Source of the DNA: an uncultured Actinomycetes bacterium
GTDB lineage: Bacteria; Actinomycetota; Acidimicrobiia; Acidimicrobiales; JACCXE01
Direction: 5' to 3'
Length of the DNA: 64,000 nt
Assembly: GCA_963769985.1 (NCBI GenBank)
Contig: CAVYNR010000012.1
Location: 162,135-226,134 of the forward strand
Shown here: positions 1 through 64,000 of the stretch, piece by piece
How the letters are laid out: the number at the start of each line of letters is the position of its first letter
Numbering within the stretch: the stretch's first letter is position 1
The notes under the pieces: model-generated
The model's database searches: none
Seen by the model: only the letters and a program-made list of their open reading frames with translations
What the model was told of the DNA's origin: nothing
Translations under genes and position numbers: made by a program

Positions 1-72
1 TGTCTGGTCGGCCGACGACGAGCCGGCATCGGTGACCTCGAAGGTGAACCCGTCGTTGGTGAACTCTTCCAT
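1..72 (-). CDS. 5' end (24 codons) of an unidentified gene running off the left edge
   Basis: ATG at 72-70 overlaps the TGA (74-72) of the upstream crotonase gene (ATGA coupling). Reads MEEFTNDGFTFEVTDAGSSSADQT. Too short for a functional call. Confidence 0.3.
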   Translation of the reverse strand, partial: MEEFTNDGFTFEVTDAGSSSADQT

Positions 73-812
73 CACTTCTTCCTTGGTGCGCCCATCCGCT
101 CGCGCATGTCGTCGGGGAGACCAAACGGCAGCGTGCGCTCGAACAGCAACGCCTCGCCACGCGTTTGGTGGGCCTGCGCGGCGAGGAGCGCCTTGTCGAT
201 GCGATTGGTCCCGGCGGAGTTACCCGCAATCTCTGCCGCCAATGCGTCGACGGCGAGGTCGAGCTCCGATTCGGGCATGACGTGATCGACCAAACCAATC
301 CTGCAGGCGTTATCGCCGCTGATACGCCGGCTGGTGAACATCAGCTCTTTGGCGCGTGAGCGACCGACTCGTTCGGGCAGCCGCACCGACATCCCCCACA
401 CCGGCACCAGGCCCCACTGCCCGTGCGTGTCGCCGAGCTGCGCGGACTCTGCGGCCATGAGGATGTCGCAACCGAGGGCGAGTTCAAGTCCACCGGTGTA
501 GCAGTGACCCTTGATTTTCGCGATGGTCGGCTTGGGCAATTGCTCGAGCGCGTCGACGGTCTCGGACTCGTAGTGGCGTGACGGCGCGTGCGTGCCCTCG
601 GCGATCGCGGTCAGATCGTGACCGGCGCAGAACGAGCGCCCGGCGCCGGTGAGAATCACGCAGCGCACGGAGTCGTCGGTGGCCAACGCGTCCAGGTGGC
701 CGCGCAGCGCCACAAACACGGCCGGCGTCAACGCGTTGAGCTTGTCCGGCCGGTTGAGCGTGAGCGTGCTCACGCCGTCGGCGTCGTCGCGCAACACCAA
801 TTCATCAGTCAT
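72..812 (-). CDS. enoyl-CoA hydratase/isomerase (crotonase) family protein
   Basis: ORF track 72..944. Start moved to ATG 812 (MTDELVLRDDADGVSTLTLNRPDKLNAL). Crotonase hallmarks ILTGAGRSFCAGHDL and YTGGLELALGCD. Confidence 0.85.
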   Translation of the reverse strand: MTDELVLRDDADGVSTLTLNRPDKLNALTPAVFVALRGHLDALATDDSVRCVILTGAGRSFCAGHDLTAIAEGTHAPSRHYESETVDALEQLPKPTIAKIKGHCYTGGLELALGCDILMAAESAQLGDTHGQWGLVPVWGMSVRLPERVGRSRAKELMFTSRRISGDNACRIGLVDHVMPESELDLAVDALAAEIAGNSAGTNRIDKALLAAQAHQTRGEALLFERTLPFGLPDDMRERMGAPRKK

Positions 813-822
813 GCGCCAGAAC

Positions 823-2454
823 CTACGTCTTGGCTTGGCGACGCAACCAGGCGGCGGCCGTAGCCGCGGCGGCCGCCGCGACACCGGCGATCGGGGTGGA
901 GGTTCCACCCGTCGCCGGGATGGTGTCGACGGGTTGGGGCGCACGCGCCGCTCCTCGTGCCGCGGCCGCGCTCTGTAAACCCGACAGGTCGCGAGTCACG
1001 ACGCTGTTGCGATCAGCCGTGTTGCCGAACAGATACAGCGGTCCGGAACCGAGGTACTCAGGACGGGTGCGCTCGGACCACTCTTGCGCCAACGTGCCCT
1101 TGAACTTGTAGAAGTTCATCGCATAGCCACCCGTGTGCACGCGCAAGAGATGAAAGCCGCCGGGATACTCCTTGACCGCCGCCACTTCTTGGAACACCAC
1201 GCCCGGCGCGGTCGGCGAAATAGCTCTCTTGTTGCGGTGTGTATGACCAGCGTGGTGCAAGAAGACGCCGGGGTGAGCGGCGTATAGGTCCTCGAGCTGG
1301 CGGGCTTGTTGCAGGTCGAGGCCGTAGACGACGGGCGGAACGGCATTGAGCGTCGCGTCGAGCGGAACGGGATGATGACCGAACACGATCGTCGGCTGGT
1401 CCTTGTTGCGCGCCAACTCGCTGCGCACGAAGTCGAACTGCCCGGCGCTTAACGAGCCGGAGAACGAGCCGTTGCCGATCGTGTCGTAGGTATCGAGCCC
1501 GAGCAGCCGCAGACCGAACTTCTCCTTCGAAAACCACGTTCGGCCGTCGACGGCGAACTCGTCGTGGAAGCAGTCGTGGTACGAGCCGTCGGCCGGCGAC
1601 GCGCTGCAGGAGGCGGACTCCTCGTTGTCGTGCACGCGATCGTGGTTTCCGCGGGTGACGAAGTAGTCGACCCCGCCCTCACCGAACGCGTCGAGGTAGG
1701 CGCGGGCGGTGTGCGAATCGATCTGGCTCGCTTCACTGGTGACGTCACCGGCGACGAGCAGCACGTCGGCACCGCGGGCGCGCGACTCCTTGCCGAGCGC
1801 CTCGGCCATTAGCTCCGCGTAGGGAGGTGCGCCTGGGAGCTGCGTGATACCCGGCGGAATCCCGACGCCCCCCTGGGTCGTGATCAGACCGGCGACGGTT
1901 TCGCCGAGGTGCATGTCGTTGCACAACGCGATGCTGAAGAGGTGCGCGCCCGGCGGCGGGAGCGGTGCGGTGAAGATCATCGGCAACGCCGGCGCGTTGA
2001 GCCCCGACGTGCCAAGGGGATTGCCGAGCCCGTTGATGGCCGATAGCGCCGGTACGCCGCCCGACTGTGCGATGGCGCTGTAGGTCTGGCCGGGCTCGAG
2101 GCCGGTCAGTTCGACATAGTGATACGCGGTCGGTGTGGCGTCGTAGTGCACCTGCCGCGGGGTGCCACCGAGGGTGGTGAGCAACACTTCCGTGTCGCTT
2201 GGCATCGGCGCCAGCCGCCCCATCGCGTCGATGCGTGTCGGGTCACCGGTGAACCACGTGAGGATGGCGGTGGTCTCGGTCAGCGTGACGAGTTCGAGGT
2301 GGAGGGGCAGCGCCGGGTTGGCGGCCACCTGCGCGGTGAGCCCGTACGCGTGGGGCATGTCGTCGAGCGCGGCGAGGATCGGCGTGGCCGCGACGACGCC
2401 CGCCCATTGCAGGAGTTGGCGCCGCGTGAAATGGCAGCAAGGGCGCGCGTTCAA
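823..2454 (-). CDS. Tat-exported calcineurin-like metallophosphoesterase with C-terminal LPXTG-like sorting signal
   Basis: ORF 823..2505. Likely TTG start at 2454 overlapping the upstream TGA (TTGA). Twin-arginine motif TRRQLLQWAGVVAA. Metallophosphoesterase motifs CNDMHLGE, VAGDVT, RGNHD, GHHP, GHTHRN. Tail is TIPATGG + hydrophobic stretch + RRQAKT. Confidence 0.8.
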   Translation of the reverse strand: MNARPCCHFTRRQLLQWAGVVAATPILAALDDMPHAYGLTAQVAANPALPLHLELVTLTETTAILTWFTGDPTRIDAMGRLAPMPSDTEVLLTTLGGTPRQVHYDATPTAYHYVELTGLEPGQTYSAIAQSGGVPALSAINGLGNPLGTSGLNAPALPMIFTAPLPPPGAHLFSIALCNDMHLGETVAGLITTQGGVGIPPGITQLPGAPPYAELMAEALGKESRARGADVLLVAGDVTSEASQIDSHTARAYLDAFGEGGVDYFVTRGNHDRVHDNEESASCSASPADGSYHDCFHDEFAVDGRTWFSKEKFGLRLLGLDTYDTIGNGSFSGSLSAGQFDFVRSELARNKDQPTIVFGHHPVPLDATLNAVPPVVYGLDLQQARQLEDLYAAHPGVFLHHAGHTHRNKRAISPTAPGVVFQEVAAVKEYPGGFHLLRVHTGGYAMNFYKFKGTLAQEWSERTRPEYLGSGPLYLFGNTADRNSVVTRDLSGLQSAAAARGAARAPQPVDTIPATGGTSTPIAGVAAAAAATAAAWLRRQAKT

Positions 2455-3299
2455 ACCGGCTGGCCGCCGCGCAGCACCGCGAACTGCCGATCGGGATCGT
2501 CGCAACCCTCAGTGCCGGTCGGCGCGGCGCCAGACTGCCAGTCGCCCTGGACGCGCTGCATACCTACCGGGCCGTACTGGACGATGTACGCCTTGCGCGC
2601 CGAGTCGGTGAGGTTCGGGCCGGTCTGATGGGGCGTGAGCGACGAGAAGACGACGGCGCCGCCCGCCGGCACTTCCGCCGGCACACCGCCCAACGGCGCG
2701 TCGAGGCACTGCCAGCCGATCGGATCGACCCAGCGGTGCAACAGCGTGCCCGTGCGATGCACCCCGGGAAGAATCCACGGACAGCCGTTGTCGACGGTGG
2801 CGTCGTTGAGGGCAACCCAGCACGTCAAGTAGTGCTGCGGGCGCGTGAACGTGTAGCCGGTGTCCTGGTGCCACGGGAACGGGCGCGGCTTGTCCGGCTT
2901 CTTGTAGACCGCCTGATCCCAGTAGAGATTGACGTCGGGACCAAGCAACTCGTTGCAGAGCGCGAGGAGCTTCGGGTTCTTCACGAAGGCGCGCGCCGCC
3001 GCCGAACGCGTGACGCAGTGCACGGTGAAGGTGATGGCACCCGCCTCCGCGATGTTGGCCCGACCGTTGTCCTGCTTGGCCAACCACGCTTCGGTCTTTC
3101 GCTCCAAGTCGTCAAGTTCCGCGACTAGCGGCGCCAATTCCTCCGCAGTCGCGACGTCGGAAACAATCACATATCCGTCGCGCTCGAACTGGACACGTTG
3201 GTCGGCAGACAAGATCCGGGACGCAGCCTCAGGGAGCTGCCACGTGAAGTCGTCGTTCCATGGATGAATGCGGGCCCCAGGCGGCAGCGTCGCTGTCAC
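2451..3299 (-). CDS. phytanoyl-CoA dioxygenase (PhyH) family Fe(II)/2-oxoglutarate oxygenase
   Basis: 282 aa ORF. PhyH-like layout with FPWHQDTGY (H-x-D) and a distal His region (VVFSSLTPHQTGPN). Confidence 0.75.
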   Translation of the reverse strand: MTATLPPGARIHPWNDDFTWQLPEAASRILSADQRVQFERDGYVIVSDVATAEELAPLVAELDDLERKTEAWLAKQDNGRANIAEAGAITFTVHCVTRSAAARAFVKNPKLLALCNELLGPDVNLYWDQAVYKKPDKPRPFPWHQDTGYTFTRPQHYLTCWVALNDATVDNGCPWILPGVHRTGTLLHRWVDPIGWQCLDAPLGGVPAEVPAGGAVVFSSLTPHQTGPNLTDSARKAYIVQYGPVGMQRVQGDWQSGAAPTGTEGCDDPDRQFAVLRGGQPV

Positions 3300-3308
3300 G
3301 CCCCAAAC

Positions 3309-4127
3309 CTACGCGGACCAGCGGGCGCGCAGCCGGTCCGCCATCCACTGACAGATGTCGTCGCGGTCGCCCGCGCCGGGCGGCTCGTAGGGCGCCGGCC
3401 CGAACTCGGGCACGACCGTGAGCCCGTCGCCCCGCTCGCAGGCGGCGGCGTAGATCTGATCGAAGAAGCCGTCGAACTTCGCGACAGCTTCGGCGCCGTC
3501 AGGATCGCGCGGGTCGCGCACCTGAGGCATCTCGGGCGTGCCGACGCGGGCGTCGATGTGCAGCGTGCGGGCGGCGCACCGTTCGAGGATGTCGCTCTCG
3601 AAGTCGAGATAGCGCTCAGCCACGATCACCCAGTGGCTGTAATCCGAAGCCAGCCAGATGTCCGGGAGTCGATCGAGCACGCGGCTCGCCGCCCAGGGGT
3701 GAAAGAGGATGCAGCTGCGGTGCGTCTCATGCGCGAGGCGCAGACCTGAGTCGGCTTCGACTTTGGCGATGCCGTTGAAGTACTCGTCGACCTGCTGGTC
3801 GGAGAAGTGATCAGCGCCGCTCTGCACGATCACCCACGGCGTACCGAACGCGGCCGAAAGGTCCACCGCCCGCTTGGCCCAGTCGAGGTGATCGGCGACG
3901 GTGCGACCGAAGGTGTGCGCCCGCGCCAGGAACCGCAGGCCGTGATCCTCGACGATCTTGCGGGCGTGGTCGACGGCGTCGCCGAACATCAGCGGGTTGG
4001 TCTCGACACCGACGAAGCCGCGGCGCACCGTCTCGGCGCACACCTCCGGCCACGTGGCGATGTCCCCGGCAAAGGGGCCCCACATGGAACGGTAGAAATC
4101 GACGGTCAGCGCCACAGCGGCATCCAA
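3309..4127 (-). CDS. sugar phosphate isomerase/epimerase (xylose-isomerase-like TIM barrel) family protein
   Basis: 272 aa ORF. Motifs LRLAHETHR and SDYSHW are typical of the AP-endonuclease-2/xylose-isomerase-like TIM barrel. First gene of the minus-strand operon 4127->72. Confidence 0.65.
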   Translation of the reverse strand: MDAAVALTVDFYRSMWGPFAGDIATWPEVCAETVRRGFVGVETNPLMFGDAVDHARKIVEDHGLRFLARAHTFGRTVADHLDWAKRAVDLSAAFGTPWVIVQSGADHFSDQQVDEYFNGIAKVEADSGLRLAHETHRSCILFHPWAASRVLDRLPDIWLASDYSHWVIVAERYLDFESDILERCAARTLHIDARVGTPEMPQVRDPRDPDGAEAVAKFDGFFDQIYAAACERGDGLTVVPEFGPAPYEPPGAGDRDDICQWMADRLRARWSA

Positions 4128-4141
4128 GCACGGAAAATGAA

Positions 4142-4169
4142 AAAGGCTGCGGCTTGCGCCGCAGCCTTT
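4142..4169 (-). terminator. intrinsic terminator hairpin downstream of the repeat-protein gene
   Basis: Perfect 12-bp stem AAAGGCTGCGGC / GCCGCAGCCTTT with 4-nt loop. On the minus strand the stem is followed by TTTTTCATTTTCC. Lies 22 nt after the stop at 4191. Confidence 0.65.
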
Positions 4170-4190
4170 CTCGCTAGATCAGTGGGTCGA

Positions 4191-4811
4191 TCAGCCTTGT
4201 CCGTCCGCGACCGCCTCGTTGAATGTCGAGATCGTCGTGGACGTGGTGCTCGAACTCGTAGTCGTCGGGAACAGGCAGTGCGGGAACGGCTGGCACGGCA
4301 CGAAGGTCGGCAGCGTGACGCTTGGCAGCGTGACCGGCGGCAACGTGACGTTGGGCAGCGTCACACTCGGCAGCGTCGGCAGGGTGAGGCCGGGAAGCGA
4401 CGGCGCCGGGATGCACGGGATCGTCACGTTGGGCAACGTCACGCTCGGCAACGTGACCGGCGGCAACGTGACGCTCGGCAAGGTCACACTCGGCAACGTG
4501 ACGCTCGGCAACGTCACGTTCGGCAACGTCACACTCGGCAACGTGACCGGCGGCAACGTCACGTTCGGCAGCGTCACGTTCGGCAACGTCGGCAGCGTGG
4601 GCAGATTCCCGACGACCTTCGGGCTGACCTTGCCCGAACGCTTGGCCCCGATGGTGGTGTACGTCGAGGGCGGCGCTGTAGAGGGCGGTGGGCAGAAGGT
4701 CTTTGCCTTTGCAGCGGGCTGGCCGCTGAACGAGAGCCCCGGCGCAATGATGAATGCAGCGGCGGCGACCCCGAGGGTCACCAGAACGGGTTTCATGAAA
4801 CGACGGATCAT
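4191..4811 (-). CDS. secreted protein built from tandem LPxVT pentapeptide units
   Basis: 206 aa ORF. N-terminal signal-like MIRRFMKPVLVTLGVAAAAFIIAPG. About 15 canonical LP(S/N/P)VT units in two blocks (11 + 4). S/T-rich C-terminus. Confidence 0.7.
   Translation of the reverse strand: MIRRFMKPVLVTLGVAAAAFIIAPGLSFSGQPAAKAKTFCPPPSTAPPSTYTTIGAKRSGKVSPKVVGNLPTLPTLPNVTLPNVTLPPVTLPSVTLPNVTLPSVTLPSVTLPSVTLPPVTLPSVTLPNVTIPCIPAPSLPGLTLPTLPSVTLPNVTLPPVTLPSVTLPTFVPCQPFPHCLFPTTTSSSTTSTTISTFNEAVADGQG
4316..4612 (-). repeat. 15-nt tandem coding repeat (LPxVT units)
   Basis: Plus strand shows reiterated gtgacgctcggcaac / gtcacgttcggcaac / gtcacactcggcaac variants with strict 15-nt period. Lies inside CDS 4191..4811. 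Confidence 0.85.
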
Positions 4812-4892
4812 TGCGCGATTGCCTCCAGAAACGGGCGAGCCCCGGTATTGCGGCGAGAGACTAGCAACACCGAGGCTTCTGGCGTGGATTGG

Positions 4893-4915
4893 TTGTCACA
4901 CCCCCGTGACACACT
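4893..4915 (+). promoter_or_regulatory. TTGTCACAC-N8-CACACT element upstream of rpsF-ssb operon
   Basis: TTGTCACAC (4893-4901), 8-nt spacer CCCCGTGA, hexamer CACACT (4910-4915). Also part of the inverted repeat TGTCAC-ACCCCC-GTGACA. About 130 nt upstream of rpsF ATG. Same architecture at 6827, 16055(-) and 50716. Confidence 0.45.
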
Positions 4916-5041
4916 CCGCCGTAGGCGATTGCGGCTCGCGTCGACTACAGTCGCCCGGTTCCAAAAACTGAATACACCCCTGCCCCGCCAACGTGGTGGG
5001 GCCCCGAGCCGAGAGGCCGGGTCCAGAGGAGGTAGCCGCGT

Positions 5042-5434
5042 ATGCGGGCTTACGAAGTAGTAGTCATTTTCGACGCCACACTTGAGGAAGAGGCCATCCG
5101 GCCCGTTCTCGACCGTGCCACAGCGTCGCTCATCAAGGACGGCGCCAAGGTGACCACCGACCGGTGGGGCAAGCGGCGCTTTGCGTATGAGCTCAAGCAC
5201 CGCTGGGAGGGCAACTACGTCCTTCTCGCCTTCACGACCGAATCGGTGGAGAAGGTGTCGGAGCTCGACCGGGTTCTCTACCTCGCCGACGAAGTCCTGC
5301 GCCACAAGGTGATGCGGATTCCGGACAAGGTGGCGGGTCGCGAGCGGCCCACCCGTCCGGCCGAAACCGTCCCCGAAGCGGCGCCGGCGACTACAGGCGA
5401 TCCGGTTGGAGTCGCCACAGGAGAAGAGTCATGA
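5042..5434 (+). CDS. rpsF: 30S ribosomal protein S6
   Basis: [19 protein letters not shown]...[29 protein letters not shown] 7 nt upstream of the ATG. Followed by ssb-rpsR-rplI. Confidence 0.95.
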
Positions 5435-5895
5435 GCAACGGAAACAGCGTCACCCTCGTAGGCAACATCACCCGCGATCCCGAACTGCGGTTCACGCCCG
5501 CTGGTCAGGCAAACGCCACGTTCGGCATTGCCGTCAACCGCCGGTGGCAGAACCGTCAGACCAACGAGTGGGAAGAGAAGCGTCTCGTTCTTCAACGTCG
5601 TGTGCTGGCGCGAGATGGCCGAGAACGCAGCCGAGTCGTTGAACAAGGGCATGCGCGGTCTGGTGACTGGTCGCCTCGAGCAGCGCTCGTGGGAAACCCA
5701 GGAAGGCGAGAAGCGCACGGTCGTCGAGGTCGTGGCCGACGAGATCGGCCCGAGCCTGCGTTGGGCCTCGGCATCGGTCACCCGTAACGAGCGTCGCAAG
5801 CGGCGACGCCGGCCGGTGCCGGAGCAGCCGCCCCCGCACCCAACGAAGACTTCGGCAGCGCCGGAAGCTTCAGCAACGACGAGGAGCCCTTCTAA
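5431..5895 (+). pseudogene. ssb: single-stranded DNA-binding protein, reading frame interrupted twice as sequenced
   Basis: Frame 1 gives [50 protein letters not shown]. Frame 2 gives [72 protein letters not shown]. Frame 1 returns for ...[26 protein letters not shown]-stop (5893-5895). Shifts near 5580 and 5795. Confidence 0.85.
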
Positions 5896-6380
5896 TGGCG
5901 CGTGACCAGCGCGATCGCGACCGGAAGCGCAACCCGAAGGACACCGGTCGCCGCATCAAGAAGAAGGTCTGCCAGTTCTGCAAGGACCAGACCGTGTGGG
6001 TCGACTACAAGGACGTCCACGTGCTGCGGAAGTTCATGAGCGACCGCGGCAAGATCCGCACTCGCCGCGTGAGCGGCAACTGCGTGCAGCATCAACGCGA
6101 TGTCGCGATTGCGATCAAGACCTCACGCGAGCTCGCACTGCTCCCCTACGCCCAGCGCACGCTCAGCGAGCGCGGCGGCGGCCGGGGTGGTGGCGGTCGC
6201 GGTGGTCCCCGTCGTGACGGCCCGCGCCGCGACGACATGGATGCGCCCACGCTCAGTGACACCGCCGAGCCCGACGTGCTCGACGCGTTGCTCGAAGACG
6301 CCGAAGGCGTCGGTGACCAAGCCCCCGTCGACGACGTGGCCGACGCAGTCGACGCGGCAGATGTGGAGGGCGACGAATGA
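5895..6380 (+). CDS. rpsR: 30S ribosomal protein S18 with long Gly/Arg then acidic C-terminal extension
   Basis: [64 protein letters not shown] is the S18 core. It is followed by about 70 extra residues. ATG overlaps the ssb stop (TAATG). Confidence 0.9.
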
Positions 6381-6823
6381 AGGTTGTCCTTCGCAACGAC
6401 GTAGAAGACGTCGGCAAGCGCGGCGACATGGTCGAGGTGGCCGACGGTTTCGCCCGCAACTTCCTGATCCCGGGTGGCCAGGCGATCGCGGCCACCAACG
6501 GCATCAAGGCCCAGGCGGAGTCGATGCGTCGCAAGCGCGACCTGTCCGACGCCAAAGACCGTGAGGCCGCCGAGGTCGTGGCGCGCACCCTGGTGCCCGC
6601 AGTGATCAAGATCACGGCGAAGGTCGGCGCCGAAGGCAAGCTCTTCGGTTCCGTCACCACCGCCGAGATCGCCGCCGCCGTGCACGAGCAGACCGGCGTC
6701 GAACTCGACCGCCGCAAGCTTCACCTCAACGAGGCGATCAAATCCGCCGGCACGCACGAAATCCCGGTGCAACTGCACGGCGACGTCAAGTTCCAGATCA
6801 CCGTCGAGGTCACCGGCAGCTAA
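6377..6823 (+). CDS. rplI: 50S ribosomal protein L9
   Basis: [40 protein letters not shown] overlap with rpsR. Confidence 0.95.
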
Positions 6824-6826
6824 GGG

Positions 6827-6849
6827 TTGTCACACCGTCTCCGTACGGT
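6827..6849 (+). promoter_or_regulatory. TTGTCACAC-N8-TACGGT element upstream of dnaB
   Basis: TTGTCACAC (6827-6835), spacer CGTCTCCG, hexamer TACGGT (fits TAnnnT, 6844-6849). About 115 nt upstream of the dnaB start. Confidence 0.5.
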
Positions 6850-6861
6850 GACGGCATGAGG

Positions 6862-6901
6862 CCTGTGGATGACATAGCGAGTTCACCCGGCGTTCTCCAC
6901 A
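6862..6901. promoter_or_regulatory. two DnaA-box-like 9-mers in the dnaB leader
   Basis: CCTGTGGATGAC (6862-6873, reverse complement TCATCCACA) is identical to the 12-mer at 49059-49070 upstream of dnaA. TTCTCCACA at 6893-6901 also occurs (inverted) at 49233-49241. Confidence 0.45.
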
Positions 6902-6963
6902 AGGAATCCCCTTGTATTGGGGCTACCACCTCACAGGGTGAATAGGCGACGCTGCGGGTCCCC

Positions 6964-8328
6964 ATGGTCCAGTCCCTTGATGACGCTCGCCGCCAACGCA
7001 ATTCCGGCACGCGCGTTCCGCCACACGACTTGGCCGCGGAGGAGTCTCTGCTCGGCGCGATGTTGCTGTCGCCCAACGCCATTGGCGCCGCCGCCGAAGT
7101 TCGCCTGAACGCGACCGACTTCTACAAGCCGGCCCACGGCCACATCCACGACGCGATCGAGACGCTCTACAACCGCGGCGAGCCTGCCGACCCGATCACG
7201 GTTGCCGACGAGTTGCACCGCGCCGGCTTGCTCGAAGCGGTCGGCGGTCCGCCCACCCTCGTCGCGCTGCAAACCGGTACGCCGGCGATCTCCAATGCCG
7301 GTCGGTACGCCAAGATCGTCGAGGAGTTTTCGCTCCTGCGCCGACTCATCGGTGTAGCGGCCGAGATCGCCGACCTCGGCTACTCGCTGCCCGACGACGT
7401 CACCGCCGTCATCGACCGCGCCGAGACTCTCGTGTTCGACGTCAAGCAGAACCGCATGACCGAAGACATGATGCCGGTCAAGGCGTTGCTGGGCGACGCG
7501 CTCGACCGCCTCGAGGCGCTCTACGAACGCGGCGAGATGGTCACGGGTGTGCCCACCGGCTTTACCGACCTCGACGAACGCCTCGCCGGCCTGCAGCCGA
7601 ACAACCTCATCGTCGTCGGCGCCCGCCCCGCCATGGGCAAGACCGCCTTCGCGCTCAACGTCCTCGCTCACGCGGCGATGAAGGGCAACGTGCCGACTCT
7701 GCTGTTCAGCCTGGAAATGGGCCGAGAAGAAATCACCCAGCGCCTGCTGACCTCCGAAGCGCGCGTCGATGCCACGAAGCTGCGTACCGGACGCTTCGAC
7801 GAGTCGGACTGGGGGCGGGTTACCAACGCCGTCGGTCGTCTCGCCGAGGCGCCGATCTTCATCGACGACAGCCCGAATGTCACCGTGATGGACATTCGGG
7901 CCAAAGCCCGCCGCCTCAAGGCCCGCGAGGGCCTCGGCTTGATCATCATCGACTACCTCCAGCTGATGTCAGGCCGGCAACGTTCCGAGAGCCGACAAGT
8001 CGAGGTGTCGGAGATGAGCCGCAGCCTCAAGATCCTCGCCCGCGAACTCCAGATCCCCGTGGTCGCGTTGTCCCAGCTCTCCCGAGGGTTGGAGGCCCGC
8101 CAGGACAAGCGCCCGCTGCTGTCGGACCTTCGCGAATCTGGCTCCATAGAACAGGATGCGGACGTCGTGATCTTCATCTATCGCGACGAGATCTATAACC
8201 CCGAGTCGTCGGACCGAGGCGCGGCGGAGATCATCGTGTCGAAGCACCGCAACGGCCCGACCGGCATCTCGCGGCTCTCGTTCCTCAGCCACCACACGCG
8301 GTTCGAGAACATGGCGCGGGGCGTCTGA
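6964..8328 (+). CDS. dnaB: replicative DNA helicase DnaB (no intein)
   Basis: 454 aa. PPHDLAAEESLLGAMLLS N-terminal motif, Walker A GARPAMGKT, IIIDYLQLM, SQLSRGLE, DADVVIFIYRDE. Confidence 0.95.
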   Translation: MVQSLDDARRQRNSGTRVPPHDLAAEESLLGAMLLSPNAIGAAAEVRLNATDFYKPAHGHIHDAIETLYNRGEPADPITVADELHRAGLLEAVGGPPTLVALQTGTPAISNAGRYAKIVEEFSLLRRLIGVAAEIADLGYSLPDDVTAVIDRAETLVFDVKQNRMTEDMMPVKALLGDALDRLEALYERGEMVTGVPTGFTDLDERLAGLQPNNLIVVGARPAMGKTAFALNVLAHAAMKGNVPTLLFSLEMGREEITQRLLTSEARVDATKLRTGRFDESDWGRVTNAVGRLAEAPIFIDDSPNVTVMDIRAKARRLKAREGLGLIIIDYLQLMSGRQRSESRQVEVSEMSRSLKILARELQIPVVALSQLSRGLEARQDKRPLLSDLRESGSIEQDADVVIFIYRDEIYNPESSDRGAAEIIVSKHRNGPTGISRLSFLSHHTRFENMARGV

Positions 8329-8527
8329 AATGGCGCTTACAACTCGCGCGTTGGTTGCGTCGCGATTCGAGAACGACGGACTTTGGGAGACTGGGCTGGC
8401 GCAACGAGCGCGCCGCGACGACCGAGGCACTACGCAATGCCTTGTCGCGTGGCCCGGATCGAAGGTCGAGCTCGCCTGGTTGCGCCGAAAAGGCAAGCGC
8501 TTCCGGCGCAGTCGCGCCTTCTAGGCG

Positions 8528-9274
8528 CTACCCCTCAAGCGCGCGCAACGCCCGCTCGGCCTCGCCGCGCGCCGATTGCGCGTCGTCGTGTGCCGAGCGC
8601 GCCGTATCGACGGCCTCGCGGGCTTGGTCGAGTCGCTGCTCGGCACGACGAAGCCGGTTCAGCTGCTTCTCGACGGCCTTGTCCAGATCGTCGAGTTCGC
8701 CGCGCGCCCGTTCGATCGCGCGCTCGTCACGCACCGGCGCGGCCCGCGGGGCCTTCTCCGGCCGCGGTTCGCCGATCCGTTCGGCGGGCTCGGGCATGCC
8801 GGCGAGCCCGAAGCCCGAGGGTGTCGGAGCGACAAGGAAGTGTCCCGCAGCAAGCACGTCAGCCAATTCGTCGTCCACGCTCGCCGCCTCGAACGCGGCA
8901 ACGGCGTCGTCGCGGTACTGATCGCCGACCGCGGCCCCGGCGCGGTCGCCAAGCGCGCGGACCTGGGCGCGCCACGCCGATGTCGCCGACCGCAAGGCGC
9001 CGTCGTCCTTGCCTTGTACGGCGCGCGCCTGGGCGGTGCGCACATCGCGGCCGGCCGAAACCAGCGCGGCTATCTCGCGCGGTGCGCTGCGAGCGACCTG
9101 GTTGACCGCCCATGCGACCGTGCTCGGCTTGCGCAACCCTTTGACCGCCACCGCGCCGGCCGTGTCGCCGTCTGCCTTCAGCTGTTTCGTCAGCGCGTCC
9201 CGGCGCGCGACGAAATCTGCGAGGTCAGCGTCGAACAACTCGTCCACGCCCGGCAGGTCGAATACGTCGGTCAT
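8528..9274 (-). CDS. hypothetical Ala/Arg/Asp-rich coiled-coil-like protein, translationally coupled to copCD
   Basis: 248 aa ORF. Its ATG (9274-9272) overlaps the TGA (9273-9271) of the CopC/CopD gene. C-terminal third is heptad-like (LDDLDKAVEKQLNRLRRAEQRLDQAREAVDTA). No family recognised. Confidence 0.55.
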   Translation of the reverse strand: MTDVFDLPGVDELFDADLADFVARRDALTKQLKADGDTAGAVAVKGLRKPSTVAWAVNQVARSAPREIAALVSAGRDVRTAQARAVQGKDDGALRSATSAWRAQVRALGDRAGAAVGDQYRDDAVAAFEAASVDDELADVLAAGHFLVAPTPSGFGLAGMPEPAERIGEPRPEKAPRAAPVRDERAIERARGELDDLDKAVEKQLNRLRRAEQRLDQAREAVDTARSAHDDAQSARGEAERALRALEG

Positions 9275-10908
9275 CGGATGTCGACGGTGCCGTCGAAGAC
9301 CTCTTGATCAATGTCGGAGGTCCGGGCGGTCACGTCCATGCGCCAACGACCTTTGAGCGGGAGTTGGAGATCGAGCGCCTGGTAGTGACCGGGCCCGGCG
9401 AGCTGAAGGTCCACGGGTATGGGGGCGATGCCTTGATCGGGCAAGGACATCGTGAGGGTCATCTCGACAACCGCCTGCGGCTGGCCGGCCTTGGTCAGCG
9501 TGTAGAGGTGGATCGTGTTTACCCCGGCGCGGCCGGGCGAGACGGTGTAGTCGATGAGCATCGTGGCGCTGGTCAGCTCGCCGGACTGTGGCGCCGCCGC
9601 GAGCACTTTCGCCGGCACCGCATTTACGAGTAGCCCCGTAACGCTCAGCACTGCCACCGCGAGCGCCGCTTCGATGACCACCGTGCGTCGCACCTTGCTG
9701 GCGGTGTTGGCCGTCCAGCGCGCGAATGTGGCCCGACGGCTCAGAAACGCCATGCCAAGCATCGCTACGACGATCGACGTCTTGACGATGAGCAGCGTGC
9801 CGAAGGACGTCGACGTCAGCGCGTCGAGGGTGCCGACCTGTCGCCACGCCTGAAAAAGTCCGGTGGCCACCAGCACCGTCACCGCGCCGAACGCGAGTTG
9901 GCCGAACCGGCGCGTCAGGGCGGCGAGATCGTCGGTTCGCCGCGGCAACGCGAACACCACGAGCACGACGAGGCCGCCGACCCACACCGAGGCCGCCCCG
10001 ACGTGCAGCACATCGGCGACCAACGCCCACGGTCGGTGCGAGCCTTTGGACGCGTGACCGGCGAGGCCGGGCGTCGCGGCAACCGCGCCGCCCACGAGGA
10101 GTGCGGGCACGCGCCACCACTTTGGAAGGAAGGCGCGCCGAAACATGATCGCCAGCAAGGGAACGGCGGTGGCGAGCAACGCCAGCCGGGCGACATAGAC
10201 GTGGCCGAAGCGGGTGTCGAGCACACCGTCGATGACCGACCAGCTGAAGGCTTCTCCGAGTCCCAGGCCGCCGCCATACGCGCCTTGCAGCAACAGGTTG
10301 GCAAGGGTGGCGACGACGAGCACGCTCCAGGCCACGACCGCGCCGCGCCGCACGCCGCGCACCGCCGTCCCGTCGGGCCACACCAGAACGAGGAAGGCGG
10401 CGCCGCCTAGCAACAACAACATCGCCGCGAATGCGATGGAGCGCCCGGCGCTGTAGAGCACTCCGACGGTGTCGCTGCCCGCCCGATCAGCCAACAAGCC
10501 AGCGACCTCACCCTCGTCGACGGCTTTGGCGTCGCCGACCAGAAACGTGAACGCACCTTGGATCGGGTGGCTATCGGAGGAGATGACGCGCCACGTCACG
10601 ACGTACGAGCCGTCATCGAGCTTGGGCAGCGCGACCGAAACGGCGGCCCCGTCGCCGTTCGGATGGCTGATGCGTCCGCTGTCGATCCGGTTTCCGTCGC
10701 CGTCGAACACACGCACCGCGCCGAGGGAACCCTCAACGCTTTCGGAGAAGCGCAACAACACGTTCTTGGGGCCGGCATCGAGCCGTTCGCCGTTGCGCGG
10801 CGCGGTGTCTTTCAGCGTCGCGTGCGCGGACGCGGGCGCCGCTAACGCGATCAGGAACCCAAACGTCAGCGCGACGACGACAAGGAGCTTCCTAATCGGC
10901 GCGGCCAC
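9271..10908 (-). CDS. CopC-CopD fusion copper resistance/uptake membrane protein (YcnJ-like)
   Basis: Signal peptide then CopC-type HATLKDTAPRNGERLDAGPKNVLLRFSESV. This is followed by a polytopic CopD-like membrane region and a C-terminal extracytoplasmic domain. Confidence 0.8.
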   Translation of the reverse strand: MAAPIRKLLVVVALTFGFLIALAAPASAHATLKDTAPRNGERLDAGPKNVLLRFSESVEGSLGAVRVFDGDGNRIDSGRISHPNGDGAAVSVALPKLDDGSYVVTWRVISSDSHPIQGAFTFLVGDAKAVDEGEVAGLLADRAGSDTVGVLYSAGRSIAFAAMLLLLGGAAFLVLVWPDGTAVRGVRRGAVVAWSVLVVATLANLLLQGAYGGGLGLGEAFSWSVIDGVLDTRFGHVYVARLALLATAVPLLAIMFRRAFLPKWWRVPALLVGGAVAATPGLAGHASKGSHRPWALVADVLHVGAASVWVGGLVVLVVFALPRRTDDLAALTRRFGQLAFGAVTVLVATGLFQAWRQVGTLDALTSTSFGTLLIVKTSIVVAMLGMAFLSRRATFARWTANTASKVRRTVVIEAALAVAVLSVTGLLVNAVPAKVLAAAPQSGELTSATMLIDYTVSPGRAGVNTIHLYTLTKAGQPQAVVEMTLTMSLPDQGIAPIPVDLQLAGPGHYQALDLQLPLKGRWRMDVTARTSDIDQEVFDGTVDIR

Positions 10909-11590
10909 CCTTGACGCGGCGAGCGCTGACCGCGATGGCGCCGGCGATTAGCGCCAGCACGATGCCGACGATGGCGAGCGTGCGTGCCTGATCGGCGTCG
11001 CTGACAACGCTGCCGAAGGTCGGACCATCGCTGGCAGCATCGTCGTCGGGCTCGGAGCCCACCGCGGTGGTCTCGGTGACCTCGGCCGCGTCATCGTGGT
11101 GGTCGTCGGTGGCCGCCGTGAGCTTCAGTACCGGCGCGGGATGTTCGGGCTCCTCGCCACTCGCCGGAGTGGCATCGATCCACCGCGAGACCTCTCCGTC
11201 GGAGTAGGTCTGGATGGCCTTGAAGACCAGTTCGTCGACGTCGTCAGGAATCGGACCGACCGACACGTCGAACTCTTGGAACTCGCCGGGGGCGATCTTG
11301 CCGCCGGTCCATGTGATTTTGCTGACTACCTTGCCGCTCTTCGTGGTTGCGGCGCTCCAGCCCGGCACCGGCTTCACCGACACGAACTCGAGGGCCGCGT
11401 TGGTCGGAAAGTTGACTTCGAGCGCCGTTGTGCTGGCCGTGTCGGACTCGTTCGGCACCCGGAAGGTGAGCTTGGCGAAGCTGCCTTTCGCGGCGCTGCT
11501 TGGGTTGACGGTGACGTGCGCGAACGCGGGAGTCGTGGCAAGCAGGAACACGCCGGTCAGGATGAAAAGAGCAACAAGTCGTCTACGCAT
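10892..11590 (-). CDS. YcnI-like (DUF1775) copper-binding protein with C-terminal membrane anchor
   Basis: Start taken at MRRRLVALFIL (11590). Mature N-terminus HVTVNPSSAAKGSFAKLTFRVPNESD is typical of DUF1775. Acidic linker and a TM helix at the C-terminus. Confidence 0.75.
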   Translation of the reverse strand: MRRRLVALFILTGVFLLATTPAFAHVTVNPSSAAKGSFAKLTFRVPNESDTASTTALEVNFPTNAALEFVSVKPVPGWSAATTKSGKVVSKITWTGGKIAPGEFQEFDVSVGPIPDDVDELVFKAIQTYSDGEVSRWIDATPASGEEPEHPAPVLKLTAATDDHHDDAAEVTETTAVGSEPDDDAASDGPTFGSVVSDADQARTLAIVGIVLALIAGAIAVSARRVKGGRAD

Positions 11591-11625
11591 GCAGCCATAG
11601 TCGGCCACGGGGCGCCGAAAGTTCC

Positions 11626-12763
11626 CTACGCCACGGGAAAGCGATCGCGCAGCCAGTCGATGATGGGCGCGAGGGCTTCGCGTTGGCGGCCGGTGAAGTA
11701 GTGGACTGCTCCTTCGATCTCGACGTAGGCCTTGTCGGTCGCGCCCGACACTTCGAACGCGCCCCGCGCCTGGTGGAGCCGGATCTCGGTGTCGGCCGTG
11801 GGATGCACGAACAACGACGGGATCGTCACGCTCGGCAAGTTCTCGGCCAACGCCGCATGCGAGCTGAGGCCCGACCAGGTGGAGAGCCAGCCGCGCGCCG
11901 TCATCACCCGCGCCAGGCCGTACCCGTAGTTGGCGTCGTGGGGATCCGGGTAGGCGAAGATCGAACCGAGCGGGCGATCGTCGGGATCAATCGTCGGGTC
12001 GAGGTAGGCGGGGTCAGCCAGAGTGCGGTAGGTCGTGATGTACCGGATGTGCGCGGCGTGCCGACGGTCGGGGTTCTCGGCGCGGTCAGCCAGCGCGGCG
12101 CGGGCGATGCCGTCGAACGTGCGCGACGCGGTCGCGTTGCGCGGCGCGATAGGTCGCCACCCACGCCGGGTCATACGACGACTCGTTGGGCCACGGCTTC
12201 CACCCGTTGTCGGGGTTGTACATGTCGAGCGAGCGGTCACAGGAGAACGGATCTGACTCGTCGGTGACCGATGGGTCGATCACCTGGAGCATGAACACGC
12301 CCTCGCCCGGGTGAGCGGCCAACGCGACGTACGCGTCGCCAAGGCGCTCCCCGCGTTCGGCTGCAGCCGCCTCGGCCAGCGCCATCAGCGAACCGCCGCC
12401 GGAGTTGCCGAGAAGGACGATGTGTTGCGCGCCACGAGCGCGGGCCTCACCCACGAGGACCTGCACGTCGACAACACAGTTTTCGTGCAGACAGTCGATG
12501 TCGTTGTTGACGTACCGCGTGGCGCCGCCGAGCACGGCGTAACCCGCCGCGGCGAGTTGCGGCGCCGCGTAGTGCACGGAGAAATCGCCGCGCGGATGCG
12601 TCAGGACAACGGCGGTGTTCCAGTTCGTGCCGGCGGGCGGTGTCCAGAAGATGCCGCGCACGACCGCACCGTCAGGCGTGACCGCGTACACCGGTTCCCG
12701 GCGCGGCTCAACCGACGGCGCTTCGTCGGGATCGGGCCAGTACCCGAGGAACGGTCGGGTCAC
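11626..12763 (-). pseudogene. alpha/beta hydrolase family protein, one frame change as sequenced
   Basis: ORF 12086..12763 (nucleophile elbow GNSGGG) continues in ORF 11626..12240 from ...[14 protein letters not shown] to the C-terminus. Junction near 12120. Confidence 0.65.
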
Positions 12764-13299
12764 GCCGGGCTGTGGGCCGACGCCTCGTGGAAGGTGACCT
12801 TCGGATCAGGATCGAGCGATGGATTTAGTTCCAGCAACCGACGCTGCGCCTCGGCGCGGTCGTTGTCGTCAAAGGCCCGCGTTGTGCAACAGAACTCCAC
12901 CAGGATGCCGTTCGGGTCGTCGGTGTAGATCGACACGCAGAACTCGTGGTCGATTTCGACCACGTCGTAGCCCTGCGAGAGCCACTGGTCGCGATGGCCG
13001 ACGAGGTCATCGAGGGTCGGGGCGTCGAAGGCCAGATGGTTGACCCACGCGGGCAGACCGAGGTCGGTGGAAATGGCCGTCTTGGCCGCCACCTTTTCGT
13101 TGGCGGCGTCGTGCAGTTCCCAGAACGCGATGTCGCCGTTGCCGCCGGTGTCGTAGAAGAAATGCTTGGCCCATCCGCCTTCAGGCGACGCGCCGACCAC
13201 GACCTTCTGCAACGTGAAACCCATCGCCTCGGTATAGAAGCGATGGGTGGCGTCGGTGTCCTTGCTGGCGAACGCAACGTGATGAAAGCCCATCCCCAA
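12760..13299 (-). CDS. VOC/glyoxalase family protein
   Basis: [30 protein letters not shown] and a second beta-alpha-beta-beta-beta module (VNHLAFDAP). ATGA-type overlap with the downstream hydrolase gene. Confidence 0.75.
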
Positions 13300-13316
13300 A
13301 CCGTACAGTCGGGCGA

Positions 13317-14221
13317 ATGCCGGTCGCCCTCACGCGTCAGCAGGCGTCGTTGGCGTTGGCGGCCACCACCACGATGTGGGGGACGGTGCCGCTCATCGTT
13401 CGCAGCGTCGACCTGCCTTCGGCCGCGATCGTGGCGGCCCGGTTCTGGTTCGCCGCCGTAGCCCTCGGCGGCGTGTTGGCGTGGGAACGCCGCACGAACC
13501 GGCCATCGGGACCGCCCATCTGGTCGATCCAGCGAGGTCGCTGCGCCGTCGTGTGCGTCGTGCTGGTCGTGCATTGGATGTGTGAGATCGCGGCGTTTCA
13601 GCGCGCGCCGAGTCGGCACGGTGCTGTTCATCGTGTTTTTGGCGCCGGTCGGCATCGCCGCGCTCGGCACCGCGGGTCTTGCACGAGCACCTCGACGCCC
13701 GGACGATCGGCGCACTCGCGCTGGCGGTGGCGGGCTTCGTGCTGATGTCGGGCCGGGCGCTTCAGTCGAGCGGCGCCGTTGGACTCGCGCTGGCGCTCGG
13801 CGCCGCGGTCACCTTCGTCGTGCTCGTGCTGGTCAACAAACCCCTCGCCGACTCGTACGGCGGCGTCCGCGCCGCGCAGATGCAGATGACCGGTGCCGGC
13901 ATCCTGATCGCGCCGGTCGTCGCGTTCAGCGTGCACCTTCCTTCGCCGGCGCCGGCGTGGCTTTGGCTCGTCGTGCTGGGCGTGATCCACACCGGCCTGG
14001 CCATCGCCGTCTACCTGACTGCGCTTTCGATCATCGGTGCCACCACCACCGGCGTGCTCGGCTATCTCGAGCCGGCCACGGCCGTACTCTGGGCGTGGCT
14101 GGTGCTCAACGAATCACCGGCCACGGTCACACTGGTCGGCGGCGCGGCGATCCTCGTCGCCGGCCTACTGGTCGTGCGAAACAAACAACCGGCTTTGGAG
14201 GCCATCGGTGTTTCTGGGTGA
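13317..14221 (+). pseudogene. EamA/DMT-family transporter, two frame changes as sequenced
   Basis: TM-rich text runs in frame 0 (13317 to ~13610), frame 1 (VGTVLFIVFLAPVGIAALGTAG, to ~13678) and frame 2 (LHEHLDARTIGALALAVAGFVLM ... LVGGAAILVAGLLVV to 14221). Confidence 0.65.
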
Positions 14222-14414
14222 AAACTTGCTCCCCTTGTTGGTGCTGGCGCTCGGCGGGGCGATGGCGTTCGGCAACATCCTGGCCATCGTGCGGCCACCG
14301 GCGAAGCCGCGCGACGGAGAGTTGGCAAAGGCACCGATCGGGCGCAGCGTGACAATGGCCACCGTCGGACTCATCGCCGCGACCTGGGCCCTCGTCTCCC
14401 TGATCGCCGGCTAG
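14208..14414 (+). CDS. small two-helix membrane protein (hypothetical)
   Basis: GTG at 14208 in the frame of ORF 14037..14414. Reads VFLGENLLPLLVLALGGAMAFGNILAIV...MATVGLIAATWALVSLIAG. Overlaps the end of the EamA gene by 14 nt. Confidence 0.45.
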   Translation: MFLGENLLPLLVLALGGAMAFGNILAIVRPPAKPRDGELAKAPIGRSVTMATVGLIAATWALVSLIAG

Positions 14415-14430
14415 AAGAACTGGGCGACGC

Positions 14431-14622
14431 TTAAGCCCCGCCCTTGGGTGCCGCGCTGGAGCCGTGGGGCTGGGCGGGCGACGTGAGCCACGCCCACGCT
14501 TCGGCGAGGTTGAGGAGTTGCGCGGACGTCGCGCCTTCCGAGCGCTGGCGAATCGCCTCGAACAGAGCGACCCGCGCCTCGAATCCGGCGCGGTTCAATG
14601 CTTCAGCTTGCTGTTCGTCCAC
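14431..14622 (-). CDS. small hypothetical protein
   Basis: 63 aa ORF with ordinary composition (MDEQQAEALNRAGFEARVALFEAIRQRSEG...). No family recognised. Confidence 0.4.
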   Translation of the reverse strand: MDEQQAEALNRAGFEARVALFEAIRQRSEGATSAQLLNLAEAWAWLTSPAQPHGSSAAPKGGA

Positions 14623-14693
14623 CTCGGTCCTCCTCCAACTCCCGCTGCCGTAAGCCCAGTACAGGCCTACCGGTCAGGAGCGAGCGAACGAGT

Positions 14694-15104
14694 TTACGCG
14701 GGCACAACCTTGGCTGTGCAATGCGCGCAGCGGGTAGCGGCCGTAGGGATCGAGCTGAGGCACTCGGGGCAGTCGCGCATCGACGGCGTGACGTCGTCCT
14801 CTTCGCCGCGGGCTCGGCGGGCCAAAAGCGCGTTTACTGGCTTCACCACCAGGAAAAACACCGCGGCCGCGACTGACAAGAACGAGATCAAGACGTTGAG
14901 GAAATCGCCGTAGAGGAACTTGCTCTCGCGAATCGTGAAATGCAGCGAGGAGAAATCGGTTTCGCCCGGAATGGCGAGGAGCGGCGTAATGAGGTCTTTG
15001 ACCAACGCGTTCACGACGGCGCCAAACGCCGCACCGATGACCACGGCCACGGCCAGGTCCACCACATTTCCTTTGAGGATGAAGGCCTTGAACTCTTTGA
15101 GCAT
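14694..15104 (-). CDS. mscL: large-conductance mechanosensitive channel MscL with C-terminal CxxC...CxxC zinc-ribbon-like tail
   Basis: MLKEFKAFILKGNVVDLAVAVVIGAAFGAVVNALVKDLITPLL is the MscL signature. Tail is DCPECLSSIPTAATRCAHCTAKV. Confidence 0.9.
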   Translation of the reverse strand: MLKEFKAFILKGNVVDLAVAVVIGAAFGAVVNALVKDLITPLLAIPGETDFSSLHFTIRESKFLYGDFLNVLISFLSVAAAVFFLVVKPVNALLARRARGEEDDVTPSMRDCPECLSSIPTAATRCAHCTAKVVPA

Positions 15105-15178
15105 GTTGGTTTCCTTCCGACGGCGGTGACCGACGGTAACGTCGCTCCGTCAACCGAAACCACAGTTGGGGGAAATCA

Positions 15179-15313
15179 ATGCGACGCCTTATCGCTCGGA
15201 TTCAGCGCACGGATCGCGGCGCCAGCCTCGTCGAATACGGACTGCTCGTCGTAGCCATCCTCGTCGCCTCGTCAGCGAGCGGCCAGGACGCACTTTCGGC
15301 TCTCCTGCCGTAG
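15179..15313 (+). CDS. flp: Flp/Fap family type IVb pilin precursor (44 aa, below the ORF-track cutoff)
   Basis: ATG 15179 preceded by GGGGGA. MRRLIARIQRTDRG|ASLVEYGLLVVAILVASSASGQDALSALLP carries the Flp G/xxxxEY processing motif and a hydrophobic core. TAG at 15311-15313. Confidence 0.75.
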   Translation: MRRLIARIQRTDRGASLVEYGLLVVAILVASSASGQDALSALLP

Positions 15314-15327
15314 TCGTCACAGCAGCC

Positions 15328-16026
15328 CTACGGCCGGCCTCCGTCGAGTCGGGCGTGCGCGCCCAAGTCGGCGCGGTCGGCGGCCACGCGGCCGGACAAC
15401 CACCCGCCGCGATGACTCAACGTGGTCCGGCGGGTGCGCAGGGCCGGGAAGCTTTCGCTCATGAAGTCCTCGACCGCCCCTTCCCGCGCCGCCAGCAACG
15501 GCACCAACGCGGCACCGTGTTCGACCGTGGCTTCCTCGGTGGCCGTGGCGCGCGCCTCTCGCAGTCGCGCGCCGATCCGTGCCCCGAACGACACGAAGAA
15601 CGCGTGACGGAACGCGCGCAGCCGCCCGTCGGTGATGCGCGCCCCGGCGGCATGCATCTCACGCGTCGCTTGCACGAGCAAGGACGCGAACATCACCTCG
15701 CTCACCTCGACGTCTGACTCGAAGCCGATAAGCGTGATCGTGCCTCGGTCACCGGTGACGACCCGCACGTCGTTGGCGCTCGCAACGCCGGCCAACACGG
15801 TGACCTTGGCGCTGCGGTACGGATCGGCGATGGTGATGATCCGCAAGACCGGTTTGGCACCGGCCCGGCGCGGTCCCGCGGAGGCCAGCACGTCGTCGAT
15901 GGCGTGGCGCGTCATCAACTCCTGCGCCTTGGCCACAAACGCGGCCGCCTCTTCGGGATAGGGCGTGGACTCTGCCTTGGCTAGCAACGCCTGCACCCTC
16001 GCCAGCATCTTGTCGTCGCCCGCCAT
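15328..16026 (-). CDS. DUF2786 domain protein
   Basis: N-terminus MLARVQALLAKAESTPYPEEAAAFVAKAQELMTRHAIDD matches the DUF2786 pattern. 232 aa. Confidence 0.7.
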   Translation of the reverse strand: MAGDDKMLARVQALLAKAESTPYPEEAAAFVAKAQELMTRHAIDDVLASAGPRRAGAKPVLRIITIADPYRSAKVTVLAGVASANDVRVVTGDRGTITLIGFESDVEVSEVMFASLLVQATREMHAAGARITDGRLRAFRHAFFVSFGARIGARLREARATATEEATVEHGAALVPLLAAREGAVEDFMSESFPALRTRRTTLSHRGGWLSGRVAADRADLGAHARLDGGRP

Positions 16027-16032
16027 GGTCCG

Positions 16033-16055
16033 AACCTATCCAGGGGGTGTGACAC
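16033..16055 (-). promoter_or_regulatory. GTGTCACAC-N8-TAGGTT element immediately upstream of the DUF2786 gene (would give a leaderless mRNA)
   Basis: Minus strand reads GTGTCACAC (16055-16047), CCCCTGGA, TAGGTT (16038-16033), CGGACC, ATG (16026). TAGGTT fits TAnnnT 6 nt before the ATG. Confidence 0.5.
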
Positions 16056-16071
16056 TCAGGGCCGACCGGGG

Positions 16072-16634
16072 TTACGTGCAGCCGCCGCCGAAGTGCACGA
16101 TTGAGCCACCGTCGGTCAGACCCATCGCCTCGAGTCCGCCGACGGGAGTTTCGATCGCGATAGCGGAACGGATCTCTCGACGCGTACGACGGGCACGCTT
16201 TGCCTGACGGACAGGCGTCCATCACCGCGTAGTCGACGAGTCGACCCTGTCGCGTCGTACCAGCCGATGGACAAGTCGACGGGCACGAAGTGGTTAATGA
16301 ACGTCGTGGTCGAATCCTCCGCGAAGGCGAACACCATCGCGTCGTACCCGCCGAGGTCGCGCCGCCCCTGCATGCCTTGCCTTCGGGCCTGCTCCGTGGC
16401 GGCGAGCAGCGCGCACCGCACCGCCGGACTGTCGTTGACGCGGAAACCGACGCGGCCGAAGCCGGCGACGAACGCGAGGTCGGTCCGCTCGTCGGGCTCG
16501 GCCGGCTGGTCGGTGAGCACGCGGTAGATCACCACGCCCGTGCCGATCACGACGGGCAGCGTGAGTGCAGCTGCGATGAGAAGCGCTATGACCCGCAGGT
16601 GCAGACGGGGACGGAGGTCCTCGTCATCGATCAC
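16072..16634 (-). pseudogene. DUF192 family protein, two frame changes as sequenced
   Basis: N-terminal TM then ...GMQGRRDLGGYDAMVFAF...FINHFVPVDLSIGWYDATG. Continues as RLVDYAVMDACPSGKACPSYASRDPFRY (second frame), then AIETPVGGLEAMGLTDGGSIVHFGGGCT-stop at 16074-16072 (third frame). Junctions near 16245 and 16160. Confidence 0.65.
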
Positions 16635-16835
16635 CTAACGCAGGATCCGGTGTACCACCAGCGGTACAAGTGCTGCGATCGCGGCGTCGCCCAGGACCGG
16701 GTCAACGGGTCGGTTGGCACCTTGCAGGAACCACTCGAGCATGCCGAGCGCGAACAGGGTCCACGTGAGGATCCACAGGATCCGATGGGCGTTGCGCGAG
16801 ATGGGCGCGTTTTCGGGATACGAGCTCGGTGTCAC
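16635..16835 (-). CDS. small membrane protein (hypothetical) coupled to panB
   Basis: GTG 16835-16833 overlaps the panB TGA (GTGA). Reads [66 protein letters not shown]. Its stop abuts the GTG of the DUF192 gene. Confidence 0.45.
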
Positions 16836-17703
16836 GCCGACATGCTTGCACGCCCGGACCTGCCATACAGGCCCAGCTCCTCGGCGGCGTCGCCCGGAAG
16901 CCGGTAACCCTCGTCGGGACCGGGAAACGTGCGGGCGCGCACGTCGGCCGCGTAACGCGTGACGGCCTCGACGCCGGCGGACTTCATCTCGGCGTAGCGA
17001 CGCACGAAGCGTGGGCGTGACGCGGTCCTCCAAGCCGAGCAGGTCGTGCATGACCAGCACTTGACCGTCGCATGATGCGCCGGCGCCGATACCGATCGTC
17101 GGCACCGGTACCGCTTCGGTGACGAGGCGGGCCACGTCGTCGGGCACGCACTCCAGCACGATGCGCGAACACGCCGGCGGCGACGAGCGCGTGGGCGTCG
17201 TCGATGAGCAGCCGCGCCGCTTCGGCGGTGCGCCCCTGCACTTTGAAGCCGCCCAGCGCGTTGATCGACTGCGGGGTCAGGCCAAGGTGACCCATCACGG
17301 GGATCTCGGCGTCGACGATCGCTTCGATCACGGGCACGCGCTTGGCGCCGCCCTCGAGCTTGACCGACCGCGCCCCGGCGCGGATCAGCGTGGCGGCATT
17401 GGCCACTGCGTCGTTGCGGCCGAGGTGGTAGCTCATCCACGGCAGGTCGCCGACCACGAGCGCGCGCGGGTTGGTGCGGGCGACCGCCGCCGTGTGGTGC
17501 GCCATGTCCTCGATGGTCACCTGCAGCGTGTCGTCGTAACCGAGCACGACCATGGCGACGGAGTCGCCCACCAGGATGAGGTCGACACCGGCGTCGTCGG
17601 CAATGCGTGCCGTGGGCGCGTCGTAGGCAGTGACCATCACCAACGGTGTTTGGCCCTTCGCGGCGCGCACGTCAGGAACCGTGACTGGTTTGAGACCAGA
17701 CAT
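16832..17703 (-). pseudogene. panB: 3-methyl-2-oxobutanoate hydroxymethyltransferase, two frame changes as sequenced
   Basis: LVMVTAYDAPTARIADDAGVDLILVGDSVAMVVLGYDDTL...VKLEGG...[11 protein letters not shown], then [44 protein letters not shown] (second frame), then [36 protein letters not shown] (third frame). Junctions near 17165 and 17020. Confidence 0.85.
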
Positions 17704-17773
17704 GTGTTGCCTCCTTCAGTCTCGTCTCGCGCCCCATGGCTGCAAGCGAGGTCTCCAAGTGTACGTTCCGCGC

Positions 17774-17968
17774 GTGCCCGATGCACCCGCGTGCCAGAAC
17801 TGCGCCCGATTGGAGGCGAGCGAGGCCGATCTGGTGCCGGTGCGCCGCGTGTATCTGGAGATCGACGAGTGGGGCGAACAGGAGCCGAAGGCGACCGTGG
17901 TCGACGAGGTCGAGCGCTGGTGCGCGTCGTGCCGGTCGATCTATCCGCACGAGGACGTCGCCGAGTAG
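17774..17968 (+). CDS. small CxxC...CxxC zinc-ribbon-like protein (hypothetical)
   Basis: Frame of ORF 17630..17968. GTG at 17774 (or 17759). Reads VPDAPACQNCARLEASEADLVPVRRVYLEIDEWGEQEPKATVVDEVERWCASCRSIYPHEDVAE. Divergent from panB and convergent with the PBP gene. Confidence 0.5.
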   Translation: MPDAPACQNCARLEASEADLVPVRRVYLEIDEWGEQEPKATVVDEVERWCASCRSIYPHEDVAE

Positions 17969-17970
17969 CG

Positions 17971-20101
17971 CTACCCGTTCGGCGTCGACAGCCGGCGACG
18001 TCGTGGCCGACGGCTCGCCTTCTGACGGTGGCGGCGGTGGCCCCGGCGCGACCGTCGTGGGACTGGTGCCCGGACTGCCGCCGCTCCCCGACGGTTTCAC
18101 GCCCGACACGACCGATGTGCTGCTGGGCGTCGTCGTGGCCGGCGCCGGTCGGAACGTCGATCGGCTCGTACCGAGCACCTTGCCCGGGAACTTGGTAACG
18201 GTCGGGAACTTGCCGAGGGTTTGTCCCTTGGTGACCGCCGATCATGAACTTCTTCCAGATCGCCGCCGGCACGCTGCCGCCGGTGACGGGTTTCCCGCCG
18301 CGGAAACTCGCCAGCGTGCGGGCGTTGCCCTCGGGATAGCCCATCCACACGGCGGTGGTGAGCGATGTCGTGGAGCCCACAAACCACGCGTCGCCGTAGT
18401 CCTGCGTGGTGCCGGTCTTGCCGATGAGCGTGTCGGCTTCGGCCGCCGGCCACCGCGCGCCGACGCCCGTGCCTCGCTCGACGACTTCGGTCAGCGCGGT
18501 GTTCACGACGTCGGCTTGCTCGGGCGACGAGGACGCGCTTGCGTTCCGGGTTCGACCGGAACAGCACCTTGCCGTCACCGGTCTCGATCTTCTAGATGAA
18601 TTGCGGTGTGATTCGTTCGCCGCGGCGCGCCAATGTCGAATACGGCAGACGCGATGTCGAGCGGTGATACCTCGACGGTGCCGAGAACGAGCGACGCAAC
18701 CGGGCGCAGCGGCGCGGTGACGCCGAGGTCTTGGCTTGCTCCATCAGTTGCTCGGGGCCGATGACTGTCTCGGCTTGCGCGTAGACGGTATTGACGGAGT
18801 TGCGAGTTGCTTCGATGAGGTTGACGTTGCCGCCGAACCCCTCATCCTCGTAGTTGCCTACGCGCCAATCCTTCCCGTTGTCGGCCTTCTCCAGCACGAT
18901 CTCGGACGGCGCCGGAAAGGCCGATTCGAGCGTGTAACCCTCATGCACGATTTCGGCGAGCAGGAACGGCTTGAACGTCGAACCCGGCTGCCGGCCCTTG
19001 CCACCGCCGTCGCGGCCCACCGCCAGGTTCACATTCGACGCCTCGAAGTTCTTGCCGCCGACGAGCGCGCGGACGCGGCCTTCGTCGTCGACCGCCACCA
19101 ACGCGCCGGCGGGATCGCCACTGCGGTTGAGGATGCCGTAGACCGCGTTGTAGGCGGCGCGCTGCGCGCCCATGTCGATGTTGGTGGTGACTCGAAGACC
19201 GCCGCCGAACGTGGCCTGCTCGCCGTAGTCGCGCACAAGCTGGCGACGCACGTAATCCACGACATATTCGGTCCCCGCTCTCGGCGGCCACGACGCGTGG
19301 CGCGGTCTGGTTCGACGGGAGGACGTAGCTCGTGAGTTCCTGCGCTTCGACCTCGGCCTGGTCGCTCTTGGAAATGTCTTTGGTGGCCACCATCGACTGA
19401 AGCGTGCGATGGCGCCGCGCCGTCGCGGTCACCGGATCCCGCGCGACATCGGCGGACTCCGGCGCGCGGATCAGCCCCGCGAGATACGCCGCCTCACGCA
19501 AACCGAGTTGGCCGACGTCCTTGCCGAACCAGGCTTGCGACGCCGCTTGTACTCCGTAGGCCCCGCGGCCGAAGTAGACGGTGTTGAGGTACCGCTCGAG
19601 CAGTTCGCGCTTGGTGAGTTCGCGCTCGAGCTTGACCGCGAGCACCGCTTCTCTGAGCTTGCGCCAAACGGTGCGCTCGCGTCCGACGTAGGTGTTCTTC
19701 ACGTATTGCTGGGTGAGTGTCGATCCGCCCTGCAGCTTTCCGCCGCGGATGTCGTTCACGGTCGCGCGGACGAGGCCGACGGGGTCGACGCCGCCGTGCT
19801 CGTAGAAATGCCGGTCCTCGACCGCGAGCACGGCTCGAACCACCACGCGTGGCACCGCCTTGAGCGGTACCGAGATGCGATTCTCCCGCCCGGTCAGGGT
19901 CGCGAGGCGGCTTCCGTCGGCCGCGTACAGGAACGTCGTTTGCGCCGGCGGGACCGCGTCAGGCAGCGGAACCCGCGACAGCACGAACAGCACCCCTGCG
20001 ACCGCGGTGAAGGCGAGCAGCCCGAACAGGAACAGAATCCGGCGATAACGCCACACCCAACTCCGACGCCGACGGCGCTTCTTGGTGGGGCGCCCCGGCA
20101 T
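17971..20101 (-). pseudogene. ponA: class A penicillin-binding protein (transglycosylase + transpeptidase), heavily disrupted as sequenced
   Basis: N-terminal TM, GT51 motifs AVEDRHFYEHGGVD, GGSTLTQQ, RKLREAVLA. Transpeptidase motifs GSTFKP, RNSVN, KTGTTQDYGDAWFVG. P/T/S-rich tail. Text moves between frames near 19265, 18725, 18655, 18545, 18240 and 17980, with an in-frame TAG at 18592-18594. Confidence 0.8.
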
Positions 20102-20203
20102 GGGACCGCGACGCTAATGACTCGCGCCGACGGGTCAACCGTCGCGTGCCGAAATTCCCTCCGACCGGCTTCGCCGGCCGGAACCAGACGCGGTTCCTAT
20201 TGG

Positions 20204-20963
20204 TCACCTCGCCTCTGGCTCGGCTCCGTGGGAAATCGCGGAAGGACTCAGCGCGCCGGCCGACGGTCGATGCGCCGAACGACGTGCTGGCCCGCGTCGG
20301 CTCGACGCTGAGCGCCGCGACAGCAGCTCCTGGGCCAGGGCAACCACCACAAACACCCCAAATCCCGCAGCCGCGCCGTGCCCGGCGTTCGTGGTGGCCG
20401 AGGGGAGCACGCCGAGCGGATCCCACAGTTGCGGGGCCAGCGCAAGAGCAGCCCCGACCACGAGGCCAACCGCGGCCACCGGTGTTCGCGACGCGTCGGA
20501 CGGGCGCCGGAACCACGTCGCGACGACGAAAACTCCCGCCGCCGCGCCAACCACCACGCCGCGTTGACTCGGGTCGGACGCAACCACGGTCGCCAAGCCG
20601 GCCAACGCCGGAGCGGCGATCAATGCGTCGACGACGTCGCCCCAGGGCGCGAGCCGTTCGTCGACCGCCACCGGCCGGCACGCGACGGCCACTGCGCTGA
20701 CAACCAGCAGCGGTCCGAGGCCCGCCGGTCCCGCGAACGCTGCGGGTCGCGGCGACGCCGATCGCGGCCAGCGCCGCCCCGCGTTCGCGCAACGCGGTCG
20801 CGATGGTCGCGACCGCGAGCGCCGCGCCGACCACCGCGGGAGCGCGCAGGTCGTTGTCGCGGGCGACGACGACGCCGACCCACCCGGCGGCGCCGACCGC
20901 CAAGGGTCGCATCAGGCCGGACGCGTAGAGCACACGCGCGGCGCGCGCGATGAGGACGAACAT
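20204..20963 (-). pseudogene. Ala/Gly/Val-rich polytopic membrane protein (hypothetical), at least one frame change
   Basis: MFVLIARAARVLYASGLMRPLAVGAAGWVGVVV... (ORF 19959..20963) continues after ~20740 in the frame of ORF 20204..20692 (AFAGPAGLGPLLVVSAVAVACRP...GVFVVATWF...GFGVFVVVALAQ). 3' end uncertain. Confidence 0.45.
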
Positions 20964-21471
20964 CTAGGAGGACACGCCAACGCCGCCGCGCGTCGAACCG
21001 CCGTAGCGCGCGACTTCCTTGGGGATGTCGAGGGGGCGCATCTCGCTGCGGTTTTCCAGCGTCTCTTGGTCGAGCAGCGCCGCCGGCACGACCCACGCCA
21101 CCTCGAACTCCAACCCGTCGGGGTCATGCGCGTACAAGCTCTTGGTGGCCGAGTGATCCGTCGCGCCGGCGAGCGCGCCGCGTCTGGCTCAGCTCGTCAG
21201 ACAGGCGAGCCAGTTCGTCGAGCGTGTCGACTTCCCATGCGAGGTGGTACAGCCCGACCGTCGCGCGCCCGGCGCCGGATGGACCCGCACCGTCGCCGAT
21301 CTGGAACAGGCCGAGATCGTGGTCATTGGTCGAGCCCGGTGCCTGCAGGAACGCCGCGCCGGCACCGATCTGATTGATCACCTTGAAGCCGAGCGCGTCG
21401 CGGTAGAACGCGACGCTCGTCTCGACGTTGCGCACGTACAGCACTGCATGGTTCAGGCGTGTGATTGGCAT
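20964..21471 (-). pseudogene. VOC/glyoxalase (extradiol-dioxygenase-like) family protein, one frame change
   Basis: MPITRLNHAVLYVRNVETSVAFYRDALGFKV...GLYHLAWEVDTLDELARLSDEL, then after ~21180 ...GATDHSATKSLYAHDPDGLEFEVAWVVP...stop at 20966-20964. Confidence 0.7.
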
Positions 21472-21474
21472 GCG

Positions 21475-22023
21475 TTAGCCGTACCCCGAGATCACGCCGA
21501 GCACGATGGCCGCCGCACCAACGGCGAGCGCTACCAACGGCTGGAATCGCGCGCGTCGACCGCGGGGTGCGCACACCCAACCGGCGACGCCGCCAACCAC
21601 TACTCCCGCGACCCACATGGCGGCGTCGACGCCGCCGCTGGCGAGCGACGGGCCGAACACGATCACGCCCGCTAAGGCGCCAAGTCCGACGCTCGTCCAG
21701 CGGTCACGCGCCGCGAGCACCACGCTCACGGCCGTCGCCCAGGTCGCGGCGATGGCTAGGCCCGAACCGGTGAAGCCCGCAGCGCCCAGTACCGCCTGCC
21801 CGCCGGCGACGTCGGCCAGTCCTGCGGTGCCGGCGCGCGCCAACGTGGCCGCAGCCGCGAGGCCAACGACCAGCGCGGTGACTGCCGATGCATCGGCCAC
21901 GCCGAACGCGAGCGCGAGCGTCCACATGTCGCCGCGGCCGGTGAGCGTGAGGGCGCTGCCGGCGGCGAACGCGGCGTTGCGAAGTGCGAGTGGCAGAGGC
22001 GGGCGCGCCGCGCTGGCGGGCAC
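21475..22023 (-). CDS. Ala/Gly-rich polytopic membrane protein (hypothetical)
   Basis: GTG at 22023, 2 nt after the DUF5318 stop. Several hydrophobic segments (WTLALAFGVADASAVTALVVGLAAAATLA ... AVGAAAIVLGVISGYG). Composition resembles the 20204-20963 product. Confidence 0.5.
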   Translation of the reverse strand: MPASAARPPLPLALRNAAFAAGSALTLTGRGDMWTLALAFGVADASAVTALVVGLAAAATLARAGTAGLADVAGGQAVLGAAGFTGSGLAIAATWATAVSVVLAARDRWTSVGLGALAGVIVFGPSLASGGVDAAMWVAGVVVGGVAGWVCAPRGRRARFQPLVALAVGAAAIVLGVISGYG

Positions 22024-22025
22024 GC

Positions 22026-22430
22026 TTATGACCGACGTCGGCGTCCTCCGAGGGGCAGCCGGCGCACGAGATGATTCCACGAGCACTCCGTGCACACCTC
22101 GACTTCGTAGCAACTCAATTCGTCACCGACGCTGTCGAGCCGGCGCAGCTCGGCGGCACTGTCAACGCACCGCCCGCGCGCCGGTAGGCGCGGCCCAAAC
22201 GCGTAGGTCACGTGCACGAGTCCAGGCGCTTCACAAATCGGGCACGCGTCGCCGGTAACCCGCCCAGCCTTGGCCGCCCGAAGCAACTCTGGGTGCGCGT
22301 CGCACACATCCTCGCGGGCGAGTCGGTTGGCACGGAACTCGATCAGGACCGCGTTACGGGCCAACCGGAAGTCGACCGCGGCGCCGCGATTCTCCGTAGC
22401 GTCCGCAACCGGATCCGTTCGAGGTGCCAT
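22026..22430 (-). CDS. DUF5318-like protein (conserved partner of padR-ino1 in Actinomycetota)
   Basis: Start taken at MAPRTDPV (22430). Cys pairs ACPICEAPGL...CTECSWNHL. Position next to padR-ino1 as in mycobacteria. Confidence 0.6.
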   Translation of the reverse strand: MAPRTDPVADATENRGAAVDFRLARNAVLIEFRANRLAREDVCDAHPELLRAAKAGRVTGDACPICEAPGLVHVTYAFGPRLPARGRCVDSAAELRRLDSVGDELSCYEVEVCTECSWNHLVRRLPLGGRRRRS

Positions 22431-22508
22431 TGGCGGCCGAGAGTACCCGCCGCCAACGCGGCTGCGGGCGAGGGCTAATCGCACCTCGGTGGCGGGTAGC
22501 CGAACCCG

Positions 22509-22961
22509 ATGGGCATCTTCTCGATTTTGGAGCCGGCCGAGGCGCGCCGCACGATCACCGCCTCAACCGAACAAATCTTCGCGGTGCTCAGCGACCCGTC
22601 GACGTATCCGCAGTGGCTCGTGGGTGCACAGGAAGTCCGGGACGTCGACAAGGATTTCCCGCAGCCCGGCACGGTGTTTCACCACTCGGTCGGGCCGACC
22701 GAGGCCGCCACGGTCCACGACGTAAGTGAGTCGCTCGAGGTGAACCCACCGCGATATCTCAAGCTGCGCGTCCATGTCGGTCCGCTCCGCGGGATCGTCG
22801 AGTTTCGGCTCAAGGGCACCCGGGAGGGGACCGAAGTGATCTTTCGGGAGCGCCCGGCGGGCAAGGCCCGCTACATGATGCCGTTCGTGCGGCCGGCGTT
22901 GTTCGCCCGGAACACCGAATCACTTCGCCAGCTCGACGAACTCGTCACCGGCAAGAATTAA
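22509..22961 (+). CDS. SRPBCC (START/polyketide-cyclase-like) family protein
   Basis: 150 aa. IFAVLSDPSTYPQWLVGAQEV... is the typical SRPBCC N-terminal pattern. Confidence 0.7.
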   Translation: MGIFSILEPAEARRTITASTEQIFAVLSDPSTYPQWLVGAQEVRDVDKDFPQPGTVFHHSVGPTEAATVHDVSESLEVNPPRYLKLRVHVGPLRGIVEFRLKGTREGTEVIFRERPAGKARYMMPFVRPALFARNTESLRQLDELVTGKN

Positions 22962-22982
22962 GCGCCGACCGGCTGTTTCAGG

Positions 22983-23037
22983 TTGACGAAACGCGTTCGC
23001 GTGTTCATACTGTCGATGTATCGAGTCGATATATCGA
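22983..23037 (+). promoter_or_regulatory. padR promoter with two adjacent AT-rich palindromic operators
   Basis: TTGACG (22983-22988), 17 nt, CATACT (23006-23011). Then TCGATGTATCGA (23013-23024) and the perfect 12-bp palindrome TCGATATATCGA (23026-23037), 16 nt before the padR start. Confidence 0.55.
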
Positions 23038-23053
23038 AAGGCGATCCCGTAAC

Positions 23054-23671
23054 TTGTTGGAACTGGCGATTCTGGGCCTGCTCAAAGAGCAGCCGCACCA
23101 CGGATATGAGCTGAAAAAGCAGCTCACCGAGGTCACCGGTCCTTTTTCGCGTGTCTCGTTCGGATCGCTGTATCCCGCCCTCGCCCGCCTCGAAGCCAAC
23201 GGCGCCGTCCGTGCCATCGATGCCGCGGCTCCGCCGGTTCCCGCGACAGGCTCGCTCGGCGCTGAACTGGCCGCCTTCAAGGTCCGCCACACCGGCGCCC
23301 GGCACTCCCGTGGCCGCAAGGTTTACGAAATCACCGACCGCGGTCACGAGTTGTTCAACGAGCTGCTCGAGGCCGGCAACGCGTCGGTCGACGACGAGCG
23401 CGGCTTTGGTCTGCGTCTGGCCTTCGCGCGGTATCTAGCTCCCGACGCTCGTCTGCGCCTGCTCGAGCGTCGCCGGGCCCATCTCGTCGAACAGCTCGCG
23501 CAGTCAGTGCAGTTTCAGGCTTCATCCGCCGCCGCGAACAACGGTTCAGCGCGCGACGCCTATCGCACGTCGATCATCGAACACTCCACCGCGACAACCG
23601 AAGCCGACATCTCCTGGCTCGACCGGCTCATCGCCGCCGAGCGAGGTCAGTCGACCTCCGTCATCTCCTGA
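23054..23671 (+). CDS. PadR family transcriptional regulator
   Basis: LELAILGLLKEQPHHGYELKKQLTEVTG...SFGSLYPALARLEANG winged-helix PadR signature. TTG start. Confidence 0.9.
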   Translation: MLELAILGLLKEQPHHGYELKKQLTEVTGPFSRVSFGSLYPALARLEANGAVRAIDAAAPPVPATGSLGAELAAFKVRHTGARHSRGRKVYEITDRGHELFNELLEAGNASVDDERGFGLRLAFARYLAPDARLRLLERRRAHLVEQLAQSVQFQASSAAANNGSARDAYRTSIIEHSTATTEADISWLDRLIAAERGQSTSVIS

Positions 23672-23683
23672 AAGGCACCACCC

Positions 23684-24757
23684 ATGGCCAACAAGATTCG
23701 CGTTGCTATCGCCGGCGTCGGCAACTGCTCGAGTTCGCTCATTCAGGGCATCGAGTACTACCGCAACGCCGATCCCGCTGACACCGTGCCGGGGCTCATG
23801 CACGTCAAGCTCGGCGAATACCACGTCGGCGATGTCGAATTCGTCGCCGCGTTCGACGTCGACGCCGCCAAGGTCGGCCTCGACCTCGGCAAGGCGATCT
23901 TCTCGGGCCAGAACAACACCATCAAGTTCGCGCCGGTCGGCGAACTTGGCGTCACGGTGCAGAAGGCTCCGACGCTCGACGGGCTCGGCAAGTACTACCG
24001 GATGACGATCGAAGAGTCGCCCATGGAGGACGTCGACGTAGCGCAGGTGCTGCGCGACGCGCGCGCCGACGTGCTCGTCAGCTATCTACCGGTGGGCTCG
24101 GAGGATGCGCAGAAGATGTACGCCCAGGCGTGCCTCGACAGCGGCGTTGCGTTCGTCAATGCCATCCCGGTCTTCATCGCCAGCGATCCGGTGTGGGCAA
24201 AGAAGTTCACCGACGCCGGCGTGCCGATTATCGGCGACGACATCAAAAGCCAGGTCGGGGCCACGATCGTGCACCGCATCCTTGCCCGGCTGTTCGAGGA
24301 CCGCGGCATGGTGCTGGACCGCACGTACCAACTCAACGTCGGCGGCAACATGGACTTCAAGAACATGCTCGAGCGTGAGCGCCTTGAGTCCAAGAAGATC
24401 TCCAAGACCCAAGCCGTCACCAGCCAGCTCGACAACGGCATCGACGCCGACGACGTGCACATCGGCCCGTCCGACCACGTCGCGTGGCTCGACGACCGCA
24501 AGTGGGCCTATATCCGTCTCGAAGGCCGCAACTTCGGCGACGTCCCGTTGAACATCGAACTCAAGCTCGAAGTGTGGGACTCACCGAACTCGGCCGGCGT
24601 GATCATCGACGCGCTGCGGTGCGCCAAGATCGCCAAGGATCGTGGCATCGGTGGCCCGCTGCTCGGCCCGTCCGCCTACTTCATGAAGTCGCCGCCGGTG
24701 CAGTACCGCGACGAAGAGGCCCACAACATGGTCAACGACTTCGCCGCGGGCGTTTAG
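23684..24757 (+). CDS. ino1: myo-inositol-1-phosphate synthase
   Basis: [22 protein letters not shown], ...SYLPVGSE..., ...[16 protein letters not shown]..., [16 protein letters not shown]. 357 aa. Confidence 0.95.
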
Positions 24758-24908
24758 GTAACTAGAACCCGGTCGTCTGCGCCTGAGCCGGCGCGGTCAG
24801 CACGAGGATCACTGCCGCTGCGAACACCGTGGGGAGGATGGCTGCTGCGATTCTTGCGAGGCGTGTCTTCATGTCATGCAAGAGCCACAACTCCTGCTGA
24901 TCTTGCAA

Positions 24909-26708
24909 TTAATCCCGGATTTCTCCGGGTTTCGTGAGGCGGCTCGCCGCGAGCGCGGCCACGGCGGCGGCGCCGAGCGCTAACGCCACGCCCTGATCGC
25001 CGCCGGTTGCCGGAATGGTGGCCGCGGGCTGGGGCGTGGATCGGTTGCCCAACGGCGGTCGGGGGCCGAGGGCGGCTGCGGCTGGGGTCGCTTTGGCGGT
25101 TCCACGCGCCACCGCCCATGAGGAGCCGACGTTGGCTCCGGTGTCGGGCCGGTTGCGGTCGTGGACGAACCAGAAGTCGTACTGCATGCCATCGGCGCGG
25201 AATTCGGCGACGCCGAAGCCGTGGCGGAAGCCCTCGTGGTACTTCACCCACGGGTTGCTGAGCAGCAGATTGGCCTCGAAGACCGTGTTGATCGTGAGCG
25301 CTTCGGGCAACGTCGCCATCTGCAGCGTTTCGGTGAGCGTGGGTGACGTGACCGCGGGGGCGATGAACTCCACCGCCGCGCTGTTGGCGCCGAAGTCGTA
25401 GCTCGACCGGTCATGCGGCAGGTCGCTGGCCATCGACTCGTGGAGGTCGCCCGTGAGCACGACGACGTCCTTGATCTGCTTGTCGTTGATCGTCGAGAGA
25501 ATGCGCTGGCGCTCGCCGTTGTATCCATCCCAGCTCTCAACCTGGAGCGGCGGCGGGACCGGCGGCAACGCGGTCCCGAGCCCGGCCGCCGCCGTGCTCA
25601 GCGCGCCCGCCAGCGCTGGGCCGACGTCGACGGGCGCCATCGGAACCGGGTTTCCGAGCACCTTCCACGCCGCGGTGGATCGTTCCAGGCCGTTGAGCAA
25701 CCAATCGCGTTGGGTCGCGCCGAGCATGGTGCGATTCGGATCGTCGGTCGCCGGATCTACGGAGAAGTAACCGATGACCGCGTTGGTCGGCTGCTGGTCG
25801 CGGTAGCGGCGCTCGTCGAGCATGAACAGATCCACGAGGTCGCCGAATTGAAAACGTCGATACACCACGGTGGCGTCGACCGGGTTGGCGCGGATGGGGA
25901 CGTATTCGCGAAAGGCCCGCAACGCCGCGTCGCGTCGCGCATGAAAGTCGCCCTCGGCACCTTGCGTGTGGTTCTGCGCGCCGTCCTTCCACCAGTCGTT
26001 CGCCAGTTCGTGGTCGTCGTACATCGCGATCACCGGGTGCGACGCGTGCATCTTCTGCAAACCGGCGTCGCTCTTGTACTGCCGATACCGCTGCCGGTAG
26101 TCGTCGAGCGACACGGTCTCGTGCGCGGGATCGTGGCGTCTCCCAGCCGGCTTCGGTGTCGGAAGACCTTGGTAGCTGCGGTCGAACTCGTAGATGTAGT
26201 CACCCATCGAGAGCACGGCGTCGAGATCGTCGCGCTCGGCGACGACTCGGCACGCGCCGAAGAAGCCGAATTCCCATTCCGTACAGGTGACGACGCCAAC
26301 GCGCATCCGATCCAGCGCCGCTCCGGGTGTCGGCAGCGTCCTGGTGCGGCCGGTGGCGCTGAGGAACCCACCTACGCGGAAGCGGTACCAGTACGTGGTC
26401 GCCGGTTGTAGCCCGTCGACGTCGACGTGCAGCGTGTAGTCCGACGCTGCCGACGTCGATGCAGTGCCGTTGCGCACCACCGCGCCGAATGCGTTGTCGA
26501 GCGCCACTTCCCACCGGATCGGTTCGATCGTGACGTGGCGCGTCCAGATGATCACGCGGTCCGCGAGCGGGTCGAAAGATGCGACGCCCAGTGCGAACGG
26601 TCCATCGTCGGACGCCAGCGCTCGATCGGCGTAACGCCACGTTGCGGCGGCGGCGGTTACGCCGGCCGCTCCCGCCAGAAACTTGCGGCGCGTCGTCTCA
26701 GGCCCCAT
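24909..26708 (-). CDS. phoD: Tat-exported PhoD-family alkaline phosphatase/phosphodiesterase with C-terminal LPXTG-like sorting signal
   Basis: TRRKFLAGAAGVTAAAA twin-arginine signal. PhoD motifs VGVVTCTEWEFGFF, MGDYIYE, YDDHELANDWW, VVLTGDLHES. Tail is TIPATGG + hydrophobic stretch + RLTKPGEIRD. Confidence 0.85.
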   Translation of the reverse strand: MGPETTRRKFLAGAAGVTAAAATWRYADRALASDDGPFALGVASFDPLADRVIIWTRHVTIEPIRWEVALDNAFGAVVRNGTASTSAASDYTLHVDVDGLQPATTYWYRFRVGGFLSATGRTRTLPTPGAALDRMRVGVVTCTEWEFGFFGACRVVAERDDLDAVLSMGDYIYEFDRSYQGLPTPKPAGRRHDPAHETVSLDDYRQRYRQYKSDAGLQKMHASHPVIAMYDDHELANDWWKDGAQNHTQGAEGDFHARRDAALRAFREYVPIRANPVDATVVYRRFQFGDLVDLFMLDERRYRDQQPTNAVIGYFSVDPATDDPNRTMLGATQRDWLLNGLERSTAAWKVLGNPVPMAPVDVGPALAGALSTAAAGLGTALPPVPPPLQVESWDGYNGERQRILSTINDKQIKDVVVLTGDLHESMASDLPHDRSSYDFGANSAAVEFIAPAVTSPTLTETLQMATLPEALTINTVFEANLLLSNPWVKYHEGFRHGFGVAEFRADGMQYDFWFVHDRNRPDTGANVGSSWAVARGTAKATPAAAALGPRPPLGNRSTPQPAATIPATGGDQGVALALGAAAVAALAASRLTKPGEIRD

Positions 26709-26741
26709 CGGAGTCAGTCACCGTAGTGACTGACTCCGATG
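26706..26741. promoter_or_regulatory. perfect 16+4+16 inverted repeat bracketed by the divergent start codons
   Basis: CATCGGAGTCAGTCAC (26706-26721), CGTA, GTGACTGACTCCGATG (26726-26741). The left CAT is the phoD ATG and the right ATG is the start of ORF 26739. Confidence 0.8.
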
Positions 26742-27590
26742 CGTTCTCAACGGCTCGTCGCCTCACGGTTCCTCGCTGGCCGAGCGGGGACCCCAACCTC
26801 GCTGGCTCGCCAATACCCCACGAATGCTTACGCCGTAGGCCAGAATCAATTCGTGCCGACCGACAACGCCGCCGCGTGGGACCGCCACTCCGCCGCGTAC
26901 CAGGCGGGCGCGCAGTTGCCAACCGATGTCGCCCATTACGGGCCTGACATCGGGACCGAAGCGGACTACCGCCTCCTCGGCGACCTGAAGGGCAAGCGGG
27001 TCTTGGAGTTGGGCTGCGGTGGCGCGCAGTGCTCGATCGCGTTCGCCAAGCAGGGCGCGGTGGCGATCGGCGTGGACTTTTCTTCCGAGCAACTGGCCTT
27101 CGCGCGACGGTTGTGCGACCGCGAAGACGTGAAGGTTGAACTGCACCACGGCGACGTGGCCGACCTCGCGTTCGTGCGAGCCGAGTCGATTGACCTCGTG
27201 TTCTCGGCGTACGCGTTCGGCTACGTCGAAGACCTCGGTCGCGTGTTCCGCCAGGTGCACCGCGTGTTGCGTCCTGGCGCGCCGCTCGTGTTCAGCCTCC
27301 CCCACCCGGCCTACGACATGATCGACGACGACAGCGACCAGCCGCTGTTGGTGCGGCGGTCGTACTTCGACACGACGCCGATCGACTACGAGTGGAATGG
27401 CATCGCGTTCACCGACTACCGCCACACGATCTCGGACATCTACATGGGGCTGCTGCGCTCGAACTATCGCGTCGACATGCTCATCGAGCCGGAACCGGTC
27501 AGCGGCGGTCCGCGCAGCCAGCACTGGCGCGAGACCTACAAGTACCTCCCGCGCACGCTGATCATTCGCGCCCGCAAGGAAGGGCTGTAA
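26739..27590 (+). CDS. class I SAM-dependent methyltransferase
   Basis: VLELGCGGAQCSIAFAKQGAVAIGVDFS (motif I), DLVFSAYAF, LRPGAPLVFS. Start uncertain (ATG 26739 in the palindrome or GTG 26853). Confidence 0.8.
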   Translation: MRSQRLVASRFLAGRAGTPTSLARQYPTNAYAVGQNQFVPTDNAAAWDRHSAAYQAGAQLPTDVAHYGPDIGTEADYRLLGDLKGKRVLELGCGGAQCSIAFAKQGAVAIGVDFSSEQLAFARRLCDREDVKVELHHGDVADLAFVRAESIDLVFSAYAFGYVEDLGRVFRQVHRVLRPGAPLVFSLPHPAYDMIDDDSDQPLLVRRSYFDTTPIDYEWNGIAFTDYRHTISDIYMGLLRSNYRVDMLIEPEPVSGGPRSQHWRETYKYLPRTLIIRARKEGL

Positions 27591-27690
27591 CTCTTCCCGG
27601 GCGGGCACCCCGCAGGCCCGCCCTCCTCCGCAACGTGGGGCCCCTCGCTTCGCTCGCCCCACGGCGGCCGTAACGAGCTAGAAGTACGCC

Positions 27691-28590
27691 ATGACTTCCG
27701 AGCTCAGCGCCGCGGCCCGACGCCTTGCGGCCGCCCTCGAACCCTTCGCCGGCCAGGTGTACTTCTCGCCCGAATGCCACGCCGAGTACGAAAAGCTCGG
27801 CTTCGCGGCCAGCCCTGGCGACTTCGGTACCGGGGTTGCGTTACCCGACGGCCCCGCCTACTTCACCAGTCGCGGCTCGGTCATGGGACAGGTGCCGGGC
27901 GAACTCATCGCGTCAGCGTTCGCGGTGTTCAATCCCGAGGCGGTCGTGCCGGCGGTCGATTTCGGTTGGAGCCTGACCGACGCGCCGACGATTTGCGACG
28001 CCCGGACGCGGGGCGCGACCGGCCAACTCGTCCGCATCCTCGGCGAGTCCCCCGACGGGCTCGATGCGGTGATGGGCTACCTCGAGCGCGCGTGCGCGCC
28101 GTTGCGTCCCGAGGGCCGACCGCTCTATGCCGGGCTGTTGTCCCTCGACATGCCCGCCGACGCGATGGGTCAGGCGTGGCACCTCGCCGACATGCTGCGC
28201 GAGTACCGCGGCGACGCGCACACCGCGTCGTGGACCTCCGCCGGTTTCGACGCCACCGAGATCGGGTTGCTGACCGAGTTGTACTGGGGCATGCCGATGG
28301 GCACGTACGTGCGCACGCGGGCATGGTCCAACGATCAGCTCGAAGCGGCCAAGGAGCGATTGCGGTCGCGCGGCGTGCTCGAGGGCGACGCGTTCAGCGA
28401 CACCGGCTACGAAACCCGCGACGCGGTGGAACGCAACACCGATGTGCAGATGCAGGGCGCAATCAACGCGCTCGGTGACGATCTCGCTGCGCTGTGCTCG
28501 ATCCTCGAGCCATGGGGAGCCGAGATCCGCGCCCAAGGCGGGTACCTGCCCGGCGGGCCACACGAACTGGCTAACGCGGCACGCGGGTAA
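27691..28590 (+). CDS. conserved hypothetical protein
   Basis: 299 aa uninterrupted ORF with ordinary composition (MTSELSAAARRLAAALEPFAGQVYFSPECHAEYEKLGF...). I do not recognise a characterised family with confidence. Confidence 0.55.
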   Translation: MTSELSAAARRLAAALEPFAGQVYFSPECHAEYEKLGFAASPGDFGTGVALPDGPAYFTSRGSVMGQVPGELIASAFAVFNPEAVVPAVDFGWSLTDAPTICDARTRGATGQLVRILGESPDGLDAVMGYLERACAPLRPEGRPLYAGLLSLDMPADAMGQAWHLADMLREYRGDAHTASWTSAGFDATEIGLLTELYWGMPMGTYVRTRAWSNDQLEAAKERLRSRGVLEGDAFSDTGYETRDAVERNTDVQMQGAINALGDDLAALCSILEPWGAEIRAQGGYLPGGPHELANAARG

Positions 28591-29543
28591 CCCATGTACT
28601 GAACGTGTGCGTGAACAGCGCCGGAACGCCGCCGGTGTGCACGAACACGATGGGACCGTCCGGCAGCGAACCGGCGCGGGCGCGTGTGACGAGGCCGGCG
28701 GCGGCCTTGCCGGTGTAGACCGGATCGAGCAACAGGCCCTCGCACGTCGCGAACAGATGCAGCGCTTCGCGCGCGGCGTCGGTGGGCGCGCCGTAGTCGT
28801 CGCCGAAGTGGTCGTGGTCGACCTGCACGTCGCCGATCGGGTCGTCGCGGCCCACGAGGGCGGCGGTGGCCGACGCCTCCTTCGGCACTATCTCGTCGAG
28901 GTCGGGACGCGTGCCCACGTCCACACCCCACACCAGCGCGTGGTCGCCGAGCCCGGCGACCAGCCCCGCATGTGTCCCGCCCGAGCCGTCGGCGGTGACG
29001 ACCAGGCCGGGTCGCGCCCCGAGTTGCTCGACGATCTCATCGGCGGCAATCACGTACCCGAGCGCCCCGATGGGCGTCGCGCCACCGATGGGTATTTGGT
29101 ACGGACGGCGACCTACAGCGCGCAGCTCGTCGCACACGGCGGAGATGCGTTCCTCCAGCGGGTAGTACTTCAGCGGCCCCGCCCACACGAAGTCGGGCGC
29201 CAGCACGTGGTCGAGCACGACGTTGCCACTGGCTTGGGAAGGTTCATTGCTCGACATCACAACCGTCGCGCGCAGACCGAGCCGGTTGGCCGCCGCGATC
29301 GTCATGCGCACGTGATTGCTTTGACGACCTCCGCCGGTGACGAGCGTGTCGGCGCCCTGCGCGATCGCGTCGGCACATAGGAACTCGAGCTTGCGCGCCT
29401 TGTTGCCCCCGCCTGCCAACCCCGTGCAGTCGTCGCGCTTGACGAACAGCTGTCGCGCGGCGAGGCCGAGCGCGGCGCCGAGCCGGTCGGCGGACTCGAG
29501 CGGCGTGGGCCGATGCGCCGAGCGCGATGGGTTCGATGGGCAC
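28571..29543 (-). pseudogene. PLP-dependent D-cysteine desulfhydrase / ACC deaminase family enzyme, frame change near the start
   Basis: PTPLESADRLGAALG..LFVKRDDCTGLAGGGNKARKLEFL...GGRQSNH...GGATPIGALGY...TADGSGGTHAGL. ATG 29543 (MPIEPIALGA) is one frame off the body. Junction near 29512. Confidence 0.75.
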
Positions 29544-29561
29544 GCAGCCAACGTAGGACCT

Positions 29562-30200
29562 GTGCTGGACTCACCGCTCGTGACCGCCGCCCTCGACAAC
29601 CTCGTTGCCGTCGTCAACCGCGCCCTCGCCGACGAGCTACTCACGACTGAGCGGGCACGCTGTGAGGTGATGCGCGACGCCATGGCGGCGCTGCTGGTGG
29701 ACGCCGAGCCCGTGCCCGCCTCGGCGCGTGCGTCCTTCGACGGCAACGCCGTGGGCAACCTGCTTTACGCCGATCCCGAGGGACGGTTCCATATCCTCGC
29801 GGTGGTCTTTCCCGAGGGAACGTCGTCAGGCGTGCACCACCACGGGTGTTGGGGCGTGATCGGTTACCTCCAGGGTGGCGACGAAGAGACCCGGTACGCC
29901 CGCGCCGACGGACAACCCACGGCGCCGCACAAGGATGACGACGTTGACGTCGTAGAGGTCAGCCGGCACGTGTGGACTCAGGGCGACATCACGTATTTGC
30001 TGCCCGACGAAGGCGACGGCTGGCACCGCGTGCGCAACCCGGGCCCGGGCGACGGCGTGAGCATCCACGTGCTGTGCATGACGCCGTCGGATCACCCGCA
30101 TCTGTTTTGGGATCGTTCGACGGGCCATGTGTTGGGCTATCCGTTCGTCGAAGTCGCGCCCGACCGATGGCAGTCGCATGTGGAAGGCGTCGACGCGTGA
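29562..30200 (+). CDS. cupin-fold protein resembling cysteine-dioxygenase-type (CDO-like) enzymes
   Basis: GTG 29562. FHILAVVFPEGTSSGVHHHGCWGVIGYLQGGDEE and WHRVRNPG...VSIHV give the cupin metal-binding motifs. Divergent from the desulfhydrase-like gene with an 18-bp spacer. Confidence 0.55.
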   Translation: MLDSPLVTAALDNLVAVVNRALADELLTTERARCEVMRDAMAALLVDAEPVPASARASFDGNAVGNLLYADPEGRFHILAVVFPEGTSSGVHHHGCWGVIGYLQGGDEETRYARADGQPTAPHKDDDVDVVEVSRHVWTQGDITYLLPDEGDGWHRVRNPGPGDGVSIHVLCMTPSDHPHLFWDRSTGHVLGYPFVEVAPDRWQSHVEGVDA

Positions 30201-31382
30201 GCCGCTGGCCCGACGGGTTCATGTGGGGCACCGGCGCTTCCTCAACCCAAGCCGAGGGCGCAGCCCCGGCGTCGGACTGGATCGCGTTCGAGCGCGAGGG
30301 CCGCGTGCCGACGTCGGGCGACGGCAACGGCTTCGGCACGCGCTACGCCGAAGACTTCACGCTGTTCGCGTCGCTCGGCTTAACCCATCACCGCCTGTCG
30401 ATGGAATGGGCGCGGCTCGAGCCCGAACCGGGGGTACATGACCGCGCCGCGATCGAGCACTACCGCACCATGCTGGAGGCGGCGTGGGACGCCGGGGTCA
30501 CACCGTGGATTTGCTTGCACCACTTCACGTTGCCGAAATGGTTCAGCGATGCGGGCGGCTTCACCGTCGAGTCGCACCGCACCACCGAGTGGGCGCGCCA
30601 CGTCGACTTCATGGCCGAGACGTTCGGCGATCTCGCCGGCGGTTGGAAGCCGGTCAACGAAACCAACTACTACCCCCTCGTCGCCGTCGGCATGGCCGGC
30701 GTGCAAGTCGACGACCTTGGCTTTTTCGCCGAGCAGGCCCACTTGATGACGGCGGAAGCGGCGGCGCGCTTGAAGCAGACCGGCAAGCCGGTGGCGTCGG
30801 TCTACGGACTCGCGACAGCCGAGCCCCAAGACGACACTGACGCAACGAAGGAAGCCATCCGACAACACAACGCGGTGCACTGGGACCCCTGGATCGGCCT
30901 TGTGCGCGACGGCGTGTTGCGTATCGAGGGTCGCGAAGCGCTTGAGCGGCCCGATCTCGCCGGCTGTTACGACATCATCGGGTTCTCCTACTACGCGTGC
31001 TTCGGATTCAAGGAGGGGCGGATGCACCGTCACCCCGACGGTGCGCCGGCGTCGCAGTCCGGGTACGCGATTTGGCCCGATGGGCTCGGCCGGGTCTTCG
31101 ACAAGCTCAACGACGAAATCCCGCGCGCTCCCCTGCTCATCAGCGAGTTGGGCATCGGGACCGACGACGACGAGGAACGCGGCGTCGTATCTCGAGGCCA
31201 CGATCGACATCGCGCACAAGGCGATGAACGCCGGCGCCGATCTGCGCGGCATCTTCCACTGGACCGGCGTCGACAATTACGAGTGGACCAATAGCGACAG
31301 GGTGCGATTCGGCATCATCGATCGCGACCGCAACATCAAAGGCCGCAGCGCGGAGGTCCTTCGGCACGCAACGTTGGGCTAG
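30197..31382 (+). pseudogene. glycoside hydrolase family 1 (beta-glucosidase-like), one frame change
   Basis: GTG 30197 (GTGA overlap). FMWGTGASSTQAEG, YAEDFTLFASLGLTHHRLSMEWARLEP, WKPVNETN (acid/base), LISELGIG (nucleophile). After ~31180 continues as YLEATIDIAHKAMNAGADLRGIFHWTGVDNYEW. Confidence 0.8.
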
Positions 31383-32752
31383 TCCCGCTCGTTCCACCAT
31401 GCGTCGAGACGCTTGCGGGCCTCGGCTTGGCCGAGCGGGCCGTGCTCGAGGCGCAGCTCCAACAAGAACGCCAGGGCTTCGCCGACGGCTTTGCTCGGCC
31501 CGATGCCGAGCTGCGCCATCACTTGGTCGCCGTCGAGGTCCGGACGAATGGAGTCGAGCTCCTCCTGGGTACGCAGGCGCGCGATTTCGGCCTCGAGTTC
31601 GTCCATCCGATCCTTGAGGCGCTTTGCCTTCGCCTCGTTGCGCGTTGTGCAGTCGGCGCGCGTCAGCGCATTGAGACGATCCAGCAGCGGTCCCGCGTCG
31701 CGCACGTAGCGGCGGATCGCGGAGTCGGTCCAGCCCATCGCGTAGGTGTGGAAGCGCAGGTGTAGTTCGACGAGCGTGACTACGGCCTCAAGGTCATCGG
31801 TCGGCCAGCGCAGTTCCGTAAGGCGTTTGCGCGCCATGCGCGCGCCGACCACCTCGTGATGATGGAACGACACGCCACGGGGACCGAACTGGCGCGTGGC
31901 CGGCTTACCTACGTCGTGGAGTAGCGCGGCCATGCGCAGGATGCGATCTGACGCGGTATTGGCCACGACGGCGATCGTGTGCGCGAGAACGTCCTTGTGC
32001 CGGTGAATCGGATCCTGCTCGACCGCGAGCGCCGGCAACTCCGGCAGGAACTGCTCGGCGAGTCCCGTCTGGCTGATGAACCACAACCCCGCGGTCGGGT
32101 CGTCGACAACGAGCAGCTTGTCGAGCTCGTCACGCACGCGCTCGGCCGACACGATCGACAAGCGCGGCGCCATCTGTTTCACCGCGTCGACCAGGTCGTC
32201 GTCGGGAACAAGGTGGTAGCCGGCGATGAACCGCGCCGCGCGCAACATGCGCAGCGGGTCGTCGCTGAAGGACTCTTCGGGCGCCAGGGGAGTGCGCAGC
32301 CGGCCGGCGGCGAGGTCCACGAGTCCGTCGTAGGGGTCGATGACCTCGGTGCCGGGCAGCTTCAAGGCCATCGCGTTCACGGTGAAGTCGCGACGCGACA
32401 GGTCAGCTTCGACGACGTCGGCGAACTTCACGTCGGGCTTGCGCGAGTCGGGTTGGTACGCCTCGGCGCGATGGGTGGTGATCTCGTAAAGGCGGCCGTC
32501 CTTGGACGCGCCGATCGTGCCGAATCGCTTTCCTTGGGTCCACAACGCGTCCGCCCAGCCCGAGAGCAACGACTCGGTCTCGTCGGGAAGCGCGTCGGTG
32601 GTGAAGTCGAGATCCTCGTTGTCGTCTAGCCGATTGACGATCGCGTCGCGCACGACGCCGCCCACGAGATACAGGTTGTGTCCGGCGGCCGCGAAACGCT
32701 CGGCCAAATCGGCCGTGCTCGCGACAAGGCCCTGTAGGCGATCCGGAATCAC
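31379..32752 (-). CDS. cca: CCA-adding tRNA nucleotidyltransferase with HD domain
   Basis: LYLVGGVVRDAIV, DLDFTT, RRDFTVNAMA, HDVGKP. 457 aa. Confidence 0.9.
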   Translation of the reverse strand: MIPDRLQGLVASTADLAERFAAAGHNLYLVGGVVRDAIVNRLDDNEDLDFTTDALPDETESLLSGWADALWTQGKRFGTIGASKDGRLYEITTHRAEAYQPDSRKPDVKFADVVEADLSRRDFTVNAMALKLPGTEVIDPYDGLVDLAAGRLRTPLAPEESFSDDPLRMLRAARFIAGYHLVPDDDLVDAVKQMAPRLSIVSAERVRDELDKLLVVDDPTAGLWFISQTGLAEQFLPELPALAVEQDPIHRHKDVLAHTIAVVANTASDRILRMAALLHDVGKPATRQFGPRGVSFHHHEVVGARMARKRLTELRWPTDDLEAVVTLVELHLRFHTYAMGWTDSAIRRYVRDAGPLLDRLNALTRADCTTRNEAKAKRLKDRMDELEAEIARLRTQEELDSIRPDLDGDQVMAQLGIGPSKAVGEALAFLLELRLEHGPLGQAEARKRLDAWWNERD

Positions 32753-32793
32753 TGGTCCACGGTAGTTGGGGTCATTTCAAGTGCAGGCTCCTA

Positions 32794-33525
32794 TTGTCAT
32801 GCGAAGTGACAACCGCGCTGGTGACCGACGGGGCCGAACGCGCACGCATTGGGCCGTGGCACGGCAACGCGAGCGTGGGGTGCGTGACGCCACAGCCCGG
32901 AGGGCCGCCGTTGTCGCCGCGGCTGGTCCAGCGGTGTCTTGAGCAGCTGCGGCGGCTCGGGTTTCGCGAGGCGATCACCGCGGCGATGCCGCTCAACGAG
33001 TCCGCTGGATTCGTCGCCGCCGGTTTTGCCGTGTCCGAGAGCTTGCACCTCCTCGAACGGACCGTGACCCCCGCTGACCGACGCCCGATCGCCATTCCCG
33101 ACGGCGTGGTGTTCCGGCGCGGTCGCCGCAGCGATCTCGACGATGTGCTCGACGTCGACGCCCGCAGTTTCGGCGATTTTTGGCGCCTCGATCGCGCCGG
33201 CGTCGACGACGCGCGTGGCGCAACCGCGCACGCACGGTTCCGCGTTGCGCTACGCGACGGGACAATCGTCGGTTACGCCATCACCGGGCGTCAGGGCCGC
33301 GCCGGCTATCTGCAACGGCTGGCCGTCGACCCTGGGCGGCGGCGCGACGGCATCGGTGGCGCCCTCGTCCACGACGCCGTGCACTGGCTGGCGCGCTGGC
33401 GCGGTCGGTCCGTGCTGGTGAACACGCAAGAGTCCAACGCGTCGGCGTTAGCCCTCTATGAGTCGTTGCACTTCCGGCGCAAGCCCGAGGGCCTGCACGT
33501 GCTCAGTGCGCCGCTGCCGCAGTGA
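32794..33525 (+). CDS. GNAT family N-acetyltransferase
   Basis: YLQRLAVDPGRRRDGIGGALV (acetyl-CoA motif A), NASALALYESLHFR. Start uncertain. Confidence 0.75.
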   Translation: MSCEVTTALVTDGAERARIGPWHGNASVGCVTPQPGGPPLSPRLVQRCLEQLRRLGFREAITAAMPLNESAGFVAAGFAVSESLHLLERTVTPADRRPIAIPDGVVFRRGRRSDLDDVLDVDARSFGDFWRLDRAGVDDARGATAHARFRVALRDGTIVGYAITGRQGRAGYLQRLAVDPGRRRDGIGGALVHDAVHWLARWRGRSVLVNTQESNASALALYESLHFRRKPEGLHVLSAPLPQ

Positions 33526-35458
33526 AACGCTCGCCGCGTCGACTCGTCATCGCGGCGGTCGTAGCCGTGCTTGTGTGTGCGCCGTTGCCGTCCGCGGTCG
33601 CCCAGCGGACGACCACCACGCGGGTGTCGTCGCTGGTCTTGACGAGCCAAACCGCGTGGGTCGGCGCCGGCGGCACGTTTTCGTTGCGGCTCGCGCCGCC
33701 GCCGCCTCAGACCGCCAACCCGTCCGACCTCGAGTTCGCGGTATCGGTGCATCCCGCGTCGCCGACGCGCTCCGCGTTCACGCGCACGCTTTCGGCGCGG
33801 CCGACTAGCGCGCCGCTGGCCGTAGTGACGACTCCCCTCGCCGACGCGCCGAGCGACGACACCGGCGCGATCACGATCGACGTCGGTGTCCAAGACCCGG
33901 CCTTGCCCCACGACCGCGCCCGGGTCGGGCTCCGCGGCGCCGGCGTGTATCCCGTGGTCGTCGAGTTGCGCTCGGTCGGCGGCGCCGTCCACGCCCGGGT
34001 CCTGACCCATCTCATCTTCCAGCCGGCCGCCCCCAACGGACCCAAGCTGGCCGTCGGCATGGTGGTGCCGATCCGGGCCCGCTTGTCGCTCCAGCCCGAC
34101 GGGACCGATCGCCTCACCGCCACGGATGCATCGGCGATCGCAGCGGTCGCGGCCACCCTGGCGACGCTGCCCACCGAGGGCGTGCTCGTGGATCCCTCCC
34201 CCGAGTCGCTGGCGGCGTTGCAGCGCGGCGAGCGGGTCGTAGACCGCGCCGCGGCTCGCGGCGGTCGGCGGGCTTGGCCTGACCCATCCGGTGATCGAGG
34301 AACCGTTCATTCCGACGCAATCGCCCGAGGCAACCGCAGACGATCGGGCGATGTCGCGCGCCCGCGGGCGCAGCATCACGGTCGAAGCATTCGGGGCCGC
34401 CCCCCTCGACGGCATCGCCGTGCTCGCCGACCCGAGCGATGACCGGCTCGAGTCCGACCTTCCCCCGCGGGTCATCGTCCGCGACAAGCTGTTGCAGGCC
34501 TCGACCCAGCGCGTGACGCCGGCGGAGCCGGTGGCGATTCGACGAGCCAGTACCAGGACCACCGTCGAAGGGTTGGTCGCCGACACCGGACTGGCGGACC
34601 ATTTCTCCAACGACGCGTCCCCCGTGCTCGCCGCCCACCACCTATTGGCCGACCTCGCCACGATCTACTTCGATAACCCCGGACGCACCCGTTCGATCGT
34701 CGTAGTTCCACCGGCGGACTGGCGCGCCAACGCGGCGGTGCTGGCGCCCGTTTTGGCCGGGATGTCGTCGAGCCCGATCCTCGAAGCGGCGTCGATCGAG
34801 CGACTCTTCCAAGGCGCGTCCCGAGCGACCGCCGCCCGCACCCGGATCCTCGCGTCGCCGCCGACGGCGCCAGATCCGCCGGCTGCGTTCGCCCCGGTGC
34901 ATCGCACGATCGGGTCGCTTGCCACGGTCATGGTCGAGAGCCCCGACGTGCTCGCGAGCTTCACCGACCGCCTGCTCATCGCGGCGTCATCGGCGTTCAA
35001 CGCCGCGCAGCGCACGCGGCTATGTCGAAGGCGTGGCCAGCGCCGTCAACGACGAGCGCCGCAAGTTCCTGTTGCCGAAGGGCGGTGCGCTCACGTTGAC
35101 GGCGCGCCGCGGTGGCATACCGATCACGGTTCGTTCGACCGCCGGCTACACCGCGCACGTACTGCTCCAGTTGGCGAGCGACCGGTTGAAGTTCCCTGGA
35201 GGTGCCACCAAGGAACTGACGCTGACGCGCCACGACACCACCACGCGCTTCACCGTGCAGTCCCAAGGGTCCGGCGCGATCCCGTTGCGGATCCTGTTGA
35301 AGTCGCCCGATGGCCGCGTCGTACTCGCGCAGTCGCGGCTCACGATCCGGTCCACCAACGTGTCGGGCGTCGGCATCGGGCTGTCCGTGGGCGCGTTGTT
35401 GTTCCTCCTCATTTGGTGGCGTCGCCACCACACGCGGCGCCGGGCGGCGCCCGTGTGA
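33522..35458 (+). pseudogene. large secreted, C-terminally anchored protein of the upstream-of-murJ (Rv3909-like) type, two frame changes
   Basis: GTG 33522 (GTGA overlap). Signal peptide MKRSPRRLVIAAVVAVLVCAPLPSAVA. Text continues in ORF 34291 frame (THPVIEEPFIP...FNAAQR), then ORF 34919 frame (YVEGVASAVNDERRKF...) ending in a TM helix GIGLSVGALLFLLIWW. Junctions ~34250 and ~35015. Confidence 0.6.
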
Positions 35459-36879
35459 CCGACGGATCCGACGCGGCGCCCGCGGAGCCGCCTCTAAACC
35501 TCGGCCGGCGCAGCTCGGTCATGGCGGCGGGCACCGTGTTGTCGCGCGCGACGGGCTTTGCCCGCGTGCTTGCCATTGGGTACGCGCTCGGGTTCAACCG
35601 CGTCTCGGACGCTTACAACCTCGCGAATACGTTGCCCAACATCGTCTACGAGCTCGTGCTCGGCGGCGTAGTGAGCGCCACGCTGGTGCCGCTGTTCGTC
35701 GGACTGTTCGAAGGCGACGACGAGGACCCGTGGCGCGGCGTCGCCGCCGTCACGTGGCTGGTGGTGTACGTGACGGTCGGCTTGAGCATCCTGTTCGCGC
35801 TGGCGGCGCCATTGCTCGCGGCGCCCTACGCCGCGCTCAACAACGCGTCGAGCGCCGACGCGCAGAAGGACTTGACCGTCGCGTTCATGCGTTACTTCGC
35901 CCCGCAGGTCGCGTTGCTCGCGGCGATGGCAGTGGGCTCGGCCATCCTGAACGCACGGCGCCGGTTCGCCGCGCCGATGTTCGCACCGGTGCTGAACAAC
36001 CTCGTCGTGATTACCGCGATCCTCCTCGCGCCGCAGTTCATTCGCGACGGCGGCTTGCGCGACTTGGATCTCGGGTCGGGCCTCGTGGTGCTGGGCGTTG
36101 GCACGACCCTGGGTTACCTCGCCCAGCTCGTCGGGCTCGTGCCGTCGTTGCGCGCTGTCGGCGCCCGCCTGCGCCCTGTGTGGGATCCGCACCACCCTGC
36201 GGTACGACGGGCGGCGCGCCTGTCGAGTTGGACCGTCGGGTTCGTCCTCGCCAATCAGGTGGCGTACTTGATCGTCGTCGCCCTCGCCAACAGGCGCGGC
36301 GGCGAGCTGTCGATGTACCAGGCCGCGTTTGCGTTCTTCCAGCTCCCGCACGCAGTGATCGCGGTCTCGATCACCAGCGCACTGCTGCCGGAAATGGCCG
36401 CCGCCGCGGCCCGGCGCGACCACGCAGCGTTCGTCGCCCACTTCCGTCGGGGCCTGCGCGTAATCGGTGCGCTCCTTGTGCCGGCGGCCGCCGTGGCCGT
36501 GGTGTTCGCCGAACCGCTGCTCCGAACCCTCATCGCGCACGGACGATTGAGCGACGCCGCCGTCGAGACGACGGCGCGTGCGCTGAGCGCGTTCGCGCTC
36601 GGGCTACCGGGCTTCTCCGCGTTCATTCTCTGCACCCGCGCCCTGCAAGCGCGTCAGGACACCCGCCGCGTTTTCTATCTCTATGTCTTCGAGAACGCGA
36701 TCAACATCGCTCTCGCGTTGGCGCTATATCCGTCGATGCACGTGGAGGGCCTCGCCCTCTCGTACGCGATCGCGTATACGACCAGCGCGGTGGTCGCCTA
36801 CGTCGTGGTCATGCGCACGAGCGACGAACCTGGAGCAGGACCGTTACGGTTGCGTGGCTCCGCGAGTCCAACTGCTTGA
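35455..36879 (+). CDS. murJ: lipid II flippase MurJ (MviN)
   Basis: GTG 35455 (GTGTGA overlap). MAAGTVLSRATGFARVLAIGYALGFNRVSDAYNLANTLPNIVYELVLGGVVSATLVPLF and a polytopic body. The 862-aa ORF in the track is this gene plus in-frame upstream sequence. Confidence 0.85.
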   Translation: MTDGSDAAPAEPPLNLGRRSSVMAAGTVLSRATGFARVLAIGYALGFNRVSDAYNLANTLPNIVYELVLGGVVSATLVPLFVGLFEGDDEDPWRGVAAVTWLVVYVTVGLSILFALAAPLLAAPYAALNNASSADAQKDLTVAFMRYFAPQVALLAAMAVGSAILNARRRFAAPMFAPVLNNLVVITAILLAPQFIRDGGLRDLDLGSGLVVLGVGTTLGYLAQLVGLVPSLRAVGARLRPVWDPHHPAVRRAARLSSWTVGFVLANQVAYLIVVALANRRGGELSMYQAAFAFFQLPHAVIAVSITSALLPEMAAAAARRDHAAFVAHFRRGLRVIGALLVPAAAVAVVFAEPLLRTLIAHGRLSDAAVETTARALSAFALGLPGFSAFILCTRALQARQDTRRVFYLYVFENAINIALALALYPSMHVEGLALSYAIAYTTSAVVAYVVVMRTSDEPGAGPLRLRGSASPTA

Positions 36880-36898
36880 GCCCCTTTTGGAGGAACAC

Positions 36899-37756
36899 AT
36901 GCCTGGTATCCGCATCGTCACCGACAGCGCGTGCGACCTGCCGCCCGCCAGCGCGACAGAGCACAACATCGACATCGTGCCGCTGTCGATCCGCTTCGGC
37001 GACACCGAATATGTCGACCGGCAGGACCTGAGCCCAAAGGAGTTTTGGGCCAAGACCGCTGAGTCCAAGGTGCTGCCCGAGACCGCCGCCCCGTCGCCCG
37101 GCGCCTTCGAAGAAGCGTTTCGCAACGCCGCCACCCAAGGAGCGACCGGCATCGTGTGCGTGTGCTTGTCCTCGGCGCTGTCGGCCACCTACCAGTCCGC
37201 CCAGCTCGCGGCCGAAGCGGTTAAGGATGCCATTGCGGTGCGCGTGATCGACGGCCGCAGCGCCACGATCGCCCAGGGCCTTCTCGCGATCGCCGGCTCG
37301 GAAGCGGCCGCCGCCGGCAAGTCCCTCGACGAAGTGGCGGCGGCGGTCGATGCAAAAGTCGCGAACATGCGGGTATTCGCGGCCCTCGACACCCTTGAGA
37401 ACTTGAAGAAGGGCGGCCGTATCGGCACGGCCAAAGCGCTGCTCGGTTCGATGTTGTCGGTGAAGCCGCTCATCCAAGTCGTCGACGGCGCCGTGGTCGA
37501 AGAGGGCAAGCAGCGCACTCGCGCCCGGTCGCTCGAGCACCTCATCGACCTCGCCAAACAAAACGGCGCCGCCAACGCCAAGCCCCTCGCAGTCATGCAC
37601 GGCGACGCGCCCGACATCGACAAGTTCGTCGACGACCTCTGCGCGGCGCTCGGTCGCACGCGGGACGGGATCATCGTCGGTGACGTCGGGGCGGTCATCG
37701 GCACACACGCAGGGCCGCGTGTCATCGGCGTCGCATGGGAAGAGGCGTCGAACTAG
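36899..37756 (+). CDS. DegV family fatty-acid-binding protein
   Basis: ATG 36899 after GGAGGA. IRIVTDSACDLP..., PETAAPSPGAF, SSALSATYQSA, GTHAGPRVIGVAW. Confidence 0.85.
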   Translation: MPGIRIVTDSACDLPPASATEHNIDIVPLSIRFGDTEYVDRQDLSPKEFWAKTAESKVLPETAAPSPGAFEEAFRNAATQGATGIVCVCLSSALSATYQSAQLAAEAVKDAIAVRVIDGRSATIAQGLLAIAGSEAAAAGKSLDEVAAAVDAKVANMRVFAALDTLENLKKGGRIGTAKALLGSMLSVKPLIQVVDGAVVEEGKQRTRARSLEHLIDLAKQNGAANAKPLAVMHGDAPDIDKFVDDLCAALGRTRDGIIVGDVGAVIGTHAGPRVIGVAWEEASN

Positions 37757-37801
37757 CGAGAACCGCTCTCCGCGGTCGGGCGCCAAATACCCTTAGAGAC
37801 C

Positions 37802-39048
37802 GTGCCCGGAGACGCCACCATCGTCACCGGTCGACGGATCGCCGATCGTTATCGGCTCGTCGCCGAACGCAGCGACGGCTGCTGGGATGCGGTCGACGAG
37901 ACGTTGAAGCGCAATGTGGTCGTCCAGTTGCTACCGGGTTTGGCCGATCCCGCGAAGAAGGCCCACTTCGCGGCGGAGGCCCGCGCCCTGGCCAGCCTGA
38001 ACCACCGCAACGTCGTGGCGACCTTCGACACCGGCGTCGACGGCGACGGCAGCACCTACCGCGTCGACGAACTCGCGGCCGGCCAGCCCCTCGACACGAG
38101 CGCGGTCGAAGATCACCTCCGCGTATCGTTCGCCACCCAAATCGCGCGCGCCATGGCCGACGCGCACGCGCGGGCTTGCCCACGGCAAGCTCAGCTCCGG
38201 CGACGTGCTGGTGAACGAAGAAGGGCGCGTCAAGGTCCGCGGATTGCGCCTGCCGTCGCCCAGCGACGTCGACGAACTGCGCCGGGTCGACCTGGAAGCG
38301 GTGATCAACCTCGCCGCCGCGCTCGCTCCGGCGTCCGAGCACCCGCTGCGCGAGATGGCGCTCGCGTGGCGCGGCACCGACAAGCCGGAGTCGGTCGCAG
38401 CGATCGTGTTGGCTCTGCTCACGGTCCCCGACGACGCCGACACCGAAGCACTGGTCGACCCGACGCCCACGCCGGCCACCGGCGTGCCCAAACCGCGGCG
38501 CAACCAGTCGGCGCTGATCGTGATTGCTCTCGTGACTATGGCGCTGGTCGCGCTGGCGATCACTGTCTTCCTGCCGGGTCGCGGGTCGCCAGGTTCGGTG
38601 AGCGGCCCGCTCGGCCCCGTCACCGTCGCGCGCGACATCGTTCGATCCCGAGGCCAACCCGCCGACGGAGAACGAAGCCACCGCGGCAAACGCGGTCGAC
38701 GGCAACCCCGCCACAACGTGGTCGACCGAGCGCTACCGCTCGGCCAACTTCGGCAACTTGAAAGACGGCGTCGGGCTCGTCCTTCGCGCCGACGCGGTGG
38801 TCGTGTTTAACGAGTTGCGCGTGCGCTCGGCCACCCGTGGGTGGACCTTCGACGTGTACGTCGCCGATCAGCCGGCGGCCACGCTCGGCGGCTGGGGTGA
38901 GCCCATCGCGCACAAGACGATCACCTCCGCCGACGAGCGCATCGCTCTTGGCGATGCGGGCGGCGGCGCTCTGCTCGTCTGGATCACCGACCCCGGCTCC
39001 ACCAACCAAGTGCGCATCGCCGAGCTCGACGTCCAGGGTCGCGTGTGA
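37802..39048 (+). pseudogene. membrane-anchored Ser/Thr pseudokinase with extracellular beta-sandwich-like domain (MurJ-associated type), two frame changes
   Basis: Kinase-like N-lobe (YRLVAERSDGCWDAVDETLKRNVVVQLL). Catalytic-loop position reads LAHGKLSSGDVLV (no HRD Asp). TM ALIVIALVTMALVALAITVFL. C-terminal ANAVDGNPATTWSTERY...VRIAELDVQG. Junctions ~38170 and ~38640. Confidence 0.65.
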
Positions 39049-39596
39049 CCGAACGGACGGCGCCGGTCGACGATTCCAGCGCGGTCGCGGCAGCCCAAGG
39101 CGGCGATACCCGAGCGCTCGACCGTTTGCTGCGCGACCACTACGACCGCCTGTTCGCGGTGTGTCGCCGCCTCACCGGCAACGACACGGACGCGGCGGAC
39201 GCGTGTCAGGAGGCGCTCATCGCGATCGTTCGCGCGTTGCCCAAGTTCGACGGCCGCAGCCGCTTCGGCACGTGGGCGTACCGCATCGCCGTGAACGCCA
39301 GCCTCGACGAACTGCGGCGCCGGCGGCGCCGTCCCCGACCGAACGACTTGACCTCCGACCGCTCCGACGTGGCCGACACCGCGCCCGAAATCAGTACGAC
39401 GATCGCCGACCGACTCGTCCTTGACGCCGCCCTGGCCACGCTTTCACCGGAATTCCGCGCCGCGGTCGTGCTGCGTGATGTGGCCGGGCTCGACTACGCC
39501 GAGATCGCCGCCGCGCTCGACATTCCGCCCGGAACAGTCCGTAGCCGCATTGCTCGTGGGCGGGCGGCGCTGGCCGAACAATTGGGCAACGCGTGA
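39045..39596 (+). CDS. ECF-type RNA polymerase sigma factor (SigM-like by position upstream of trxB)
   Basis: Region 2 ACQEALIAIVRALPKFDGRSRFGTWAYRIAVNASLDELRRR. Region 4 LRDVAGLDYAEIAAALDIPPGTVRSRIARGR. GTGA overlap with the previous gene. Confidence 0.85.
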   Translation: MTERTAPVDDSSAVAAAQGGDTRALDRLLRDHYDRLFAVCRRLTGNDTDAADACQEALIAIVRALPKFDGRSRFGTWAYRIAVNASLDELRRRRRRPRPNDLTSDRSDVADTAPEISTTIADRLVLDAALATLSPEFRAAVVLRDVAGLDYAEIAAALDIPPGTVRSRIARGRAALAEQLGNA

Positions 39597-39641
39597 TGAC
39601 CAGGAACCGGCAACGGGTCGGGCGACGTCAAAGGAGACGCC

Positions 39642-40397
39642 ATGGCACACGCCCCTGACGACGAGCTACTGAGCGCATTGCTCGACGGCGAGTCCGCGCC
39701 CGGCGACGTCAGCCACGTCTCGACCTGCGACGTCTGCCAAGCGCGACTAGCCGATCTCCGGCGTGTCGCCGCCACGGTGGCGACACCGGTGGCGATGCCC
39801 CCAGGCCACGTGCGCGAGGCCGCGCTGACCGAGGCGGCACTGGCGACGGGAACAACGCGTCGGCGTCGCACCAGCATCACCCCGATCGGTCGTCGCGCGG
39901 CCGGGCGCCGGCGCACCAGTCCGCTTTCGGCCGCCGCCGCCCTGCTCGTGGCGGTCCTCGCCGGTGGTTGGGCGCTGAGCGCGATCGGCAACGGCGGTGG
40001 CACCACCGACAACCTGGCGACGAGCGCTGATACCGAGGCGGCCAGCGCGCTGCCCAACATCGGTTCCGCGTTCGCGGCGGACGATGCCGGCAGTGGCGCG
40101 AGCTTCGCTCCCTTGGACGGCGGCGATCTCGGCGCGGTCGACGACATCGCCGTGGTCGAAGCGAGCTACGAAGCCGCCGGCACCCAACGCGGCAAGTCCG
40201 CCGCGACCTCGAACGTCGAATGCCCCGTGCCCGAAGGAACCACGATGCTCTTCCACGCGGCGCTCACCTATCGCGGCGAGCCCGCGGAAGCGCACGTCGT
40301 CGAAGCAACTGACGCGACGCGGTCTACACGGATTCTGCGGGCGGCGGACTGCTCGTTGATCGTGAGCCGAGACTTCGCACCCACCAGCCAGCGCTAA
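39642..40397 (+). CDS. anti-sigma factor (zf-HC2-like N-terminus, single TM)
   Basis: LLSALLDGESAPGDVSHVSTCDVCQARLADL, then TM LSAAAALLVAVLAGGWAL. Located directly after the ECF sigma gene. Confidence 0.65.
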   Translation: MAHAPDDELLSALLDGESAPGDVSHVSTCDVCQARLADLRRVAATVATPVAMPPGHVREAALTEAALATGTTRRRRTSITPIGRRAAGRRRTSPLSAAAALLVAVLAGGWALSAIGNGGGTTDNLATSADTEAASALPNIGSAFAADDAGSGASFAPLDGGDLGAVDDIAVVEASYEAAGTQRGKSAATSNVECPVPEGTTMLFHAALTYRGEPAEAHVVEATDATRSTRILRAADCSLIVSRDFAPTSQR

Positions 40398-40686
40398 GCG
40401 CGGCCACGGCCGAGGCCACCCACCGCAGCCCGGCGATCAGCGCGAAGTCGTTACCGGCGTCGATCCACGCCGCCCACGTGAGTCCGGCGCCGGCGGCGGC
40501 CGCGGCCACCACCACGAGGAACCAGTCGCTGCTCTTGCCGGCGGTGATCGCCGCTTCGGCGACGGCGAGGCCGAACAACACGCCGGCCACGATCGCCATG
40601 ACGCCGCGCAGCTCGTACTCGCCCAGGATCAGACCGCCGAGCGCACCAACAACAACAGCCGCGATTGCTCCAAGGACGACGCGCAT
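40324..40686 (-). CDS. hypothetical four-helix membrane protein
   Basis: Start taken at MRVVLGAIAAVVVGALGGLILG. 3' end overlaps the anti-sigma gene by 74 nt (convergent), so one of the two ends may be affected by an undetected frame error. Confidence 0.45.
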   Translation of the reverse strand: MRVVLGAIAAVVVGALGGLILGEYELRGVMAIVAGVLFGLAVAEAAITAGKSSDWFLVVVAAAAAGAGLTWAAWIDAGNDFALIAGLRWVASAVAALSAGWWVRSLGSRSTSSPPPAESV

Positions 40687-40733
40687 GGCGCAGGGTACCC
40701 CCGTGCCGTCACGCGGAAGTAGCGTCACCGCCC

Positions 40734-41035
40734 ATGACTGCCCCGGGCTCGGCGCGCCCAGACGACTGGATCACGCACCTTCTCGACAAGCTCGACGAGG
40801 TCATCGAGTTGGTCCGCAGCAAGACCACCGAACCCCTCGCCAAGGTGGCGCGCTACCTCGTCTACCTCATCCTGTTCGCCGTCGTGGGAATGACGCTGCT
40901 CACGCTGGCGCTGATCATGCTCGTGCGTGTTCTTGAGTACATCCCCGGTCCGATGTGGACCGCATATGCCGGCGTCGCGGTCCTGGCGACGTTGTCGGGC
41001 ACGTTCTTCTGGCGAAAGGCGATCAGAGGCACCCG

Positions 41036-41039
<4 letters not shown>
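40734..41039 (+). CDS. hypothetical membrane protein
   Basis: MTAPGSARPDDWITHLLDKLDEVIELVRSKTTEPLAKVARYLVYLILFAVVGMTLLTLALIML... Its stop overlaps the trxB ATG (ATGA). Confidence 0.5.
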
Positions 41040-41994
<955 letters not shown>

Positions 41995-42077
41995 AACCCG
42001 CGGGGAATGCGTCGTGGGCACGAGTCGTTACAGCACCCACCGGGTACGATTCCCGAGAACGCCGTAGGAGGCCCCAC

Positions 42078-42405
42078 GTGTCCGACAACATCCTCGCTCT
42101 AACCGACGCCACCTTCGACGAGACGTTGGTGGGCGCCGAAACCCCAGTGCTGGTGGACTTCTGGGCGGAATGGTGCGGGCCGTGCAAGACGATCGCCCCC
42201 ATCCTCGAACAGATCGCCGACAGAGCGTTCAGGCTCGATTCAGATCGCCAAACTGAACGTCGACGACAACCTCGCCACGCAGGCGCGCTTCGACGTAATG
42301 AGCATCCCTACGTTGATCCTGTTCAAGGGCGGCGAGCCGATCCTTCGTCTCGTCGGCGCCAAGGGCAAGGGTCAGCTGCTCGAGGAGCTCGACCGATACC
42401 TCTAG
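42078..42405 (+). pseudogene. trxA: thioredoxin, one frame change as sequenced
   Basis: GTG 42078 after [54 protein letters not shown] | [60 protein letters not shown]-stop 42403-42405. Junction ~42221. Confidence 0.9.
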
Positions 42406-42441
42406 GAGCCGCAGGCGAGGCGACCAATACGCGGCCTTGGC

Positions 42442-43397
42442 CTGAACGCACCGGCCTGCCTCTTTCGCTGGAGCACGGGGGCGGCGGTCGCTGACCTGCA
42501 ACGCCGCCTGTTAGCGCAGGGTCTGCCCGTTGCCGGCGAGGACGCCTCGTTCGGTCCTGCCACCGAGGCCGCGGTCCGCTCGTTCCAGGAGCGCCGCGGG
42601 CCTTATCGTCGACGGGAGTCTGCGGCGAGCAGACCTGGGCCAGCCTCGTCGAGGCCGGCTACCGGCTCGGGGACCGCTTGCTCTACCTGCGTACGCCCTA
42701 TCTGCGCGGCGACGACGTCGTCGACTTGCAGCGACGGCTCAGCGCGCTTGGTTTCGACGCCGGGCGGGTCGACGGCATGTTCGGCCTCGACACCGATCGG
42801 GCGTTGCGAGCCTTCCAACGCAACGCCGGGCTTGCCGTCGACGGCATCTGCGGCACCAAGACCGTCCTAAGCCTGCACCGCCTGCGCTCGAAGGGCCCCG
42901 AATCGGATCCGGCGGCGGTGCGCGAGTCCGTGCGATGGTCCACGGCACCCGCCACGCCTGACGGATCGGCGCGTCGCGCTGGGCGAACCGGCGGGCTTGG
43001 GGGCCTTCCTACGAGAGGTGCAGCGGACGCTCACCGCGCAGGGCGCCATCGTAACGTTATTATCGCACCCGCGAGCCGACCGTCCTGGCTGCCCAGGCCA
43101 ACGCCGCCGGCAGCGCAGGTGTACGTCGGGTTCGCGTTAGCTCGGCCGGCCACGGATGCCGCGCCGTCGTACTGGGGCGCGCACGGGACGATCTCCCCTG
43201 CCGGGCGCCGGCTGGCAGGGCTCGTGCTCGACGAGCTGTCGATCAGCGGCGCCGGTACCGACGGACCCCCGGTGCCGATGGCCACGCCGATCTTGCGCGA
43301 GACCCGGATGCCGGCGGTGATGGTCGAGCTCGGACCGCCGCGTTTCGTGGTCGAACGCGCCGCCGTCGCGGCTCAGCGGCGATCGGTCGTGGAGTGA
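42442..43397 (+). pseudogene. cwlM: CwlM-like N-acetylmuramoyl-L-alanine amidase homologue (two PG-binding repeats + amidase_3), at least five frame changes
   Basis: [18 protein letters not shown]...AVRSFQERRG | LIVDG | CGEQTWASLVEAGYRLGDRLLYLRTPYLRGDDVVDLQRRLSALGFDAGRVDGMFG...FQRNAGLAVDGICG...VRES | ..LTDRRVALGEPAGLGAFLREVQRTLTAQGAIVTLLSHP | EPTVLAAQANAAG | VYVGFAL...ILRETRMPAVMVELGP. 5' end uncertain. Confidence 0.7.
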
Positions 43398-43469
43398 GCC
43401 GGTGGGCCGATCAGCCCTGCCTCGATCTGACGTAGAGACTTCTCCGGTCGGGTGCAACGCCTGCGATAG

Positions 43470-43502
43470 TTGCCCACAGACTTCCCCACAGCCTGTGGAA
43501 CG
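43470..43502. promoter_or_regulatory. three DnaA-box-like 9-mers in the cwlM/parB convergent spacer
   Basis: TTGCCCACA (43470-43478), TTCCCCACA (43482-43490), TGTGGAACG (43494-43502, reverse complement CGTTCCACA). The last two form the palindrome CCACAG-C-CTGTGG (43486-43498). Confidence 0.4.
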
Positions 43503-43517
43503 CGTGTCTAGGCAACC

Positions 43518-44445
43518 TCAACCCTCAATCAAGGCCGGATTTTCGGGCTCGTTGGCGCGCTCGGTGATGCGCCGGTAGATGCGTTCGAGGTCCTCGAGGT
43601 CGGCAAATTCGATCACGACCCGGCCTTTGCTCTTGCCCATGTCGACCGACACGCGTGTGTCGAGCAGTTCAGCTAGCAGCTCTTCGAGTTCGCGGAATCC
43701 GGGCGGCCGGAGCCGCTTGGGTCGGGGCCGTCTCCGACGGCCCTGCGCCCTCGCCCTCGTCGCCCGTCTGTTGCTCGCCCCGGGCGCGTACCGCGTCTTC
43801 GACGGCGCGCACGCTGAGCGACTCCGCCACCGCCCGTTTGGCCAGCGCTTCCTGGAAGGTGCGATCCGGCGTACCGAACAGCGCCCGGGCGTGGCCGGCC
43901 GCCAGCTGCCCGTCGGCCACCATGCGTTGCACGCTCGGCGGCAATTGGAAAAGCCGCAGTGTATTGGTGATCGCGGCCCGGCTCTTGCCCATTCGGGTGG
44001 CGAGTTCGTCGTGCGTGAGCTGAAAGTCCTCGATCAGCTGCTGATACGCCGCCGCTTCCTCGAGCGGGTTGAGATCTGACGGTGCAGGTTCTCGACCAGT
44101 GCCTGCTCGAGCGAGTGCGTATCGGTGGTGGTCTTGACGATCGCGGGGATCGAAACCATGCCCGGCCCGTTTGGCGGCGCGCCAGCGCCGCTCGCCGGCG
44201 ATCAGCTCGTAGCGGTCGCCCTCCGATCGGCGCGCACGAGAATTGGCTGCAGAACCCCCAATTCGCGCACGGACGCGGTTAACGAGGCCAGAGACTCCTC
44301 GTCGAAGTGCTTGCGGGGCTGCAAGCGGTTCGGTTCGACGTGGTCAACGGCCAAGTCAATGAGGCTCGCACCCCGATCGACGGTTACATCCGTGGGGATG
44401 AGGGACGACAGTCCCCTTCCCAAGCCGCTAGGCGCGCGCCACCAC
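43518..44445 (-). pseudogene. parB: chromosome partitioning protein ParB, about five frame changes as sequenced
   Basis: V(V)ARA | SGLGRGLSSLIPT...VEPNRLQPRKHFDEESLASLTASVRELGVLQPILVR... | GDRYELIAGERRWRAAKRAG | VSIPAIVKTTTDTHSLEQALVENLHRQ | DLNPLEEAAAYQQLIEDFQLTHDELATRMGKSRAAITNTLRL... | RLRPPGFRELEELLAELLDTRVSVDMGKSKGRVVIEF...stop 43520-43518. Confidence 0.85.
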
Positions 44446-45526
44446 TGACCTCCTTGGCCAATTCTCGGTACGCCACGGCGCCCCGAGACGTCGGATCGAA
44501 CGTGAGAATTGGTTGTCCGAACGATGGTGCCTCGGACAATCGCACCGTGCGGGGAATGACCATCCGGCACACCTTCTCGCCGAAGTGCTCACGAACCTCG
44601 TTGGCCACTTGTTCGGCCAGTTTGGTGCGCGAGTCGTACATCGTGAGCACGATCGCACTGATTTCGAGCTTCGGATTCAAGTTGCCCGTCACCAGATTGA
44701 CGTTCTTGAGCAGCTGCCCGAGGCCTTCCAGGGCGTAGTACTCGCACTGAATCGGCACAATTACCTCGTTTGCCGCCGCCAGACCGTTCACGGTGATGAG
44801 ACCAAGCGACGGCGGACAGTCGATGATCGTGAAGTCAAAGGCGTCGTCAAGGCCTTCAATCGCTCGGCGTAGCCGCAGCTCGCGGCTAAATGCCGGTACC
44901 AGCTCGATGTCGGCGCCTGCGAGGTCGATCGTGGCCGGCGCGACGAAGAGATTGCGCACCGCCGTCGGCTCGATGCAGTCGTCGAGCGCCACATCGTGCA
45001 GCAGCACGTCGTAGATCGACGTCTCGAGGTTGCGGGAGTTGATGCCCAGGCCAGTCGTAGCGTTTCCCTGCGGGTCAAGATCGATGACCAGCACACGGAA
45101 CCCGAGTTCGGCCAACCCGGCACCCAGGTTGACGGTGGTCGTGGTCTTGCCGACACCGCCTTTCTGGTTCGCGATCGCTACGACACGGGGGAGTGGGCGC
45201 AACGACGCCGGGTGCGGACTGCGCTCGCCAGGGGCTACAGGGGTGGGAGCGGGCGCAGGCGCCTCCGCCGCAACGACGTTCGCAGCCGCCGCCTCGACAA
45301 TTTCGGCAACGGTTGGGGGATCAGGCACAACTGTTTGTGCCTCCTGAGCAGGCACTTCGTCAACAAGCGTCGGCTCTTCGAGCTGCGCCTCCACCAGATC
45401 TTCGGCCGCCGCTTCGAGCTGCTTCGGCGGGCTCCTGTCCGACTTCGTTGGGCGTTTCCGGGGCTCCCCCACGCAGCCGTTCGAAGATCGCTTGGCCGCG
45501 TCGAAGAATGTCCGGTTCAGGAGCAC
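44384..45526 (-). CDS. parA: chromosome partitioning ATPase ParA (Soj) with long acidic/Pro-rich N-terminal extension
   Basis: VVAIANQKGGVGKTTTTVNLGAGLA (deviant Walker A), VIDLDPQGNAT, IIDCPPSLG. The true stop is probably ~44430 (..AKEVSGGA), because one extra base there removes a TAG and extends the ORF to 44384. Start (GTG 45526) uncertain. Confidence 0.85.
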   Translation of the reverse strand: MLLNRTFFDAAKRSSNGCVGEPRKRPTKSDRSPPKQLEAAAEDLVEAQLEEPTLVDEVPAQEAQTVVPDPPTVAEIVEAAAANVVAAEAPAPAPTPVAPGERSPHPASLRPLPRVVAIANQKGGVGKTTTTVNLGAGLAELGFRVLVIDLDPQGNATTGLGINSRNLETSIYDVLLHDVALDDCIEPTAVRNLFVAPATIDLAGADIELVPAFSRELRLRRAIEGLDDAFDFTIIDCPPSLGLITVNGLAAANEVIVPIQCEYYALEGLGQLLKNVNLVTGNLNPKLEISAIVLTMYDSRTKLAEQVANEVREHFGEKVCRMVIPRTVRLSEAPSFGQPILTFDPTSRGAVAYRELAKEVSGGARLAAWEGDCRPSSPRM

Positions 45527-45577
45527 TCATGCGGCGCCATGCTCGCCCCTTTCTCCAAGGTCAAGGACTAACCTCGA

Positions 45578-45593
45578 TGTTTAACGTGAAACA
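45578..45593. promoter_or_regulatory. parS centromere-like site
   Basis: TGTTTAACGTGAAACA differs at one position from the parS consensus TGTTTCACGTGAAACA. It is followed by a half-site repeat TGTGAAACG. Lies in the rsmG-parA spacer. Confidence 0.75.
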
Positions 45594-45624
45594 TGTGAAA
45601 CGCCCTGGTCAGCGGCGTAATCAG

Positions 45625-46238
45625 TTAGAACAGGGGCGATTTAGCGGCGACGCCGATCCGCCGCGGGAATCTGTCAGGGCATGGCTCAATTTGCTCTAGC
45701 ACCTGCAGCGTCGCCGTCGGAGCAAAGAGTACCGATCCCCGCTGCATGCCGAGCTTGGCGAGGCCCTCGCTCGGCCAGCGGTCGGCATCGCCGCCCGGCG
45801 GCTCCGCGATAACAACTTTACCGCCGAGCCGTAGCAGTGGCGCCGCGTACTCCGCCGCGACCGCGGGAGCTGCGAGCGACCGAGCGACGACGACATCGAC
45901 CGAACGCGCCCAACGCTGATCGGCGGCCATAGCCTCAGCACGGGCTTCTACAACTTCGGCCACCAACTGGAGTTCGGCCACCGCCTCGGCCACGAACGCC
46001 GCCCGCTTGACCATGGCGTCGACCAAGACCCACGTGAGATCCGTGCGCCACGCCGCCAGTGCCAACCCGGGCACGCCACCGCCGGTGCCGAGGTCGACCA
46101 CGATCGCATCGGTGCCCACCGCGGCAGGGCGGGCAGGTACGCGCGGGCGTGCGATAGGTGGTCTTCAACCGGGCCTGGGCCAAGAAACCCCAGGTCACGG
46201 GCCCTTTTTAGGACCCGAAGGAGCGCTTCGTCAGCCAA
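45625..46238 (-). pseudogene. rsmG: 16S rRNA (guanine527-N7)-methyltransferase RsmG (GidB), one frame change
   Basis: TTG 46238. ADEALLRVLKRARDLGFLGPGPVEDHLSHARAYLPALP | VGTDAIVVDLGTGGGVPGLALA...VVARSLA...GGKVVIAE. Junction ~46122. Confidence 0.8.
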
Positions 46239-47176
46239 CCGCGAGAGGCCGGACGACGACCCGACGACGCGGCTCCTCGCCCTCCGACAGACGTCTCGAT
46301 GCCCTCGATCGGCGTCAGCACGTCGTGCACGACTTTGCGGTCCGCCGGAGGCATCGGGTCGAGACGCACGGCCACGCCGCCAGTGGTGACCTGCTCGGCC
46401 ACCTGCATGGCGAATTTCTCGAGTGCGGCGCGGCGCTTCACGCGGTATTCGGCCACGTCGACGATCACCCAGCCCTCGCGCATACCGGTCTCGCGCAGCA
46501 CCGCGGTGCGGGTGAGATCCTGAATCGCCTGCAGAGTGGCGCCGCGGGGTCCGACCAGCAACCCGAGGTCCTCGCCGTCGACCGCCACCTCAACGGCCGA
46601 GTCGTTCACCGAACGCACCCCCACCGTGGCCTGAAACCCGAACGCGTCGAGCAGCCCGTTCAGAAAAGTGACAGCTACCTGTCCCTGGGCTTCCAACGAC
46701 TCAACCGACACTGGCTCTCCTCGACTCGACTCACCGTCGGACCGCCGTGGCCGACGTTCTGTGCTGGTACTGCGCCCGCGTCCACCGCGGCTCGATCCCG
46801 CGCCGTTGCGCCCGTTGCGGCTCCGAGTAGGGCGTTCGCGGACGGGCTGGGGATCGGCAATCGCATCGGCGATGGCGCCGGCGACAACGGGATCCTTGGC
46901 GCCGGTGGCAACGGCACGGGTCTGAGCCTCGGCGTCGCGGGGGGCCGCGGCGGACGACTCCCGTTTGGTGCGGCGCTTGCCGCTGTCCTTCGACCGCGGC
47001 GCCATGGGCCGCACTCGGGCGCGCACGCGCGCCTCGCCGCGGACGCGGCCGAACAAGCCGGCCTTGGGCTCGTCGAGTACCTCGAACTCCGCTTCCTCAG
47101 CGTCGACACCCAGCTGGTCGAGGGCCAGTTCCTTGGCCTCTTCGACAGTTTTTCCAGTGTTTTCTACCCATTCCAT
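46231..47176 (-). pseudogene. jag: Jag/KhpB-type R3H RNA-binding protein, frame change near the 3' end
   Basis: MEWVENTGKTVEEAKELALDQLGVDAEEAEFEVLDEPKAGLFGRVRGEARVRA (Jag_N), KH-like LGLLVGPRGATLQAIQDL, R3H-like PMPPADRKVVHDVL. After ~46288 the tail reads SEGEEPRRRVVVRPLAVG-stop (46233-46231), overlapping the rsmG TTG. Confidence 0.8.
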
Positions 47177-47182
47177 GGGTTG

Positions 47183-48151
47183 TTACCTCTTCTTCTTAGA
47201 CCGTTTGCGTTTTTGCCCCGGTCGGCCCGGTGGGGTGACGCGGCCGCTCGACGTGGGCTTGGACGGTTGCGAGCCCGCGCTCGGCTTCGCGTTGCTGGCT
47301 GATTTGCCGTTCGACCCATTCGTGCCGGTAGCACTGCCGCCGGCTAGGCCGCGGAGCCCCTCCATGAACGACGGCTTCGGCTGGGGGTTCTCGGCCGCCC
47401 GACTGCGGACCTCCCGGGTCTCCACCAAATGGGCCTTGAGGTTCGGGTCAAAGCGGTACATCAGGGCTTGCTGGCTGATGCGGAACAGGTTCGACACGAC
47501 GAAATACACCGTGACGCCACCGGGCAGTGTGAGTGAGATGAAGCCCGAAAACAGCGGCATGATCTTGGTCAGCATTTGCGCCTGCGGGTTGATCTGTTGG
47601 GCGTTGCTGTTACGCGACTGCATTTGGCGCACTTGGTAGTAGCCGGTGGCCACGACGAGGCCGATGAGCAGGTACAACACCACCGCGCCGCGCCCGGCCT
47701 GGCTAGGCGTAGCCGCGAAATCCACCCCGAACGACACCATCTTGCCGCCGCTTTCGCGCAGCGCCTCGTAGAGCGCCGAGTCGTGACTCAGGTACTTCGG
47801 CGTGGCGACGCCGTCCTTCGTTTTCACGAGTCCGTTGATCACCTGGAACATCACGAACAGCACCGGGAGCTGGGCAATCATGGGCAGACAGCCGGCTAGC
47901 GGGTTGATCTTGTGTTCCTTGTAAAACGCCATCATCGCTTCGTTGGCGGCCTGGCGATCGCCCTTGTGCAGATCTTGGAGCCGCTTCATTTCCGGCTGGA
48001 GCTTCTGCATTGCCAGCATGCTGCGCGTGCCCTTGAGCGTGATCGGTGTGAGCACCAGCATCACCGTCAGGGTGAGCATGGCGATGGCGAAGACGTAGTT
48101 GGGGATTAAGTCGTAGAAGAAGCTGAGGATGCCGGCCAAGAGGCTGAACAC
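47183..48151 (-). CDS. yidC: membrane protein insertase YidC
   Basis: LTPITLKGTRSMLAMQKLQPEMKRLQDLHKGDRQAANEAMMAFYKEHKINPLAGCLPMIAQLPVLFVMF. Basic C-terminal tail. Confidence 0.9.
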   Translation of the reverse strand: MFSLLAGILSFFYDLIPNYVFAIAMLTLTVMLVLTPITLKGTRSMLAMQKLQPEMKRLQDLHKGDRQAANEAMMAFYKEHKINPLAGCLPMIAQLPVLFVMFQVINGLVKTKDGVATPKYLSHDSALYEALRESGGKMVSFGVDFAATPSQAGRGAVVLYLLIGLVVATGYYQVRQMQSRNSNAQQINPQAQMLTKIMPLFSGFISLTLPGGVTVYFVVSNLFRISQQALMYRFDPNLKAHLVETREVRSRAAENPQPKPSFMEGLRGLAGGSATGTNGSNGKSASNAKPSAGSQPSKPTSSGRVTPPGRPGQKRKRSKKKR

Positions 48152-48160
48152 AGATGTTCC

Positions 48161-48397
48161 TTACGCGTGGGGGTGATGGTGCTCGGGGACAGGGTCAAAG
48201 CCGAAGCCGCCCCAGGGATGACAGCGTCCGAGGCGGCGCAGCGTCAGCCACGTGCCGCGGGCGGCGCCGTGGAGTTCGAGGGCCTCGAGGGCATAGGACG
48301 AGCAGCTCGGCTGGTAACGACAGCGCGGCGGGCGACCTTCGCTGAGGTGGCGATACGCGCGGACGACGGCGTGGAGCGGGCGGGCGAAGCGGCTCAT
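48161..48397 (-). CDS. yidD: membrane protein insertion efficiency factor YidD
   Basis: Last 78 codons of ORF 48161..48943. [68 protein letters not shown]-type overlap with rnpA. Confidence 0.85.
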
Positions 48398-48714
48398 AGG
48401 GCTGCGGCCGCCGATTCGAGCGACGCCACCAGCGAGGCGAACGGCACGGTCGCGGCGGTGGCGTCGGCCGAAATCACATAGAAACCGCTGGTCAAGGGCA
48501 TATTCGCGGTGGCGACGGCGGCGCGCAGGCGGCGCTTCACCCGGTTGCGGACCACGGCTGTGCCCAGCGTGCGGCCGATGGCGTAGCCCACCAGCGGCCC
48601 TTCCACGGGCGCGGCACAAAAACGGACCCTGACTGGGCCATTGCGGACGGTGCGACCTTGCGCAGAAAGTGCGGCAAACGTGCGACGTCCCCGGAGCCGA
48701 CCGATGGTCGTCAC
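48394..48714 (-). CDS. rnpA: ribonuclease P protein component
   Basis: 106 aa. ...[25 protein letters not shown]... (RNR motif). Position between rpmH and yidD. Confidence 0.85.
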
Positions 48715-48732
48715 GGGTCGAAGAGCCGCTAG

Positions 48733-48867
48733 TTAGGCCGACAGCTTTGTGCGGCCCTTGCGACGCCGCGCCGAGAGGATCGCGCGGCCAGCCCGCGTGG
48801 ACATCCGGTGACGAAAACCGTGGCGCTTGGCGCGCTTTTGAGCATTGGGTTGGTAGGGCCGCTTCAT
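48733..48867 (-). CDS. rpmH: 50S ribosomal protein L34 (44 aa, below the ORF-track cutoff)
   Basis: Minus strand reads [44 protein letters not shown]-stop. ATG at 48867-48865. Confidence 0.95.
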
Positions 48868-49058
48868 GCTGAAATCCTTGCCTGGGAGAGTTCGTTACCT
48901 GCGCGACGGGCCGCTCGACGCTTGACAGACGGGGCCCATCCAACGCGACAGTCCATAGAGGCTACGCCGCGTCAGGCCGCGATGCCAGCCGAGGCCACAT
49001 TTCCGCCCAAAAAAGAGTGTTTTTCCTGGTCAGGGACATCTTTAGGTCTTAGCGCATA

Positions 49059-49241
49059 CCTGTGGATGACGGTGCTACGGTCGCTCTTTCCAGAAGCGTC
49101 GCCGGTAGCCCAACGACGCCCCCAGATCTGCCGTTCACACGAACAGCCCTCCTTCCCCTAGGGCCGGCGCAGCACCACCGGGGGAACCCTGCGGGTTGAC
49201 GTATTGGCGTTATCCACAGGTGTGGAGAGAAGTGTGGAGAA
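49059..49241. promoter_or_regulatory. DnaA-box cluster in the rpmH-dnaA spacer and at the dnaA 5' end
   Basis: CCTGTGGATGAC (49059-49070), perfect TTATCCACA (49210-49218), TGTGGAGAG (49221-49229), TGTGGAGAA (49233-49241). A/T-rich stretch CCAAAAAAGAGTGTTTTTCC at ~49007-49027. Confidence 0.6.
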
Positions 49242-50652
49242 CCATAAGCTCGGGGAGGCGGAACGGCTGGTGACAGACGCAGAACGGTTGTGGAAGGCGT
49301 GCTCCGATGTCTTGCGTGGACAGTTGTCCGACGCGGCATGGATGGCGTGGTTTGAGGGACTTGTCCCCATAGCGAGCGACGAGCTCACGCTCACGTTGGC
49401 GAGCCCCAGTTCGGTGGTGAAACAGCGCCTCGAGGAGCGGTTCCAAAACGAACTCGATGCTGCTGTCACCGAAGCAACCGGTGCGCCGACCAAAGTCGTG
49501 ATCGAGGTGCGCGCCAACATGCCGAGCGCGGGGGGCCGAACCGATCGACCAGAGTCGGAGGCGGCGGCAACGTTCGAAACCGTCGACCTGCCGATCCCCC
49601 CGCCACCACCTCGACACGGTGAACCGCTGCGGCTTGATCCCGAGTTCACCTTCGACGCATTCGTCATCGGTGAGTCGAACAGCTTTGCCCACGCCGCGGC
49701 TCGCGCCGTCGCCGAAAACCCGGGCCGGGCTTACAACCCGTTGTTCGTCTACGGCGAGTCGGGCCTTGGCAAGACCCACTTGTTGCACGCCATCGGCAAC
49801 TACGTGCGGCAGAACTTCCCGCACCGCCACGTGCGTTACGTCACGACCGAGACGTTCATGAACGAGTTCGTCGACGCCATCCGTACCAACACCACGATCG
49901 CGTTCAAGCGCCGCTACCGCGAGAGCGACGTGTTGCTCATCGACGACATCCAGTTCATCGAGAGCAAGGAAGGGCTCCAGGAGGAGTTCTTCCACACCTT
50001 CAACGACCTCACCGGCGCCCGCAAGCAGGTGGTAATCACCTCCGACCGTCCGCCGAAGGACATCCCGACGTTGGAAGATCGTCTCCGGAGCAGGTTCGCG
50101 GCCGGCCTTCTCACCGACGTCCAGCCGCCGCAGCTCGAGACCCGGCTCGCCATCCTTCGCCGCAAGGCGGAGAACGACCCGATGGAGATCCCGCCGGAAG
50201 TCCTCGAGCTCATCGCCACCCACGTGAAGGACAACATCCGCGAACTCGAGGGCGCACTCACGCGTGTCGTGGCCTACGCCAGTCTCAACCGGCAGGCGAT
50301 CACCCTCGAACTGGCCGAGCAGCTGCTCATCGACATCATCTCCGGCGACCAGCCGCGCCAAATCACACCGAAGGCGATCCTTGACGCTACCGCCGAGACG
50401 TTCGGCTTCAGTGTCGACGACCTGTGCGGCCAGAGCCGCCGGCGGCCACTCGTCATCGCGCGCCAGGTCGGCATGTACGTGTTCCGCGACATCACCGATT
50501 TCTCATATCCCGCCATCGCCAAGGAATTCGGCGGGCGCGATCACACCACCGTCATTCACGCCGTGTCCAAGATCGAGGGTCTGATGAAGGAACGTCGGCA
50601 GATCTACGACCAGGTGACCGGCCTGATCACCAAGATCAAGAGCGGGGGATGA
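49204..50652 (+). CDS. dnaA: chromosomal replication initiator protein DnaA
   Basis: FTFDAFVIGESNSFAHAAARAVAE, YGESGLGKTHLLHAIGN (Walker A), LLIDDIQF, SNIRELEGAL, C-terminal DHTTVIHAVSKI. True start uncertain (TTG 49204, GTG 49234 or a GTG near 49270). Confidence 0.95.
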   Translation: MALSTGVERSVENHKLGEAERLVTDAERLWKACSDVLRGQLSDAAWMAWFEGLVPIASDELTLTLASPSSVVKQRLEERFQNELDAAVTEATGAPTKVVIEVRANMPSAGGRTDRPESEAAATFETVDLPIPPPPPRHGEPLRLDPEFTFDAFVIGESNSFAHAAARAVAENPGRAYNPLFVYGESGLGKTHLLHAIGNYVRQNFPHRHVRYVTTETFMNEFVDAIRTNTTIAFKRRYRESDVLLIDDIQFIESKEGLQEEFFHTFNDLTGARKQVVITSDRPPKDIPTLEDRLRSRFAAGLLTDVQPPQLETRLAILRRKAENDPMEIPPEVLELIATHVKDNIRELEGALTRVVAYASLNRQAITLELAEQLLIDIISGDQPRQITPKAILDATAETFGFSVDDLCGQSRRRPLVIARQVGMYVFRDITDFSYPAIAKEFGGRDHTTVIHAVSKIEGLMKERRQIYDQVTGLITKIKSGG

Positions 50653-50850
50653 CCCCGCGCGGCGTTGTGGATCATGGGGGGTGTCATCCCCAGTAATTCA
50701 CGCCGGTCCCGTTCGGTGTCACACCGCTGTGTGATTCTGGGGACGACACGCCGCGAACATTTCCCCGGTTGACCTGCTCGAACGAGGTGTTGTGCACAAT
50801 CCACAGCACCTACTACTGCTACTGAATTTGAAACTAACTAACTAGTTGGA
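50645..50850. promoter_or_regulatory. dnaA-dnaN spacer: hairpin over the dnaA stop, two DnaA-box-like sites and an A/T-rich tract (oriC candidate)
   Basis: GGGGATGAC (50645-50653) pairs with GTCATCCCC (50683-50691), with TGTGGATCA (50666-50674) in the loop region. CAATCCACA at 50797-50805. A/T-rich TACTACTGCTACTGAATTTGAAACTAACTAACTAGTTGGA at 50811-50850. Confidence 0.5.
50716..50738 (+). promoter_or_regulatory. GTGTCACAC-N8-GATTCT element upstream of dnaN-recF
   Basis: GTGTCACAC (50716-50724), spacer CGCTGTGT, hexamer GATTCT (50733-50738). Contains the palindrome TCACAC-CGCT-GTGTGA (50719-50734). About 120 nt upstream of the dnaN GTG. Confidence 0.45.
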
Positions 50851-50859
50851 GAACCCCCT

Positions 50860-51957
50860 GTGAAGTTTCGCTGCGAAAGGGACGTGCTCGTCGAGGCTCT
50901 GACCTCTGCGAGCCGGGCCACATCCGGTCGGGAACGGCTGCCCGTGTTGGCAGGTGCGCGCCTGGAAGTCACCGGCGACGAACTACGCATCACCGCGACC
51001 GATCTCGACCTCACGATCGAAGTCGTCGCTACGGTCGCGGGCATCGCCGATGGCGTGTCCGTAATTCCAGCCAAGCTCGCGTCAGACATTGTGCGCGCGC
51101 TCGAGCCCGGCGCGGTCACCGTCGAGGCCGACGCTGATCAGGCGAAGATCGCATCAGGTCGTTCGCAATTCGCGGTGCGTGTGCTTCCCGCCGACGAATT
51201 CCCGGCGTCGCCCGCGACGGTCTCAGGTGAGGCCGTCACCGTCGCCGCCGCCGAACTGGCCGACGCGTTGCGCCAGGTGGTGCGCGCCGCGAGCGGCGAC
51301 GAAGCGCGGCCCATCCTCACCGGTGTGTTGTTGGCCGCCACCGCCGACGGCGTGCAACTCGTCGCCACCGACAGCTACCGCTTGGCTGTGCGCGACTTGC
51401 CCGGCCTGCATGTAGTGCGCGGCGAGCAGAAGGTACTCATCCCGTCTCGGGCCCTGGCCGAACTACAACGCGTGCTCGGCGGCGCCGCCGAAGCCTCAGT
51501 GCGGCTCGGCACGACGGAGGCAAGCTTCGAGATCGGTGGCGTGAAGCTCACCACCCGCCTGATCGAGGGCGAGTTCCCCAACGTGTTGAACCTGGTGCCG
51601 CCCAGCTATCCCAACAAGCTCACGGTTAGTCGCGAGGCGCTGCTTGACGCGGTGAAGCGCGTGAAGCTGCTCGTGCGCGACCAAACCACACCGGTGCGCA
51701 TGTCACTGCGCGCCGATGGCGTCGAGGTCACCGTCACCAACCCCGCGGAGGGCACCGCCACCGAAGACGTCGAGGCGAAATACGAAGGCGAGGAGATGGC
51801 CGTCGCGTTCAACCCGCAGTACCTGACCGACGGTATCGAAGCGATTACCGGTGACGAGCTCACCCTGGAAACCACCGACGCGCTGAAGGCCGCCACCATG
51901 CGCGGCGTCGGCGCCGATCACTACCTGTACCTGCTCATGCCAGTGCGGGTGCCGTAA
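50860..51957 (+). CDS. dnaN: DNA polymerase III beta sliding clamp
   Basis: GTG start after GGAGAA. MKFRCERDVLVEALTSASRA..., ...ARPILTGVLL..., LIEGEFPN, ...YLLMPVRV C-terminus. 365 aa. Confidence 0.95.
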   Translation: MKFRCERDVLVEALTSASRATSGRERLPVLAGARLEVTGDELRITATDLDLTIEVVATVAGIADGVSVIPAKLASDIVRALEPGAVTVEADADQAKIASGRSQFAVRVLPADEFPASPATVSGEAVTVAAAELADALRQVVRAASGDEARPILTGVLLAATADGVQLVATDSYRLAVRDLPGLHVVRGEQKVLIPSRALAELQRVLGGAAEASVRLGTTEASFEIGGVKLTTRLIEGEFPNVLNLVPPSYPNKLTVSREALLDAVKRVKLLVRDQTTPVRMSLRADGVEVTVTNPAEGTATEDVEAKYEGEEMAVAFNPQYLTDGIEAITGDELTLETTDALKAATMRGVGADHYLYLLMPVRVP

Positions 51958-51964
51958 ACGGCGC

Positions 51965-53065
51965 GTGCGCGTCAACTGGCTCGCGGTTCAGGACTTTCGT
52001 AGTTACGAGTCCGCTCGTCTCGACCTGGCGCCAGACGGCCTCACCGTGGTGGTGGGTGAGAACGGGCAGGGAAAGACCAACTTGCTCGAAGCGCTCGGTT
52101 GGTTGGCGACGCTGGCGTCATTCCGAGGTGCGCCCAACGACGCGCTCGTGCGCCAGGGCGCGGCGTCGGCGTTTATCCGAGCAGAAGCCGACCGTGAGGG
52201 CCGGCGCCTTACCCTCGAAGCCGAGGTGCCCCAGCACGGTGCGCCCCGCGTATTGGTGAACGGCCAAGCGCTGCGACGCAGCCGCGACCTTCTCGGCGCG
52301 GTGCGGGTGAGCGTGTTCAGCCCCGACGACCTCGCGCTGATCAAATCCGGTCCGTCCCAGCGCCGGCAACTCCTCGACGACGCGCTGGTCGCCCTGCATC
52401 CCGAGCACGCGGACACAATCACCTCGGTCGACCGTGTGCTTCGCCAACGCGGCGCGCTCCTGCGCCAAGCGGGCGGCAAAGCCACGCCGGAGGTGGTGGC
52501 CACGCTCGACGTGTGGGACGCCAAGCTCGCCGAGCACGGGGCGACGCTCGTCGTGGCCCGGCGCGAGTTGGCGGCCCGTCTCGAGCCGCTCACGGCAAAG
52601 GCGTACGCGTCGGTCGCGGCCGGCGCGGCCACGATCGGGCTCCGCTACGTCGCGTCGTGGACCAATCCCAACGATCTCGACGAACGCGCCGCGTTGCACG
52701 CCGCGCTCACCGCCGTGCGGGCTGATGACCTGCGCCGTGGGGTTACAACGCTCGGGCCCCACCGCGATGAACTCGAACTACACGTCGGAACGCTCCCGGC
52801 GCGCACGCACGCGTCGCAAGGCGAGCAGCGTTCGCTGGCATTGGCACTACGGCTGGCGGTGCACGCGGCCGTCACGGAGGCCACGGGTGCGGCTCCGGTG
52901 CTGTTGCTCGACGACGTGTTCTCCGAGCTCGATCCGCACCGATCAGCGGCGTTGCTCGCCAGCCTGCCCGCCGGCCAAGCGGTGTTGACGACCGCCGGTC
53001 CGCTGCCCGCGGGCGCGGTGCCCGCGTCTACCGTGCACATCGAAGGCGGCCGGATAGCGGAATGA
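51965..53065 (+). CDS. recF: DNA replication and repair protein RecF
   Basis: FRSYESARLDLAPDGLTVVVGENGQGKTNLLEA (Walker A), SQGEQRSLALALRLA (signature), VLLLDDVFSELD (Walker B). Confidence 0.95.
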   Translation: MRVNWLAVQDFRSYESARLDLAPDGLTVVVGENGQGKTNLLEALGWLATLASFRGAPNDALVRQGAASAFIRAEADREGRRLTLEAEVPQHGAPRVLVNGQALRRSRDLLGAVRVSVFSPDDLALIKSGPSQRRQLLDDALVALHPEHADTITSVDRVLRQRGALLRQAGGKATPEVVATLDVWDAKLAEHGATLVVARRELAARLEPLTAKAYASVAAGAATIGLRYVASWTNPNDLDERAALHAALTAVRADDLRRGVTTLGPHRDELELHVGTLPARTHASQGEQRSLALALRLAVHAAVTEATGAAPVLLLDDVFSELDPHRSAALLASLPAGQAVLTTAGPLPAGAVPASTVHIEGGRIAE

Positions 53066-53133
53066 CCGATTTTTCGCCCATCGACTTCGCGCCCGGTTGC
53101 GCCTAGGTTCGCCCCGGACGTTTTGGAGGGTTC

Positions 53134-54045
53134 GTGAAGTTGCTTCGTTTCAACAATTGGACACGCGGTGTGGTTGGTGTCGTCGCGGGTATCGCGCTGT
53201 TCACCGGCGCTACCGTGATGCAGGCCGACGCCTTACCCGGTGGTCAGGTGCAAGCCCAGGCGGCGGCGCTCACGGTCAGTCCCCGCGCCACGAACCTGTC
53301 CGACCCACAAAATCTGCTGGTGTCGGGATCAGGGTGGGCTCCGAACGCCAGCATCCTGATCGGCCAGTGCAAGGCGGCGCCGACTCTGTTCGGGGGCGGC
53401 ACCTGCGATTCGAATAGCGACGTCACGGTCACGTCCAATGCCTCCGGGTCGTTCAGCAACGTCCCGCTCACGGTCCGCGCCGCGTTTGTCGGCTCCGTGA
53501 TCAATCCGCGGACGTCGAGCACGACCTCGCTGGCCAACGTCAACTGCCGTTCGACGAAATGCGGCGTGTACGGCATCTGGATCAACCAGGCGAACCAGCT
53601 GTCGAGCGTGATCAAGGGCGTCACGATCAGCTTCGCCCCCGCCGGTTCGAGCACCACGTCATCGTCGTCGACCTCGACCTCGTCCACCTCCACCTCGTCA
53701 ACGACCTCGTCAACGACCTCGTCGACGACCTCCTCAACGACTTCGACATCGACGACCTCGACGACGCTGCAGTCGACCACCACGACGGCGCCCCGAGTCG
53801 GTCTGCTGTGCCGGTTGCGGCCGCAGAGTTGCCAGTCGGCGCGGCTGAACGCGTTGCCCACCGCACCCGCTGCGGCGCCGGTCGTGTTGCAACCGACCTA
53901 CACCGTGGCGCCAGGCGACAACTTGTTCTCGATCGCGCAGCGCCTGTTGGGCGACGGCAGCGCCTATCAAGAGTTGGCGGCGGCGAATCACATCGCGAAT
54001 CCGAGCTTGATCCACCCCGGCCAAGTCCTCGTTCTCCCGACCTAA
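53134..54045 (+). CDS. secreted protein: neocarzinostatin-like Ig-fold domain + Ser/Thr linker + C-terminal LysM
   Basis: Signal-like VVGVVAGIALFTGATVMQADA. LTVSPRATNLSDPQNLLVSGSGWAPNASILIGQCKAAP...C...VNCRSTKCGV follows the neocarzinostatin-family pattern. LysM YTVAPGDNLFSIAQRLLGDGSAYQELAAANHIANPSLIHPGQVLVLP. Confidence 0.7.
   Translation: MKLLRFNNWTRGVVGVVAGIALFTGATVMQADALPGGQVQAQAAALTVSPRATNLSDPQNLLVSGSGWAPNASILIGQCKAAPTLFGGGTCDSNSDVTVTSNASGSFSNVPLTVRAAFVGSVINPRTSSTTSLANVNCRSTKCGVYGIWINQANQLSSVIKGVTISFAPAGSSTTSSSSTSTSSTSTSSTTSSTTSSTTSSTTSTSTTSTTLQSTTTTAPRVGLLCRLRPQSCQSARLNALPTAPAAAPVVLQPTYTVAPGDNLFSIAQRLLGDGSAYQELAAANHIANPSLIHPGQVLVLPT
53648..53790 (+). repeat. Ser/Thr-coding low-complexity tandem repeat
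   Basis: Reiterated tcgtcaacgacc / tcgtcgacgacc 12-nt units encoding SSTT-type linker (STTSSSSTSTSSTSTSSTTSSTTSSTTSSTTSTSTTSTT). Confidence 0.8.
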
Positions 54046-54055
54046 GAGTCACCCG

Positions 54056-54394
54056 GTGCCGTGGCGGTCGCTGCCAGAGCGCAACGAGGACCGTGACCCG
54101 GCGTGCCTCGGACCGTCGCTCGACAAGGTGGCCAAGCGCCTCGGCGCGCCCACGGCGGCGGCGCTAAGCGGGCTCTTCGACCGCTGGGAGGAGTTGGTCG
54201 GCGCCAGCATCGCCGCGCACGCGAAACCCATCTCGCTGCGCCGCGGCCACCTGTTGGTGGAGGTCGATTCGAACGCCTGGGCGACCGAACTGCGGTTCAT
54301 GACCGGCGATCTGGTGGAGCGTTGCTGCGCGGTTTTGGGCGCCGACGCGGTGCGCAAAATCGACTTGCGGGTGGGGCGGCACAAAGCCCGCTGA
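54056..54394 (+). CDS. DUF721 protein (DciA-type, position of mycobacterial Rv0004 between recF and gyrB)
   Basis: 112 aa. ...WEELVGASIAAHAKPISLRRGHLLVEVDSNAWATELRFMTGDLVERC... is the DUF721 core pattern. Confidence 0.75.
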   Translation: MPWRSLPERNEDRDPACLGPSLDKVAKRLGAPTAAALSGLFDRWEELVGASIAAHAKPISLRRGHLLVEVDSNAWATELRFMTGDLVERCCAVLGADAVRKIDLRVGRHKAR

Positions 54395-54476
54395 AATCCG
54401 CGGTGAAACGGCCGGAGACGCCCCACTCGTCTGGTAAACTTACGTCATTGCAATTCGGCATTTACTACGCCTCTGA

Positions 54477-60337
<5,861 letters not shown>

Positions 60338-60356
60338 TTCGTTTTGGAGGTGCGGG

Positions 60357-60891
60357 ATGGTCCCTGTGTGGTTCAAGGCGCGCGAACGCGGGCAGGTCGT
60401 GCCGTTGCTCGCCGCGTTGGTCGTGTTCGCCGGCCTGTCGATGCTGGCGCTCGCTCACCTGGGTGGTGGCGCGGTCGACCGCGCCCAAGCGCGTCGGGCC
60501 GCCGACGCGGCCGCGCTGGCTGGTGCTGCCGACGGGCGTGCCGCGGCCGACGGGGTAGCGCGGGCCAACGGCGGCGTCATCAGCCGATACGACGAGTCGG
60601 GCCGCGAGGCCGAAGCCGTCGTGCGATTGGGCGATGCCCGAGCGGTCGCACGTGCCCGGCGCGACGGTGGGGGAGGAGTAGGTACGGGCGCCGGCGACCC
60701 GTCACCGGCACTACGCGCCGCCCTCGCGCGCGCCGCGCAATTGCTCGGTCACGCGCCGGCGGTCGTGCGCGGCATGGGGTCACACCGTCGAGTTCACGTC
60801 GACCGGATTCGCCGAAATCGCGCCGCGGGCCACCGAGGCGGGACTGTGTCCGACCGGCGAAAACCGCATGAGGGTGTGCGGCGCGGATTGA
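60357..60891 (+). pseudogene. TadE-like pseudopilin-type protein, probable frame change
   Basis: ATG 60357 after GGAGG. MVPVWFKARERGQVVPLLAALVVFAGLSMLALAHLGGGAVDRAQARRAADAAALAGAADG resembles TadE-like proteins. After ~60778 the better reading is GHTVEFTSTGFAEIAPRATEAGLCPTGENRMRVCGAD-stop (60889-60891). Confidence 0.55.
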
Positions 60892-60907
60892 TTAGTACCC
60901 TCCCCGC

Positions 60908-61261
60908 ATGCCCGAGGCCCGTGAGCTCACGGTGCGATCGATCAACGTGCGCAGCGTCGTGCGCGTTTCGGTTGTGCTCTTCGCGTGTCTGTGGTTCGTG
61001 TTCGTCGTCGCGTGGGCGATCCTGTGGGCCGTCGCCGGCATTCTCGGGGTGACCACCAACGTCGAGGACTTCATCGCCAAGCTCTTCGCACTCGACTCGT
61101 TCCACTTCTCGTTGATCGCGCAAGCCATTGCCATGGTTGTCGGCGGTGTCGTCCTCGTCGGCATTGGCACCGGAGCGAACGCGCTCTTGTCGATCTTCTA
61201 CAACCTCATCACCGAGCTAGTCGGCGGGGTGCAGATCGACGTCGAGGACGACGCCCGCTAA
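60908..61261 (+). CDS. DUF3566-like membrane protein (position of Rv0007 downstream of gyrA)
   Basis: RELTVRSINVRSVVRVSVVLFACLWFVFVVAWAILWAVAGILG...LSIFYNLITELVGGVQIDVEDD. 117 aa. Confidence 0.7.
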   Translation: MPEARELTVRSINVRSVVRVSVVLFACLWFVFVVAWAILWAVAGILGVTTNVEDFIAKLFALDSFHFSLIAQAIAMVVGGVVLVGIGTGANALLSIFYNLITELVGGVQIDVEDDAR

Positions 61262-61288
61262 ATTCCACCGTCCCGCAACGCGGTTACG

Positions 61289-61365
61289 GGGGCTATAGCT
61301 CAGCTGGTTAGAGCGCAGCACTGATAATGCTGAGGTCCCTGGTTCGATTCCAGGTAGCCCCACCA
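61289..61365 (+). tRNA. tRNA-Ile (anticodon GAT)
   Basis: GGGGCTA acceptor pairs with TAGCCCC, then A + CCA. D-arm AGCTCAGCTGGTTAGAGC. Anticodon stem CAGCA/TGCTG with loop CTGATAA. T-arm GGTTCGATTCC. 77 nt. Confidence 0.95.
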
Positions 61366-61396
61366 CCGCAAACATCCAGTCTCGAACCCGCGCCGG

Positions 61397-62182
61397 TCAG
61401 ATGGGCCTAGAGGTTGCGAGAGCGATCGTTTCGGTGACCGATTCGACCACGCCGTCGGGCCGCGACGTGTCGATGCGGTGCACCTTGTAGACGCTCAGGC
61501 CAACGGTGGGGGCAAAGAACTCCTGCGACAACTCCTCGGTAATCGTGGTCTGGCCGAGCGATCGCGCCGTCAGGATCACGCGGCGCTCTATCAGCCACGT
61601 GTCGATCACCACGTCGCCGATCTGCGTGCGGACGCGACGCGTCACGTTGGCCGTCTCCTGTCGACGCACCGTCACTGCCGCGTTCGTTGCGCTCGACGTG
61701 ACACAGGAGGTCGTGCTCGACCAGCGGCGCCGTTCGCGAAGGTTCGACGGCACGACCACCGCGCCGGACGTCCACTCACAGGAACCGGTGGTGTTTGGCG
61801 CTCCCGTGGCGACCAACACGCCGCGCGCGTTCGACCAGTCGACGCGAAGTTGACGCGCAGTGTCGCCAATTGCGAGGACCTGCGTGCCGTCCGGTGCGAC
61901 GGTCAACGTGCCTTCGCGCTCAGCGCCGTTCACTTCGGAGCGCACCGCGTACACGCCAGGCTGGGGCGCGCGCAGCGTTCCCGGCACGATCGGCGGTGCC
62001 ACCGCGACCGTCGTTGTGGTGGGCATGGGCGTGGTCGATGCGGTTGCCGCGGCTTCAGCCCGGCTCGGCGCATGCGCGGCGGGTGGCGCATTTAGCGCCG
62101 CGACGATGACGCCGTAGGCCGCGACCACCACCACCGAAGCCACTACCGCGGTGATGTGCGTTGCCTGCGCGCGCGCAGCCAA
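61397..62182 (-). CDS. hypothetical N-terminally anchored extracytoplasmic protein
   Basis: 261 aa ORF. TM ITAVVASVVVVAAYGVIVAAL, then a Pro/Thr linker and a beta-rich body. No family recognised. Confidence 0.5.
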   Translation of the reverse strand: MAARAQATHITAVVASVVVVAAYGVIVAALNAPPAAHAPSRAEAAATASTTPMPTTTTVAVAPPIVPGTLRAPQPGVYAVRSEVNGAEREGTLTVAPDGTQVLAIGDTARQLRVDWSNARGVLVATGAPNTTGSCEWTSGAVVVPSNLRERRRWSSTTSCVTSSATNAAVTVRRQETANVTRRVRTQIGDVVIDTWLIERRVILTARSLGQTTITEELSQEFFAPTVGLSVYKVHRIDTSRPDGVVESVTETIALATSRPI

Positions 62183-62480
62183 GCTGCGCTGTCGACCCTG
62201 CGAGCTGCATGTGCAGCGGCCCCCGCCACTCCTTGCATGGTGACGGATTTGCGCGCCAAACGCGCGGCTTTCCTGCTCACTCTGCGTGGCGAAGGGGCAT
62301 AAGACCGGAATCCACGGGGGTAAGACGGTCCGGACCTAGCCTCAGAACTGCGCCAGACAAGTCGTTTGTGCGTGCTGCCTTTGGCTAGCGTGCTTCGAGA
62401 AATCTGGCCCGGCGGCGTCAGAGTCGGCCTTTCCGTCCGTTCTTCTTCTTCTTCACACCAAACCCCAGGGAGTTTCCTGC

Positions 62481-64000
62481 ATGCGTATTCGTCGTTGGAC
62501 AACCGCAGCGCTAGTTGCGCTGATGGCGGTCCCAGCAGTAGCCACCATGGCCGCGCTCGCCGGCGCAGCGGCGGCGGGCCCGTATAGCGGTAGCGCAACG
62601 GGTGACCTCGTCCACGTGAACGCCGTCAACTCGCCGGCGATTCTCCCCGGCGTAGCCGACGTGCATCTCGCACGCTCGACCGCCGACGTCGAATTCCGGC
62701 GGGCTGGCCGATCCCGCCGGCAAGAATTCGGCGGCGCGCGCCACCAACCTCGACGCGCCGCTGCTCGCGGCCTCGGTTGACCTGAACCCGCTGCTCACCA
62801 CGGCCGCTCAGAGCGCGCCGCCGAACGCGGCCGCCGATGTGCAGAGCCTCACGGGACTGATCGATCTGGGCCCGGTTGCGATGGCCGAAGTCGCATCGGC
62901 AACGGCGCACGCGCGCTGGGCCGGCGCTGGCCAGTGCATTCCCCCGGGCACCCCGATCGCGACCTCCACGTCGACACTCGCCGACGCGAGCATCCTCACC
63001 GGCGTCGGCGAGCCGTTCGGATCGGCGCTGCTCTCGATCGACAACAGCAACGGCGGCGCGTCGTACAGCAAGTCCTCGGTTGGCCTTGTCGACGTTGCCA
63101 ATCAGACCAACAAGGGCCTCAAGTCCGAAGTCATCGACCAGGTTGACGGCATTGTGCTCTTCAAGGGGTCCGAGAACGAGCTCACCTTGAATGTGGTTGC
63201 GCCGCCGACCCTCACCGCGGTCGCTACCGGTACGGCGGCCACCTCGACGGTCGAATACAGCGAGCCGATCATCCAGATCATCCAGGGCGGGACCGTTACG
63301 ACGTGCTGAGCGCGACCGATCTCAGCGCGATCGACATCACGCTTCCGCCCGACGGCGTTCCGGCGCTGATCCTTCGTCTCGAGCTCGGCAAGCTGACCGG
63401 CAAGCAAATAAGCAACACCGGCGCCAGCGGTAGCGCGTCGCTCTCGAACCTCGAAGTCTCTCGACTTCACCGGCACGCTTTCTCTGCTCAAGGCCCAGAT
63501 CGCTCCGATGACGGTGACCGCGACGGTTCCGGTCGGCGGTGTTACTTGCGGTGGCGGTGGCGGTGGCATCCAGGTCGATGCTTCGACGCCGATCGTGCTC
63601 CCGGGCGGCAGCTTTGAATACGCCGTGACCGTGCCCAACTCGGGCGACTGCACGCTCAAGAACGTCAAAGTCGTGCTGACCGTCACCGGTCCCGATGGCA
63701 CCACCATCACCGGTGCGGTCCCAGATGCGGCGATATCCGGGCTCACGGCGACGTGGGCCAACATCGGATCGATCGCGCCAGGCGCGCTGAAAACGGTGAA
63801 GGCAACCATCAAGGTGCCCACGAACGCGCCCGTCGGCGCAACGTTCAAGGGCACCGCGACCGCGACCGGCACCTGTAACGGCGCGTCGGAAACCCACACC
63901 GCCGATTCGGGACCGGTTCCCACCGTCGGATCCGGCAGCAACGGTTGCGACCTTGGCAACAGCGGCATCTCGTCGTCGCACAAGGAAGTTCGCATCGGCG
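62481..64000 (+). pseudogene. large secreted protein ending in a DUF11/CARDB-like repeat domain, three frame changes, runs off the right edge
   Basis: ATG 62481 after AGGGAG. Signal MRIRRWTTAALVALMAVPAVATMAALAGAAAA. Text continues in other frames after ~62693, ~63302 and ~63468. Last part reads PIVLPGGSFEYAVTVPNSGDCTLKNVKVVLTVTGPDGTTITG... Confidence 0.55.

What the first reader, a model, noticed from the sequence alone, without database searches (positions are those of the whole stretch)
4893..4915. Recurrent (T/G)TGTCACAC-N8-nAnnnT element upstream of rpsF-ssb, dnaB, dnaN-recF and a DUF2786 gene: candidate replication/damage-regulon promoter
Seen in sequence. Four sense-oriented copies lie upstream of genes: 4893-4915 (TTGTCACAC CCCCGTGA CACACT, rpsF-ssb operon), 6827-6849 (TTGTCACAC CGTCTCCG TACGGT, dnaB), 16055-16033 minus strand (GTGTCACAC CCCCTGGA TAGGTT, then 6 nt and the ATG of the DUF2786 gene) and 50716-50738 (GTGTCACAC CGCTGTGT GATTCT, dnaN-recF). 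The 9-mer-to-hexamer spacing is exactly 8 nt in all four. Two hexamers fit the actinobacterial -10 pattern TAnnnT, and the other two keep A2 and T6. Established knowledge: the RecA-independent DNA-damage promoter of mycobacteria and other actinobacteria (RecA-NDp, consensus tTGTCRgtg-N8-TAnnnT, recognised through the WYL-domain activator PafBC) has the same layout. Here the last three bases are CAC instead of GTG. Inference: a variant of that promoter class, or a new regulator site, may coordinate ssb, dnaB and dnaN/recF, with the DUF2786 gene as an unexpected fourth member. A 9-mer recurring four times in 64 kb, each time oriented toward a start codon, is unlikely to be chance. I could not search the window exhaustively.
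Basis: partly seen in the sequence, partly recalled or inferred. Interest (0 to 1): 0.65.

Follow-up and report, generated by a model that had tools for sequence, protein, structure and literature searches.

The report
Damage-type promoter motif before replication genes

Summary
KTGTCACAC-N8-nAnnnT occurs four times in the window against 0.01 expected. Every copy is intergenic and points at rpsF-ssb, dnaB, a DUF2786 gene or dnaN-recF.

Related Acidimicrobiales contigs keep the element at the same places while the flanks diverge. In about 718 kb of related DNA, all 29 strong matches lie upstream of rpsF, dnaB, dnaN, gyrB, or DUF2786 genes or operons. The DUF2786 copy sits 6-7 nt before the ATG, which implies a leaderless mRNA. 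In other genomes DUF2786 is co-operonic with an AlkZ-like glycosylase and an HNH protein.

The geometry matches PafBC (RecA-NDp) promoters nucleotide for nucleotide: an upstream element at about -28 to -21, 10 nt between its first six bases and the hexamer, a -10 hexamer, and no -35. In M. tuberculosis, ssb and dnaB carry canonical PafBC motifs, and TGTCAC is an accepted variant there. Streptomyces has the canonical motif before rpsF.

The local consensus is GTnACACC. ACACC is invariant and the C of GTC is not, which departs from the canonical motif.

I could not test whether pafBC exists in this lineage, whether damage induces these genes, or what lies upstream of recA and uvrA.

Verdict: a lineage-specific variant of a known promoter class. 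Interest is moderate.

The parts
4893..4915 (+). Site 1. Upstream element TTGTCACAC (4893-4901), 8-nt spacer, -10-like hexamer CACACT (4910-4915). It lies 126 nt upstream of the rpsF ATG (5042), in the divergent intergenic region between a secreted repeat protein (4191-4811, minus strand) and rpsF-ssb-rpsR-rplI.
   Evidence: Orthologous sites at the same place: L081 TCGTCACAC-N8-CATACT, L162 GTGTCACAC-N8-CACAAT, L163 GCGCTACAC-N8-CATACT, L164/L165 TCGTTACAC-N8-CATACT. Sequence upstream of the element is not conserved.
6827..6849 (+). Site 2. TTGTCACAC (6827-6835), 8-nt spacer, -10 hexamer TACGGT (6844-6849). It starts 4 nt after the rplI stop and lies 114 nt upstream of the dnaB ATG (6964).
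   Evidence: The columns TGT.ACACC and CGTAC..T are invariant in five genomes and upstream sequence is unconserved. In L081 a separate terminator-like hairpin lies between rplI and the element.
16033..16055 (-). Site 3. GTGTCACAC (16055-16047), 8-nt spacer, -10 hexamer TAGGTT (16038-16033), then 6 nt and the ATG (16026) of the DUF2786/DUF7168 gene. This arrangement predicts a leaderless mRNA.
   Evidence: The element is followed by the same 6-7 nt gap to the ATG in L081, L167, L170-L172 and L173, in four different gene neighbourhoods. In L169 the element instead lies about 51 nt upstream of an HNH gene that precedes DUF2786, so the DUF2786 family carries the element in five neighbourhoods in all.
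50716..50738 (+). Site 4. GTGTCACAC (50716-50724), 8-nt spacer, weak -10-like hexamer GATTCT (50733-50738). It lies 121 nt upstream of the dnaN GTG (50860), inside the dnaA-dnaN spacer (oriC region) among DnaA-box-like sequences.
   Evidence: Conserved in L082 (GTGTCACAC), L083 (GCGTTACAC) and L085 (CCGTCACAC...GAGGCT). A more distant clade has TGTC-N12-TANNNT 30-40 nt upstream of dnaN in 9 loci.
54418..54440 (+). Probable degenerate fifth site. ACGCCCCAC-TCGTCTGG-TAAACT, about 104 nt upstream of the likely gyrB ATG (54545). The -10 hexamer TAAACT is kept and the upstream element carries three substitutions.
   Evidence: Intact in relatives: L083 ACGTCACAC-CGGTCTGG-TAAACT, L082 ACGTCACAC-CCATCTGG-TAGTCT, L086 CTGTCACAG-GCGCCTGG-TAGACT, all upstream of gyrB. 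Its matrix score in the window is only 9.7.
5042..6823 (+). rpsF-ssb-rpsR-rplI operon, downstream of site 1. The ssb reading frame is broken in this assembly.
   Evidence: Pfam. Translation.
6964..8328 (+). dnaB (replicative helicase), downstream of site 2.
   Evidence: Pfam. Homologues.
15328..16026 (-). DUF2786/DUF7168 gene (232 aa, PHROG 421, function unknown), downstream of site 3.
50860..53065 (+). dnaN-recF, downstream of site 4.
   Evidence: Pfam.
54545..60337 (+). gyrB-gyrA, downstream of the degenerate fifth site. gyrA contains an intein.
   Evidence: Pfam. Start codon set by comparison with L083.

Best explanation
The four elements, plus a decayed fifth before gyrB, are promoters that lack a -35 element.

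This is the architecture of actinobacterial RecA-NDp/PafBC promoters. In those, the housekeeping RNA polymerase holoenzyme cannot use the promoter alone. A WYL-domain activator, PafBC once it has bound single-stranded DNA, inserts between sigma region 4 and the DNA and reads the -26 element. This mechanism is called sigma adaptation.

I infer that this Acidimicrobiales lineage has a PafBC orthologue, or a close functional equivalent, with shifted base specificity. I infer that it switches on ssb, dnaB, dnaN-recF, gyrBA and a leaderless DUF2786 gene when replication is perturbed or DNA is damaged.

Shown here: the motif, its fixed geometry, its conservation, its exclusive location upstream of these genes, and the absence of a -35. 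Inferred: that it is a promoter, the transcription start about 7 nt after the hexamer, the identity of the activator, and the inducing signal.
For: 1. Statistics. The full pattern occurs 4 times against 0.01 expected. A matrix built without the window sites separates the four sites (23.7-26.4) from everything else in the window (10.5 or less).

2. Footprinting. The element and hexamer are conserved at the same positions upstream of rpsF, dnaB and dnaN in relatives with 70-93% protein identity, while flanks diverge. Spacing is invariant in the 22 sites tabulated. G3, A6, C7, A8, C10, and A2 and T6 of the hexamer are present in 22 of 22.

3. Specificity. In about 718 kb of related contigs, all 29 matrix hits of 13 or more lie upstream of rpsF, dnaB, dnaN, gyrB, or DUF2786 genes or operons and point at them.

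4. The hexamer lies 6-7 nt before the DUF2786 ATG in window-type, L167, L170-172 and L173 contexts. This fits a leaderless transcript starting at the A of the ATG.

5. No sigma-70-type -35/-10 pair exists in 4700-7100.

6. Geometry equals the in vivo PafBC motif tGTCgg(N10)tA(N3)T, with the upstream element at -28 to -23 (PMC8635444).

7. TGTCAC-N10-TA-N3-T is listed as a PafBC variant in M. tuberculosis. M. tuberculosis ssb has TGTCGGTGCGGTTACGTAGGCT 55 nt upstream. M. tuberculosis dnaB has TGTCGGTGCGGCGACTTACGCT 57 nt upstream. Both are mitomycin-induced PafBC candidates (PMC8151990).

8. Thirteen Streptomyces loci (14 loci in all, with one Streptomyces-like locus carrying a differently spaced variant) carry the canonical TGTC[AG]GTG-N8-TAnCGT about 70 nt upstream of rpsF.

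9. The DUF2786 gene is co-operonic with an AlkZ-like DNA glycosylase (L169-L172) and an HNH-domain protein (L169), all behind the motif. This links the regulon to DNA repair.

10. GyrB protein is 1.5-fold lower in M. smegmatis lacking pafBC (PMC5656591).
Against: 1. No PafB, PafC or WYL gene was found in the window or in any fetched locus (tblastn; Pfam on about 70 window ORFs).

2. The C of the GTC triplet is described as nearly absolute in PafBC promoters because PafB R46 and R50 read its two guanines. Here it is only 16 of 22 (T in 5, A in 1), and GCT variants occur. ACACC is invariant instead.

3. Classic PafBC targets (recA, uvrA, radA, adnAB) could not be examined in this lineage.

4. 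dnaN and recF are not induced in M. tuberculosis.

5. Streptomyces and other Actinomycetia loci have no such motif upstream of dnaB.

6. Two window hexamers (CACACT, GATTCT) lack the first T.

7. The gyrB copy in the window is degenerate. One close relative (L166) and Actinoallomurus (L168) lack the DUF2786 site.

8. There are no transcription data.
Confidence: 0.6

Rival explanations
1. The sites are -26-type promoters served by a different, lineage-specific activator. This could be another WYL protein such as SiwR, or an unrelated HTH protein, that reads G..ACACC. Its regulon would be a replisome or cell-cycle set (ssb, dnaB, dnaN, gyrBA), not the general DNA-damage response.
For: The invariant bases are ACACC, not GTC. 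A second WYL activator acting at -26 with a different triplet (GGA) exists in M. smegmatis (PMC10693628). The authors of the sigma-adaptation paper propose that the mechanism is widespread. The members seen here are mostly replisome parts, and dnaN and gyrB are not classic PafBC targets.
Against: The G and T of GTC and the exact register match PafBC sites. The more distant clade keeps TGTC invariant at the orthologous dnaN promoter, which suggests drift within one system. ssb and dnaB are PafBC targets elsewhere. The links to DUF2786-AlkZ-like, HNH and recF point to repair. The apparent replisome bias is partly sampling, because only neighbourhoods of dnaB, dnaN and DUF2786 were fetched.
Confidence: 0.2
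2. The GTCACA core is a half-site for the response regulator MtrA or another OmpR-family regulator. MtrA binds GTCACAgcg repeats in the mycobacterial oriC and dnaA promoter, and GTnACC-n5-GTnACn in Streptomyces.
For: GTCACA is literally the mycobacterial MtrA half-site, and GTnAC with a free third base fits the variability seen here. Site 4 lies in oriC, a known MtrA target. Site 1 in the window reads GTCACA-ccccc-GTGACA, a direct repeat with a 5-nt spacer.
Against: The second half-site is present only in the window's rpsF site. It is absent from sites 2-4 and from the rpsF orthologues. No upstream repeat exists. What is conserved is the exact distance to A2 and T6 of a -10 hexamer, which places the element at -27 to -21, not around -35 to -40 as expected for an OmpR-type activator. 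The distant clade tolerates TGTCGT and TGTCTC, which break GTnAC.
Confidence: 0.07
3. The sites are constitutive promoters. GTnACACC would be a lineage-specific upstream element contacted directly by the housekeeping holoenzyme, marking strongly expressed replication genes without a dedicated regulator.
For: Many actinobacterial promoters have only a -10 element (PMC8635444). The genes are essential housekeeping genes. rpsF has a second conserved promoter-like block (GCGTCGAsTACnAT) just downstream, so dual promoters are plausible.
Against: The element is absent from all other transcription units of the window, including dnaA, trxB, sigM-like, ino1 and rpmH-side genes. It precedes non-essential, phage-like DUF2786 genes and HNH/AlkZ operons. 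No sigma-70-family region 4 is known to read an element 10-11 nt from the -10 hexamer (own knowledge).
Confidence: 0.08
4. There is no shared function. The matches would be chance, variant DnaA boxes, or hairpins and terminators.
For: The 9-mer count alone is only marginal (3 of 100 shuffles). Site 4 lies among DnaA boxes. Sites 1, 2 and 4 each contain a short inverted repeat.
Against: The full pattern occurs 4 times against 0.01 expected and is conserved in orthologues. The local DnaA boxes have a TCCACA core (TTGTGCACAATCCACAG, GTTCTCCACAA) and are conserved separately next to the element. The inverted repeats are in different registers and are not kept in orthologues. No T-tract terminators are present. 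The four sites share no similarity beyond the 23 nt, so this is not a mobile repeat.
Confidence: 0.02

Closest known systems
RecA-NDp / PafBC-dependent promoters of Actinomycetia (Mycobacterium, Streptomyces, Corynebacterium); consensus tTGTCRgtg-N8-TAnnnT, equivalent to tGTCgg-N10-tAnnnT
   Same: - Bipartite, non-palindromic and directional.
- Upstream element in the same register (G at about -27), with the same 10 nt between its first six bases and the -10 hexamer.
- No -35 element.
- Lies 0-150 nt upstream of the gene.
- ssb operon and dnaB are shared targets.
- TGTCAC is an accepted variant in M. tuberculosis.
   Different: - Positions 6-10 read ACACC and are invariant, instead of (G/A)GTG with weak conservation.
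- The C of GTC is replaceable (C, T, A, or CT for TC).
- Additional targets: dnaN-recF, gyrBA, leaderless DUF2786, and HNH/AlkZ-like operons.
- The host is class Acidimicrobiia, for which I found no published PafBC promoter.
- The regulator and induction are unverified.
SiwR-dependent promoter of the dinS operon (M. smegmatis)
   Same: A WYL-domain activator that needs a short element at -26 next to a -10 hexamer (PMC10693628). This shows that -26 elements with other sequences exist.
   Different: The SiwR site is a 19-bp imperfect palindrome with a GGA triplet. It controls only adjacent dinB-like genes. The sites here are non-palindromic and dispersed.
MtrA boxes (GTCACAgcg direct repeats in M. 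tuberculosis oriC and dnaA; GTnACC-n5-GTnACn in Streptomyces)
   Same: The GTCACA hexamer, an association with the origin region and replication genes, and a free third base.
   Different: No consistent second half-site. A strict distance to a -10 hexamer. A position too close to the -10 for an OmpR-type activator.
DnaA boxes (TTGTCCACA-like)
   Same: The first five bases are TTGTC, and the element occurs in oriC and in the dnaB leader region.
   Different: The core TCCACA is absent. True DnaA-box-like elements are conserved separately beside the motif.

Membership tests
RecA-NDp / PafBC promoter | 22-nt bipartite layout: upstream hexamer, N10, then tAnnnT, with invariant spacing | tested here: met
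   Met by all 4 window sites and by the 22 window plus orthologous sites tabulated. The layout is defined in PMC8635444.
RecA-NDp / PafBC promoter | Near-absolute GTC triplet at -27 to -25 (two guanines read by PafB R46 and R50) | tested here: inconclusive
   The window has GTC in 4 of 4 sites. Across relatives G is 22 of 22 and T is 21 of 22, but C is only 16 of 22 (T in 5, A in 1). GCT occurs in L163 and L173. The distant dnaN clade keeps TGTC in 9 of 9.
RecA-NDp / PafBC promoter | Canonical -10 (TAnnnT) and no -35 element | tested here: met
   A2 and T6 are present in 22 of 22 sites and T1 in 13 of 22. No -35/-10 pair was found in 4700-7100. The hexamers at the 17-nt position are GATTGG and TAAGGG (read).
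RecA-NDp / PafBC promoter | Directional, upstream of DNA replication or repair genes; regulon overlaps known PafBC targets | tested here: met
   29 of 29 strong hits point at rpsF-ssb, dnaB, dnaN-recF, gyrB, or DUF2786/HNH/AlkZ-like genes. ssb and dnaB are PafBC candidates in M. tuberculosis.
RecA-NDp / PafBC promoter | The genome encodes PafB/PafC (HTH-WYL-WCX pair, usually next to pafA) | not testable with these tools
   None was found in the window or in fetched loci (Pfam), but these cover only a small part of the genomes. The literature states that PafBC is present in almost every actinobacterial species and that Acidimicrobiales have the pupylation locus.
RecA-NDp / PafBC promoter | Induced by DNA damage or ssDNA in a PafBC-dependent, RecA-independent way | not testable with these tools
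   This requires transcriptomics or in vitro transcription.
MtrA box | Two direct-repeat half-sites (GTCACAgcg x2, or GTnACC-n5-GTnACn) | tested here: not met
   A second half-site exists only in the window's rpsF site. It is absent from the other three sites and from the rpsF orthologues.
DnaA box | 9-mer with a TCCACA core (TTGTCCACA-like) | tested here: not met
   TGTCACACC lacks the core. Genuine boxes are conserved beside it.
Intrinsic terminator or structured element | Conserved GC-rich hairpin followed by a T-run | tested here: not met
   No terminator-like site was found. The inverted repeats differ in register and are not kept in orthologues.

The most novel reading that the evidence does not exclude
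The element may not be read by PafBC at all. It may be read by a so far undescribed sigma-adaptor-type activator of Acidimicrobiales that recognises G..ACACC at -27 to -20. Such an activator would couple expression of the replisome core (SSB, DnaB, beta clamp, RecF, gyrase) with a conserved phage-like leaderless DUF2786 gene and its HNH/AlkZ-like partners. That would be a dedicated replication-stress regulon, distinct from both the LexA and the PafBC regulons.
Probability: 0.2. Interest if true: 0.6.

Novelty: new variant of a known kind. Interest (0 to 1): 0.4.

Why it matters
PafBC-type sigma adaptation has been characterised only in class Actinomycetia, where the GTC triplet is treated as the defining read-out.

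If the Acidimicrobiales elements are PafBC promoters, three things follow:
- The system reaches a deep-branching, largely uncultured class.
- The recognition code has shifted to G..ACACC, which predicts co-variation in the PafB recognition helix.
- The regulon includes the beta clamp, gyrase and a conserved DUF2786 protein of unknown function, which would then become a candidate DNA-damage or replication-stress factor.

The weight matrix also gives a practical tool for predicting damage regulons in Acidimicrobiales MAGs. The gain is incremental: the promoter class, its mechanism, and ssb and dnaB as targets are already known.

Tried and rejected
- **Genome-contig scan with DnaB.** None carried the motif.
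- **Exact look-ups of the window's own DnaB.** The protein is not on record, so the source contig beyond the window could not be read.
- **Search for PafB.** I confirmed an M. tuberculosis PafB sequence recalled from memory against PDB entry 7P5X. I then ran tblastn with the M. smegmatis PafB sequence from that alignment (residues 1-246 of 331) on the window and all loci fetched up to then. There were no hits. A database-wide PafB search would have listed only mycobacterial hits, so I did not run it.
- **Müller et al. 2018 (Cell Reports), the PafBC regulon paper.** It is not held in the library.
- **Canonical motif TGTC[AG]GTG in the window.** There are 9 hits, none followed by TAnnnT.
- **GTC-N12-TAnnnT upstream of dnaB in 32 Actinomycetia-type loci.** None found.
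- **Rfam on the window and on 4880-7000.** Only a tRNA-Ile was found.
- **Taxon of the distant dnaN clade.** It is labelled only 'Actinomycetota bacterium'.
- **Rejected readings.** LexA or dyad-operator, hairpin and repeat-element readings were rejected because the inverted repeats are inconsistent between sites and the flanks are unrelated.

Full report
**Observation**

The 9-mer count alone is weak evidence: 4 observed against 1.05 expected, with 3 of 100 shuffles reaching 4. The 8-mer TGTCACAC is weaker still, with 12 of 100 shuffles reaching 4.

The composite pattern KTGTCACAC-N8-NANNNT gives 4 matches against 0.01 expected. The clade-wide form GTNACACC-N8-ANNNT (that is, N7 then nAnnnT) gives 4 against 0.19. 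All four copies share a tenth base (TGTCACACC), lie between genes, and point at the next start codon. They share nothing beyond the 23 nt, so they are not copies of a mobile repeat.

**Context**

The window has about 67% G+C and is the origin region of an uncultured Acidimicrobiales-type actinobacterium. DnaB and DUF2786 homologues at 70-92% identity come from MAGs labelled Acidimicrobiales or Actinomycetota.

Pfam confirms the following genes:
- rpsF-ssb-rpsR-rplI and dnaB
- DUF2786+DUF7168
- parA, rsmG, jag and yidC on one side of dnaA, and dnaN, recF, DUF721, gyrB and gyrA on the other

No WYL-domain gene is present among the ORFs examined.

**Comparative evidence**

I fetched related loci in three ways: around DnaB homologues (L081, L162-L165), around DnaN homologues from metagenomes (L082-L161), and around DUF2786 homologues (L166-L173).

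*rpsF.* The element and its hexamer are kept while sequence upstream of the element is unalignable:
- TCGTCACAC-N8-CATACT
- GTGTCACAC-N8-CACAAT
- GCGCTACAC-N8-CATACT
- TCGTTACAC-N8-CATACT

*dnaB.* The columns TGT.ACACC and CGTAC..T are invariant in five genomes. In L081 a separate terminator-like hairpin lies between rplI and the element. This argues that the element starts a new transcript.

*dnaN.* L082, L083 and L085 keep the element. Most relatives with 48-61% DnaN identity lack it. A more distant group of unclassified Actinomycetota MAGs has TGTC-N12-TANNNT 30-40 nt upstream of dnaN in 9 loci, and only 10 such matches exist in 92 kb.

L082, L083 and L086 carry the element about 90-100 nt upstream of gyrB. 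The window keeps the -10 hexamer TAAACT, but the upstream word has decayed to GCCCCAC.

*Specificity.* In roughly 718 kb of related DNA, all 29 positions scoring 13 or more with the matrix lie upstream of rpsF, dnaB, dnaN, gyrB, or DUF2786 genes or operons. A matrix built without the window sites scores the four window sites 23.7-26.4. The next best window position scores 10.5. Simulated sequence, scored with the matrix that includes the window sites, never exceeds 18.4.

**Anatomy**

Column counts over 22 sites:

| Position | Count |
|---|---|
| G3 | 22/22 |
| T4 | 21/22 |
| Position 5 | C 16, T 5, A 1 |
| A6, C7, A8 | 22/22 each |
| Position 9 | C 19, G 3 |
| C10 | 22/22 |
| Hexamer A2 and T6 | 22/22 each |
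| Hexamer T1 | 13/22 |

Spacing never varies. If transcription starts 7 nt after the hexamer, the element occupies about -29 to -20, with G at -27. No -35-like hexamer sits 16-18 nt upstream of the -10 (and direct reading).

**The DUF2786 gene**

In the window the hexamer TAGGTT is followed by 6 nt and then the ATG, which is the arrangement of a leaderless mRNA. The same 6-7 nt gap recurs in L081, L167, L170-L172 and L173, in four different gene neighbourhoods.

In L170-L172 DUF2786 overlaps a downstream AlkZ-like DNA glycosylase gene. In L169 the element lies about 51 nt upstream of an HNH-domain gene that is followed by DUF2786 and an AlkZ-like gene.

One close relative (L166) and an Actinoallomurus homologue (L168) lack the element.

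The protein belongs to PHROG 421, of unknown function. It has a confident AlphaFold model (pLDDT 89) and no significant match in PDB. It is therefore a well-supported, conserved member of the regulon, with a link to DNA repair through its operon partners.

**Comparison with the known class**

The in vivo PafBC motif is tGTCgg(N10)tA(N3)T. Its upstream part lies at -28 to -23, it has a SigA-type -10, and it has no -35. PafBC inserts between sigma region 4 and the DNA, and PafB R46 and R50 read the guanines of the GTC triplet (PMC8635444). The window sites, read as TGTCAC(N10)nAnnnT, fit this to the nucleotide.

In M. tuberculosis the variants TGTCAG and TGTCAC are explicitly accepted. ssb, rpsR, rplI and dnaB are mitomycin-induced PafBC candidates, with motifs 55 and 57 nt upstream of ssb and dnaB. 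dnaN and recF are not induced (PMC8151990).

In the Streptomyces loci fetched here, the canonical TGTCAGTG-N8-TACCGT lies about 70 nt upstream of rpsF. The ssb operon is thus served by this promoter type in three lineages, and dnaB in two (M. tuberculosis and this one), since the Streptomyces dnaB loci have no such motif. M. smegmatis lacking pafBC has 1.5-fold less GyrB (PMC5656591). [quoted passage not shown] That fits a regulon rich in replisome genes.

**Where it departs from the known class**

The C of GTC is replaceable here, and ACACC is invariant. This is the opposite weighting to canonical sites. All published examples I could read come from class Actinomycetia.

I could not establish that this lineage has pafBC. 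Nothing was found in the window or loci, and the rest of these genomes is out of reach of the tools. The literature says only that PafBC occurs in almost every actinobacterial species and that Acidimicrobiales have the pupylation locus. A recA gene appeared in L173, but its promoter lies outside the locus. That locus does show a lexA gene with actinobacterial SOS boxes.

**Rivals**

*A different activator acting at -26.* This is plausible, and SiwR is a precedent.

*MtrA.* Its half-site is GTCACA, it binds the mycobacterial oriC, and it tolerates any third base. However, the required second half-site occurs only in the window's rpsF copy. The conserved feature is the distance to the -10 hexamer, and the distant clade breaks GTnAC.

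*DnaA boxes.* The local boxes have a TCCACA core and are conserved separately beside the element.

*Hairpin, terminator or palindromic-operator readings.* These fail because the inverted repeats differ in register and are not conserved.

**Verdict**

dnaN-recF, gyrBA and a leaderless DUF2786 gene are lineage-specific targets.

My confidence that the sites are promoters of this architecture is about 0.85. My confidence that a PafBC orthologue drives them in response to DNA damage or replication stress is about 0.6. This is a new variant of a known kind, of moderate interest.

Noticed in passing
window 5431-5905: The ssb reading frame is broken twice. The N-terminal OB-fold part is in one frame (5431-5787, Pfam SSB positions 2-46). 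The middle is in another frame (5528-5905, SSB positions 41-101). The C-terminal DEEPF tail is back in the first frame. Relatives have intact ssb genes of 153-158 aa. This is probably an indel error in the assembly, not a pseudogene.
   Followed up: partly
window 16984-17703 and 18592-20101: panB matches only positions 2-177 of 259 in its Pfam model. The class A PBP is split, with the transglycosylase domain in one ORF and a partial transpeptidase domain in another. These are further apparent frameshifts, consistent with an error-prone (long-read?) MAG assembly.
   Followed up: no
window 6862-6872 and 6892-6902: The predicted dnaB 5' leader contains two DnaA-box-like elements, CCTGTGGATGA and GTTCTCCACAA. 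They are nearly invariant in five genomes, which suggests that DnaA also controls dnaB expression.
   Followed up: partly
window 4966-5041: The rpsF 5' UTR is a highly conserved structured leader. It has two hairpins with compensatory changes, and a stem that pairs the Shine-Dalgarno GGAGG with an upstream CCNCC. It looks like an r-protein (S6:S18?) autoregulatory leader. There was no Rfam match even at E of 1 or less.
   Followed up: partly
window 4938-4951: A second conserved promoter-like block, GCGTCGAsTACnAT (with -10-like TACAGT at 4946-4951), lies about 30 nt downstream of site 1. It may be a housekeeping rpsF promoter in tandem with the motif promoter.
   Followed up: no
window 56519-60337: gyrA encodes 1272 aa and contains an intein with a LAGLIDADG homing-endonuclease domain (about residues 156-572). 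Some relatives instead carry an intein in DnaB (for example L163, 621 aa), which the window's DnaB lacks.
   Followed up: partly
window 50790-50806: A tandem DnaA-box pair, TTGTGCACAATCCACAG, followed by CCTACTACT, lies about 55-70 nt upstream of dnaN. It is conserved in nearly all 80 metagenomic dnaN loci, including distant ones, and serves as a signature of this oriC.
   Followed up: no
window 53134-54045: A secreted protein is inserted between recF and the DUF721 gene. It has an enediyne-chromoprotein-like domain, a long Ser/Thr-rich linker and a C-terminal LysM domain. This is an unusual occupant of the dnaN-recF-gyrB cluster.
   Followed up: no
window 4191-4811 (minus strand): The divergent neighbour of rpsF encodes a signal-peptide protein with no Pfam match. 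Its gene is built of short DNA repeats (GTCACACTCGGCAACGT...). These account for three of the stray GTCACAC 7-mers in the window.
   Followed up: no
L173 13630-13785: In a related Acidimicrobiales contig, the lexA upstream region carries one canonical actinobacterial SOS box (cGAACgggcGTTCg) and two near-copies (AAACacccGTTCG). The lineage therefore also has a LexA system alongside the motif described here. recA in that contig contains an intein.
   Followed up: no
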